From Tubulanus polymorphus (taxonomy: Eukaryota > Animalia > Nemertea), in contig NC_134030.1 in NCBI RefSeq assembly GCF_964204645.1, positions 1,905,355 to 1,969,354 of the forward strand: DNA of 64,000 nt. Reading direction: 5' to 3'. Position numbers and translations under genes: made by a program. Under the pieces are notes generated by a model. It was given only the letters and a program-made list of their open reading frames with translations. It had not been told where the DNA came from and searched no databases. Below are positions 1 through 64,000 of the stretch, one piece after another; the stretch's first letter is position 1, and each line of letters opens with the position of its first letter.

Positions 1-2332
1 CCGCGCTACTCTCCGTAGCCGCCGACGACGTCGACGGTTGCCCGGACGACGATTGTTGCTGGGCTGATTTTTGTTGTTGGGTAGCTTTTATCAGCTCGTC
101 CAAATTAACGACGTGTTGCCCGGTTACGAGGTGACCGGCGGCGCTGTGTTGTAATGTTTGTTGCAGTAAGCTGTTAGCCGCTGCTGCCGTATTTTGACCG
201 GTTCTCAGCTGAGAGAAGTCGACCTGTTTGGTCGGCATGTTGATAATCGCGAACGGCTGATTGTCCTCGTTGTAGATCGTGTGTTTTACGTGATGCGCGA
301 ATAAACCGCCAGGTGTCGCTGTAAGCGGTGTTGAGGTCGGCGTCATCTCGATGCCGGAGTCGGCGCCCTCGCTGCGGGTATGAGTATGCTCGATACGCGC
401 GATATTACGCAGCGGTTCCAGTTGAGACGCTTTACCTTTCATGATCGGTTGATCGGCGGCCGGGATGCTGAAATTCATCTGAGCCTGGAACGACGACGAC
501 GGGGTGGCTCCTGCGCTCTGATGACGCGGAGTCATCGGCGATACGAGTTCCGTGGAGGAACGTCCCGATTTCGGAGTACTCGCGCTCCACGACCGTCGAG
601 ACGGAGACGTTAACATACCGGCGTGCGGCATGTGCGGATGCGGAGAGATCGGCGTGAAAGTGGACGCGGAACTGCTACGATAGCTCAACGGAGACGATCC
701 GTGATGGGGAGAGATCGGAGTCTGCATCGGAGTCGGAGAATACGCCGGAGTTCCCGATCTGGAGTTGCCTAGCGATACTAACATGTTCGCCGCCTCTGTT
801 TCGTCGATATCGAATCGATCCATTCTCTGCATGCGCTGATGCTGTAACTCGTTCTCCTGCATGATCGCTGCATCGTCCCAATCTATCGATCCGTCTTTTA
901 AATCTTTCCGTCGTCCGGGGAACGACAGCGCCGCTCGTAAACTCTTACCCTTCAATGACAAATGTCTCGAACAATATCCGCGTCGTTGAGACTCTTTCGT
1001 ACATCCTTCTTTCGAACACAGGCGGCGCCACTGTTTACCGTTGAATTTTTTGCGTATTCCGTTGGGCGTTGAAACGACGTCGCCTTTTTTATATTTCTGC
1101 GCGGTAACCGGCGACCGAGGCGTCGACGCTCGACTCTCCGTCGACTGAGCGCTCTTACTACGCGCCGATTCGCGTTTTTTCGGGGGTTGTTTAGCTCCGC
1201 GGTTGTCTCCGACGGAGCGACCTCGCCCGGGCGTGATCGAGCCCGATCGCGAGGTACTCAAACCCTCGCTCGATTCGAACGATACCTCGTCCTGTTGGTC
1301 GTCCTCCGATTCGTCGTTGTTGCCGGCAGCGATCGCGTAACCGACGTGCGTCTGATACATATCGGACTGCATCATCGGCGGATTGATCACGTGACCGGCG
1401 GCGATAACAGGGGGTGCTGTAGCCGATATCGGCGTGTACGTCGACGCGTAAATCGGTAAACTAGTATCGGATAGAATCATCGAAGGAGGAGCTGAAGGAG
1501 GAGGGGGTGGTGGCGTCGGTAGAGTCGTGTAGGTTACAGCGGGTGGCGCAGCAGGGGTATGTTGAATCGGCGGAACGGACTCTAAATCGGCGTCGTCTAA
1601 ATCCTCGAACCACGGCGGTTGAAGCAGACGCACGTTAGCGCGACTCACCCAAACATCGGCCGCATTCGTCGAATTGTTCTTATCTGATAGAATAACGTGA
1701 TAAAGAGACGGAGCCGTCCTTTTCTCGATGATCTTACCCTCGTGAAATACCGACTCGTCCTGACTGATTCTAACGCACACTCGACACCCGATCTGTAACA
1801 TGGCCGCCAGCGGACTGTGATCGCTGATTACGTCCACGCTACGACTGTCGATCAGATCGTTATAATTCGCCGGTTTCTCTATGTCGTCGAACGAGACTTC
1901 TAAATCGCGATTGAATCGACATTGTTTAATGAATCCCGGGTAATACGCTGTATCTCGTTTAGCGAGGACGCGATGACCCTTCCAGTCGGATAACACGATA
2001 CAGAAACGATTTTCTTCCGTTTGTTGTTGTTCGTTTTCGAAATCGTTACCTTTTCGTTTTTTCGGAGGTTTAGCGATCGCTCGCGCCGCGCTCGGAGGAG
2101 TCCTCTCGTAGCCGGAGTCTTGACCCGGAGTCGTCGACATCTGAACGGCCGGTGAGTCTATTTTAGGCGGAGAAGGGGTGCTAGGTTGTTCGGCGTCATA
2201 TCCCGACTGTTCAGTAGAACCGAGGGGTGGTGGGTTGTCGGTGATATGTCCCGGGTTAGTCTGTTTACGGTTTGATTTTACCGGTTTCACAGACATTTCG
2301 CACTGAGTTTTTGTAAATCCAGTTTGAAACAT
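1..2332 (-). CDS. CIC: Capicua long isoform (CIC-L), large first coding exon; partial, continues beyond the left edge (HMG box and C1 domain not in window)
   Basis: Frame from ATG 2332 (in-frame TGA 15 nt upstream; second Met at 2296) has no stop in the stretches I translated. It encodes [32 protein letters not shown] (Tudor-like region ~1605-2000), [47 protein letters not shown] (~950-1100) and [19 protein letters not shown], which are motifs I recognise from the CIC-L N-terminus. Acceptor TTTTGTTCAG; exon begins at 2373. Confidence 0.9.
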
Positions 2333-3901
2333 TGATAATTCATGACGTCATTCAGTCATAAATAATACGTTCCCTGAACAAAAGAAAAACACAATTCTAG
2401 ATTAAGACATGGAAATCATTTAGTCCTACAATGACCAATTCTATAGTTCTGATATAGGGAAAAATGCTGTTGAAGCTTTTTTAGTTGTGATCATGATCAT
2501 TTTGTTTTTGACATATTCAAATGGAGACCTAACCTTTGTGAATTAAATTAGAAAGTACAAATTCGAGCACAAAATAGAGATGACTTCAGTAATGTGACGA
2601 TTTATCCAAATGATGACTTACACTTAGTAAATTGAATTAGAAATACAAATTGGAACTCAAAAATAGTGACAACTTGAGTCACATGACGACTTATCCAAAT
2701 GTTGATTTAAAGGCTACTTAGCCTATTTACAAATTGTGACTAAAAACAAGGACAACATAGTGACGACATAGGCTGTCTAATTATTTGACACGTACGGCTT
2801 GTATCAATAAGGATCCAATCCCACAGTTCGCGATTAACTTTAAAGTAAAAAGATAACCCAAATCCTAACAAAATGGGTAGACAACCACAATTGTGAAACC
2901 AAAAGATTGTAAAAACAGATTCATACTATTTCAACATAGGCCTATCCATAACAATGACATGTTTGTTAATTAGTCATGATGAAAGGGAAATGCGCAGACA
3001 GCATGAGTTGAACAAGTCCATCATTATAAAGGATTTCCAGTAGTTTTCCTAGTACAGTGTAGTAGGCTTTTTACAACCACACACTACACAGTACCGGAAT
3101 AATCTTACAATTAGTCACAACAACGTGAAAAGGTCAAGTTGTAAAAAACCTACGCAAAATTCACCTCATCGCAGCCATCTCTGCGGGGAAAATGCAGCCC
3201 AGTTAGGCTTGTTACCAACACTTGAATGAGTGAAAATTAATCAAATTAGATTAAAGACTCGAACAATGCCGAGGAATGGTAATACAACCTGACTGAAACT
3301 TGAAACTATCGACATTTGTGAAGACAGACACGTAACATGAAAGACCATCAGGTCACTTATAGTGGTCAAATGCATCCATTTAACAGGTTTAAACTTACAG
3401 AAATCAGTTGAATAGTTAATCTAGATATCCCATAGAGCATGCTTTCATTGATAAGTTGCAGATATCGCCGCGATTTAACACGTTTTGGCGACGTTTTAAA
3501 CACGATTACTGCTGAAATTTACGATTCCCAATTTTTTTTACGATTGCATAGAAAACCAGGCACCACCCGTATTTGCCAAGGTGAAAAGACGAATAAATTA
3601 TAATTCACGTAGCTTTTCAAATAACGGATTCCACAAAATTTAAGACCAGTTCTAAAGTTAAGTCATTTTAGAAAGTAATATAGACCGATATTAAGGCAAA
3701 ATACCCAAAAATAAAGATATTAGAAATGTTGGTTGGACCGGGTGAAAATTTTAATTTTAGTCCCTACCACCCGTCCAGACATTACAACAATGAGCTGCGA
3801 TATTGAGATAGATCTCGAATATTCGCGTTTCTCGTTACTACCAAAATTGCGTAAAAAATTCAAAATCCCCCAATAACCTGCTTAAAATCAAAAACATTTA
3901 C

Positions 3902-3985
3902 CTTAAGTCCGGTTTCAGGGGATCGGAAACATCGGTCAGTATTGCCGTAGATCCCCTTTCGTTTCTAGAAAATAGGTGAATGAAT
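3902..3985 (-). other. CIC: Putative non-coding first exon of CIC (5' UTR)
   Basis: Donor CTTAAG|GTAAAT at 3902/3901; Inr-like TCAATTCATTC near 3975-3990; lies directly downstream of a CCAAT/E-box cluster. TSS position is approximate. Confidence 0.55.
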
Positions 3986-3989
3986 TGAT

Positions 3990-4130
3990 ACTGCTCTACG
4001 CGAGCACCTTGATTGGTCGAGCCACTAGTCACGTGACCTTCATAGAAATTTTCTCGCTCGACGATTGGTCGGATATCACGTGGGTCATTTAGTCAATCGG
4101 TGGCCAAAACAAGGGTCTGCTATTGCATAA
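3990..4130 (-). promoter_or_regulatory. CIC proximal promoter: CCAAT boxes and E-boxes
   Basis: GATTGGTC at ~4011 and ~4063, palindromic GTCACGTGAC at 4028-4037, CACGTG at ~4077, locally CpG-rich. Confidence 0.55.
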
Positions 4131-6657
4131 ATTGTCAAAAAGCATCAAAATCGCAATTGCAACTTTTGATAAAACAAGTGCACGAATTCTATCGTAGGAT
4201 TTTTCATCCCGTGCACGTTCGCAAGTTGACGATTTATTCGGTTTAATACTCAAATAAAGCTGTGAAAATTGTAAAATTTTTATTAGCAGACACGTCATAT
4301 CTAGGTACGGACCAATGAGAGCGCGGCTTACTGGCGTGTAGAAGGTTACTATGAGCGACTATCGTGTATACTAGGGTAGATTGCGTATTTCTGTAGTAAA
4401 CCTCACTCTAGTACATATCATTAACATAATATATGTACAACAGCATGGCGCTGGTGCTGAAAATTACGATGACACTAAGATATATTTTCTACGTCGAATA
4501 TAATTCGTGTTGTAGGGCCTACATTTGAGATAAAACAGGGACCCGAATTACGAATGACTATCGAATTAAAAATCGGCTCTTCTCAATCCAAGAGGCGCAG
4601 GGCCCCGCGACAGAGGTGATGGACGTCACGTCGTGAACCGTACGGCAATATAGTGACATTGTATCTACAACGCCAAGTCTTTATTCATCGCGAAATTTGA
4701 AATCGAACATTAGAAACGTCACATTTAGTAACATTGATTCTCCCTTAGTGCCAGTGTCAGTTTCCCACCGAGTTGACTGGCGACCCCGGAGTGAACCCAG
4801 TGCACGGGCTTTAAGAAATTAAAAAAATGTTTAATAATATCGGAATCATTTCTATTTGGAAGTGGCTTTTAAAGTTTTTGAGAGAATAACCTTATTCAAT
4901 AAATCATTTGATGCCGGGCAATTAACACGGTACGGCTGAATCGACCGGCCGTAAAAATAGCGAAAGCCGCGTGTCAATCGTCTAGTGCTGCCCGTATGCA
5001 TAAATATAGCGGGAAAGACTTGAACTAATATGTTCTACTGTGGCATGCCAGGGGTACTGATACGTAAGTCATAGTTCCAGTCATCAGCCAACACTAGTTT
5101 GTTTTAAATGAAAAGTCGTAACGAACGAGAAATTCGTAACGACGTTTTCATTTAAGGGGAATCTGCATTCGTAAACGATTTTCAAGCCCCATGTTAAATA
5201 GAACTCCTTGCACAGCGAATGAATTAGCATCCGGTGAAGCGGCAGATTCACATGCCAAAGGAAGAATTCAAAGCAAATAAAACTTTATTCCTAAAGATTT
5301 TCAAACCATTAAATATACAAATCAATATTCTACTAACACAGTTCTTTATTTGCACTCCGGATCTTACGGGACAAATAAATTTCACTCACGTCATTCATGC
5401 ACTAGGATAAGTGAATTGCCCACAAGTGATGCGCACTTGGCTTGGCCTAATATTCAAATGGCTAATAAACTGAATACTAGTTTCCTGTGCTTGTTATCAC
5501 CCAAGGAGGCCAAAACCTCCCACAGAATTTTTATAAACTAAGACATTCAAATTGTTGTTGCTATCTTATCTTTATTTCAATTGTACACATTTACACAATA
5601 GATATTGTAATGTTATAGTATTCCACAGAAATATATCTATATTTACAAATCTGAGACGACTTTCCGAGATATTCACTAAAGTTATTAAAATTCATAAGAT
5701 ACCATAATTTATTTATATACATTAAGAACCTTTATAATATTCAAAAGTACTTCCTGAAAAAGAAAATAATCCTGAAATCTAAATCAATTAAGTCACTGAT
5801 TGCAACAAAGGTCTCTACAGTTACAAATACATACTAAGTATACAATGGAAATATAAAGTAACAAAAAATAAATATGATTATAATTCGTCATTAGATACAG
5901 TTATGTACATTGTTTCAACGTGTTAGAAATTGTAAACAGTTTAAAATAAATAAATTATACAGCCATGAAATATTGCATGATTTTATTAACTACAATGAGC
6001 GATGTCGTTTCTATTAATTCCACAATGGAGGAGCGAGGGCGTACTGGATCGACAAACCAGCAGCAAAAACAATTTTAAGTATTACATCCACAGCCGGTTC
6101 TTTCTTAGAATCTATTCGACATAAGAACAGTTAAATATCTGAAGTGAAGTAATACATCATTGATAACTGTAAAAGGATTGACCAGAAAATCAATACGAAG
6201 TCAAGCTGTTTCTTAGCTATACGTGTCATACACATTCTTCCTTGAAGAGAGATTTCATCAGAGATTAAGTGTAGTTTACAGTGTGTGGATAGTAGCAGGA
6301 CCGATCGGATACTTAAAAACTGAATTTGGTCCTTTCCAGCATTCGCGCTGGCCAAAATTCTGGATATGGACCAAATTAGAACTGACCAACTACTGATAGT
6401 GTGAACGCATTTCAAAGAGATATTTCACTCAAAAATGATTGAAATGAAAAAATAAAACTAGAAATTCATATCGCGCTCATGTACCAACCAGACTGAAAAC
6501 ATGGAATATTAAGGGACATTTTTAAATCTCAAAATGTGACGTAATAAAGAGCAAAATTTTACAATTGTTTACTGAAGAGGAAAAGTCATAGGGTTCATTC
6601 ATAAAGTTTCTAAGTTCTTTATTTTCAACCTTCCAATTCAATTTCAAGTATTATATA

Positions 6658-7125
6658 CAGAAAAACTCACTTAACCCTTTCAGTGCGTCTACACCGCGGT
6701 GCGGTGTATAAATCAGTGATGATTTTTGCTAGTACACCGCACTGCGGTGTATTGATGTAATTAGTAATTTGTAATTATCTCTATTGAAAAATGGCAGCAA
6801 GTGTCAAACATAGTGAAATACTAGTAACTAACGATACACCGCACTGCGGTGTAGACGCACTATAGTGGTATTCCCATTGTTCAACACACTAGGGTGGAAT
6901 TTTTTAGAATTTTCAAATTTTCTCCAGCACTATAGGGTATTAATTAGTCAGCGCTGAAAGGGTTAATTCAGATCACCGGGGACAGGAAAATTTTGTCCGA
7001 ATTAAACGAAATCCGAATTATGTGCTCTCATTTGAAAAGAAATAACCAATAAAGGACTAGAATCTTAGTCCGAAATATGTGAAAATCCACAAATAAAACC
7101 GATCCGAATTAAACGAGTTTTACTG
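6658..7125. mobile_element. Tc1/mariner (pogo-like) MITE, interrupted in its left TIR by a piggyBac-type MITE
   Basis: TA|CAGAAAAACTCACTTAA..TTCAGATC at the left end versus GATCCGAATTAAACGAGTTTTACTG|TA at the right end; TA TSD. Confidence 0.7.
6675..6962. mobile_element. piggyBac-type MITE, copy 1
   Basis: TTAA|CCCTTTCAGTGC...GCGCTGAAAGGG|TTAA; TTAA TSD; similar second copy at 54657-54922. Confidence 0.85.
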
Positions 7126-7189
7126 TATGTTATCAAGGGAGAAATGGGGATAATTTTGGGTCCCTCACCTCCCACCATGTATGTATATG

Positions 7190-7430
7190 CAGGGTCGATC
7201 TAAGCACTTGTCCGATTACATGGGACACTCTCATCAGGGAAAGTAGGTTATCATTATCACTTATCCCCTGGGCTAGTGCAATTTTACGTCACAAAGCTTT
7301 TTTCCCACTCGATACAACGGATGATAGTGCCACTGCCTGTGTAGGGCAAGTAGCTTTTGGAGGGGGCAAGCAAAACTTCAGATATGCTTGCCCCGAGGCA
7401 AGTGGCTTTCATTCCTTAGATCGGACCCTG
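7190..7430. mobile_element. MITE with CAGGGTC termini (hAT-like)
   Basis: CAGGGTCGATCTAAG ... CTTAGATCGGACCCTG; no clean TSD. Confidence 0.6.
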
Positions 7431-7627
7431 GTGTATTCTATGAACTGCTCCTTATGAAAAACACTTCGAAATCACCATAAAATAGAAACAATGAATACAT
7501 TCATGTAGCCGAATAAAAACTGTTTCGTTTTGAGCTAAATTTGTGTACACTTTATATTTGTCTATTAAACTAGATTATAGTGTACAGCTACATCACTACA
7601 TATATAGACAGTAGTCTAGCTGTCGTA

Positions 7628-10600
7628 CTATGTGCTGCTGTTGCTGCTAGATGGCGCTTCCGTCGACGAGTTTAAAAGTTCGAGCCATCGTTTTTCGAAT
7701 AGTTTCCGTAAAGCGTGACCGGCCTGACCGACTTCGGATTCATCTTCGTTGAATTTCTCGCAATTGTCGAACACGAGACGAACATCGGCGGCGAATTCAG
7801 CACGAGACGTGTAACTATAGAGATATACAACAATGAGGAAATCAGAGAGAGTTCGAACGTACGGAAAATTCATAAAGCTGATAACGTTATAAACCTTATT
7901 TTCTAAAAATTATTAACCTTTCGGGATTACCCCTCATCAGGTGAGGGGTTACCCCTCATCAGGTGAGGTGATATCCCCTCATCAAGTGAAATATAAGTAA
8001 GTCAAATGCAACAAAATATAAAATTCAAGTACAGAAATCGAATAAACAATATGGATCACCTATGAGAGAGGACATCATCAAAATAGCATTTTCATTGAAA
8101 ATGAACTAGAAATTATTCTGATTTTGATAGTATTTTCATTTTAGGGAGTAGTCGAGCTCTTAAGTATAGCAGACACTACTCTCAAATAGTAATAAGGTCT
8201 ATTGTACATGTCAAATACTTTCTTTTCCACCACAATCTGGATCTAACTAGTCTAGACTTAAGCTTTAAAACTAAGCGAGCTAGAAACATCAAGTTTAAAC
8301 TGGGCATATAAAATGAATATTTTGATTTTGATCGTCTCAATTTCTCAATAGATATTCTGTTTTCAGCGCCACCTACCTGTTATCCCTGAGTTTATTAGAA
8401 ATTGTACGTAAATCCATCGGATGTTTGATGAATCGTTTATATTGCGGGAATTGTTTCGTATTTACGGGAGCTCGGAATGGCCATGCTTGATCATGAGCTT
8501 CGAGATCTGACAACACTGACCTAGAAATTAATTATACACATTTTTTTACGATTCAGTAGAAAGTTTTGAGTCACATGTTTAACAATATTCGGTAACAGAT
8601 TTGAGGGAAGTAATTAGTGGCAGCACGGTGACCACTTTCCATCTCCTGAGTTGGCCTGATTATTTCATGTGAATACACAAAATTTCCTGAGTGAATCAGA
8701 GAAATTCTAGGTTAAAATGTTTATAATTCATTCATTTTTCATTGAATCAAGTACTTGAGGTCAATAGCATTTTCTGATTTCCTTGCAGGCTTTTGGTAAA
8801 ATTTATCAAATTGAGTTTCCCTGATTTTTTTCTTGATTTCTATTCTTGATTCCCCGAGTTTTCCTGAGCTTTTGGTAAAATTTGTCAAATTCCCAGAGCC
8901 TTCCCTGATTTTTGTGAATCCCTGAGTTTTCTAGGATTTCCAGGTCAGTGACCACCCTCGTCAGGTTTTTGATCCGACCTATTCAACCAATGTTTCCACT
9001 CACTTGCAAGGCGTCATATCATCGGATAATTCAGTTTTTAAAACTTCACGTTTTGCCCGTTTTTCTGGAATGTCGTTGTCTTCATCTGGTTTTTTTTCGA
9101 GTTTGATTTCTTTCAGAATTTTACTACTTCGCCTCCGGCGTGGTTTTATTTTCAGTAAAGCACACGACGCACATTGCCATTTCCTCGGAATTCTGAATTC
9201 GATAAATGAAAACATGGTAAGTAATTAAAACAGAATCAGAATATGAACCAACTTAAGAGTTTAGAAGAGTTTTATGTCCCAACTGCGAGTAACAGTGTAA
9301 CCCTAGTGGGTCTTAAGAGACGACCAGGGCTGACTAAGTGACGACTAAACCTGACTAAGGGATCATTCATTTATTACATACGCATGAAATTTGACTTTTT
9401 CTACCCCCTCTACGCAAAATCAACCATTTTTTCATATACATTAAGCATTTCAGTACGCCATTGCACTGACCCTCCCCCCTAATGTGTACATCATAAATAA
9501 ATGGTCCCTAAGTCAGCAGGGCTTAGTCCATGCATGTGTCTCGACAGTCAACTCCAGAGGTGGTTTCGAACTAGGGACCTCTTGGATCCCAGTCCTCCAC
9601 TCAACCAACTGAGCTAACTGCACAGGACTGTTCAACACAAATCATCACAATGCACCATCTCAGCATGGAGCAGACTGCGTTTACCTTAGATCTCGTGGGA
9701 TCTTTTTTTTCTTTTTAATATTCATGGACACTTTATGTTTACAAATACCGTACATACACAAGTTAAAAATACAATGAATTGATTGACTGTCTCACGTTTT
9801 ACAGAACATTTTATGAGATTCTCAACAAATGTTCTCCTTGTACAATCATTGTGTTTACCTATTACAGATAATCTGGGCGTGGTCGTATCGAATCGGATGC
9901 GGTAAGGCTGTATGTAATGGTAACATCATTCACGTGTGTAACTATCAGTCGACAAGTCAATAAATTAGACAAAATACAATGACGTGTCACGGAGTCACGT
10001 GATAATCTGAGGCAATCAACGCTCCGGGGTAAACACAGTCTACTATATCAACTTGTCGAGTCAGATCCAGTGTAGATTTTGAGAATGTTTCGGTGTTTTG
10101 ATAGAGGTATATATTAATTACCGTGGTAATGGTGGCGTTAGACAATCGATATGGAACGCTCGCGGACAGTCGTCGCACTGCGCCATTCTACCGTTCTTCT
10201 TACCGCATACAACGCAATGTGGTGCACCAGTTACCTGCGTTAAACATTCGTAACAATACCATTCACCATCGGGTATCGCGTCCATACGAGGCTGAAATTG
10301 AGGGTATACATCAGTTTTATCGATATATCAATATATTGACTTAATCACCAAGATCCAGTTCCACAGTTGCGAATTAAGATTTGACTCAGAGTTAACTCAT
10401 CGAAAATGAATTGATTTTAACTCAGAGTTAACACTAACTCACGACTGTGGAACTGGCCCCAACTTATCTTATCAATTACCGCATCAGGGACTAAAATAAA
10501 ACTATTTTTAGAGACGCATTAAGGGAAATTGAAGAATTAGAACAATCTTTATAAGAGGGACAGTAGAAAATTGTGTCAGGGGCTGCAATAGTTTTTTCAA

Positions 10601-11506
10601 TAGCATCAAAAAACACCCCCAAGGACTGTCAATCAGGGACAGTTGGCAGCTCTGATAGTGCTCAGAGTTCAGATTTGACTCCGAGTTAACTCATTGTAAA
10701 TGAACTGTTGACTGGTGTCTTGACTGACAACTGAATGAGTAGTTAAATTGAGCTTAGACTTGTCTTAAGTTGTTTGATTGGTTATAGAACATAAGATGAG
10801 TTCAGATTGGTCATTAGATTGTTAGATTCATACCGATAATATACGGAGGAAAAGGAATCTAACAATCTAATGACCAATCTGAACTCATCTTCTTATGTTC
10901 TATAGCCCAATCAAACAACTTAAGACAAGTCTAAGCTCAATTTAACTATTCATTTAGTTGTCAGTCAACTCACCAGTCAACAGTTCATTTACAATGAGTT
11001 AACTCTAGAGTCAAATCTGAACTCTGAGCACTATCAGAGCTGCCAACTGGCCGCCTTTATCGGTATGATGATCAGTTACGCGCGTGGTAATCCATTAGGG
11101 GATATTCCAAATTCGTATTCCATTAAGCAAGCTTTGGCTTTGATCATAAATCTAAAGCGTTGATTGTACAACTGGGGATTAAAAAGATTTTTCCAAAAAG
11201 ATGAAAGCGATAAAAGGAAGACATACCTTGAAGCAGTAAGTGTGATAACCTTTATCACATCCATCACACAGTAACAACTCAGCTTCATTATCGTCTTTCA
11301 CACAGATCTGACAGATCACTTTCATGATTGATTTCTCCCACGCGATCGCGCAGTTCAACTGAATCAAACACAGTTGTAGCTGCGCGGCTGTAACGCATTT
11401 ACGAGAAGCGTTTCGCCAGTTTATCAAACCAGGTGGCGCATCTTCCTCGTGATCGCCGCCGGAGTTGTCGCGACTGCCGAGAACGGTCGGAAGATTTAAC
11501 GTTACG
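7628..11506 (-). CDS. BAZ2B: BAZ2B C-terminal PHD1-PHD2-bromodomain exons
   Basis: CQICVKDDNEAELLLCDGCDKGYHTYCFK-PRMDAIPDGEWYCYEC; CVVCGKKNGRMAQCDDCPRAFHIDCLTPPLPR-IPRKWQCASC; AWPFRAPVN..HPMDL..FAADVRLVFDNCEKFNED. Confidence 0.93.
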
Positions 11507-14500
11507 CTGAAAATCAGAGGAGAGAAATAATCAAACATTCCGGACTCAGTTCAATATAGAGAGTGACTGTTAAAACTTCATGGTTCCCACAGCAACATCA
11601 ATTCATAATTCAAAAGTTTTTCCCAAGTATTTCATGGGTGATATTTCAATTCACACAGATGGAAATGAACAGATACTATCATACAACAGGGACATCAATA
11701 TTCAGCGGTAACTGGATGATAAAGATTATTTTCAAGAAAAAATTGCTGCAGAAAGTTTCCAATTGACATCCCATAAGTATGCTATATGAAATGTAAAATA
11801 AATTGCTCAAATATTTCCTGGATTAGAGGAAAATCTATTGAAAACTGAAATATTTCCAAACTAGAAAATTTCAAAATTTTCACAATTCAAAATTCCCAAG
11901 TTGTTCCTGATTTCCTGATTTACTGTGGGAATCATGTTTTTGGACAGAGAACTGCGGAACTGGAATTCACGCGTTCAATTGAACTTACTTTCTGTTAAGC
12001 GGTGGTTTAAGATATCTGCGTTCAATATTACGTTCTAAAGCTAACAATCTTTCCCGCGCGACGTTCAACATCTCCTCAGGTGAACGCTGCTTCTTCTTAA
12101 CGACCGCGATCCCGTCGTCATTGGACGCCGGTGATTTCACTGATTCTTTCGATTCTCGCGATCGTTTCGATTCGCGTCGTCTTTTCGCTCGACGACCTTT
12201 CTTTCCCGCAGTGGTTTCCTTGACGACTACGGTGGACGGGTTCTCGTCGGGTTTTTCCGTTTTTCCGCTTTCAACGACTTCAGCGATTAAATCATCGAGA
12301 TGAGAATCTAAATCTGATTTCTTCTCATTCTCTTCCTTCTTCACATCTTCCTCATCAGTTTTTGCATCCTCGTCACCAGTCACCTCTTCGTTTTTATCAT
12401 TTTTATCCTCTTCTATTTCATTTTCAGTATTCTCTTCTTTGTCTGCGGATGATTTTTCTGCGTCGGTTTTTTTATCCTCCGATGATGTCGGTTTTTCCTC
12501 TTTATTATCAACATCTTCATCATCGCCGTCCTCTTGGTCTTCATCGGAATAATCCGGTTTTGGAGGCATTTTCCAACCCTACAAAAAATCAGCATCACAA
12601 ACAACTTGAAATGTGTTCAAAGTGAACTCATCTTTCGGTCAGTCATCAGACTATGATATAAAGTGTTTTTAATCTCACTGCCTTCTTTGCTTTACTCCCT
12701 CTCAGCCTCTTCTTGCTCCTTTTGTTTCCCTCTTCCTCCCTCTATCTCTACCCTCTTTGCCTCCCTCTCACTTTCCTAATTTTCTCAACTTCCCTCCATC
12801 TATCTCACTCCCCTCTCATCCCTTCCACATCCTGTATGGACCTCTTCATTAGCCTTTACCTTTCTTCCTCTCTAATTCCCTCATCTCTTTTTTCCCCCTT
12901 CTTTCTCTCTCCTCTCTCTCACTCCCTCTCTCTCTCTCACTCTTTCTTCTCCCTCTATCAAAACTTACTTTGATTTGTAAACTCGCTCCCATCACACGCT
13001 CTGCTAATGTTTCCACATCATCCATCAGAGTCATATTCACTTCTATAAGAGCTCTGTGAATATACGAGTCTTCATCATCAGCTTCAGGAATTACGATTTC
13101 TTCTTCCGCATTCTTCGCATTTTCATCATTATCTTCAACCCCTGAATTATACATTTCAGAAATCACCAAACAGCAGACAGCAAGTACTACGAGACTGGTG
13201 CTAAGCTAATGTCTATTTCAACCTGACTTGAGAGCATTCCTGGTAGCCTAGCTCGCTCATTTTTGATAGTAAATACCTGATAAAGGTCGTAATAGGACCA
13301 GAAAGGAAACTGTTTGAAACTGTATTGAAGGATATCCAAAAAGTCTTTATTGAAAGGGGTCAAAAGTCAGGTTGAAATAGACATTAAGAGATATTCAACT
13401 ATGATCCATTGATAAGTCCATGTCGTAGAGGTGATATGAAATGCACAAAGTCTGAAATGTTTCCTTGCGCTGATAGTTTTGACTCAGCCTCTTATAGTCA
13501 TCACATACTCAAGTAACTAGTTTCGTATTCCAGGATCCAGTTCCACAGTTGTGAGTTAAGATTTGACTTGAAAATGTAGTTCGGCGTTAACTCTCACTCA
13601 CAATTGTGGAACTGAATCCATTGAAACATCAAGTAAGAAACATTTCAGACTTGTTTTGATCCTCAGCGTACGATTCTATATTATTCTCATATATTACCTT
13701 CTTGTTTTGCTTTCTCGCAGGAATGTAAAATATAATCGGAATATTTCTGTAATTGTTTCTGTAGCATTCGTTCGCGAATTCCTCTCGGATGTAAACATCG
13801 AGTCAGCAGACGCACGTCGTCTACCGATGATGTTTTCCACCAGCCGCGTTTCATTTCTATATAGATAATCAAATTTAATTTTTGAATCAATCAAGTTTAT
13901 TGAGGTGTATGAATAGGCGATGGACTTTCCCCTAAGTTTTCCAACACCCAGTTTCATAGACTGAGTATCAAAGTTATCCCTAGGGTTAAATCCTCAATCT
14001 GGGTGACAACCACCATACTAACAATGAGAAACCATGGTTATAACTGACAAATTTCAAAGAGGTTCCCAGGGACTATTTTTCTTCCATATCTATGAAACCC
14101 AGCCCTGGTTTTTGGTTAAATTTGTCAAATTCCTCGATTTCTCGAGTTTTCCAGGTCAGTGGCGCCACCCAGACTTCGACAATCCTTCAATGGTTCTGTA
14201 TTTTTACGTACCTTCAGGAATCGGTTCCGGTTTCGGCAGACGTACGGTGTCAATTTGATTGACAGGTGTCAAACTGACGTTGTGTTCGGTAACGGGCGTT
14301 GAGCAAGTCGCCGGTGAGCTCGTTAACTCCGGACCGTAAAACGAAGGTGAAGCAGCAGTCGACGTTATCAGACTAGAATCGTTACCGTTTAAAATACAAG
14401 GGGGCGCTACAGTAGCTGATCCGGGATATCCCATTAACCCGTAATTACTAGCAGCTGCAGCAGCTGCTGCTGAATAGTGTAGCTGTCCCATCTGGAATGA

Positions 14501-17500
14501 TGCAAACATCGGACTCTGAAGCTGAAAGAAATCAACCAATGATTCATTGACAGTCACTCTTATACGGGACAAATTTCATCTTATCAAAAAAAGACCCGAC
14601 TTGAGCGGAGTCTACTGTACTCATTCCATCTCTAATAACTTACCTGGAATGGACTAAACGGTACTGGTAGAAAAAACGGAGATGAAGTGCTGCCACCTAT
14701 ATGCGGAGTTATAGTCGGCGTGGTAACAGCAGTCGTAACTCTCGTTAAACTCGATTCATCGCACGGCATTTTCGGAAGAACACTGAACCACGATTTCTGG
14801 CGATCCGACAAATTTTTCAGCATCTGTTCCGCGGATAACGACGTCGCCACGGTAACGGGCAGCGAATTAAACGCGTTCAGTCCGGAGAAATTATTATTGT
14901 TGAAAATTTGCGGCGACGACGACGAGGGGTTGGCAGACGTCGGATGTTTCTTACTGAGAATAGAGTCAATGCTCATGAATCCCGGATGAGTTGAGGAGGC
15001 AGGTAGTTTTGGGTTAGGGGTAATAGCACCGTTTGTTAAATCTGAGTCTTTTTTCTCATTAAATGCAGATGTATGATGATCACGCGTAGTAGGACTGTCG
15101 CCGTTTTGCTTCGAAGGAGAATTGGACGTTTTTTCCTCACAGTTTTTAGACGGTTGCCCCGACGATGATGTTTTCATTGTTCCGTCTTGTTTCGCTATTT
15201 CGATCAATTCGCAAAGTTTTGCCGATGTCGGTTTTTTCAGGAATAAATTGTAATCCGAAGATTTCTGATCATTGAACACTTTTCCATTCACAACTGACGA
15301 ACAATTGTCGTAAATTATTGAAGAAGTTTTTTTAGCACCGTCATTTGTTTTATCAGTTGTTTTATCTAATGTTTTATCATTTGTTTTATCTAATGTTTTA
15401 TCATTTGTTTCATCCGATTTTTTATCAGTTGTTTTATCATTTGTTTCATCCAATGTTTTATCAGTTTTATCATTTGTTTCATCCAATGTTTTATCAGTTT
15501 TATCATTTTTTTCATCCAATGTTTTATCAGTTTTATCATTTGTTTCATCCAATGTTTTATCATTTGTTTCATCCAATGTTTTTCTATCCAATTTATCATT
15601 TGTTTCATCCAATGTTTTATCAGTTGTTTTATTTGTTGTTTTATTGATTGTTTTATCATTTTTTTCATCCAATGTTTTTCTATCCAATGTTTTATCATTC
15701 AAACTATCATCGTTTAATCGATTATTTTCCACCGCTGGTATTTTTGTTTCTGCGGTGATATCTCCGTTTTGTACGGTTGTCACGGTGACAGTAGCGTCGA
15801 CAACGCTGTCCGGTTTGTTATATTTAATCTCCGATGAATTCACGTACCGGTTTCCGGTTAGTAAACTGTACGATTCTCGTTTCACGTCTATTTTCATGAC
15901 GTCCGTCGAAACGGAATCGTTTTCGCGTTTTATCGATTCCGTTTTAATCTCCGTGGATTCAGCAGTATCCCCCCTCTGGTGGTTCTCGTCAGAACTAATC
16001 TCACGCGATGATGATTGACTTTGTTCGATTTTCGTATTGATTTTAACGGGAATTTCATCCGTTTCTAAAATCTCTCGTTTGATTCCGTCCGAATTTAACG
16101 ACACTGATTCACTTTTCGATTCTTCTTTAATCGAATCGCTTTTCATTAAAGTATCCGACTCCGATTCCGTTTTAACCGGAGGAATCGTCGATTCCGTAGA
16201 ATTCGATTCTTTTTTAAGGAATTCCTTCTTTATATCCGGTTTACGAATCGAACCCGGTTCCGATTTCGCACTGGAACCTATTTTATCGTCGGATGGCTCC
16301 GGTACGACGACGGTCGACGTTTCGTCGTCGTTGGAGTTTAAAGTTTCCGAGAATTCGTGCGTCGATGATTCCATGCTTTCGATGTAGAGCGCTCCGATGT
16401 GAGGTAAAACCCAGTAACGTCTGTGATATCGATCCTGACCGAACTGCATCCCTCTCAGTTTATGAGACGACGTGAATACTTGTTCCCTCAGCGTCGCTTG
16501 TTGCTGGAAAATATAAACACCGAGAACTTAGAAGAAATCTTCATTTATTTATTCAACAAATCAGGGGTAAAGTCACATCTTAAGTCCAAAAGAGGCTTTA
16601 AAATCTTGAGACTGGTCTTAAATTGTTAGATTGGTTATAGAACCAACATCAGCTTACGCTGATCTTAAGTTGTTCATTGGCTATAGAACCAAAATGAGTT
16701 TAGACTGGTCTTATGTTGTTAGATTGGCTATAGAACAAAAATGAGTTTAGACTGGTCTTAAGTTGTTAGATTAGTTAGTAGATAGATTAATGAGTTTAGA
16801 CTTACTAGCAGCTGCAGCTTACAGCTGATTTAAGACCAATTCAATTCATTTACACAAAGATCTATTGCTTCTGAGTAATTACATAATTACATATAACAGA
16901 CCATCCTAGTTCTACAACCAATCTGAATAACTTAAATACCAGTCTATAAAAATCTCATTTCTATAGCCAATTTAACACCTCCAGACCAGTCTCATAAAAG
17001 AAGACCACTTTTGGACTTTGTAACTGTAAACCTTGTTTGGTTAAATCTGTCATATATATTTTTACCTTATTCAGTTTTTCTATCTTTTTCTCCAAATCTT
17101 CCAGTGATAAATTTTCTTCGACCTAAAACGAGTAACACGATAAATGTAGTAGGATATGAAGTCTGATTCCGGGTTCGCGGAATCCAATTACACAATTCTG
17201 CAGATGTAATTTGACACTTGGACTGGATCCAGTTGCATACTTGTGGTTATCAGTTTTTCTGAAATGGTTTGTATATATATATATATACCTCTGAAACGTT
17301 GACATGAGCTCCTATTTCACTGACGGCTCCGTCGCTATCGTTCCCGCTTTCATCTTCCTCATCTCCTCTCACATCATCCATCGTAGAATCGTTCAACGAT
17401 TCATTCACACTTTTATCTGGACGGTTTGTCTTTTTAGCTTGAATCGTTTTCAGTCTAAAAATAGAATTTCTCATTCATTTCACTCTCACAATACGTTAAC

Positions 17501-20500
17501 ACATTTTCAGTTAATCATTGCTGGTCTTCATCGGTTTGAATTTTTGTGGTGACAAGGGTTTCTTGGTTGAAGATTCTTCTCAGGCCCCTCTTTCTCCCAG
17601 CCATAAATGGGAAAATTCATAATGCCCTCCCTGAGTTAAGTTGGTCAGTGGGTTTGAGAAGGAAAAGAAACATTGAACGTGCCAATAATGTCCCAATAGG
17701 AGCTCAGGGGGTTGAGGGGAACCTATTAATACTGCCATGATTTGAGCTCAAAGGGTTGCTAACAATGTCCTGATTGGTGCCCAGTAGGTTGAGTGAAAGC
17801 TGCTTATAATACTCTAATTGAAACACATGTTAAGATTTATCCTAAAAGCAACATCTAACACATTTTTAGCGAGGTGCAGTTGAGCTGTCAATCACTGCTG
17901 GTCTTCATCGGTTTGAATTTTTGTGATGTCTAGGGTTTTTTGGTTGCAGATTCTTCTCAGGCCATAAATTCAAAATTCATAATGCCCTGACTCAGCCTAA
18001 TGCCTAATGCATTCATAATGCCCTCCCTCAGAGTCAGTGGGTTTGAGAAGGAAAAGAAAAGAAACATTGAACCTGCCAATAATGTCCCGAGTGTTGCCTG
18101 GGAACCTGCTAATACTGCCCTGATTTGAGCTCAGCGGGTTGAGGGGAACCTGCTTATAATACCCTAATTGAAGCAGATTTTAAGATTCAGCCTAAATACC
18201 ACTGAAAATAAAACACAAGTGGCGAAGAGAGTTTATTTGAGATAGATATAAAACTTACTTCCTCAGAGTTCCATCGACGACCCACTTGTCTCTACGATAG
18301 TTATTCATCGAGTCAATATTTCTATCGATTTCATTCACGATGTTTTTACTGCACAATAATTCATTACACAGAAACGCTAAAATCTCAGCTTTATGCGTCG
18401 GATTTAACGCCTGTAGAGGGCGCTCTTTTAACAGCTTCACGTGCTGAAATAACGAACAATTTCTATGCGAGATTACTGATATTTCTACGACCCCGACCGA
18501 GGTTTTATATTCGACATACTTTAGTTTCCTCGTTATTTGATCGAGCTTTGATGAAAATGCGAAGAATTTCGGAGATATTTTCGTCAATGATTTCAACATC
18601 TGCGATTCTCTGATGCAGTAACGTCGTAGCCTGAAAAATAAACGAGTTGATGATATTCAATGAGTGTTTAAGAAATGTATGATTTAAGTTGTATGATTTA
18701 AGATTTTAAAAGTAGAAGCAAGTCTTAGACCCAGTGTTAAAGATCTCTGTCAATATTTGACTGTTCGACTAAACATATTTGTCTGAATGTTTATAACAAA
18801 CTGGCAATTATTCGTAATCTTAATGTTGAGTATTCTACCCATAATTGCAATTTCTAATCTGTTTTCTAATCTTATAAATGCAGAGATTACTGTTAAGATA
18901 TCGCGCTATATCAAGAAAATAAATTATTATTATCATTATCAAATCTACAGTCAATATTAAAGAACAGTGAAATGGGGTCCAGGACCTGCAGTTATCGGTT
19001 TAAATTTGATTCCAGGGGTAAAACATTGAAACTGAGTTTGGATGTAAATCAAGATAGAATACATACCTCTCTAGGATTAGGAACGCCCGGATCCTGTAGA
19101 GCTGATTTCAATAGATGCGTTGTTAAAGACATCAATTCGTCTTCATGTTCGGGATCATTGATTAAAGCTAACTGTAAACTGTTTAAAGTCGGTATCGAAG
19201 CTGAAATAAATACACAATTCAACAGTTATACAGTTGTTAGGCCTATCAGGACAATCGCCCCCGGACAATTGCATATATTATCGTATATGAATCATCAAAT
19301 TTTAAAATCAAATTCTATCATTTCAGGACTATGGACAATTTTTACGGCTGCCAAATGCAGGAAATAAGGTACCAGGATTCAGTTCCACAATTCTTTTTTG
19401 ACTCTTGGGTTAGATATGTTCTCAATTTCTGAAACTTTATCTTATCTGAAACTGAGTCAAATCTGAACTGAATTTGTGAACTGGACGCAGGTATCAGTGG
19501 GTTGCAGGTTCTACAGTTTTATATTGAAACCAGGCACTAATGATGAGTTAATACACCAGTTAGTGAGCTACTGATCTTTCATTGATCGACGGAACTTACT
19601 GAAATATTTACTGAATCCGAGAGCTTCACCGAAATTATTCAAAAACTCTATAATCATCAAACAATCCGAGAACGCCTTCGCCGCCAGTTTAACCGATTTT
19701 AAACGTTGGAATGTCGGCATCGGACGATGATCGGCGATTTCCATATCTTCAATCGGTTTCTTCAATTCTAAAGCCATCTGTAATTCCGCCTGTCTCTGTT
19801 CCTGTTCAAATCGATAATCAAAAACATTTCAGCTTCAAATAAATCCTAGATTTCTTTTTGTTTCCTGAAGAATGAATGTCTCTAACAACTTGTTTTATAT
19901 TCTTGTATTGCAATGGCATTCTAATAATTTTATGATTTCATGTATCACTATTGTAAAGCGCTATGACTGCCTTATAGCATAGCGGTATATAAACAAATAA
20001 ATCATTATTATTATCATTATCATTAATGATCTGTATAATTTTATCGTACCCATTTTTTCTGGCGATTAATTCTTTTCTCCTCCTTTCTTTCCTCTTTCAT
20101 TCTCTCGCGTTCCTCCTGTTTTTTTCTCGCCTCTAAAGCTTTCACTAACATCATGTGTTGACGTCTCCTTTCTCTCTCCTTGAAACAACGACAACATAAA
20201 CAACTCATATTTAAAATATTTTGGACAAGTATCGTTTGTACAGGATAAGTAGTGAAAACTCCTGGGTATCGTAAGCTCGTACATGTACTTCAAATAAACA
20301 AGTTAACCTATGAATTACTATCCATCCCTTATCCCTGGGACCAGTTGCATAGTCAGGGCTTTGAGTAAAGACCAGTCTAAAGCCATCTCAGATCTATAGC
20401 TAATCTAACATTCTTAAGGCCATTCATTTAAGACCACTTTTGGTCCAAGTCTAGAGTATAGAACAGGCCCTTGGAGTCTAAGCCCACTATTATACGGGTC

Positions 20501-23500
20501 TCGTGTCTTATTTTGACAGAATTTTGATACCTAAAATAGTACTTGAAATATCTCCATGTGATAGATATCTATCTATGTGAATTGTACGGTCACCTCCAGA
20601 GATGTACGGTACTCTATACGATGTATTTGGATATTCTACATCTATACTGATATAACATATACAGTACGATTCCCTATCTTACCATGCTCACCATAACCAA
20701 CATTTGTCTCCTTCTTTCTCTTTCCTTTTTTTATATCGAAATGCAGCAATAAATATATAAGAGACATTTGTGTCAGAGGTGTGATCATCCAAATGATGAC
20801 TTACACTTAGTAAATTGAAGTCTTATCATCCAAATGACAACTAAATTGAATTAGAAATTCGGACTCAAAAGTAGAGACTACATTAGGACCCATTTCCAAA
20901 CTTCTGAGTTAGAGTTGAGATTAGTTCCTCGGAGTAAAGATAAGTCCATTTTGAATATTCTAACTCTAGAATCAGATGTAAGGAACTGTTGAACTGAGTC
21001 CAGCGTGGAAATGGCGGGGTTCAGTGCGCAGTGATGTGCTGACTATATAATAAAGACTTGACCGATTTTGTCTGTTCTGACAAGTTAAAGTGCTTGAATC
21101 AGAACTCATTACCTGTTCTTTCATGATAACAGCCTGATGCCTTTTTACTTCACGCTCCTGAAATATATGTAAAATGAGAAGAAGAGTTATAGAAGAGATG
21201 TGTTAACCTGGCGTAGAATCTGATCAGTAAATGTGAAAACGAATAGCTTTTTTAATGTTAACGAGATTTATTTAGAATACAATCTCTTGCTACTAGGGAA
21301 TTGAGTAGCTTCATCAGGTGAATGAGTACCAGTCGATGTAGAAACAATATGTGAAACTCCCTATAAATACTGTTGTTTCAGCATTGACTGGTACTCATTT
21401 ACGTGATGTTGCTACAATGCGCACTTGTAGCAAAAGCTTGTACTCGAGAATAAATCTAGTTCTACTATTTGTCTTTACATTTTGCTATATATGATAAATA
21501 TATGTGACAATATATACAGTTATTAATGATGCAGAGAATGGAATTCATGCTATTGAAAACATCTAAACACTTTACACATAAACAACTAAAGCGTTAGCAG
21601 CAACGAGAACACATTAATTACACGTAGAATTCCACAATTATCAGTTTAAATTTGACGATTTCATCGACTAATTCTAACTGAAGTCAAACTTCATCCTAAG
21701 AACCGTGGAACTAGGTCCTGCTTCAATTCAAAACTTAGTTTCACAAACAACTAATAGTTACTGAGCTGAGCTAACATAACTGTGCAACTTTGGAGCTGGA
21801 TCTATAGCCGTTTTGTGAAACTAAATCTTCTGCCATGTCGTCGCAGTCATGCCAACAACCCTTAGTAGATCGCTGTTACCTAATTCAGATTGTATATACC
21901 TGCCCGATCTAGACCGGTCTAAAGCCCATTTATTTGTAATGAAGTGATGACTGTGCAACGTCGGGAGATGATATAATAATCAACACTGATCTAAACTAGA
22001 AGCAATGAATTGTATCAACTTCCTGATTTAGTGGTGATATTGTTTTTAAACATTGATCGATGCAGTATACCGATAGTGACAATGCTGTGTACGTGTGTAT
22101 CCCATATCGTATTGTTTTTTGTAGAGTGCAGAATCATTCATCCTACAGGACGATAGGTGTTTAGTGGAATCCCAGCAGCGGCTAAAGATGAACCTAATAA
22201 AAGCTCAACTCGGTCTAAATATAGTAATGCGTAATAATTATAGTTATACAGAGTGTTCAGGAAACGATGTTTTATTTCTGACAATTGAATCGACTAATGA
22301 GTAGAATATAGATACACTACTGATTAGTTTCAGATCTGAAAGTGAGCTCGATGCGGATCTAGGTAAGTTGGAAGACCAGGGTGAAAAGAAAAGGCATTTC
22401 TCGGATGATACAGCCACACCAAAGCCCACTGGTGGGGGTCCCTTCCTCAGAACAAGATATTTTAGAAAGTGAGTGTTTAATTTGCAGTAGGTTTCAATGA
22501 AATCTATCTTGATGATAAGAGCAACACGGAGGTTAGGACCCCGAGACCATTCCCAAATCTGTCCCTGATGCACTCTTGAGTCTTCTTACTTCACAAAATT
22601 CATCTCTTAAGATGGCCATTTTCAACTTAACCACTAAATAGTTCGCTCTTTGGTCAGAAATACACTCGTGTATTTTTCCCGGATACTCTGTGTAACATGA
22701 AGGCAAGCGCACACGTAATTGGGAGGCGCACACGTGAAGGGAGGCGCACTTGTGTTGTTGGTATGTAGCGGACGACCACACTGACCTTGGCCTTTTCGAT
22801 CATTTCGATAAACTTCATGCGTTGAGATTCCTGTTTTCTTTGTCTTCGTTCCTGCAGTTCATGCATAAAAATGTCATCATGCGAGAGATATTTTGATTTG
22901 AAGCGGACGAACGAACGAACGCACGCACGCAGCCGAGAGATACATGCAGACATTTAAAAACACACGGGACGAAATCCATTGGAAATAAAAAGATGATCTC
23001 TAGTGTGAGATCGAAACGTCGTGTTCTTATATTTTAGATTGTTTCAATAAATGAATTCTCGAATTCTTTTAATTTGTAAATAGTGGGTTTTTATCTTATC
23101 ATCTGTCCACCACATTTGAGTGTGGTTATCGTACCAAGATGGCGGATGAGTAAAATATCTGTTTCCGTTTTTGGATAGAAAATATTAATTTCTCGAAAGT
23201 GAAAGATGTTGAAATTTGAATGTATTCATGTTCGACGATGAAATAGATTCCAGTTTTTGACGAGTTCAAAATAATTTCTTGTTTTTTTCGCAAAAAAAAC
23301 AACGTTTTTCGTCGTTTCGCTAAAAAAGTCCAAACGTCTGATTTACATTTTACAAATTCACTACACCGAAGGTATTTAAAATGATGGAATCACATTTAGA
23401 GAATACCGAGAGACAAAATCCAAACAAGAATTAGTTCGAATTCGTTTACACAACGTTACTGTTTCCATAATGGTGGAAAACGATGAACAGTTTTTTCTGT

Positions 23501-26500
23501 TTTTGATAAACCCTCATTTACTCAGAGACAGATATAGAGAGAGGGGAGAGAGGGGAGAGAGGGGAGAGGAGAGGGGTTATTAGAATCAATAACCCACAAT
23601 CAGAAGAAGAATGATTGCGGATCTCGATTCTACTACCAGCTTTAGAAAGTCTAATCAATCTCAACAGGGAGACTGAGACTCTCTCTCTCTCTCTCTCTCA
23701 CTCTCAACCTCTATCTACCTGTTTCTCTAAAACCACTAAACACCTCTGTATTTCTTCGCTCCAAGCAAATGAGGATTTATAGAAACATTTACAGCATGAA
23801 CCTTTAGCAGCTTAAAGAGTTTTATAATGAAAGCCATGCAGGGGGGTCAGACGTATATCATGTTTTGAATTTCGATGCTATACTCAACATGTTTGTTAAA
23901 GAAATTCTGCCAAAAACTTAGTTAGAAAGTTTGATAAATTCATCTTCATAAATAGTTCTACTAGTTACTGGTATTAGTATCTATTTGTTAATGAAAGATT
24001 TATCTATAAAAGCAGTTACCGGTATATGAAAAAATCTGTATTAGAAGTAAGGGGAAAAGGCTAGTTACAGTGGAACCTTGTTATAACAAACTATCTGTTA
24101 CGATGAACAGATTTTATGGTTCCCTGAAGTTTGTTGTATCAAGGTTCCACACTGTATATAGAACTATCCGTTATAACGAACAGATTTTCTGGTGCCCTGA
24201 AGTTCGTTGTAACGAGGTTCCGTTGTATGTACATATCCTGCATGGATTTCAAGATATCCAACGCACAACTGTAAGCAAGATTTGTATCATTCTATCTCTC
24301 ACTTACTTGTTCTCTAATCTGCTGCTGAAATGATACATAATGACAAATGTTCCTTTCATGGTTTTCTGTTTTTTTATTGTTTGTTTCTGAAGGAAAACTA
24401 AAAACCTCACTCGCCGGGGAACCTGGAGGTCTCATATACGAGATCTAGACCCAGTTGCACAGTCAAGACCGGTCTCGCTTTAAGTTAGATCTATAGTTTA
24501 GAAAATGTAATGAGCTTAGACTGGTTTTATCTGAATTTGTGGTAAAATATGTGCATCAAATCACAAATGAACTAAGTATCAGTAAATATAATAGGACCTG
24601 GCTTCAGAGTGACCGTAGACAATGTGTGAGGGTGCAAACTACCCAAGCCGGTCAATTTTACTTGATTCAGGTCTGACTGTAGAGTTCAAGAACATGTCAG
24701 ATCGCAGGACACAGAACTCAGCTCCACAGTTCGTGATTTAAACTTCACTTTGTTGGGTTAAAACATTGTAAACGAACTGATTCTAACGGTAAGAGAACTG
24801 TAGAACTGGATTCTGATGAATATTTAATCGATTGGCTCTCAATACCAGCAGAGTTTAAATCTGTCACGCTGTAGGTAGCACTATATCAGAGACTGAGGCA
24901 GTTATCATTATTTACCTCTAGTAATTGTTGAGCTCTCATTTCCCTCTCAATGCGTATCTGTTCTAAACGTTGCTGTCTTTCCTGTTCTTTATGATTCTTC
25001 AATTCTTCTCGTTGTTTCTTTCGTTCAAGTGCTGGAAATTATTAAACAACGATAAAAAATCTATCGTTATTTCATACGTTATATTCAGAACCAACATCAG
25101 CCGTATTCTTGAAGATGATTTGAAATGTTTATCAAACTACACTAGCTCAAGGAAACATTTCACTCTTTTTATTCTTAGTGTGCAGGGATTTTATATTATC
25201 CTTACAGCACGGACTCAGAATGTTTCATCAATGGTTATAATGAGGACAACATCAGTATTCCTGAAGATGACTATTAGGATAAAGTCGAAACGTTGATTTA
25301 ACTACACTAGCTCAAGGAATACAGTATTCCCGAAGATGACTATTAGGATATAGTCGAAACGTTGAATAAACTACACTAGCTCAAGGAATACAGTATTCCT
25401 GAAGATGACTATTAGGATAAAGTCGAAACGTTGAATAAACTACACTAGCTCAAGGAATACAGTATTCCTGAAGATGACTATTAGGATAAAGTCGAAACGT
25501 TGAATAAACTACACTAGCTCAAGGAATACAGTATTCCTGAAGATGACTATTAGGATAAAGTCGAAACGTTGATCAAACTACACTAGTTCAAGGAATACAG
25601 TATTCCTGAAGATGACTATTAGGATAAAGTCGAAACGTTGATCAAACTACACTAGTTCAAGGAATACAGTATTCCTGAAGATGACTATTAGGATAAAGTC
25701 GAAACGTTGATCAAACTACACTAGCTCAAGGAAACATTTCAGATTTTATTTTCACATCATTAGTGTGGGACTTTATATGTAATCAACACAGCATGGACTC
25801 AGAGTGTGTTCATCAATGGTTTTTCACTGGAGTTCTGATTTCGTCAGCCAAAGTTCTCCAGAAGTCACCCTCTGCGTTACTAAGACCAGCGCCTACGGTT
25901 TGTTTAACTCTCCTGTTGTGTATATGCTACACATTCAGATGCAGCTATGTACTCTACAGATACAGATAACTATGATATTTTTACCTCTCATTTGTTTGGC
26001 TTTTTTCAACGATTCGTATTTCTGTAATTTCTCCAGGCGTTTTTTCGCTTTAATTTCCGCCGCTTTTTTGGCAATTTCTGAAACGCATGAATTACGCAGA
26101 ATTAACGACGAAATATAGTCACTTACCGCAGTTAGAACAGTTCGAATACAATACCTTGTTGTTCGAGTTTTCGTTTTAATTTTGTCTCGCTGTAAGAGCA
26201 GCCCTCCCGCAGACCGACCAGTTTACGTTTTTTAGAAGATGATTTGTCAGTTTTTAGAGCGGTCAGCGCCGCCTGGTTTCGTGATAACATGAATCGTTCT
26301 GTCACCTCGGTTTCCGACAGTAATACATAGCCCTGCTGTAATACACATATGTAATACATTAATAAGTAGATACAGTTAGTTCTCTATGAGGTGTTGATGG
26401 TCTACAGGGTCCTGTTTTTACGAAAAGATTAAACTCCAATTTTTGGTTTTAATTGCTATTGGTTGGACCTCATGTTTTCAACGAGGATAACAATATTCAA

Positions 26501-29500
26501 ACTTTACTGATTTTAGCTTAAACACTTTAATGAAAGTGGTTGGAAGATTGTTTATATGAACAGCCACTGGAATTTCCATAAAACTCCCAAGTTGTTATAT
26601 ATACAAGAACCAGAATCGAAACTTACAATTATGTACTTTTGATTCAAACAAAAATTCTGTAAATTCAACCGATCATTCGACTCTATCTATTTGGTTTTCA
26701 ATTTCAAAATCAAGTCCCAATCAAATCAAATCATCCAATAAATAAGCGGGACAATCATTTTCGAGGATTGGTGGGGTTTGTAAAGAATAGATGAAGTTAG
26801 TAGTTAAATGAAAACCTACATTTTCTCGTAATTCTAAGAAATCACCGACGTTCACTCGCGGCCGGAACGTGAAGTTGTCTAACGTCAGATCAGTTATGTT
26901 GTTCTTCTCCAGATACTGAAATACAATACAATGAGATTCAGGATCTACTTAACTGCAACTATATTTGTGTCTGTTCATCATAAGGTACAATTGCATAACC
27001 ATAAGAAAACCATAAGACTGGTATAAAGTTGTTAGTTTTTATATGGAAGCTAAATGAGTTTGAAAATGGTCTGAACTTGTTAGATGGGTTGTTGTTTTAT
27101 AGAATCAAATAAGCTTAGACCGGTTGCAAGTTGTTAGATTGGTTATAGAACCAAAATGTGCCAAGACTGGTCGTATATCTTAGTTTTGACTCTGCAACTG
27201 GCCCAAGGGGCTAAATCTATAGACTATTGGTCTCATGTCTAAGCCACAACGGTGCAACTGACCTCTGACTACGAGTCAGGGTTAAAACTGAACTCTAAAT
27301 GAACTGATAGTTAAGGAGAGGATGGGTTCAGATCTTACCCGCGTAACATCAGGATAAGTTCGTAGTTTTCTACTGCATGGAGTATGATAAATAACTTCAC
27401 CCAATAATCCACCTCTAGAACTAACTGATTTAATTCTCGTCTCGCGGCGCCACCTATAAACAAACATAGCCATTACCGATACTGTATACACAGCCACAAC
27501 CAGAAAATGGTGGCATTTTTGAACTGACACTACTATAAGCTCAATCATAGGGAGGGGCTGTTGAAAATGACAACGTACTTTACATATGACTCTCAATGGC
27601 TAAAAACTTCGAGAATAAAATAGACAATAGTTTATACGAACCCGTATTCTAATGGAATTCTTAACTCTGTTTCATCCAGTAACTTTCTACGTTTAGGTTT
27701 AACTACAATAAAACAGAAAGAGAGACAGAGATGAATAAATGGAATTCAGAGGTTAGGGGTAAAATAGCTCTAAAGTTGGTAACAGTTGCTTGATGGATAA
27801 ATGCTGAAATGACAATTGAAATAACAGCTGCCCATCGATGCTCAGACAGGTAACCAATACTGACTGAGCTAGGCCACACGGCGTCTTCACAAGCAAAGAT
27901 GAAATAGACATTAACCAGTGACATCTTTACACATTCACGATTCTAATGTAAAGAGTGTGAATTCAGACGCAGTCAGTTATAACTCACCCTCACGTTTACA
28001 ATGGTTTGTCCACAAGTTAACTCTTACCAACAACTTTTGAGCAATTTCTTTTTAAGTTTTCCCTTTTTCTATATTTTCCTGGTTCCCTGAGTTTTCCAGG
28101 TCAGTGCCCCCCCCTGAATCTGCAACCTGTGATATCTTTAGTAGACATTCACCATTCTAATGTAAAGAGTGTGAATTCAGACACGGTCTGTTTTGAGAAA
28201 CTCACCCTCAGCGTCGGAATGTTGATTATCGTCTTTTTTGTTGACTCGTTTTTTACGTTTCGGTTGTTTTTCAGTTCGTGTTTCACTCATCGAACGGTCG
28301 GAACTACTTTCACCCGATTCACTTGAACTATCGCCAGAATCGGATTCTGAAAATATAATTACGCGATATTATTACGATATTATTACAATTTTAGCACGTT
28401 TGCTGTCACTGTGATTATACAGCGCTGCCCCCTATTGCCACTAAGAGTATACCAGTTATTGGCAATCAAACTGTTACATGGACAGCTGTTGTTCAAAACT
28501 GACCATTGGGAATTGAGAATGAAACAAGAGTTTGTTAACATTGCCAACCAATCAGATTCCAAGATGGATCGGCTATGAGATGTCTCATAGTGGCAATGAT
28601 GGCTGAACTGGAACTATGAGATATAGTGGCAATGATGGTTGAACTGGAACTATGAGATATCTCATAGTGGCAATGATGGCAGAACTGGAACTATGAGATA
28701 TCTCATAGTGGCAATGATGGCTGAACTGTAACTATGAGATATCTCATAGTGGCAATGATGGCTGAACTGGAACTATGAGATATCTCATAGTGGCAATGAT
28801 GGAAGAACTGGAACTATGAGATATCTCGTAGTGGCAATGATGGCTGAACTGGAACTATGAGATATCTCGTAGTGGCAATGATGGCTGAACTGGAACTATG
28901 AGATATCTCGTAGTGGCAATGATGGCTGAACTGGAACTATGAGATATCTCGTAGTGGCAATGATGGCTGAACTGTAACTATGAGATATCTCATAGTGGCA
29001 ATGATGGCTGAACTGGAACTATGAGATATCTCATAGTGGCAATGATGGAAGAACTGGAACTATGAGATATCTCGTAGTGGCAATGATGGCTGAACTGGAA
29101 CTATGAGATATCTCGTAGTGGCAATGATGGCTGAACTGGAACTATGAGATATCTCGTAGTGGCAATGATGGCTGAACTGGAACTATGAGATATCTCGTAG
29201 TGGCAATGATGGCTGAACTGTAACTATGAGATATCTCGTAGTGGCAATGATGGAAGAACTGGAACTATGAGATATCTCGTAGTGGCAATGATGGCTGAAC
29301 TGGAACTATGAGATATCTCGTAGTGGCAATGATGGCTGAACTGGAACTATGAGATATCTCATAGTGGCAATGATGGAAGAACTGGAACTATGAGATATCT
29401 CGTAGTGGCAATGATGGCTGAACTGGAACTATGAGATATCTCGTAGTGGCAATGATGGCTGAACTGGAACTATAAGATATCTCGTAGTGGCAATGATGGT

Positions 29501-32500
29501 TGAACTGGAACTATGAGATATCTCATAGCTGTTTTAATTTTAAGATGTAAGCAAGAGGACGGGTTACTACCTGAATTTCCTGATCTCTCTTCATCCTGTT
29601 TAGACTTGTCTTTATTTGATGTTTTTCCCTGAAATCGTAAAATTTTCGACATAAACATCACAACAATATCAATCAATCAATCGATCGATCAATCAACCAA
29701 TCAACCAATTGATCAATCATTCAATCAATCCATTTTTGTTGGGTTGAAGAAAGTTGAAAAAAGAGAGGAATAGATAACACAAAAGAGATGAAGTTTAGCA
29801 GCAGAAAGTGCACAGATTTATCACTATCACTGATCCTAAGTGTAAGTTGTGGTCAACTTTTATAATCGGATGGATTTATGTGGCATGTGAAACTAAACCA
29901 TTCATTGACTACACTGACCCCTTTGGTCCTTACTAGAGCCCAACACACTGACCATCGCTGACCCTTAACTGACCATCGCTGACCCTTACTGACCCAACAT
30001 CTAGGATTATTAGGTAATTAAAGTCCTCAAACTCTGTATAGGTAGGCAGGACAGTTGCAGCTTTGTCTTGAAACAAAAACGTATCTCGGGAAAGTTCTTT
30101 CAAGTCATCTTAGTTTATCCAGTAGGATAACTTTTAGACTTTGCCAGAATCATTTTCACACATGCTTGAATAGTTTCGAAACAAAGAACAGACGTGTATG
30201 ACCATATATGAAGGGAGGTGGGGGCAGTGGGAGCTGTGGGGGTGGTGGGAGCTTACAGTTTTAGAAACTGTCGCCGTAACTTGTGACACTGACGTCTTTT
30301 GTTGTTGTTGTTGTTGTTTAAGTTTCTGTTGTTTTTTTAAAGCATCTGTCTCTGCTTTCCTCGCCAGTTTCAGTTGTAACTGTTGCTGTTTTATTTGAGC
30401 TTCCAGGTGAATCTTCAATTCTTCTTGTTGACGTTTCTGCTCCTAACCGAGAAATGATCAATCAATCAAAGGCTTTTTAAACCCCGCCCCCCCGTACACA
30501 CACCGGGCGCTTGCGATTATCGTCTATGATTTGTGGTGTAAAAACTGTGCGTTGTAAGCGAGAAAGAGTTAACAACATCAAATTCATGAAGCCAAACACA
30601 ACATCAAATACCATCGATTACCAGAAACCACCGGAGCCTGTCTTCGGATAATACCAGGATTTATAGACTAGCGTTGACTTGAACTCAGGGTTCAAAGTCG
30701 CGCAGTTATCATTTATATATAAGACCTGTCTAAGACAATCTTAGCTCTATAGCTGATCTAACAACATAAGACCAGTCTAAGTTCATTTTGGTTCGATAGC
30801 CAATTTTACAACTCAGAACTAGATTTAAGACCACTTTTGGACTTAAAGTTATGACTGTACAGCCCATAGGACTGTACAGCTCATACTGACCCACAGGTAA
30901 CTCGCACTTACTCAACTTTTGGAATGACCTAAATAACAACTGTGCAACTGAGCCCAGGGGCCAGTTGCACAGTCGTGACTTAAGTCCACAAGTGGTCTTA
31001 AATCTTTAGACTGGTCTTAAGTTGTTAGATTGGTTATAGAACTAAGTTGGTCTTAGACTGGTCTTAAGTCTAAGCCATGATTATGCAACCGGCCCCAGGA
31101 CCTCAGTAACCCTTGTCTATAAAACCGGCTACTTCCTCTACCCCTCAATCTACCTCCCTCTAATCGGGGTAACCCTTCCATCAATTCCAAGTATGTTCAT
31201 TTCAGCGCCGTTGTTTCAGCCTACCTTCATCTGAGCCTCAAGCATTTGTTGTTGGAGAACCCATGTTTTAGGTTTACGACCTCGTTTCTTTGGTTGAGGA
31301 GTCAATACTGAATGAAAGCCGGGTGTTAAACACCAGGTCGGGTCAAATAATCCGTCGCTAACGTCTATATACGACCCTGATTCTTTCTTTGTTAAATCTA
31401 ACGGTGATGTTTGAGACGAGATGGCTGCTTGATCGGAACTAGTAGAGTTTTCATTCCTCCGTTTGTTTTTCTTTCGATCGCGTTGTTCTTTTTTCTTTAA
31501 AAAGTGGTTTAAAAAGCGGAGAAAAAAATTTTTCCCGTTACAAAAATGACGATGATGACCTTTTGTTTTACTCATGTCCTGGACCCGGCTGCTCAGGAGA
31601 GTCTCAGGAGAGTTCAAACATTGAAAATACAAAACTAATTCAAAAGTGGAGCCGAATTGAACCAAAACCCGTGAAACAGGGTCCAGAGAACTGGTTCCAG
31701 TTCCACAGTTTTGTCCTTGTTTGACTCTATAGAGTTCAAATATGTTCCATTTTAACTCTAGTTTCAAACTCTTGAGAACTAGGGTTAAGATTTATCACCA
31801 AACAGTTATGAATTTGGAATCAATTTTGATAAAACAAGAGGTTTCAAACCATTTATGACTGAACACCCCGCCCCCTCACATCAACACCACCAGCAGACAA
31901 CAATATATCCACAATTAAACACAAAACTATCCACCACAAAAACTCGATCAAAACATTCAACAAAAATTTGAAAAAAAAATAGATCATCAACAAACAAAGG
32001 AAAAAACCTTCCTTTTACTCTAGGAATAAATACTCTGTTTATAACGTTACTTTACGCGGCAACTTTGTTGGCAATTGAAAAAATATTTTGAAAAACTTGA
32101 CCCAATATTTCACACTGCGTGAAACTGAAGCGAAATGGAAAAAAAAACTCATATCTCGACTTAAAAACTAATGCATTTAAAAAGAAAGAGAATTTAGAAA
32201 GTGAAGACGTCGCGGATTGTGGAGAAATGAAAAATAATCTAAGTGAAAGTTTGAAATTGAAGTCTGCTGATGAGAGATGAGAGATTGGAGTAATCAAGAA
32301 TAAATAGATGCATTAGTTAGAACTGAATCCACTTCCACAGTTCCACAGTTACAGTTTGACTCAGTTATACAGTTTGACTCAAAAGAGCTGAAATTACAAT
32401 GTAGTCTATTTCCAATGCTCGGAGTCAAATCGTAATTCACAACCAGTAGAACTGGATCTACAGTTATTTTCATGAGTTCAATCATTAAATGTGATCAAAT

Positions 32501-35500
32501 CGGATCTATGAATGATTTGAGGCAAGATAAAATTAACTCATTGAATTTCCGCTATGACCTGGACCCAGTTCCACAGTCGTGAGTTAGAGTTAACTCTGAG
32601 TTAAGGTTAGTTCATTTTCAATTAGTTAACTCAGAGTTAAATCTTAACTCATAACTGTGGAACTGGACCCTGTAGAACAGTAGAACTGGGTTCTGGGCTT
32701 GAATAGAATACAGAGTTATATAAGAGTTAATAGAATATCGATATTTCTTGAATTGTTTAAACTACCGGGCACTAATCGTTGTTTTTTACAAATCACGATT
32801 ATTCGACCATATAACATACCTTTTCCTCTACGTTGTCATTATCGTTTTCATTATCCTTCTCATCCTCTTCGCTGCTCAGTTCGCTCGGTGTATCCATACT
32901 TAAACTTCCCGAACTGATGTCGGAATCGCTTTCGGAACCTTGTTCGACGACAGCGCCACCGCACTATACACGCGTAATACAACAAATAATCAATAGTTCT
33001 CTATTAGAATCTAATTCTGGGGCCAGTTGCACAGTCGTGACTTAAGTCCACAAGTGGTCTTAAATCTTAAGACTGATCTTAAGTTGTTAGATTGGCTATA
33101 GAACTAAGTTGGTCTTAGACTGGTCTTAAGTCTAAGCCATGACTATGCAACCGGCCCCTGAACTCTTTCAGCACAGACTTATCAGTACTGGACCCAGTTC
33201 CACAGTTGTGAGTTAAGATTCAACTCATCAAAAATGAATTGATTTTAACCCAGAGTTAACTCACAACTGTGGAACTGGTCCCTGGGGCCGGTTGCATAGT
33301 CATGGCTTAGACTAAAGACCAGTCTAAGACCAACTTAGTTCTATAGCCGATCTAACAGCTTAAAGACTAGTCTTAAGATTTAAGACCACTTTTGGACTTA
33401 AGTCACGACTATGCAACTGGCCCCGTGTTCTGTAGTTAGAGTATAGGTCAGTATTATTTACCTTACTCGAGGAGTATTGAACAGTGTTTTTAGAATCAGG
33501 GCTACTGCTGCTGGTCGGTATTTTAGGAATGGTCATTATAACCGGAGTCGGAATGCCGGAGTTTGCCGTCGCCGCGGCGACGTTCGGTTTCCGTCCTCGT
33601 TTACTGTTAGACGACTGAAAATTCAAAATTCAAATTTTCAAATGAAGAATTCTTAAAAATTATGTTTTAAGTCGTATTTTACTGTAGATACCTTGTCTTT
33701 GTTACCGGTTGCCTTGGTTACGCTACTCGACTTCGTGGTCGTCATGACCGTTGTCGTCGCTGTTGTCATGGAAACGGCTGATGGAGGATGAACCGGCGGT
33801 GATGATGATGATTTGTTCGATAACGACAGTTGATTGACGGCTAATGCTGAGGATGAAACCGGTGATGACGATGACGGAGAAGATGACGGTAAAAATAAAC
33901 CTGAAAAAATGAGAGAAAATATCGTAATCAGTGATGATTTTAATTTCTGACACTTTCAAACTAGTCTAATTGATATCTTTAATTGTAGAAGTTTTCAACT
34001 AAAATGAGATTAATTTGAAATCATCGAAAAATCGTAGTTCAATTGAAAATGAACCAGAAATTTTTCTGATTTTGTGAGAATTTTGATAATTTTTGGGAAG
34101 TAGAAACTTCTCTCAAACAGTAGTTGTAGAGTCAGGTCTGAACTTTAAATACAGTAGACTCAACGCGGGTTGGATATTTACGGGCAGGAAATAGTTCATG
34201 TCACTTGAGAGTGATATCAGTGAGTTACATAGTATAGTTGAGAGCCAACTCAAGTCAGATTTATTCTAGATTTTTCATTTCAGTTAAACAGTGATTTCTG
34301 AGTTAAAAAGTTATCTCTAAGTTACAGAGTTATCTTTGAGTTAAACAATTATCTCTGAGTTAAACAGTTATCTCTGAGTTAAACTGTTATCTCTGAGTTA
34401 AACAGTTATCTCTGAGTTAAACAGTTATCTCTGAACTAAACAGTTATCTCTGAGTTTAACAGTTATCTCTGAGTTAAACAGTTATCTCTGAGTTAAACAG
34501 TTAACTCTGAGTTAAACTGTTATCTCTGAGTTAAACAGTTATCTCTGAGTTAAACAGTGATCTCTGAACTAAACAGTTATCTCTGAGTTTAACAGTTATC
34601 TCTGAGTTAAACAGTTATCTCTGAGTTAAACAGTTAACTCTGAGTTAAACTGTTATCTCTGAGTTAAACAGTTATCTCTGAGTTAAACAGTTAACTCTGA
34701 GTTAAACAGTTATCTCTGAGTTTAACAGTTATCTCTGAGTTAAACAGTTATCTCTGAGTTAAACAGTTAACTCTGAGTTAAACTGTTATCTCTGAGTTTA
34801 ACAGTTATCTCTGAGTTAAACAGTTTTCTCTGAGTTACAGAGTTATCTCTGAGTTAAACAGTTATCTCTGAGTTAAACTGTTATCTCTGAGTTAAACAGT
34901 TATCTCTGAGTTCAATGTTTATCTATGAGTTGTGTAGAGCCTACAGTAAAATTTTCTCTGATTTTCAGTTTTCCAATATTTTATTTCTCATTTGAATCAA
35001 TAAAAAACGTTATACATTCCAGCAGCAGATACAAAACAATAGATTAAGAGAGAATATGAATACATCAAGAGTCTGCATGCATTAAAATGATAAACATCAG
35101 TTAGAGAGGGAGAAGGGAGGGAGAAGGGAGGGAGAGAGATAGATCAGAAAACATGCAGCAGTTACAAACAGCGAAGAAATCATTAATTTTCATATATACA
35201 CAACACTTTCAAGTAAATATGGGAACTGATTATGAATCAGTATCAGTAATAAGGGTGGAGTTAATGCTTTAAACGTTCATTCGTATCAGATACAAGAAAT
35301 AAAACAGGCCAGAGATGAAGTCATTATCAGTCCTCTTTCAGTTCCACAGTTGTGAGTCCACTATGAGACTTCATTTTCAAAGATTTAACTCAGATTTGAA
35401 TTTTAACGCTCAGAACTGTTGAACTGGATATCGCGAAGAGCTGGCACTGAATTCCTCAATCCTGATGATGATAGTGGTAACAATGTTCTACTATAGTACC

Positions 35501-38500
35501 AACAGTTCACAGTTCCAGGGTTCAATTTGACTGACTTAATCTTGTAGTTAAAGAGACAAATGTTAACCCTAGAACTGTGGAAACTGAGTCCTGGTCTACT
35601 ACATCTTATTGTGGCAAAGTCACAAGATACTACAGGTCAAATCCCTGCCGAGGGAGGAACGTGGCAGTCTCATAACGCCAAGTTCAAATCCCTGTTGAGA
35701 GAGGAACATTGCAGAGTCCCGAGACGGCATCAGGTTCCTTTGCAGTCTGTTATGGTAGGCTTTTGCACATTGAACCGAGTTGGAATTTGGAATGAGGAAC
35801 TTAAGACTGGATATAATTCTAACCAATACAAAAACAATAATAGATATAAAACTTGTACACATTACAAAATGAAAGGAATACAAATATCTATCTGTACACT
35901 TCGTTTGATAAATAGAGGTTTTTAAAAATACTAAATCTATCAAGACCGACACAAGTTTACACAGTAAAAGGGGGTAAGAATAGTATCTGAGAAACAGATA
36001 GAGAAAAGTTACAGTTATATATATATATATATACATCATGATCATCTATTCTCAGTTATAAATAATCCCTCAATTATGATATCTCAAAGTTTATCTTAAT
36101 CTGAAAGTTTTTAGGTTTAACTAATATCATCAATTAGACAGGTTTTATTTGAACACATTCCACCGGCCGCTTCTATCAGGTTTACTGATTACGCCATTCC
36201 GGGATAGAGGATATTCTAGTTGAAACTAACGTGTCAGAAGAGAATTCCAGATTGGTTAAGACTGGCAAGTGAGGGGCTGAAGTTGCTGAAAAGTTGGTTA
36301 AAGATAACCGGTGGATGAACCGTAGTAACAATACAATTTCAATGGTCACTATGTCAACCATCCACTGTGCTGATTTACTCTAAACAACTTTTCAGTAACC
36401 GCAGCCCCTGAAAGATAAACTTTGAAATATCAACAATTTCGAGATAATTCATTTTGATCGACGTTGAGGTCTTACTTTGAGGAGTTGCTACGTGCGCCGA
36501 TTGTTGCAGTAACGTATTGAATCCGAACAGGTCGGTTACAGCAGACGTATTGTTAGAATACGACGACGATGACGTAGGTGGCGACATAATCGATAAACCT
36601 AAACTACCCGTGAAATAGTCACCGGTTGCCGCCGATGAGCCGGTCGCCGCTGCTGCTGCTGTACCAGTCGAACCAGCTGCAGCCATTCTACGAGCGTGCT
36701 CAGATGCTAAGCGCCACCAATCAGCGCCACCTATATTGTACATTAACCGTTAATCATTCTTTTCTCTTATATTTGTGGCTTATGTCGGGATATGCAGGGG
36801 GTACCGGCTCTTACCACCAGATGGCGCAACTATTTTTATATTCATTTTCAATGCAATTTGAACTTGATATTTTGTCTTCCAAATCTGATAATCATCGGAG
36901 ATAGATACACAATCCACTTTATCAATCAGTGCAAAGACGAACTCAATGAACTTAAATACATTTCTGAGAAGTATGATTTTTTTAGGGTAGAATATAAAAT
37001 TAGCCAAAGTATTCCTGAAGATTGACTATTAGGATATTATAGGTTGAAACATTGAAATAAACCAAATATCGTTTTAGGCGGCCCTCAGATTCTTTCCATT
37101 TCTCAACCGTATTGATTCAACAATAGAGGAATCTGTATTGATTCATTCAAGTTAATGATCCAGGTACTAGTCATCGGTTTAGTCATTTAACACTAGATGG
37201 CAGCACGCGTTCTATCAGAGTAATAAATGTAACAGACATTAAAGACAATTTGTGTCGAAGCTAGCTGGCGAACATTCCTCTCTCCCTCTCTCTCTCTCCC
37301 TGCCGCTTATCTTTGCATTTATATATGACATGACACAGATGACACATCACCATGGAAACAACTAGGATTCTGAGGCAATTTAATATCTGAAAGTGATGCC
37401 GGCAAAAACAGAATAACCTGCACTGAATCGCATAGTCAATTACTTCAGTTTATAGCATTATCAGTGCTTTCTATTAGACATCATCGGTTAGTACATAATA
37501 TCTCTCCCTCTCTCCCTATCTTTATTAACAGTCATCTTATGTTAGCGTCCGTTTACCGGGCCTGGACAAACGCACATATACACATACCCACCCCTGGACC
37601 AAACCCTGGGCATACTCCCGGCCACATTCCTGGACACAAACAACTTGCTTTAACTTGACAGGTTTCACAGTTCTCAGTAGGTTTTAGTTGATCTCAAACT
37701 CTAGTCATTATACTTCTATAAGATCCTCAAAATTTCCCTTCAGATTTTACTTAACCATTCATGAAGATCTAAGCCATTGGAATCATTTTTTTAAAACAAA
37801 CACTCCTAGTTTTTCAGGCAAAAAATTGAATGTAAAATATATCTATCATTTAAACAGCTAGGGATGAATCAAGATGGAAGCACAAGGAGCTCATGCTCCC
37901 GTCACAATTTTTCTGCGCTCAACAGGGACTCGTCACAATTGATAGTGAATGAATAAAATCAGTATCAATGACCAACACCAGTATCCCTGTATAATAAAAG
38001 AAACAAGAGTGCCACAACTAATCGTCTACGTGAAAATGACCTTTCCTATTCAATTCTAATTCAATCGACTGTAATTCCAAAAATTCTCAACCGATTCACA
38101 TGAAATCAGCTTTAATACAAACTAGAAAACTTTCTGCTTCCAACGAGCCTTTAACCACCACTCTACGACAAATATCTCACAACGAAATCACTGTTTATTT
38201 ACGGGAGATAGCTCAAAATGGAGGTGTACAGATTCTATGGTGGACAGCAAAGATGGCAGTTTTTTTAACTTCAGGCAGGTTTTATTCATTCACTATTAAT
38301 TGTGACAAGTCCCTGTATATTATTCAGGGACAATTCTTCACCTGTAACTCAAGGGGAGGAAGGGGAGGAGTTTACACTTAGCCTTATATTGTTTTTATTG
38401 TCATCACACGAGTTCCTGGAAATTGTATTAAAAATCATTTAAATTTCCAAACATTTCTCAACATCCGTTTTGACTACGCGGACGCTTAACTCGCCAGTTC

Positions 38501-40711
38501 TAATAGTTTCATCAGCTCGTGCTGCCCCCTGCTGGATGTGCCTGGTATAATACTGACCTGTAGTAGAATTAAGACCAGCTGTAAACGGTGTTTGTAAACC
38601 GGTATTAAACGCGTCGAGCGATCCTAGAGCCAGCGCAGGTGACAGAGTAGGAAACAGCGGAGGTCGTCCTAACATCGAGAATGCAGTCGGTAGATGAGAT
38701 AGATGAGAGAATGGATTAGCCGCTGCTGCTGAGGTTACTGAACTGAATGGAAGATGACCTGTAAATACATTTAATTATATGAATAATTATTTAGAGATGA
38801 TTAGAGGGGAGGGGTGTGCCCTATACCCGCGACCAGTTTTAAAGTTCTTGACTCAGTTAGTAATGGTTATCATTAATCGGTTTATTTTTGATTAGTCGAC
38901 TCAAAAAATCACAATTCTAAACTGCCAACTGTGGACTGTGGATCCAGTCCACAGTTCAGGATCCAGTTCCACAGTTCTGGACCCAGCTTCACAGAAGGAC
39001 TCGGTTCTCGTTCTGGACCAGTTGCACAGTTAAGGACTCAGTTCAACAGTTCTGGACCCAGTTCCACAGTTCTGGACCCAGCTTCACAGTTCAGGATCCA
39101 GTTTCACAGTTCAGGATCCAGTTCCACAGTTCAGGATCCAGTTCCACAGTTCCACAATTATTTTAGGCTACATGGTTTAAGTTGAAAAAAACCATTTTCA
39201 ATCAACTCTTATGAAAAGAACGTTTTAACCTCAACGAGATATTTTTAAACGTTGATATTTGATTCTTTTTGATCCGAGATAAAAACAGTCGGATATTTTT
39301 TTACGTGAAACAATATTTCTGTAAAATGTGAATTTGACACTGAATGATGCAAAAAATAAAACGTTACAAAAAATCAACGCTATCCTCCAGCTATGAGTTA
39401 AAATGGCTATCGTTTATCTACAGATATAAATAATGTAAAATAGATTTAAACATGAGAACTACAAATTTACAATTGACTGAAAAAGCAAAGAGACCTTGGA
39501 ATTAACGAGTGGGTTCGTGAAAATTTACTGGCAGTTATAGCTCGTACTGGCGCGAATAGCTCTATCCAATATCAGCGGAAAAATGCAGTGTCTTTTAAAG
39601 GCAAATATCATATTACAGATATTCAGTATTTGAATTGATAGCTATGAGTGGAGATGTTTGAGGGGGAGAGAGAAAGAGAAAGATACTTCAGGGTAGATCA
39701 ATGTTTTTTAAATCTGATGACTAGCATTAATATGTAAAATGTATTATTTGCTTTTTGTAGATGTTGCCATAGTAATCTTTATAAGTGGCAGTCATTTTGA
39801 ACAAAGCATTTTCATCGGCGCTATCAACGGAATATTTGTATCATCATTGCCCTCTCTTTATCGACGGTACAATCCCTGCCTGCTGTCAAACGGCCCATTT
39901 GAAAAAAGTCAGGGTGATCAAATTTTCTTCAATCTCGACAGAGGGATTTAAGATGGCTGGATAGGGCATACAGTATGCGGGGGGGGATTTACTCACAAAT
40001 GGTTTTTATAGTTATCATTACGAGGTTTCATTGATTGAGCATCGACTACGGAACCAAACCGTCGTGAAATAATTGTTAATGAAATGATTTTAACTGGAAC
40101 ACAGTCAAGTTTTCACCGATGGCCTCACTGTCGGATATAAACGCAGCGATATAAACATATTTTCTCCGATGCTGATGTCGTTAATTATGAATGAAAATCA
40201 GTGTATAATTCTGTATACGACAATGCTGCTGCTGCTGCTGCTGCTGCTGCTAAATCCCTTGAGAAATAAAGGTGTTATTATTGATTAAACAAAGATGTAT
40301 CGAATACGCGTTGGTTGTATTATGAATCACTCCGTCGGAGTTAGACGGAGATTTACTCCTCCGATCTGCTCCGACATTCTCATCCATCTATCTCTTTACT
40401 TTTCATTATTGTACGAAGCATCCATCCGTTGCCGTAGCGATTTTCATTGCGATCATCCATTTAGAAATGTCGCCGGTGAAGAAGGAGTATAGTCTTATAT
40501 CGGACTAACTGACTACTGCTGCTGCTCTGTTGTTACCGGATACCGCATTATTTTACCGTTTAACATTGTTGTTTATTCACCGCGCTATGATACCGATATT
40601 CCAGGGGCCAGTTATACATTTAAAACTTAGATTGAAGACCAGTTTAAGACCATCTAAGTTTAACAATACGACCATTCTATTCTGGTTTATTGACCAATCT
40701 AACAACTTAAA

Positions 40712-40774
<63 letters not shown>

Positions 40775-41152
40775 TATGGGCCCTGGGGCAAGTCTAGAAA
40801 GGCAATCTTGGTTCTATGGTACGATCTAAAACTTAAGATACTACTTTATCCTTGCTCTGTCCGAACGTGAAGTTGGCCATTTTCAGTGATCTAGTCCCGA
40901 TATAACAAATCAACATCTGCTTTTCGGTTTAACAAATCATTTTTTACGAAAGTTAATGATTTAAGATCAATTGCTCATGAGTCTACTCGAGTTCTGGTCC
41001 ATTCTATTGACATACGGGTAGATGTCCTCATGTTATGGGTTTATCATTTACTTACCCAACAAAGCACCGGCATCGAAATAGTTAGTGGATGGACCGGGAC
41101 TTGGCTGAGAGGGAGCTAACTGCTGTTCTGCTGCTCCGCGATCCATGGCCAT
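7628..41152 (-). CDS. BAZ2B: Bromodomain adjacent to zinc finger domain 2B / toutatis-like ISWI regulatory subunit, complete, ~2506 aa, 35 coding exons
   Basis: Exons in transcript order, all GT-AG and phase-consistent, total 7521 nt: 41152-41056, 38758-38558, 36730-36476, 33900-33692, 33614-33462, 32963-32820, 31494-31225, 30442-30257, 29628-29571, 28346-28206, 27702-27642, 27453-27339, 26915-26820, 26335-26155, 26077-25985, 25031-24916, 22851-22786, 21157-21113, 20178-20050, 19801-19612, 19200-19067, 18630-18520, 18443-18259, 17454-17289, 17122-17066, 16503-14644, 14521-14212, 13856-13698, 13141-12969, 12578-11989, 11506-11227, 10291-10122, 9192-9004, 8520-8377, 7814-7628 (TAG). Motifs: GADWWR, ELRIPLEYGWRRETRI (MBD), ERERRRQHMMLVKA, ELKKPIEDM (DDT), FGQDRYHRRYW, LHPRGIRERMLQK, IERRYLKPPL, IAWEKSIMK, two PHD fingers, WPF..PMDL bromodomain. 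The N-terminal low-complexity exons are less certain. Confidence 0.92.
9255..9625 (-). mobile_element. tRNA-derived SINE, interrupted by a MITE
   Basis: Minus strand reads GCAGTTAGCTCAGTTGGTTGAG (A box) .. GTTCGAAACC (B box), followed by a non-tRNA body; no intact cloverleaf. 3' boundary approximate. Confidence 0.65.
9359..9508. mobile_element. PIF/Harbinger (Tourist-like) MITE, 150 bp
   Basis: TAA|GGGATCATTCATTTATTACATACGCA...TGTGTACATCATAAATAAATGGTCCC|TAA; 3-bp TAA TSD. Confidence 0.8.
10640..11049. repeat. Long near-perfect inverted repeat (arms 10640-10829 and 10855-11049, 25-nt loop)
   Basis: Arms read directly as reverse complements with a few mismatches and indels. Confidence 0.95.
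11579..11936. mobile_element. MITE with CATGGTTCCCACAG termini
   Basis: CATGGTTCCCACAG ... CTGTGGGAATCATG. Confidence 0.55.
13207..13386. mobile_element. MITE with perfect 23-bp inverted termini (TA-flanked)
   Basis: TAATGTCTATTTCAACCTGACTT ... AAGTCAGGTTGAAATAGACATTA. Confidence 0.75.
15340..15700 (-). repeat. Coding minisatellite in the largest BAZ2B exon (DKTLDETN-type repeats)
   Basis: Repeated GATAAAACATTGGATGAAACAAAT variants, all in frame. Confidence 0.9.
17510..18195. repeat. Diverged local direct duplication (~380-bp offset) with internal sub-repeats
   Basis: GCTGGTCTTCATCGGTTTGAATTTTTGTG at ~17520 and ~17898; GTCAGTGGGTTTGAGAAGGAAAAGAAA in both halves. Confidence 0.85.
18259..19801 (-). 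CDS. BAZ2B: BAZ2B DDT and WHIM1 exons
   Basis: AFSDCLMIIEFLNNFGEALGF..PTLNSLQLAL; KAEILAFLCNELLCSKNIVNEIDRNIDSMNNYRRDKWVVDG. Confidence 0.9.
19945..20025 (+). mobile_element. 3' tail fragment of an L2/CR1-type retroelement
   Basis: TTGTAAAGCGCTATGA..GCGGTATATAAA..(ATT)n; similar tail at ~18900-18940. Confidence 0.45.
24068..24227. mobile_element. pogo/Tigger-like MITE with partial tandem duplication; related copy at 44284-44364
   Basis: TA|CAGTGGAACCT .. AGGTTCCAC..TG|TA; right part duplicated. Confidence 0.65.
25095..25825 (+). mobile_element. Retrozyme-like (hammerhead-carrying) repeat; ~160-170 nt monomer flanking the 69-bp array
   Basis: Degenerate hammerhead at ~25103-25133 plus tail 25134-25250; the same tail recurs at 25731-25822 and at 55610-55710. 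Confidence 0.65.
25251..25735 (+). ncRNA. Tandem array (7 x 69 bp) of minimal type-I hammerhead ribozyme motifs
   Basis: Unit contains TATTC-CTGAAGA-T-GACT(ATTAGGATAA)AGTC-GAAA-CG-TT-GAATA. Core starts at 25261, 25330 (CCGAAGA variant), 25399, 25468, 25537, 25606 and 25675. Confidence 0.75.
26820..27702 (-). CDS. BAZ2B: BAZ2B MBD/TAM domain exons (27702-27642, 27453-27339, 26915-26820)
   Basis: ELRIPLEYG-WRRETRIKSVSSRGGLLGEVIYHTPCSRKLRTYPDVTR-YLEKNNITDLTLDNFTF. Confidence 0.9.
28573..29528. repeat. 41-bp minisatellite, ~23 copies
   Basis: Unit AGTGGCAATGATGGCTGAACTGGAACTATGAGATATCTCRT. Confidence 0.97.
30958..31095. mobile_element. 138-bp Harbinger-like MITE, family A (CAG TSD)
   Basis: CAG|GGGCCAGTTGCA...TGCAACCGGCCC|CAG; near-identical to 33020-33157; many decayed relatives (e.g. 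~16560-17020, 20338-20470, 26985-27145, 30720-30875, 40603-40710). Confidence 0.8.
32562..32669. mobile_element. Harbinger-like MITE, family B (CTG TSD); relatives at ~10351-10460, 13533-13620, 19375-19490, 35340-35430, 54362-54450
   Basis: CTG|GACCCAGTTCCACAG...CTGTGGAACTGGACC|CTG. Confidence 0.75.
33020..33423. mobile_element. MITE cluster: family A (33020-33157, CTG TSD), family B (33191-33281), inverted family A (33285-33423)
   Basis: TIRs GGGCCAGTTGCA/TGCAACCGGCCC and GACCCAGTTCCACAGTT/AACTGTGGAACTGGTCC read directly. Confidence 0.85.
34295..34930. repeat. 19-bp minisatellite, ~33 copies
   Basis: Unit CTCTGAGTTAAACAGTTAT. Confidence 0.97.
37008..37059 (+). repeat. Isolated degenerate copy of the hammerhead motif
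   Basis: AGTATTCCTGAAGATTGACTATTAGGATATTATAGGTTGAAACATTGAAATA. Confidence 0.65.
38940..39155. repeat. 20-bp tandem repeat made of the family-B MITE terminus
   Basis: Unit CAGGATCCAGTTCCACAGTT / CTGGACCCAGTTCCACAGTT. Confidence 0.9.
40714..40777. repeat. (TA)n microsatellite
   Basis: Read directly; shorter (TA)n tract at 43371-43402. Confidence 0.95.
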
Positions 41153-41483
41153 TCAGCCTAGAAATAAACATATATAGAACATATCAAACAGCGAAGTTGA
41201 AAATCATTGACCCAACCGAGGGGAAACACTTAGCGTGATGGCCACTTTCAATTGACTTGCTTTTTCCTTGATTATTCCCTGACATGCACACGTTGTTTTC
41301 CCTGACTTGATCTGCTAAGAATTCAATCAATTAAAACAGTCATATACCTAAGACATAGACGGCAACTGCATTAATCTCAACACATTTTCCCTGATTTTAA
41401 GCTTTTTTACGAAGTATTTCTTGTTATAGAATAGTAACTAATCTGAAAATGAGGAACCGTAGTCAGCTTTGTATGGGCATTCT

Positions 41484-41963
<480 letters not shown>

Positions 41964-42729
41964 CTGGGTACTGTACAGACCACTACGCCCATGCTCTACG
42001 CCTTCTAAACCACAATTTCATTAATTAATTATCACAAACGACAATGAATTTCAAACATTAAATGAACAATCAATCAATACCGGTTACCGGTATGTTGTTA
42101 TTCATGTGTGGAGAGTTAGTGTGTGACAGCAGCAGCGCGCGATGTTAATCGAAGCAAGTAACAGAAAAATGATCATACTTTATACAGACAGCAGTAGTAC
42201 ATATCTCTTGAGTGAGCAGAAGAGAGGAGCGAGGAAGGATCACTCTCGTGTAAAGAATACATCACTTTTATCGATCATCCGAATTCTATTTCCTTGTTAG
42301 GTATTAAAACTATAAAACCCGATGCACGATAAGAACATATGTGACGAATACAGCAAACAGTCACAGACATAAAATAATAACAGTGTTTATTTAATCGTCT
42401 TTGTGACGTGAATATATATACACGAGAGATTTTAAATAGTCTACAGATGGAACGTTTCAGTGAAATATATTGATCTGAAGTTGATTTTCATCAGGGGTAG
42501 AGAAGGAAAGCGGCTGCAGCGTCGTCATCAATGATTGATCTGATTTATAAACGTAATGAGGAATACCGAGGAGTACAGTCCTTCCATCCGTCTGCTCACT
42601 AGCTCATCCCATCATCATCGTTTTATATCATTAATATAATGTATGATTATTATTGGACGGGGAAAAACATTGTGTACTGCAAGAAAAACAAGACAATTAA
42701 TGAAAGATAGAGATTTTTTTTAAGACACT

Positions 42730-42980
42730 GAGAAAGGGAAAGGAGAGGAACAGAGAGAGAAGGCAGGAGGAACAGAGAGAAGGGAAAGGAGAGAGAAGGC
42801 AGGAGGAACTGAGTGATGGGAGAGGAGAGGGTAGAGAAGGCAAATAGAGGCTGAGAGAAGGGGGGAGGAGTGGAACGAAGAAAGGAAGAGGTAAAGGGAG
42901 AGAGAAGGTTAAGGGAAAAGAGAAGGGAGAGGAGAGAAGGGAGAGGAGAGAAGGGAGAGGAGAGAAGGGAGAGGAGAGCC
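42730..42980 (+). repeat. Polypurine (GA-rich) low-complexity tract; similar tracts at 44895-45045 and CT-rich 12690-12960
   Basis: Read directly. Confidence 0.85.
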
Positions 42981-43368
42981 AGTAATATGTTAGTATTTTC
43001 TCGTTGGAATGTTACACGTTTTATTAGAGGCCCTATAGAATTTAACATATCTCCAGTCATGATTCCTGATCATGATACAAAATTCTGAATAAAAAAAAAA
43101 TCTGTTCAATATTGAACTTTTTTCAGGCGTTCTGTTGAAAGCCTGCGTTATTTATTCACAGTTTGCTTCAGATTAATTTCTTATGTTTACACAATGAACA
43201 GATATAGATCGAGGAAATGGAGAGTGAGAGGGAGAGAGCGAGGAGAGAGAGAGTGAGAGAGAGAGAGAGAGTGAGAGTGAAAAATAATAATTTTTTATAT
43301 TCATCACATCTGAGTCAATATAATTTAATGAAAGTGAGGGAGAAGAGAAGAGAGAGTGAGAAGTTACC

Positions 43369-43405
<37 letters not shown>

Positions 43406-46400
43406 CTAGAAGGAGGAGAAAGGATCAGAAATGGAAGAAGGGTGGTGCACGATTGACAATATATATATATACATGTAGATGATGCATTTATGAAGCTTCA
43501 TGAATTATGGACATCATCATCTCTCTGCCAATGTCTCAGTGTCTATTTATAGAAGATAAACAGCTCACAATCAAATATATTACACACACGCACAGGTATA
43601 TAATGATAATAATACAAACAGCAGCAGCACACTGACAGTCATCAGTTTTAGTGAAAAATTCAAGATACACAATGCGCGGCGCATATCAATTATAGATCAT
43701 ATCAAATGGTAGATATTTGATATTTTGAGATATCAACATGAAAATCGTTTTGCTGTTGGATATAAAATCCCAAGTTAGAGAGCGAACGAGAGATCCATGT
43801 GGACCTTGAGACTTCATCGAGATAATCGCCAGTTGCAGACACTTCTAGAGAATGAACAAGAGGCCTCAGGGCTGTTAAACGAAATTGATCCAAACGCTTC
43901 CACGCCCGTGATGCTACTTGATTATATATCATAACTTTCAGCCCAGAGTCCAGTTTCACAGATTTACCTCTTTCAAATCCTTATCTTTTCAGTTTATCAA
44001 AAATCAATTGGGGAATTGAATCATTTTTGACAGCTGGGCCGTGAAACAGGACCCGGTATCCAACCCATTCAGAACCTGTGTCCCTAACACAAATAAACCA
44101 ACCTTTTATCATATGAAACAAACAGTTTTGATTCTAGTCCAATAAACTTGAGATAACGTATTTCTATATTTAAATTGGCAGTAAGTTCATTAACAGGTTT
44201 TACTAAAGGTGAATCTCACGTGATAGATTTATTTATAATCGAATTGTTTGCGATAAACAATTGGTGAAAGATATAGTTCAAAACAGTGGAACCTCATTAC
44301 AACAATTCTAGATTCCAGTGATCGTTTTATATCTGAGGTGTTTATATTACAAGGTTCCGCTGTATTTAATCATACAGAAATGTAACTATAGTCCCGTAAT
44401 TAGAGCTAAGTCTAAACTTAAGAAATTATCCAACAAAGGATCCACAATTATTTACCGAAACCTGAGTTTGCCGGAAAAAAAATGTCTTTTTACAATACAA
44501 GGGGTACGATAATATCTTTACAAGGCTTGATGATTACAGGTTTGAGGAAATATTCAAATTTGTATTGTATGATCAAAGCTATGGACTGTTTGAGAATCAA
44601 TGATGGAATTTTCTGAAGGTTTCGTGAGTTTGGAGATTCAGATTCAGCAGGCGATGATCTAGAAATGAAAGTGGGGGATTCCAAACGGTATCCCTGCAGC
44701 TGGAGAGAGGAAGCGATGAGTTTTTTGTAAGAATAGAAGCCTAGAGATGGTGGGATAAACTGCTCAATAGAGTGTGATCTTTCTAAGAGGGGGGCCGGGC
44801 GGAGGGGAGTCCAGACACCTGGGAATGCCCGACTGTGTTAAACATGTTTGCAATTACATTTCATATAAGTACAGAATTACTTCAAAACTGATGGGTGTGA
44901 GGGAGAGGGAAGATCGAGGGGAGAAGGAAGAGTGAGGAGAGAGAGAAGAGTGAGGGGAGAGAGAAGGGGAGAGGGGGAAAGTGAAGGGAGAAGGAAGTAA
45001 GGGAAAGGGGAAAGGGAGAATGAGAGGATAGCGAAGAGAAGGGGAGTTTCAGTTAATAGCAAAATCTATTTCATTTCCAATGATTGAATATACTCACATA
45101 TTTAGATAAACACCACTAAACTTTTACGTTTCATAAATGCCATATACAGATAGGTATACAGGAACATATGTATACATATAAATATACATATATATATATT
45201 CATATATATCAGGTTTTAGATGAAAAACCTACGGAGACAAAGTATAGAAATAATGTATGAACTAATATAATAGTGGTACGTACACTAGACGACGAGTAGT
45301 AGAGGAGATAATGCTATAAATCCAATCCATACGCTACATACACTCTCGCCGTTGTTACATATCTAGATATATTTCCAATTAAATATACAGTAAAAGCATG
45401 TATTTTTCAATGACCTAGCCAGGTTCAGATAATAAATGTATACATAGTCTGATTATAAAGTCTCTCTCATTCTCTCTCTCTCTCTCAACTCGCGCGGTAT
45501 AAAACATATGTGCGTTAGTTAGTATTAACGCATTGTGGATCGTATGTATATGTGCCTATTGTAACGGTACGTGCTCAGAGTTGAAAAAATAATACAGAAA
45601 TTTCTTTGATCGATAATAATATCAAAGTCATTCTCAGCATCTCGAGTAGCTCTGTATTATTATCCGCGGTTGATGCTGTATCCTCTACTCAGCAGCATCC
45701 GCCGAGAGTTTCAGATGAGATCCATCATTAATCGTAGAGATCACTGACCAGAAAATTATACATCATTGAAATAATACTTAAACCAAAGATTGGGAGATTA
45801 TTAAAATACTGCAGATCACGATCAGTTGAATCTGGATTTTGATCAAACCCGGAGGGTTTAGTTTCTTGAAAAAGGGTTTTAAATTTGAAATGTTGCCTTT
45901 GTTGAAAGCAACCAACAGCAATGAGACTAGAAGATTGGAGTTAAAATTCTTGGCGAAAATGGACCTCTGCTGAGAGGATGAATGAAATATATCAGTGATT
46001 TCAAATTCTGTCAAGTTTCACGAGAAAGTTTTAAGCCTAAAACGGTTAAGTTTGAAATTGTTGTCCTCATTGAAAACATGAAGACTAACCAATGGTAATT
46101 ACACCAAAAATTTTAGTTTAAATTTCATGTTTTCAACAATTCAACCGTTCAAAGCATTTAAAACTTTCCATATAAAAAACCTGGATTAAATTCATCAGTC
46201 TCACAGATAACCAATTAGGACTTCAGTATTGTTTAACATACTTTGCATATATTAACATTATTTTTCATAAAATAAAACTTCTGTAATAAACAAAAAGAGA
46301 TGATCCAAATTAAGTCGGTTTTACTGTAATTTATTCTCAAAATGAATTTCATTTCATCTCATTAAAACCGTTTACGGTATGTTTAAAGAACTCTGAACAG

Positions 46401-48778
46401 ATCTCTCCGCGCGAGAGAGATACAGAACGTTGAATAATTGTTGTTCATATTAACAAAGAAACTGTTGTTTATTTGAACGTAACAGATGAGTCTTCGGGGA
46501 AAATCAAAATTGAAAATGTTTCTCCCAAAGTGAAAGTTGAATCTAATTAAGAAAAATTGCGTTTGTAATTCGAGTTGAAAATGCCGGAAAATCGAAGAGA
46601 TTTCATTCATACTTTCACTATTATAGGCCTAATTCTGGGTCGATAGTTTCAAAGGGAAAATCATATTGATACAATCAAAAATATAGAAATAATAGTAACA
46701 AAAGTTAAAATTGGCTGAGATCTAGAGGAAAAGATGATTCAATCAAAAATATAGAAATAATAGCAGCAAAAGTTAAAATTGGAATGCCGGAAATTTTTCA
46801 ATCAATGAAAAACTGAATTTTGAAAAAAAAAACCCAATTTTTTCCCTCCTACCGCGGAAATATCCATCATCCAGGTTAAAAAGGTCGTTGAAATATGCGA
46901 CTACTGAGTGTGAGGTCAATGAACCAGAGTTTCATTAATGCAACAAAGGAGTTTGTCACTTTGTGGACAAATCTGATCAATCACTGCTTATTCTATAAAT
47001 AATACATTCTTTTTAATAACCTTTAGACATTTTCTTCCCAATTAAAAAAAAAAAACTTAACAACAATGATACCTTGTTTCTCCGCAGCGGCCGGTTCATT
47101 TTTGTAAAATATAAGAAAATTTGTAATCAGTTCATTTCTATAGCGGCCGGGTCTGTTATGGAAAAATTGATCACAATCTTTAAAAAGAAATGAACAGGGA
47201 AGATAGGAAGCCGGCTGGGAAAAAAATATTTCTCTGCTGGTATAGGTCAGAAACGTTGTTTATTTTACGACTTATTGCCTTCTCCCTATAAAAGCGCGGA
47301 GCTCGCTAAAAATCTGTCATCGAAGTTATTTTCGAAAAAGTCCAAGGGTCAGTTGTTCAAAGGTTGATGAAAGATAGAAAGCCGAACATCTTAGAGCGAG
47401 TGACCTCAGAAGGATATTTTTGAAAGTACCCGTACAATACGTAGTCGAGGTTACATTCAATTGTGTTTAAACTGCTCGGTTTTCATCCTATTTACGACGG
47501 GAAACATCAATAATTCAAGTGTAATATATATTTGCATACAGTGTATACCTTGATATATCAGTGAATTCATCCTAGCCGGTAATAATCTCAGATATCTCAC
47601 TCTCAGTATCTTGAGATATAACAAAATATCAAAAATCGATATAAATCAAGCGAGATTGCTTATTGATCTTAGAGATATTTCGACTGATGTGACTTCTGCT
47701 GCTTCTGCTGCCGCTGCTGTTGGCGATATATATATATATATTGGAAAAATTTTTTGAAATATCGAAATGAGCTTCAAAATGATGAAAATCTCAGTCTGAC
47801 GCTTGGTACGAGACATAGGCTACAATATGTTAGAATTGATCGGTTACTCAGGAAATAAGGGATAATTGATTAGGAAATAAATATAAATTAATCAAATATT
47901 AATTGTCATTTAATTAGCCAAGCATAGTTTGATAGGTCCAATTCAAACACGAAATAATTCTAAAAATACATGATAGTAAATCGCACCGCAATGATAGTTG
48001 AAAATGACAGGAGAAATATCATCAATACACATTCACTAATTGTTTCCTAAATATATATATTCATGATTCTTACCTGAGATGATGTTGTTGAATGTAATGA
48101 GCGTTACGGATTTCCCGTATCAAAATCCGTCAAAAATATAACCGTCCAGAAATGTTACGGTCAACAAAGTTAGAACGCATTGTTGAACTGACAGCTGAAA
48201 AGCGTAAACAATAACAAAAACAATGCGCGTGTGCTTAGCGAGCAGAAACTGCCAGGTCAGTGAAACAACAGGAAAATTCTTGTAAAACGCCACCAAGAGT
48301 TTGACTAGATTATTGTCGTGGAATAAAAATGGCTGTGTGTAGCCGGGGATTGAGTCAATAATAATGACTGTGAGCGCAGCGGAGAGACAGAGAGAGAGAG
48401 AGAGAGCGAGCAAGACAAGGAAAACAGAGCATCTTAAAACATCAAATTTCGCGCTATCGGAAACGAAATTCAGGGTCTAATTTACTACCTATGATCAGTA
48501 GGCTTTCTATCGTCGATACTAGCGAGTTTAGATCGACGATTTCGGGTGATTTTATACCCGAAAACGTCGATCGAATCGCGTCGAGGAATTCATAGTATTT
48601 ACTACTACACAGGAGATATATACAGCGCTGAGTATCATAAATTGAATATTTTCAATAAAATTACCCTGATAAACACCGCCGATTTCAGCCGTTGCAAGAC
48701 CTAACAGTAACTACGAAGAAAGCGAACCAACCCCGAAGACGATACGGTACATTCTGAGAGCATAAACGGATTTCTTAC

Positions 48779-48860
48779 CTGTGGAATCTGAGCGGAATTG
48801 CGACGATGCTCTCTGTGTTTTCTAGTCGAAGGAATCTTATATTATCCTGCATGTGGTTCT
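48779..48860 (-). other. BAZ2B: Putative non-coding first exon of BAZ2B
   Basis: Strong donor CCACAG|GTAAGA at 48779/48778, just downstream of a CpG-rich segment with a CRE. Confidence 0.5.
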
Positions 48861-49020
48861 CGACGTTGTGACGTCACCATTCATAGCAAACAATTCGTCG
48901 ACATTAAATCGCTGTATCCTAAGCTTTACTAAAATCCATCTCACTCGTTTATTAAACGACGGATTCGCGCAGAATTTCGACACAATGCGCATGACGTTTA
49001 GACGTAACGAATGGTGAACT
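48860..49020 (-). promoter_or_regulatory. BAZ2B proximal promoter (CRE TGACGTCA at 48869-48876, NRF1-like TGCGCATG at ~48986)
   Basis: Motifs seen directly in a CpG-enriched segment upstream of a strong donor. Confidence 0.45.
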
Positions 49021-49924
49021 AATTTCTCCGAATTATTTGAAATAACGGTGAATTTTGAACGTTTGAAATTCGGGAAAGTGGTTGGAAGAAGAAATCGATT
49101 TTCTCACAATGAAGGACGGGTCTATTGAATGCGACCGAATTTATATTTAGTCGACACAAAATGAATTGTAAATTTCTTTGTTTGGGATCCTTTTCTATAA
49201 CGAGCGTTTGATGCATTTTATGGGTTTGGTTTGAATCTGGGCCGGTGCGTGCGCGAGCTATCCGCGATTCTATTACTCGGACTAACTTTTCATTCAGGAC
49301 GAAAAAAAACATCTCCCGGGTGAACTTTTTATCAATCTATTTTTAGCGACGGTTCGATTTCGAGGGTTTATGGTCAATTTTCAAGGCGCTCGACAATATA
49401 TACAATCGAAAAATGTACTAATTTCCATGTGCGAATTACGGTATTTTTGATAAATTAGGGGCGTAAAATTTCCTGATGGAAATTTTTTTTCCAACAAAGG
49501 CGCCCTTAACAAACCCAGGGGTTTTGCTCTCGCGGACCCTCCCCGCCCCTCCCCTCCCCCCATCCTTATCAGTATTGAAATTACTTAGTCATTTACAAAT
49601 TAGAAAATCAAGGAAAATGAATCACGGATATCTTTAATTGAATCTCATAACATCGCATTGATGAACCGCGCGAATTCTGCCTGGATGTTTTTTTATATCT
49701 AGTCCGCGATAATTTAATTTTTTTGGCTGAGAAATTTTTGAACCCCGGTTTTTGAAGTGTTCCAGGCCGGGGTGATTGAATTAAGGATGACGCACGCGCC
49801 AAATCCAGAAAGTGAGTCTATTGAACATTAGTCAGTCACACTTCACACCTGGCTGGTCACCCTCGCAATTGACCAACCACCTCTGGGACTGAAGAGACAA
49901 ACTTCCAAGCGATGCAGTCACTTC

Positions 49925-50073
49925 GCCTCGGTGGTCTAGTGGTTAGTGTGTTGGCCTGACATGCGACAGGTGTGAAGTTCGAATCCAACCAATGTACTAC
50001 GGACCTCTACTTGGTGGTTATCGTGGTGCTGTCCCGTCTCGAGCTGATGATCAGTTGGGCCCTAATCCAATCC
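49925..50073 (+). mobile_element. tRNA-derived SINE (or tRNA pseudogene) in the BAZ2B-TTC21B intergenic region
   Basis: A box TGGTCTAGTGG, anticodon-like loop CTGACAT, B box GTTCGAATCC; acceptor and T stems do not pair; non-tRNA body ends in AATCCAATCC. Confidence 0.65.
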
Positions 50074-51546
50074 CTAGCAAATTTCACTTTTATCAATTTA
50101 CAGAACTTTTGGCGTGGATAATAAAATTAGCACTTTTTAGTGAATTGCACCCATTATAGACATTGAAGCTGCTTGTTGCGCCAAACCAGACGCTGGGGCC
50201 CGGGGGTTCGATTAGCCGTCACTTTTAATGACCACACTAAAAGATCGGATGGAATAGATTGGAATATTTTTTACTAAAAAGTGGTTTAAAATCTTAATTA
50301 AGAGAATGATCATGTTAAGAAAGAGGTCCCACCTCCCTGGTTAAATAAAGAGTGACAATGAAACAATTCGCCCGCCACAGTAAAAAGCGAGGTCACAATC
50401 TCGACCGTATAGTGCTGCCCCTATGAATTACGATAGCGGAGAAAACGTGAACTAAAATTATACTCGCTTGCCAGACACTTTATACGGCCGAAGTGGACAA
50501 ACTATTTACCGATTTGCGGGCCGGATTCCAGAAAAAATTCTAACCGACTCTTAAAATAGAATTGATTGAAACTACTAAACTGGGAATTTTCTAAAGAATG
50601 AACAAGGTTTGACAGATTTAAGTTCCTATCGTTTTTTTGGAATAAATGCCATCACGGGCCTGGATAGGATTGAATGCATCGACTCTGAGTTTGTGAGGAC
50701 AGTAGTTGGCGTGCCTTTGAAACTTTAGTCTCTATATTTTAAATTTTAGAATTTGTAGAGATTTGGGGTTGAAATCCATTCTACTGAAAGCAATGACTTT
50801 GTAAGAAGTGCGAAACAATCTAAGTACCCTACTTAGGATAGTGTGAAATTCTAGAATGCGATTAATTTTAGATATATTGTATAATGTTTTGTATTGCTCT
50901 ACGTGATTGACACATCGACTACAGATATATCTAGCTTTGACCGTATTGCCCGCAAATGGAGTCCCGATATTTCGATTGAAGGTGAGACTCGACCTCAGAT
51001 TACAGGTGTTTGTTCTCTGACGGTGCTTAATTTTCATTTAGCTAATCGCTGATTAATAACTAAGAATAACTAATGAACAATAATATCTTTCGATTCAGAA
51101 GCTTAAGCTAATTATCCAGATTATCATCTAAGAAATTTGCATGAAATATATCTTATATTTCAAAATTTAGGAAAATCTTGAATTTACTTTCAAAAAAAGT
51201 GATTCGTTCGCCGGCGCTAGTGCCGCCGTCTATCGCCAACAATGTTTACGACGCATATTTGGATCTGAACAAAATTTGTGAGTAAAAGTTAAGAAAATTA
51301 AACTTTTTCTGATTGTCATATTAGCAGTTTGATTACACAGTATATATCTAACAACATTGTGCATCATTAGATATCGAGAACTGTGCGACCAACTGTAGTT
51401 AACTCGTAAAAATCACAGTTAGAATTGAAATTTGCTTAGTCTGTGTTTAAATCGATTGATGACATGACGAGTTGTTGCAAGTGATCTTTTTCGTTCTTAA
51501 GAAGATATTTCGTAGCGCTTGAAAACGAAGAAAGCTACCAAGCATC

Positions 51547-54500
51547 ATGGCCGATTCAGACGCTGTCACTTTAGTAAGTAAACATATCTGATACAGAATT
51601 TGAATTCCATGTCTTCTTCCAATCTAGTTAGTTACCTTATCGAATCGTTGGTGGTAAGCTTTTTATAATCGGATCAAAATATACCAACGAAAATATCCGA
51701 TCGTGAAACTAAACCACAGACAGGTTACCGACTACTTCCAATCCATGACCATGATGGCCGTGTTCTGATTCCACTGTGTCCATCTGACTGTTGCCCTTTC
51801 TTACTCGTCTCATGTTACTTTCATTGACGTTTTAGTTAGACTGCGGACCCCAAATTAACTAACTAATAAAAATTATGAATTACATAAACAAATTTCTGAA
51901 GTTTTCTGAAACTCCACTGAAGTAGATCTTTGACTAAATAACTGTAATTCATTTCATTCAGGCTACAATAACGTATTATTGTCGTGAGAAATATTATCAC
52001 CACATGCAGAATGCAGCTTTAGACGGATTACGCAAGTATGGCAATGATCCTATTCTGAAATTCTTCAATGCGTATTCCATGGTTCTTATCGGAGGAGGTT
52101 CGTATTGATTTTATTTGTAAATCTTTGTATAGAATAATTATATTTTATTTACGCTATTCCTATTTTTGTAATAGCATACCAGGCAAGATTTTATTATTTA
52201 AGAAAAATTAAGATGAAATTTACACATCTTATAACAAGCCCTCGTCCCGGTTGCTCAAAGTCGTCATTTAAATCCAAAAGGGATCTTGAATCTTAAGACT
52301 GGTCTCGAGTTATCTGATGGATACTGGTCTTACATCTTAACTACGCCCTGGTTTCTAATTAGTAGATTCTGTTATTGATTTTGTTTTTTTTTTCTTTGTT
52401 TAGATAACTTACAAGAAGGAATGCGAGAGTTGGAACTTCTAAAAGATAAAATAGATGTGAATCTTTGTTCATTGATGGCTTTGATAATAGCGCATAAAAA
52501 ATGTAAAACCGTTGGTAAGTTCTGATCCCACAGATGTGGAATCGGTTCCACACTTCTGTACCTGGACCCACATAGTTAATTTTCAAATACTAAAAATCTA
52601 ATATTGTAAACTTCTAATCGAAAACCAGGGCCGTGAATGATTAGAAATAAATGTTTTATTTTACAGATTCTGAAAGCGTGCAGCAATTAGAGACAAAATT
52701 AAAAGATCAAAGAAAACAAGCTGGTGATAAAGTAAGGAATGTCGCTATCTAGAACTATTCATCTATAAACGACCTGTATCCAGGGGCGGATCTAGGGGTG
52801 AATCTGAGGGTCTTCTCTGTATTCGAGGGGCATACCTAAAAGAAAAGGGCACTGATAACACGCCGAGCGCAGCGCGGAGGTTAACACTGCTTCAGCGCGA
52901 AGCCCTTCCGGGGGTCTGAGGTCTCGCCAGAAAAATTTTGAGATTCCAGCGCTGATTTGAAGCCATTTCCTGCATTATGAATCATGAAATTGTTTTGCGA
53001 GCAAAATTTATTGAGGGCACTTAGAAATTTTAGAATAATCTGTTAAATATGATGGTTAATCTGTTAAATATGATGGTTAATCTGTTAAATATGATGGTTA
53101 ATCTGTTAAATATGATGGTTAATCTGTTAAATATGATGGTTAATCTGTTAAATATGATGGTTAATCTGTTAAATATGATGTTTGATTTTAGGGTTTATAT
53201 TTTGCTGGTTTATTCCTGTTTCTATGTGGACGGTACGACAAGGCTCGAGAGTACGTCGATCGCATGTTGAAAATTAACACAACTAAAGAGGTAAAAAAGT
53301 AGAAAAACTATGACTCAGTTTCACAGTTCTTAATCTAAATTTGAATGAATTACAGTTGAACTCGCTGAAGTCACTATATATGGGAAGACATTTATTTTGG
53401 TAATGGATTCATTAGAATTGAATTTGGTAATATAACAACTTCGCAACTTACACTTAGTAAATTGAATTAGAAATAGAAATTTAGACTCAAAAATAGAGAT
53501 GACTTCAGTAACGTGACGACTTATCCAAATGATGACTTACACTTAGTAAATTGAATTAGAAATAGAAATTGAGACTAAAAAATAGAGATGACTTCAATAA
53601 TGTGACGACTTATCCAAATGATGACTTATACCCAGTAAATTGAATTAGAAATAGAAATTGAGACTCAAAAATAGAGATGACTTCAGTAATGTGACGATTT
53701 ATCCAAATGATGACTTACACTTAGTGAATTGAATTAGAAATAGAAATTTAGACTCAAAAATAGAGATGACTTCAGTAATGTGACGACTTATCCAAATGAT
53801 GACTTATACCCAGTAAATTGAATTAGAAATAGAAATTGAGACTCAAAAATAGAGATGACTTCAGTAATGTGACGACTTATCCAAATGATGACTTATACCC
53901 AGTAAATTGAATTAGAAATAGAAATTGAGACTCAAAAATAGAGATGACTTCAGTAATGTGACGACTTATCCAAATGATGAATTACACTTAGTAAATTGAA
54001 TTAGAAATACATGAATTTAGCCTCAAAAAAGAAAGATGACTTCAGTAATGTGAAGACTTATCCAAATGATGAATTACACTTAGTAAATTGAATTAGAAAT
54101 ACATGAATTGAGACTCAAAAAAGAAAGATGACTTCAGTAATGTGACGACTTATCGATATTAGTTTAGAACTTTAGAACTGTGAGTCTACCTCTAAATTTC
54201 TGCTGATTTATTTCAATCTGTTTGAATTTCTGTTTATGTTTATTTCAGGGTTTAATTATAAAAGGTTGGATCGATTTATTCTGTGGTCGCGACGCGTATG
54301 CTAAAAAATCTGTCAAATATTTCGACGATGCAATGAAGTAAGTAATTAATTGTGAACCCCAGGGTCCAGTTCCACAGAGTAAAAATTTGACCCTGAGTTA
54401 ACTCATTGGAAATGAACTAATTTTAACTCTTAACTGTGGAACTAGGTCCAGATGAATGTTATTTCTGTGTGTACAGGGCCTTACTGAATTTTTGGCATGT

Positions 54501-57500
54501 TGTTGTTGCTGATGTTGACGAGTGACATAAGGAACCTCTTGATAAAGAAACTGCCCTCAGTGAGGATATCTTTAAAAACTAATCAGGGAATGTTTGGAAA
54601 AGGGTCAGGAAAATCAAGAATTCTAGATTCTCTGATCCGTTAGAACTATGTATTAACCCTTTCAGTGCGTCTACACCGCAGTGCGGTGTACGAATCAGTG
54701 GTGGATTTTGCTGGTACACCACACTGCGGTGTATTGTTTAATTAGTTATTACTAATTATCTCTCTTGAAAGATGGCAGCACCTGTCAAACATAGTGTACC
54801 GCGCCAGGGTGTAGACGCACTATAGTGCTATTCCCGTTATTCAACACACTAGGGTGGAATTTTTCAGAATTTTCAAATTATCTTCAGCACTATTGGGTAT
54901 TAATTAGCCAGCACTGAAAGGGTTAAGTGAACTGGGCTAGCTGTACCCAGGGTAAGGGAGTGCGGGTACACTTCGCTTTCTAAGGGTTTTGTTGCTATTG
55001 TGTTAATGTTCGACTGATTTATACGTTATAATGTGTTTGATAGTAGGAGTGAAGAAGGAAGGTAAGAATTATGTTGTTCTTCAGCTTCAGTAGTCTTTCT
55101 AGCATCATCCGTAATTCCAGCTTTGTGTTATTAAAACTAATGTTGAATACATACATTAACTGCTTCATTGAAGTTAATTGCATAATTGCAGTTTAGTTGA
55201 TTCTATTAAAATGTAGGTAGATTTAACATTTTAAAGCCCTATTGCGTTTATTGTGAATTTTTTCACTTTTCCTCACACTCACCTTACTGAAAGTGCTAGG
55301 CATCATTATGCAAGGGCTACGCAACACAATAATAGTCAGACATGAATTGGCTACTATCTGTCACGGTGACCAAAATATAACAACTCATTGCTTTGAATTT
55401 GCTGCGTTCCAAAAATTTTACATTCCTGATAATGAAAGTAGTTTACTAAAAATACTTAATTCATTAAAACATGAAATTGCGTAAAAGCTGACTCGAATTG
55501 AATCTCTGTTTCTCAGAAAGCTCAGTGCACACAATTTCAATATTTAATATGAGGACAAAATTCAGTATTCCTGAAGATGACTATTAGGATAAAGTAACAA
55601 TGTTGAATAGTCTACACTAGCTGAAAGGAAACATTTCAGACTCTTATTATTCTCATTGTGAACATCATGTTTACAGAATGATACAGAATGTTTCACTAAT
55701 GGTTATGATAATGTTTTATTTTATTTTTATTTTTTTGTTTTATTTTATTTTTCAGTCAGGACGGAGTTAAAGAGATCGACGCGTTGTTGGGTAAAGCCAG
55801 ATTCTTCATGATGCGTCATAATTTCAGCGGCGCCCTCGAGTTCGTCAATCAAGTCATCGTAGCTTTCCCGACGTTTATCCCGGGATTCATCGAAAAAATG
55901 AGGCTGCAATTAGCCGTACAGGATTGGGAACAGACTATAGACGTAACGCATAGGTATGATCTTTATTTCGTTCATTTGAAATATTTGTTAAATTTGATGG
56001 ATTGTAATATTTGTTAAATTTGATGTATTGTAATATTTGTTTTATTTGATGGATTGTAATATTTGTTAAATTTGATGGATTTTGTAATATTTGTTTTATT
56101 TGATGGATTGTTATATTTGTTAAATTTGATGGATTGTAATATTTGTTAAATTTGATGGATTGTAATATTTGTTTTATTTGATGGATTGTTATATTTGTTA
56201 AATTTGATGGATTGTAATATTTGTTAAATTTGATGGATTGTAATATCTGTTTTATTTGATATTATCTTCAGGGCGTTGAGTTTAGATTCTCACTGTTTGG
56301 AGGCGATACGTTTTCAGATTTTGAATTTGATTTGTCGCGATGGTAACTATCAGGAGGCGGCGTCGCGTCTGGGCGATCTGTTACAACTAATGGATCGAGT
56401 TGAACCGAAAAATGCTGATAAATTCTACGAATTATCGAGAGGATTTTGTAGAATTGTAAGTTACTCGACACTTGCTGTACTCATTTACTCATTCCTTTTC
56501 ATGTCTGGTGTATGTAGTGTATTTTCAATTGAAAATGTCTCAGATGAAGCACTGAACACATGTGAAGTGTGGACGATCAGTTTCTGAAAGTGCGCTGATA
56601 AAATGTCTGGTGTTTGTAGTTCATTTTCATTTAGAAATGTCTCACGTTAACTACTGAACACATGTGAAGTGTGGACGATCAGTTTTTGAAAGTGTGCTGA
56701 TAAAATGTCTAATATCTGGTGTTTGTAGTTCATTTTCAATTAAAAATGTCTCAGGTGAAGCACTGAACACATGTGAAGTGTGGACGATTAGTTTTTGAAA
56801 GTGTGCTGATAAAATGTCTAATATCTGGTGTTTGTAGTTCATTTTCAATTAAAAATGTCTCAGGTGAAGCACTGAACACATGTGAAGTGTGGACGATTAG
56901 TTTTTGAAAGTGTGCTGATAAAATGTCTAATATCTGGTGTTTGTAGTTCATTTTCAATTAAAAATGTCTCAGGTGAAGTACTGAATTTGCTTGCGGCCTG
57001 GTTTGCTCCAGACTGAAGGGTTCAGTGTCCACGCAGCAGATCAATAACGTTGTAAATTCTAATGAATCTGTTATTTTTTCAGGCGAGTAGAAATACCGGT
57101 ATCTTACAGCAGACGTATTTTATGGCTGAACGAGCAGTCGGCCTCGATTCAACGAACGCTGAATATGTTAATGAGCTCGGGTATGAACTATTGTTACAAG
57201 GTCGCGTGAAGGACGCGATGAAATGTTATAAAAACGCGATGAAATTGGATGAGACGAGCGTCGCTGCGTTGACAGGTAAAGATTAACAATCATAACCGTT
57301 ACGCTCTCAAGTCAAGTACTCTGACTTGAGCGGAGTCTACTGTATCATCCAACTCAGATATCACTCTCAAGTCAAAAGATCAGACTTGAGCGGAGTCTAC
57401 TGTATCATCCAACTCAGATATCACTCTCAAGTCAAAAGATCCGACTTGAGCTGAGTCTTAAAACTCAGATATTGCTCTAAATCAGACCAATTTAGTCCCT

Positions 57501-60500
57501 AAAGACTTTACTTAAGTGGAGTGTACTGTCTCAGTGCCCAGTGATGTTTATTTTGAATATTTCAGGTATAATTCATTGTCAGTTATTAGAGGATCAATTA
57601 GAGGACGCGGCTCAACAATTAGAATTCTTAAACGAAATTCAACAAAGCATCGGAAAAACATCGGTAGAGATTGAAATCCTCAATTCTTTGATAGTTTACT
57701 TGGCGACTCACATTTTGAAGTTCCGATCTTTGATTGTTTCAGGAATTGATGTATCTCAGCGCCGTGCTCGCTCGTAAACGTAATCAAGATCCGCAAATAG
57801 TTCTACAGAATCTCGATGAAGCGATTGAAACACATTTCATCGGTATCAAGGTAAAAACACTACTAAACAATTCATTATACCTGTAGCCTCTCCCCCTCTC
57901 ATTCATTATACCTGTAGTAGCTGTCAATCAAGCCTCTCCCCCTCTCATTCATTATACCTGTAGCCCCTCCCCCTCTCAGACATGTGCTGCCTGTGATTCT
58001 TACAAAACTGATTGAAGACTTCACTAGTTTTTCCTGTCTGGACGCAAGGCATTGAAATGAATTATATTTTTACCTGAAAATTTAGAGACTTCATGCACAG
58101 TTGTCTGAGGGTGAGGCATAAATTGATAGAAGAGAGAAAACCTAAATATTTGTGATGATTTATTTTTACAGGATTTACCGCTGGGGCCGGATTATTACAT
58201 GTATTTGAATCCTGATTTTCTACTACAAGTAATTAATGAGTATTTGATGTACGCGCCGCAGCAGGTCGAGAGTCAACAGAATCAGGGAAACCCGGTACTG
58301 AAACGATGTACGCAGATATTAGAACCATTGAATCGCGCTGTACCCGGAATGTTAGAGGGTCTCTATCTGATGGCTAAAATCAAATATATTTCTGGTAAGA
58401 ATTATTGTATTTTCTGTTTTGGACCTTGTACAGGTATGAATCTACATTCACAGACATTCACTATTGTAAGTGTGAAGTGTGGACGATTAGTTTTTGAAAA
58501 TGTGCTGATAAAATGTCTAAAATCCGATGTTTGTAGTTCAATTTTAACTCATAATGGGGAGATAGAAGTGTGGATGCTCAGTTTTTGAAAGTGAGCTGAT
58601 AGAATGTTTAATGCCGGGACGCAGTTCCACTGTTGTTTGTTAAGTTTGATTCTGAAGTTTGGAATAGTTGATAACAAATGTTTGTTTAAATCATCAACTG
58701 TAGAATTGGATCCTTGTGTTTGTAGTTAATGTTCAATTAGAAGTCTCAAAGTCTCAGCGAGATTCAAGGTTCGGTGCTGCATTGAAATCTTTAGTGCAGA
58801 GTTTAGGCTGTAGATTGATACCTGGGCCCAGTTTCACAAAAAAGTTGAACTCAAACTTTTGGTGTAATCGCTATTGGTTTCTTCATTTCTTCAATGAGGA
58901 CAACTATTCAAATTTAACCGTTTTAGATGTAAACTTTTTCGTGAAACTGGGCCCCGTTTTAGTTCGTTTCGTATTTTGATTTGTTTATTTATTTAAATGA
59001 TTTATTTATTTTCAGGTAATATGGACGCGTCTCAAAGTATCCTGGAACATTGTCTGGACGTCGATCCGTCGATGGCGATGGTTCATTTATTACTCGCTCA
59101 GATATTACTAGAGAAAGGCAAATATCAACAGGCGGATCAATCGTTAGAAATGGGATTGAGTCATCGATTCGAGGTTCGCGAACATCCGCTTTATCACTTG
59201 ATTAAAGCTCGTATACAGAAAAAAATGAACGAAAACGAGGAAGCAGTGAAAACTCTTCAGAGCGCGATGAGTTTACCGGGAGTTCGTAAACGAGGTGAAT
59301 ATAAGTAGAGAGTTTGAACTCGTAGTGAACGCATTCGAGGGTCCTGTTTCATGAGAATGTTTTAGCTTAAAACGGTTTAGGTTTAAGTAACCGCCATGAG
59401 AAAAATCCCGCAATAAATCAGCCATTGATGCAAAGTTTTTGATTAAGAAGTCTAGATATTTGACATCACTAAAACATTACTCAAATATATGAACTTTTTA
59501 CTCAAGAACTTTACACCTGTGCTTGAATTACTGTGGGATTTCTCTTGTATTCATCTTATACAGATAATAAGTATCTTCTCGACTTATTATGAAGTAACCA
59601 GCAGTAATCAAACCCCAAACGTTTGAGTTAAAACTTTTTCGCGAAGCCGGACCCAGTTTGACAAATGTCGAAGACGAATATAGTTTTAACAACTTGTTGT
59701 TATGTTGTTTATAGCTATGCGTCCAGTTCAAAGAAAACCAGGTCGACAACAGTTAGATATCAGCACGAACGACAGAGTATCGGTGTTCCTCGAACTCGCT
59801 GATGCTCATAGACTTTGTAATGAACAGGTTTGTCATCAAATTTATAATATCTTCTCGGTTTCACTGTTCTCTCTTCGGTTGCAATATGACTGTTTTGGGT
59901 GACAGCATTGGTAATGAACTAATTTCTAGTGTTCCCTTTCATAAAAGGTTTTAAGCTTAAAATCAATGAGTTTGAATTGTTAACGCTGAAAACATGAATT
60001 TACTGACTGCAATTAAACCAAAAATATGAGAGTTAAACTTATTCGTGAAGCTGCATTCATCGGATTCAATTTTCTTCAGCACGAAGCTGTTAAAATCATG
60101 CAAGACGCGATCAGTGAATTCGAAGGAACTCCCGAGGAAATACGTATAACAATCGCCAACGCCGATATATCTATCGCCCACGGCGACGTAGATTCGGCTA
60201 TTAATACGTTACGTAACGTACAACCGGGTCAGCCGTACTTCGTCCAGGCTCGTGAAAAAATGGCCGAAATTTATCTACAACATCGTAACGATAAACGACT
60301 GTACGCCGGCTGTTACAGGTTCGTTTCAATAATTCAAAATTCAAATCTAACCGATCGTTCTGTTGCGTTAACTGGTCTGATTTATTTGTATAGAGAATTA
60401 GTGGAGAAGAATCCTACACCTCATTCTTACCTGTTACTAGGAGACGCTTATATGGGAATACAGGAGGTATGTACAAATTATGACGTAATAATGTTTGTCA

Positions 60501-63500
60501 GAAATTGTGTCGGACACACTGAGATTATTGCAGGGTCCCTACGACTCCTTGATTCTTTTAAAACGCCTAAACCAAAAATATTTTTCAAGGTCCTTGAATA
60601 TCCTTGAATTTTAGCAAAATGTCCATAAGTCCTTGAAAATTCCTTGAATTTTGAGAAATTGGCAATTAGGAAATTTCTAGGTTTAGGGTCTAGTTATTGT
60701 GCACAGATTCCATCGCATTGATTGGTTTACTAAGATAAACAGAACCGATTTAGAGGAGTCTACTGTAATTGGGATATGAACGTGATGCCGAAGCTTCCTC
60801 ACAGTTTGAAATTGTTATCTATGAAAACTCATTGAAAAGTTTTTGAATTCTGGAATGACTGATCTGTAGGAGCCCTGTATTGTCATAACGTATATCCTCG
60901 TTACAAAAGTCTGTGAATTCTGGAATGACTGAACTGCAGGAGCCCTGTATTGTCATAACGTATATCCTCGTTACAAAAGTCTTTGAATTCTGGAATGACT
61001 GATCCGTAGGAGCCCTGTATTGTCATAACGTATATCCTCGTTACAAAAGTCTTTGAATTCTGGAATGACTGATCCGTAGGAGCCCTGTATTGTCATAACG
61101 TATATCTTCTGTGAATTCTGGAATGACTGATCTGCAGGAACCCTGTATTGTCATAACGTATATCCTCGTTACAAAAGTCTGTGAATTCTGGAATGACTGA
61201 TCTATAGGAACCCTGTATTGTCATCATGTATATCCTCGTTACAAAAGTCTGTGAATTCTGAAATGACTGAACTGTAGGAGCCCTGTATTGTCATCATGTA
61301 TATCCTCGTTACAAAAGTCTGTGAATTCTGGAATGACTGATCTGTAGGAGCCCTGTATTGTCATAACGTATATCCTCGTTACAAAAGTCTTTGAATTCTG
61401 GAATGACTGATCTGTAGGAGCCCTGTATTGTCATAACGTATATCCTCGTTACAAAAGTCTCTGAATTCTGGAATGACTGATCTGCAGGAATCCTGTATTG
61501 TCATCATGTATATATCCTTGTTATATACATTATCTATTTGTAGCCGGAGAAAGCAATCGAAGCGTATGAAGCTGCTTTAAAGAAGAATCCTCGCGATTCG
61601 TCTCTCGCTAGTAAAATGGGTCAAGCGTTGTTTAAAACTCATAATTACGGAAAAGCCATCAACTATTACGAGGCCGCGTTAAAATCAGGCAATCAATCTC
61701 ACCTCAGGTCAGATAAATAAAATGAATAATCAGGCTTGATTTTGGCTGTATCCCAGTACTAGGGTGCTAGAACTTTTTGTTTGAATACTAAAAATTGGAA
61801 TAAAACTATCCCGGCAGGATTCAAGAAATGTCAGATTTCACCGTAAGAAGATGTTTAATCCAATTCTTTCTTGTGTTTTCTTAATTAGAAATTTAGATTA
61901 AAGGAGTAAACTGGGATATTAATCATTGATGCTGCATGATACCGACAATTTGTATCCTGAGAAAATACTCCCTAAAATTTGATGCCATAAATCAAGCCTC
62001 GGGCCGGGATTTTACAATTTAGACTCAAGAGCTGATTGTTTATTGATTGTATTTGTGTGTGTGATGTTTACAGATATGATCTCGCCGACCTGTTACTGAA
62101 ATTACGACAGTACGAAAAAGCTGAAAAAGTTCTCAAACAAGCAATTGAACAAGATGATTTAGGTACAAATCTATTCATGTTTACTGAAGCTGTGTCTTTT
62201 TAATCCAAATTTGTATTTCTAATTCAATTTACTAAGTCATCATTTGGATAAGTCGTCACATTACTGAAGTCATCTCTATTTTTAAGCCCTATTTTTGAGT
62301 CTCAATTTGTATTTCTAATTCAATTTACTAAGTGTAAGTCATCATTTGGATAAGTCGTCACATTACTGAAGTCATCTCTATTTTTAAGTCTCAATTTGTA
62401 TTTCTAATTCAATTTACTAAGTGTAAGTCATCATTTGGATAAGTCGTCACATTACTGAAGTCATCTCTATTTTTGAGTCTCAATTTGTATTGCTAATTCA
62501 ATTTACTAAGTGTAAATCATCAGCGTAATGATCTTGGTCACAACTACAATGATTTAACTGATTTAGACTGTGTAAACTGCCTCCCCCCACAGTCCCAGCT
62601 GTGTAAGATGTTTCCTATGATGACATTATTTTCCTTGTATGAGATAAGATCCCATTTCAGACGACACCTGCTGGTCTGTCTCAGATCGCGCGTGTTTTCT
62701 ATTTGGTCGAGATTATTAATGATATTTCTTACATCTCATTAGTTTAAGTCTGAGGAAAATCTAACATCTCAATAGATAAGAATCATAATAATGATTGCGA
62801 GTTGTTTCTTTGTTTCAATAATCGTTTTATTCGTTGATGAAACTTGTTTCTTTTTGCAATATTTTTGGGGTACATACCTTATTTAGGTCTTAACGTAACC
62901 CCTAGAATCGCAGAAGTGAGTTGAACCATCAAACTTAATGCAAGTTCCATACTTCTTTTACTCATGTTGAGAAAAGGGACTCGATTGAGTAAAATAGCAG
63001 TGATCGGCAGGGGTTGATAATGAGTTGTTTGTTTATTTTGTAGGCAGTGATCTTCAGGGTCTAATGCAGAAAACTCGATACTATGTGTTACTATCGAAGG
63101 TCTATCAGAAAGTTGGACGTGTGGATGAGGCGTTGACTAATCTGAATAAAGCGAGGGAAATGCAGTCCAGGTAGAATTTATTCACAGAAATGTAAACTGA
63201 AGGGAAGGCTGACTTCACAAAAATCTGCCTGTAATCTTCTGTTCAGCGTCCTCACCAGTTGCGATCAACAATAGATTTTCTAGACTGGTAACCGGCCTCT
63301 ATTTCTAATAAGCATTTTTCATGATTGGTTAAAGTCTTTCAACTTAACCAAGTCTTGAAAATGCAATCCTCAATCCTCGCTGAGAAAATATCATCGAAAG
63401 TATTGCTGAGAAAATCTATTGTTTATTGATAAAGGTGAGGTTGCTGATCAGAACACAAGATTAGTAGACGTGTCTAGTGGGTTTTTGAAGAGTCGGCATT

Positions 63501-63777
63501 CCCTTCTTCATTTTACATTTCTATGTATTCTTCAACTGATTATTCCAGGGTTTAAACCCCTCTTTCTTTCTCTCTCACACTGTTATTTCAATCTTCTATC
63601 GTGAACAGAGTTTTAAAGAGAGTTCAAACCGAACAGCCGGACGCGGTCTCCTCGCAGAAACAGCTCGCTGCTGACATCTGTTGTCAAGTATCGGAACACG
63701 CTGCATCTCACAGGGAATATGATAAAGCCATCAAATCATATAAAGAGGCTTTGACTTATATGGAAAATGACAGCAAG
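51547..63777 (+). CDS. TTC21B: Tetratricopeptide repeat protein 21B / IFT139 (IFT-A), partial; first 20 coding exons, gene continues past the right edge
   Basis: Exons, all GT-AG and phase-consistent: 51547-51573, 51962-52097, 52404-52514, 52667-52731, 53192-53290, 54249-54337, 55756-55953, 56272-56455, 57083-57275, 57566-57663, 57743-57850, 58172-58394, 59016-59294, 59715-59827, 60080-60318, 60394-60466, 61544-61707, 62074-62162, 63044-63170, 63609-63777. Motifs [63 protein letters not shown] and [14 protein letters not shown] match TTC21B as I recall it. Confidence 0.95.
53037..53180. repeat. 21-bp tandem repeat, ~7 copies, abutting the TTC21B exon 5 acceptor
   Basis: Unit AATCTGTTAAATATGATGGTT. 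Confidence 0.95.
53445..54155 (+). repeat. 89-bp satellite, ~8 copies; dispersed family (also 2540-2705 and 20788-20880)
   Basis: Unit ACTTACACTTAGTAAATTGAATTAGAAATAGAAATTGAGACTCAAAAATAGAGATGACTTCAGTAATGTGACGACTTATCCAAATGATG. Confidence 0.95.
54657..54922. mobile_element. piggyBac-type MITE, copy 2
   Basis: TTAA|CCCTTTCAGTGC...GCACTGAAAGGG|TTAA; internal sequence collinear with 6675-6962. Confidence 0.85.
55549..55712 (+). mobile_element. Single full monomer of the same retrozyme-like repeat, catalytic core mutated
   Basis: ATGAGGACAA..CAGTATTCCTGAAGATGACTATTAGGATAAAGT-AACAAT-GTTGAATAG..CTACACTAGC..GGAAACATTTC..AATGGTTAT; CGAAAC is replaced by AACAAT. Confidence 0.7.
55979..56260. repeat. 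26-bp minisatellite, ~11 copies, filling most of TTC21B intron 7
   Basis: Unit AATATTTGTTAAATTTGATGGATTGT. Confidence 0.95.
56500..56985. repeat. ~109-bp tandem repeat, ~4.5 copies; related fragment at 58468-58610
   Basis: CACTGAACACATGTGAAGTGTGGACGAT..GTGCTGATAAAATGTCT repeats with a period of ~109. Confidence 0.9.
57303..57530. repeat. 60-bp tandem repeat containing a pogo-like MITE end
   Basis: CTCTCAAGTCAAAAGATCAGACTTGAGCGGAGTCTACTGTATCATCCAACTCAGATATCA; the same end occurs at 14598-14619. Confidence 0.8.
58825..58953. mobile_element. Harbinger-like MITE, family C; relatives at ~26408-26540, 46010-46190, 59340-59655
   Basis: GGCCCAGTTTCACAAAAAAGTT ... AACTTTTTCGTGAAACTGGGCC. Confidence 0.7.
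60531..60878. mobile_element. MITE with CAGGG termini
   Basis: TATTG|CAGGGTCCCTACGA ... TGTAGGAGCCCTG|TATTG; internal TCCTTGAA sub-repeats; superfamily not assigned. Confidence 0.55.
60845..61522. repeat. 70-bp minisatellite, ~10 copies, spanning the right end of the MITE and its flank
   Basis: Unit GAATTCTGGAATGACTGATCTGTAGGAGCCCTGTATTGTCATAACGTATATCCTCGTTACAAAAGTCTGT. Confidence 0.95.
62207..62520 (-). repeat. 89-bp satellite family, ~3.5 copies in inverted orientation
   Basis: Reverse complement of the 53445 unit (CATTTGGATAAGTCGTCACATTACTGAAGTCATCTCTATTTTT). Confidence 0.93.
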
Positions 63778-64000
63778 GTAAAAACTGAATTATTCTATCA
63801 ACTAGAATTAGAGGGACAGGAGTCTTTCACCAACTCTTACTCGGTATTTCATACCACCTCTTGGTAGAAGTTTACCATTCCCTTGTCTCTTACTGCAGTA
63901 AAGTTTTGAGTCTCAAAACATAACCTCATGAAAAGACTGAGTCTGCTCCACATTAGATTTCTGTATGAACTAGAATTAGAGGGCCAACAGTCTTTCACAA

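Follow-up and report, generated by a model that had tools for sequence, protein, structure and literature searches.

An intronic array of 69-bp units

We observed a single tandem array in the window, that is, in the whole stretch of 64,000 nucleotides that was analysed. TRF placed it at 25253-25733, with a period of 69, 7.0 copies, 97% matches and no indels; together with the unit sequence this agreed with an earlier note on this DNA, which had described a 69-bp minisatellite of seven copies with a hammerhead layout. The seven units, read in the register CAGTATTC..GGAATA, occupy 25253..25735 on the plus strand and start at 25253, 25322, 25391, 25460, 25529, 25598 and 25667. They were detected by TRF and as repeat families, and 7/7 gave CM scores of 61.5-75 bits.

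The array is intronic and lies antisense to a minus-strand gene of BAZ2 type, whose exons include MBD and WSD ones, as the earlier note, which placed it antisense to BAZ2B, had proposed. One spliced contig (run X4, record 25) joins two minus-strand host-gene exons with open frames, 24916..25031 downstream and 25985..26077 upstream of the array-bearing intron. The intronic copy is most likely a passenger without host function, neutral baggage whose antisense orientation merely spares the host pre-mRNA.

On both sides the array is continued by sequence of a longer, 167-nt type of unit. It is preceded at 25087..25252 (plus strand) by a degenerate 167-type monomer, which was 80% identical over 124 nt to the last unit and its tail in BLAST and gave a weak CM match (16.5 bits at 25103-25135). 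Here CTTGAAGA replaces CTGAAGA, and a 13-nt deletion takes out stem II; GAAATGTT and then the full 98-nt tail follow. This monomer is predicted to be dead as a ribozyme. The last unit is followed at 25736..25821 (plus strand) by a tail of the 167 type (monomer positions ~68-151), identified by BLAST and array-end analysis (locus L001); homology stops at CAATGGTT. We looked for target-site duplications at this insertion (25087 and 25821) and found none that was convincing. Two further plus-strand members of the family stand alone in the window: a 167-type monomer at 55549..55712 (CM 44.9 bits), in which the GAAA core is destroyed (AGTAACAATGTT), and a decayed hammerhead fragment at 37008..37060 (CM 33 bits), whose bulge and loop contain insertions and whose stem III shows a CpG to CpA change. 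There was no ORF with reverse transcriptase and GIY-YIG domains (RT+GIY-YIG) in or beside the array, which is a derivative and not an autonomous Penelope-like element (PLE).

Hammerhead layout of the units

The units are laid out as TATTC / CTGAAGA / T / GACT...AGTC / GAAA / CGT / T / GAATA. A 34-nt core pattern matched seven times in the array and nowhere else in the window, with 0 matches expected. The conserved core (C3U4G5A6N7G8A9, G12A13A14, A15.1-U16.1, H17 not G) was present in units 1 and 3-7, and the palindromic helix III ACGU in 7/7 units. Two units, 3 (25393..25438) and 4 (25462..25507), both on the plus strand, are complete minimal hammerheads (min-HHRs) that matched the descriptor given below and reached 75 bits with the CM; cleavage is predicted after 25432 and 25501, respectively. 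Unit 3 consists of stem I GUAUUC/GAAUA(A), CUGAAGA, a bulged U, stem II GACU/AGUC, GAAA, CG, U16.1 and U17. In unit 2 (25324..25369, plus strand; sequence and core pattern) the core is mutated to CCGAAGA (U4->C), stem II is of the 6-bp T variant and the substrate strand GUU|GAAUA is intact, so that the site after 25363 could be cut only with a core from a neighbour. Stem I is broken in unit 1 (GATTT for GAATA) and in units 5-7 (GATCA for GAATA). The earlier note had listed these defects correctly, and the layout it saw is indeed found in seven units; its array of seven ribozymes is not, as only 2/7 are complete. Helix I, which in a type-I hammerhead has open ends and flanks the cleavage site, has 5 bp in units 2-4, and stem II has 4 bp in the A-variant units (6/7), compared with 6 bp in unit 2 and in the master copy of the parent element PLE-A described below. 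At most three sites, after 25363, 25432 and 25501, combine an intact substrate strand with an intact core in a neighbour and would be cleavable.

We searched for this architecture with a relaxed descriptor (helix I of at least 4 bp, CUGANGA, a bulge of 0-1 nt, helix II of at least 4 bp, GAAA, a palindrome of 0, 2 or 4 nt, U and H). The minimal type-I search proposed earlier found only 25399 and 25468 (units 3 and 4) in the window, and 0 matches in 40 Mb of dinucleotide-matched null sequence. The hammerhead motif is beyond chance. Rfam hammerhead models gave no match locally at E<=10, nor across the window at the gathering threshold, and RF00163 run against the whole genome left the array unmatched and gave a single 22-bit match at another place. 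This failure is expected, because these models need a stem III hairpin and stem III is loopless here; we therefore set it aside as counter-evidence to the motif.

The array belongs to the published class of PLE min-HHRs and non-LTR retrozymes. PLE min-HHRs have 4-5 bp in helix I, 6-8 bp in helix II, a nucleotide left unpaired on the 5' side of stem II and a palindromic mini helix III, and act as dimers (PMC4209133; PMC6765202). The type-I hammerhead with a tiny palindromic stem III and expected dimer action that the earlier note recognised matches this architecture, and the extra base after A9 that it regarded as tolerated has been described as a trait of such motifs (PMC4209133). Such motifs are also treated by Lunse, Weinberg & Breaker 2017, as cited in PMC6765202.

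Derivation from the termini of a Penelope-like element

We found the same hammerhead in PLEs of this genome. PLE-A measures ~2,858 nt from hammerhead to hammerhead, encodes a protein of 833-841 aa with RT and GIY-YIG, and is flanked on each side by the identical min-HHR in sense orientation. Intact PLE-A ORFs flanked by the identical hammerhead are present at L046, L048, L049 and L053, with a spacing of ~2,857 nt. Pfam identified RVT_1 and GIY-YIG in the PLE ORFs. At least 150 GIY-YIG matches were found in the genome, many of them within frames of 817-841 aa; PLEs are therefore abundant. The hammerhead core also occurs in PLE-A, PLE-B and other variants, and the palindromic ACGU in both PLE-A and PLE-B. 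No hammerhead could be recognised with confidence in one PLE type (L047; 820 aa, two ORFs).

The 167-nt satellite monomer retains only the first ~115 nt and the last 43 nt of the PLE-A unit. Its last 43 nt match the end of that unit at 97.7% identity, and its first ~115 nt align to the unit start, with 85% identity over ~100 nt to the L035 variant. Of the PLE-A unit, the 69-nt unit retains the initial ~24 nt and these 43 terminal nt. Since both unit ends are kept, each satellite unit is a PLE tail-to-head junction that rebuilds one hammerhead, and some arrays come directly after PLE-A pLTR sequence. These alignments identify the 69-bp unit as a deletion derivative of the 167-nt tandem monomer and not an independent invention. 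The earlier note had seen a stand-alone minimal self-processing RNA; the unit is instead a doubly deleted remnant of PLE termini.

The satellite is a genome-wide family with at least 334 BLAST matches and arrays over 2 kb. Its separate loci number in the hundreds, are spread over at least 11 contigs and include intronic copies as well as solitary monomers. Units of 167 and 69 nt are interleaved within the same arrays, where they form higher-order repeats of 236 and 570 bp, and pure 69-nt arrays of dozens of units are present at many loci. On contig C6 (23.0 Mb) the matches are distal, at 0.24-2.35 Mb and 17.6-23.0 Mb. A whole-genome covariance-model search yielded no new families, being saturated by identical satellite copies.

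We compared eight hammerhead variants of the genome and observed that 81.9% of cells were paired, against 59.9% in shuffles (0/500) and at most 43% when the alignment was slid; 11/12 pairs had changes on both sides. In helix II 91% of cells were paired, 5/6 pairs had two-sided changes and G10.1-C11.1 was invariant (8/8). In helix I 73% of cells were paired and 6/6 pairs covaried. Other PLE families have kept the core and changed stems I and II in a compensatory manner. Per-site variation among 217 genomic satellite units gave no signal of selection (1.5% variant sites in the core, 0.9% in the linker); the family is too young (~1-2% divergence). The most variable sites are CpGs, and they strike C11.1, G12 and G16.2; all hammerhead features are retained in 129/217 units. 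Of the preferential conservation and covariation named as a test in the earlier note, covariation of the stems was present across PLE families, but preferential conservation of the core was not seen within the satellite.

The resemblance to known systems is close in several respects. As in PLE terminal repeats (Cervera & de la Pena 2014, PMC4209133), the motif lies in the pLTRs that bracket an RT+GIY-YIG ORF and is predicted to act only as a dimer. Unlike there, it is also found in ORF-less tandem units of 167 and 69 nt, H17 is U (GUU), and activity is putative. With metazoan non-LTR retrozymes (Cervera & de la Pena 2020, PMC7229834; Li et al. 2026) the satellite shares low-GC tandem repeats with one type-I hammerhead per unit, arrays from dimers up to long multimers, dispersed solitary monomers, and co-occurrence with autonomous PLEs whose pLTRs contain common sequence. 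At 167 nt, the parent falls near the bottom of their 150-450-bp range. The earlier note had considered 69 nt far shorter than any described retrozyme monomer; a 2026 preprint gives consensus lengths of 51-972 bp (Li, Clavereau & Pollet, bioRxiv 10.64898/2026.07.22.740005), a range which includes 69 bp, so the length is not unprecedented. Non-LTR retrozymes differ in having canonical hammerheads with loop-loop contacts, whereas an atypical PLE min-HHR is present here, and here the termini-retaining internal deletion of one specific PLE is directly visible.

Weak or absent stem III is a feature shared with the double hammerheads of newt satellite 2 and ASBVd (Forster et al. 1988, as cited in PMC4209133 and PMC6765202). 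There, two tandem copies must pair through a palindromic stem III to form two composite active sites; stem III is looped and of 1-2 bp and the monomers are ~330 or ~247 nt long. Here stem III lacks a loop altogether, and motifs follow one another every 69 or 167 nt. The Schistosoma repeats Sm-alpha and Sj-alpha, which are SINE-like, are likewise a high-copy invertebrate family with a type-I hammerhead in each unit. Sm-alpha differs in its canonical, active monomeric hammerhead and its Pol III promoter.

Processing, spread and competing explanations

The array is very probably one local and partly decayed member of a satellite that occurs throughout the genome, belongs to the non-LTR-retrozyme type and descends from PLE-A. 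PLE-A would have lost its interior in two steps (2,858 -> 167 -> 69 nt), keeping both RNA ends. By analogy with published motifs, a hammerhead without a stem III loop would be active only as a double hammerhead formed through the palindromic ACGU, and cleavage after GUU would give one product that starts with 5'-OH GAAUA... and another that ends in ...GAAACGUU>p. Within PLE-A such cleavage may trim tandem transcripts to unit length, ~106 nt before the first AUG. The ORF-less mini-units may be processed likewise and copied in trans by the PLE enzyme, and arrays would later grow and homogenise at the DNA level. In the BAZ2-type intron only sites 2-4 would remain cuttable. Several results given below also count against this processing: the fold energies, the weak self-pairing of monomer circles, the position of array ends, the RNA comparison and the poor cleavage of published motifs, as does the lack of preferential core conservation in the satellite.

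An ordinary VNTR with a coincidental likeness to a hammerhead has next to no probability. The silence of the Rfam models would suit it, but it is refuted by the scan of null sequence, the identical motif in PLE terminal repeats and the compensatory changes in both stems across other PLE families. A purely DNA-level origin is rather unlikely: a 5'-truncated PLE insertion or a tail-head junction would have multiplied through unequal crossing-over or replication slippage and been dispersed by recombination, with an inert hammerhead decaying neutrally. Neighbouring units do have private variants in common (GATCA in units 5-7, TAGTTC in units 5-6), and the higher-order repeats, the CpG decay at core positions, the lack of excess core conservation and the distal location of the C6 matches all fit this account. 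However, hundreds of loci on at least 11 contigs, with introns and solitary monomers among them, would be hard to reach without transposition, and retention of exactly both termini of the PLE RNA unit is the classic shape of a trans-mobilised non-autonomous element.

We consider it improbable that the array is an active ultra-small retrozyme, in which cis double hammerheads release 69-nt RNAs, tRNA ligase circularises them and the circles template new arrays, while the intronic copy trims antisense read-through. In the operational definition of Li et al. 2026 an 'active retrozyme' is a tandem repeat in which at least two consecutive units carry a complete type-I hammerhead; units 3 and 4 are such a pair, and the 46-nt motif has an MFE of -5.2 kcal/mol, barely beyond their cut-off of -5. 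The double hammerhead of two 69-nt units is a nested, sterically possible fold with negative energy, and the pure 69-nt arrays agree with such a cycle. Yet by nearest-neighbour calculation this fold has -4.5/-9.1 kcal/mol against an MFE of -22.2, that is, 13-18 kcal/mol above the MFE. It is disfavoured because the deletion gave rise, at its junction, to GGAAUAC.A.GUAUUCC, a hairpin in which stem I is sequestered. For two 167-nt units the values are -54.4 and -66.6 kcal/mol. The A variant, with its 4-bp stem II, has a non-hammerhead fold as its MFE, and this variant makes up 6/7 of the local units. The 236- and 570-bp repeats cannot be templated by a single 69-nt circle, and core conservation within the satellite is lacking. 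Published PLE min-HHRs cleave poorly in vitro (PMC4209133), and 8/9 predicted Xenopus retrozyme dimers were published as being without cleavage.

The wider version of the circle model, with transcribed units of 69 or 236 nt (69+167) cut by cis double hammerheads, ligated to circles and copied by the PLE enzyme through rolling-circle reverse transcription, is very improbable. If true, few known circular RNAs processed by ribozymes would be as small. Such copying would permute array ends relative to the cleavage site, and array-end analysis did find them permuted; since the ends lie off the cleavage site, copying of hammerhead-trimmed linear RNA is not evident. Unlike described retrozyme circRNAs, the monomer RNA here is not more self-paired than shuffled sequence (circular MFE z +0.74 for 167 nt and -0.50 for 69 nt). 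A search of sequencing runs turned up none recorded as RNA. The RNA comparison used contigs from one RNA-derived run (which contains the spliced contig), and ends, strand and circles are not visible in contigs. The repeat was not enriched in this run: its RNA/DNA word-depth ratio was 0.055-0.13, against 0.25-0.66 for two other repeats of the same stretch, and thousands of DNA copies could account for its word depths as background.

Descent from PLE-A makes this satellite an unusually clear invertebrate example of a hammerhead 'retrozyme' satellite arising from an identifiable, apparently intact PLE. It speaks, from outside the vertebrates, for a view put forward recently, in which the retrozymes of animals derive from Penelope elements and are non-autonomous (bioRxiv 10.64898/2026.07.22.740005). 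The 69-nt unit is also a compact natural substrate for tests of dimer-dependent hammerhead cleavage.

Layout and copy state of the 69-bp array

We identified one tandem array in the window, at 25253-25733 (Tandem Repeats Finder: 7.0 copies, period 69, 97% matches, no indels). Its unit reads CAG-TATTC-CTGAAGA-T-GACT-ATTAGGATAA-AGTC-GAAA-CG-T-T-GAATA; a 22-nt linker comes next. This is the order of a hammerhead: the 5' strand of stem I, C3-A9, a bulged U, the stem II hairpin, G12-A14, A15.1, a CG insert, U16.1, U17 and the 3' strand of stem I. We searched with a relaxed minimal type-I hammerhead descriptor (helix I of at least 4 bp, bulge of 0-1 nt, helix II of at least 4 bp, stem II loop of 3-12 nt, palindromic insert of 0, 2 or 4 nt). 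In the window it matched only at 25399 and 25468, which are the copies that the earlier note had called complete, and 40 Mb of dinucleotide-matched random sequence gave none. The defects listed there for other copies were also right: copy 2 carries U4->C, and GAATA is replaced by GATTT in copy 1 and by GATCA in copies 5-7. The hammerhead observation was confirmed, and its interpretation was supported in part. Counting intact substrate strands with neighbouring intact cores left at most three potentially cleavable sites, after 25363, 25432 and 25501. GATCA is a private variant common to the neighbouring units 5-7, which shows local duplication inside the array. Rfam hammerhead models did not match the array, as expected, because these models include a stem III hairpin.

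Origin of the satellite from a Penelope-like element

On either side, the array is flanked by diverged copies of a larger unit. A BLAST search of the assembly that contains the window (268 Mb, 77 contigs) gave at least 334 matches to the repeat; they are spread over many contigs and include arrays longer than 2 kb. Elsewhere in the genome, 69-nt units are interspersed with copies of a 167-nt tandem monomer, which is composed of the first 67 nt of the 69-nt unit and a 98-nt tail. The 69-nt unit is thus the 167-nt monomer minus its tail. Mixed units form higher-order repeats of 236 bp (69+167) and 570 bp (69+3x167), found at loci L008 (G000:C8:3711553-3714772) and L003 (G000:C8:234252-237471). 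The whole window element (~25087-25821) begins with a degenerate 167-type monomer that has no stem II; six 69-nt units follow, and a last unit runs into the tail. A solitary monomer at 55549-55712 was confirmed to be dead; downstream of it is a TTC21 (IFT139)-like gene, whose exons (58130-60604, plus strand) show Pfam ARM_TT21 domains. Unrelated tandem repeats adjoin hammerhead arrays at L016:1-700 and L003:494-1100, one with an 81-bp unit containing a tRNA-like GGTTCGAA box; the unit of the other is 60 bp long. Contigs of sequencing runs X1-X3 contained an opposite-strand joint between unit positions 25259/25332, which implies inverted unit junctions somewhere in the genome.

The genome held at least 150 GIY-YIG matches, many within open frames of 817-841 aa. 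Three such frames carried RVT_1 together with GIY-YIG (Pfam), which is the architecture of a Penelope-like element (PLE). In the family PLE-A (L046, L048, L049, L053) the ORF has a hammerhead identical to that of the satellite on either flank, on the sense strand, ~2,857 nt apart. We cut the PLE-A unit and the monomer at their predicted cleavage sites and aligned them. The last 43 nt of the monomer were 97.7% identical to the PLE-A unit end, and its first ~115 nt aligned to the unit start (85% over ~100 nt with the L035 variant). The satellite unit thus retains both ends of the hammerhead-delimited PLE RNA without the 2.7-kb interior. Just ~24 nt of the PLE 5' end are kept in the 69-nt unit. 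PLE-A pLTR sequence directly precedes some arrays.

The window array is a PLE min-HHR / non-LTR retrozyme satellite, an already known class. In the PLE min-HHR, helix I measures 4-5 bp, helix II is long and preceded on its 5' side by an unpaired nucleotide, and helix III is missing or a tiny palindrome; the motif acts as a dimer and is weakly active in vitro (Cervera & de la Pena 2014, PMC4209133); the window motif agrees on every listed point, with dimer action predicted by analogy. As defined by Cervera & de la Pena 2020 (PMC7229834), metazoan non-LTR retrozymes carry a type-I hammerhead in tandem repeats that are 150-450 bp long and low in GC, and their expression products are circRNAs of 170-400 nt with a high degree of self-pairing. 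Published retrozyme consensus lengths span 51-972 bp (Li, Clavereau & Pollet 2026, bioRxiv 10.64898/2026.07.22.740005). Therefore the 69-nt size has precedent, and the claim that it falls far below described monomers no longer applies. The same authors argue that retrozymes descend from PLE pLTRs, and report that, of 9 Xenopus dimers predicted to cleave, 8 stayed uncut in vitro, so motifs found by prediction are often inactive when assayed.

Folding and covariation of the hammerhead

The earlier note had proposed double hammerheads in cis and release of 69-nt RNAs. The sequence relations described above are shown; all statements on RNA are inferred. Adjacent units could form a double hammerhead, nested and drawable, in which the 25-nt linker would close stem I of one composite site and stem III would be ACGU/ACGU. 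For two 69-nt units this fold was calculated at -4.5 kcal/mol bare and -9.1 in the best structure containing it, versus a minimum of -22.2. In the minimum each unit is self-closed via GUAUUCC/GGAAUAC, a palindrome that arose at the deletion junction. The 167-nt dimer gave -54.4 for the double hammerhead versus -66.6. All but one of the seven units in the window have A at the fifth stem II pair, which cuts stem II to 4 bp; the 46-nt motif of A-variant units was predicted to take a non-hammerhead fold, while that of the T variant, the PLE master form, took a hammerhead fold. Monomer circles had no extra structure relative to shuffles (z = +0.74 and -0.50). Cleavage could still proceed through kinetic, co-transcriptional folding and with protein chaperones, as proposed for PLE hammerheads (PMC6765202).

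Variation among 217 non-redundant satellite units was ~1-2% throughout (core 1.5%, linker 0.9%, loop 0.8%). The most variable sites were CpGs, striking C11.1, G12 and G16.2, and all four features were intact in only 129 units. Judged from these sequences, conservation within the satellite cannot answer whether the hammerhead is real. Comparison across PLE families provides strong sequence evidence that it is. The second family, PLE-B (817 aa), retains CUGAUGA, the bulged U, GAAA, ACGU and U17, with stem II GGCUAA/UUAGCC versus GACUAU/AUAGUC and stem I ACGC/GCG versus UAUUC/GAAUA. Further stem II variants in the genome were GGCUAAU/AUUAGCC, GGGUGGU/ACCACCC and GAUCUC/GAGAUC. In an alignment of eight variants, gathered with a structure-aware model and so biased toward paired matches, 81.9% of the cells were paired versus 59.9% in shuffles (0/500 as high) and at most 43% with partners slid. 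Both sides had changed in 11 of 12 pairs; G10.1-C11.1 was invariant.

A relic of another PLE-type hammerhead lies at 22990-23020 (plus strand; stem II GATCTC/GAGATC, loop TAGTGT). It contains GAAACGTC (GUC triplet), its 5' core CTG has become AAA, and the covariation set gained from it one more stem II variant with compensatory changes. PLE-B has a second, decayed hammerhead-like copy ~380 nt downstream of the main one (L044:2570-2616 and L044:75-126, minus strand), with stem I GGGGC/GCUC, a 7-bp stem II, ACAU replacing ACGU and a 2-nt core insertion or 7-nt duplication.

Array boundaries, host gene and sequencing runs

We analyzed the boundaries of 26 arrays (L001-L030). On the 5' side, boundaries bunched where the hammerhead segment starts (monomer positions 160-19); on the 3' side they were dispersed over tail positions 66-157. 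None fell at the predicted cleavage site, 42/43. Simple copying of hammerhead-trimmed linear RNA does not fit these boundaries. The pattern could result from DNA-level growth at PLE tail-head junctions, or from copying of multimeric or circular templates.

The host gene runs on the minus strand, with an MBD exon at 27285-27599, coiled-coil exons on both sides of the array and a WSD exon at 14635-16527, consistent with a BAZ2-type protein. The array had been described as antisense to BAZ2B and sparing its mRNA. The hammerhead strand is indeed antisense to this BAZ2-type gene, which puts the complement into the host pre-mRNA, where it cannot be cut; this sparing is a passive result of orientation and does not indicate a function.

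Among public sequencing runs none is recorded as RNA; four runs from one study were used. X1 behaved as genomic DNA, at ~30x over unique sequence. X4 yielded a spliced minus-strand contig (26155-26312 + 25985-26077 + 24916-25031), which indicates that X4 is RNA-derived and the array intronic. The X4/X1 word-depth ratio was 0.055-0.13 over the array; two other repeats of the stretch had ratios of 0.66 and 0.25. Because the DNA copies number in the thousands, about 1x of background would account for the array depth in X4; contigs are blind to RNA ends and circles. Two very high-copy interspersed repeats lie at 24036-24303, which contains direct repeats of 73 nt and inverted repeats of 23 nt, and at 27118-27251. 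Their word depths in the DNA run were ~31,000 and ~63,000, respectively, versus ~30 for unique sequence, and in the RNA-derived run both were relatively better represented than the hammerhead array.
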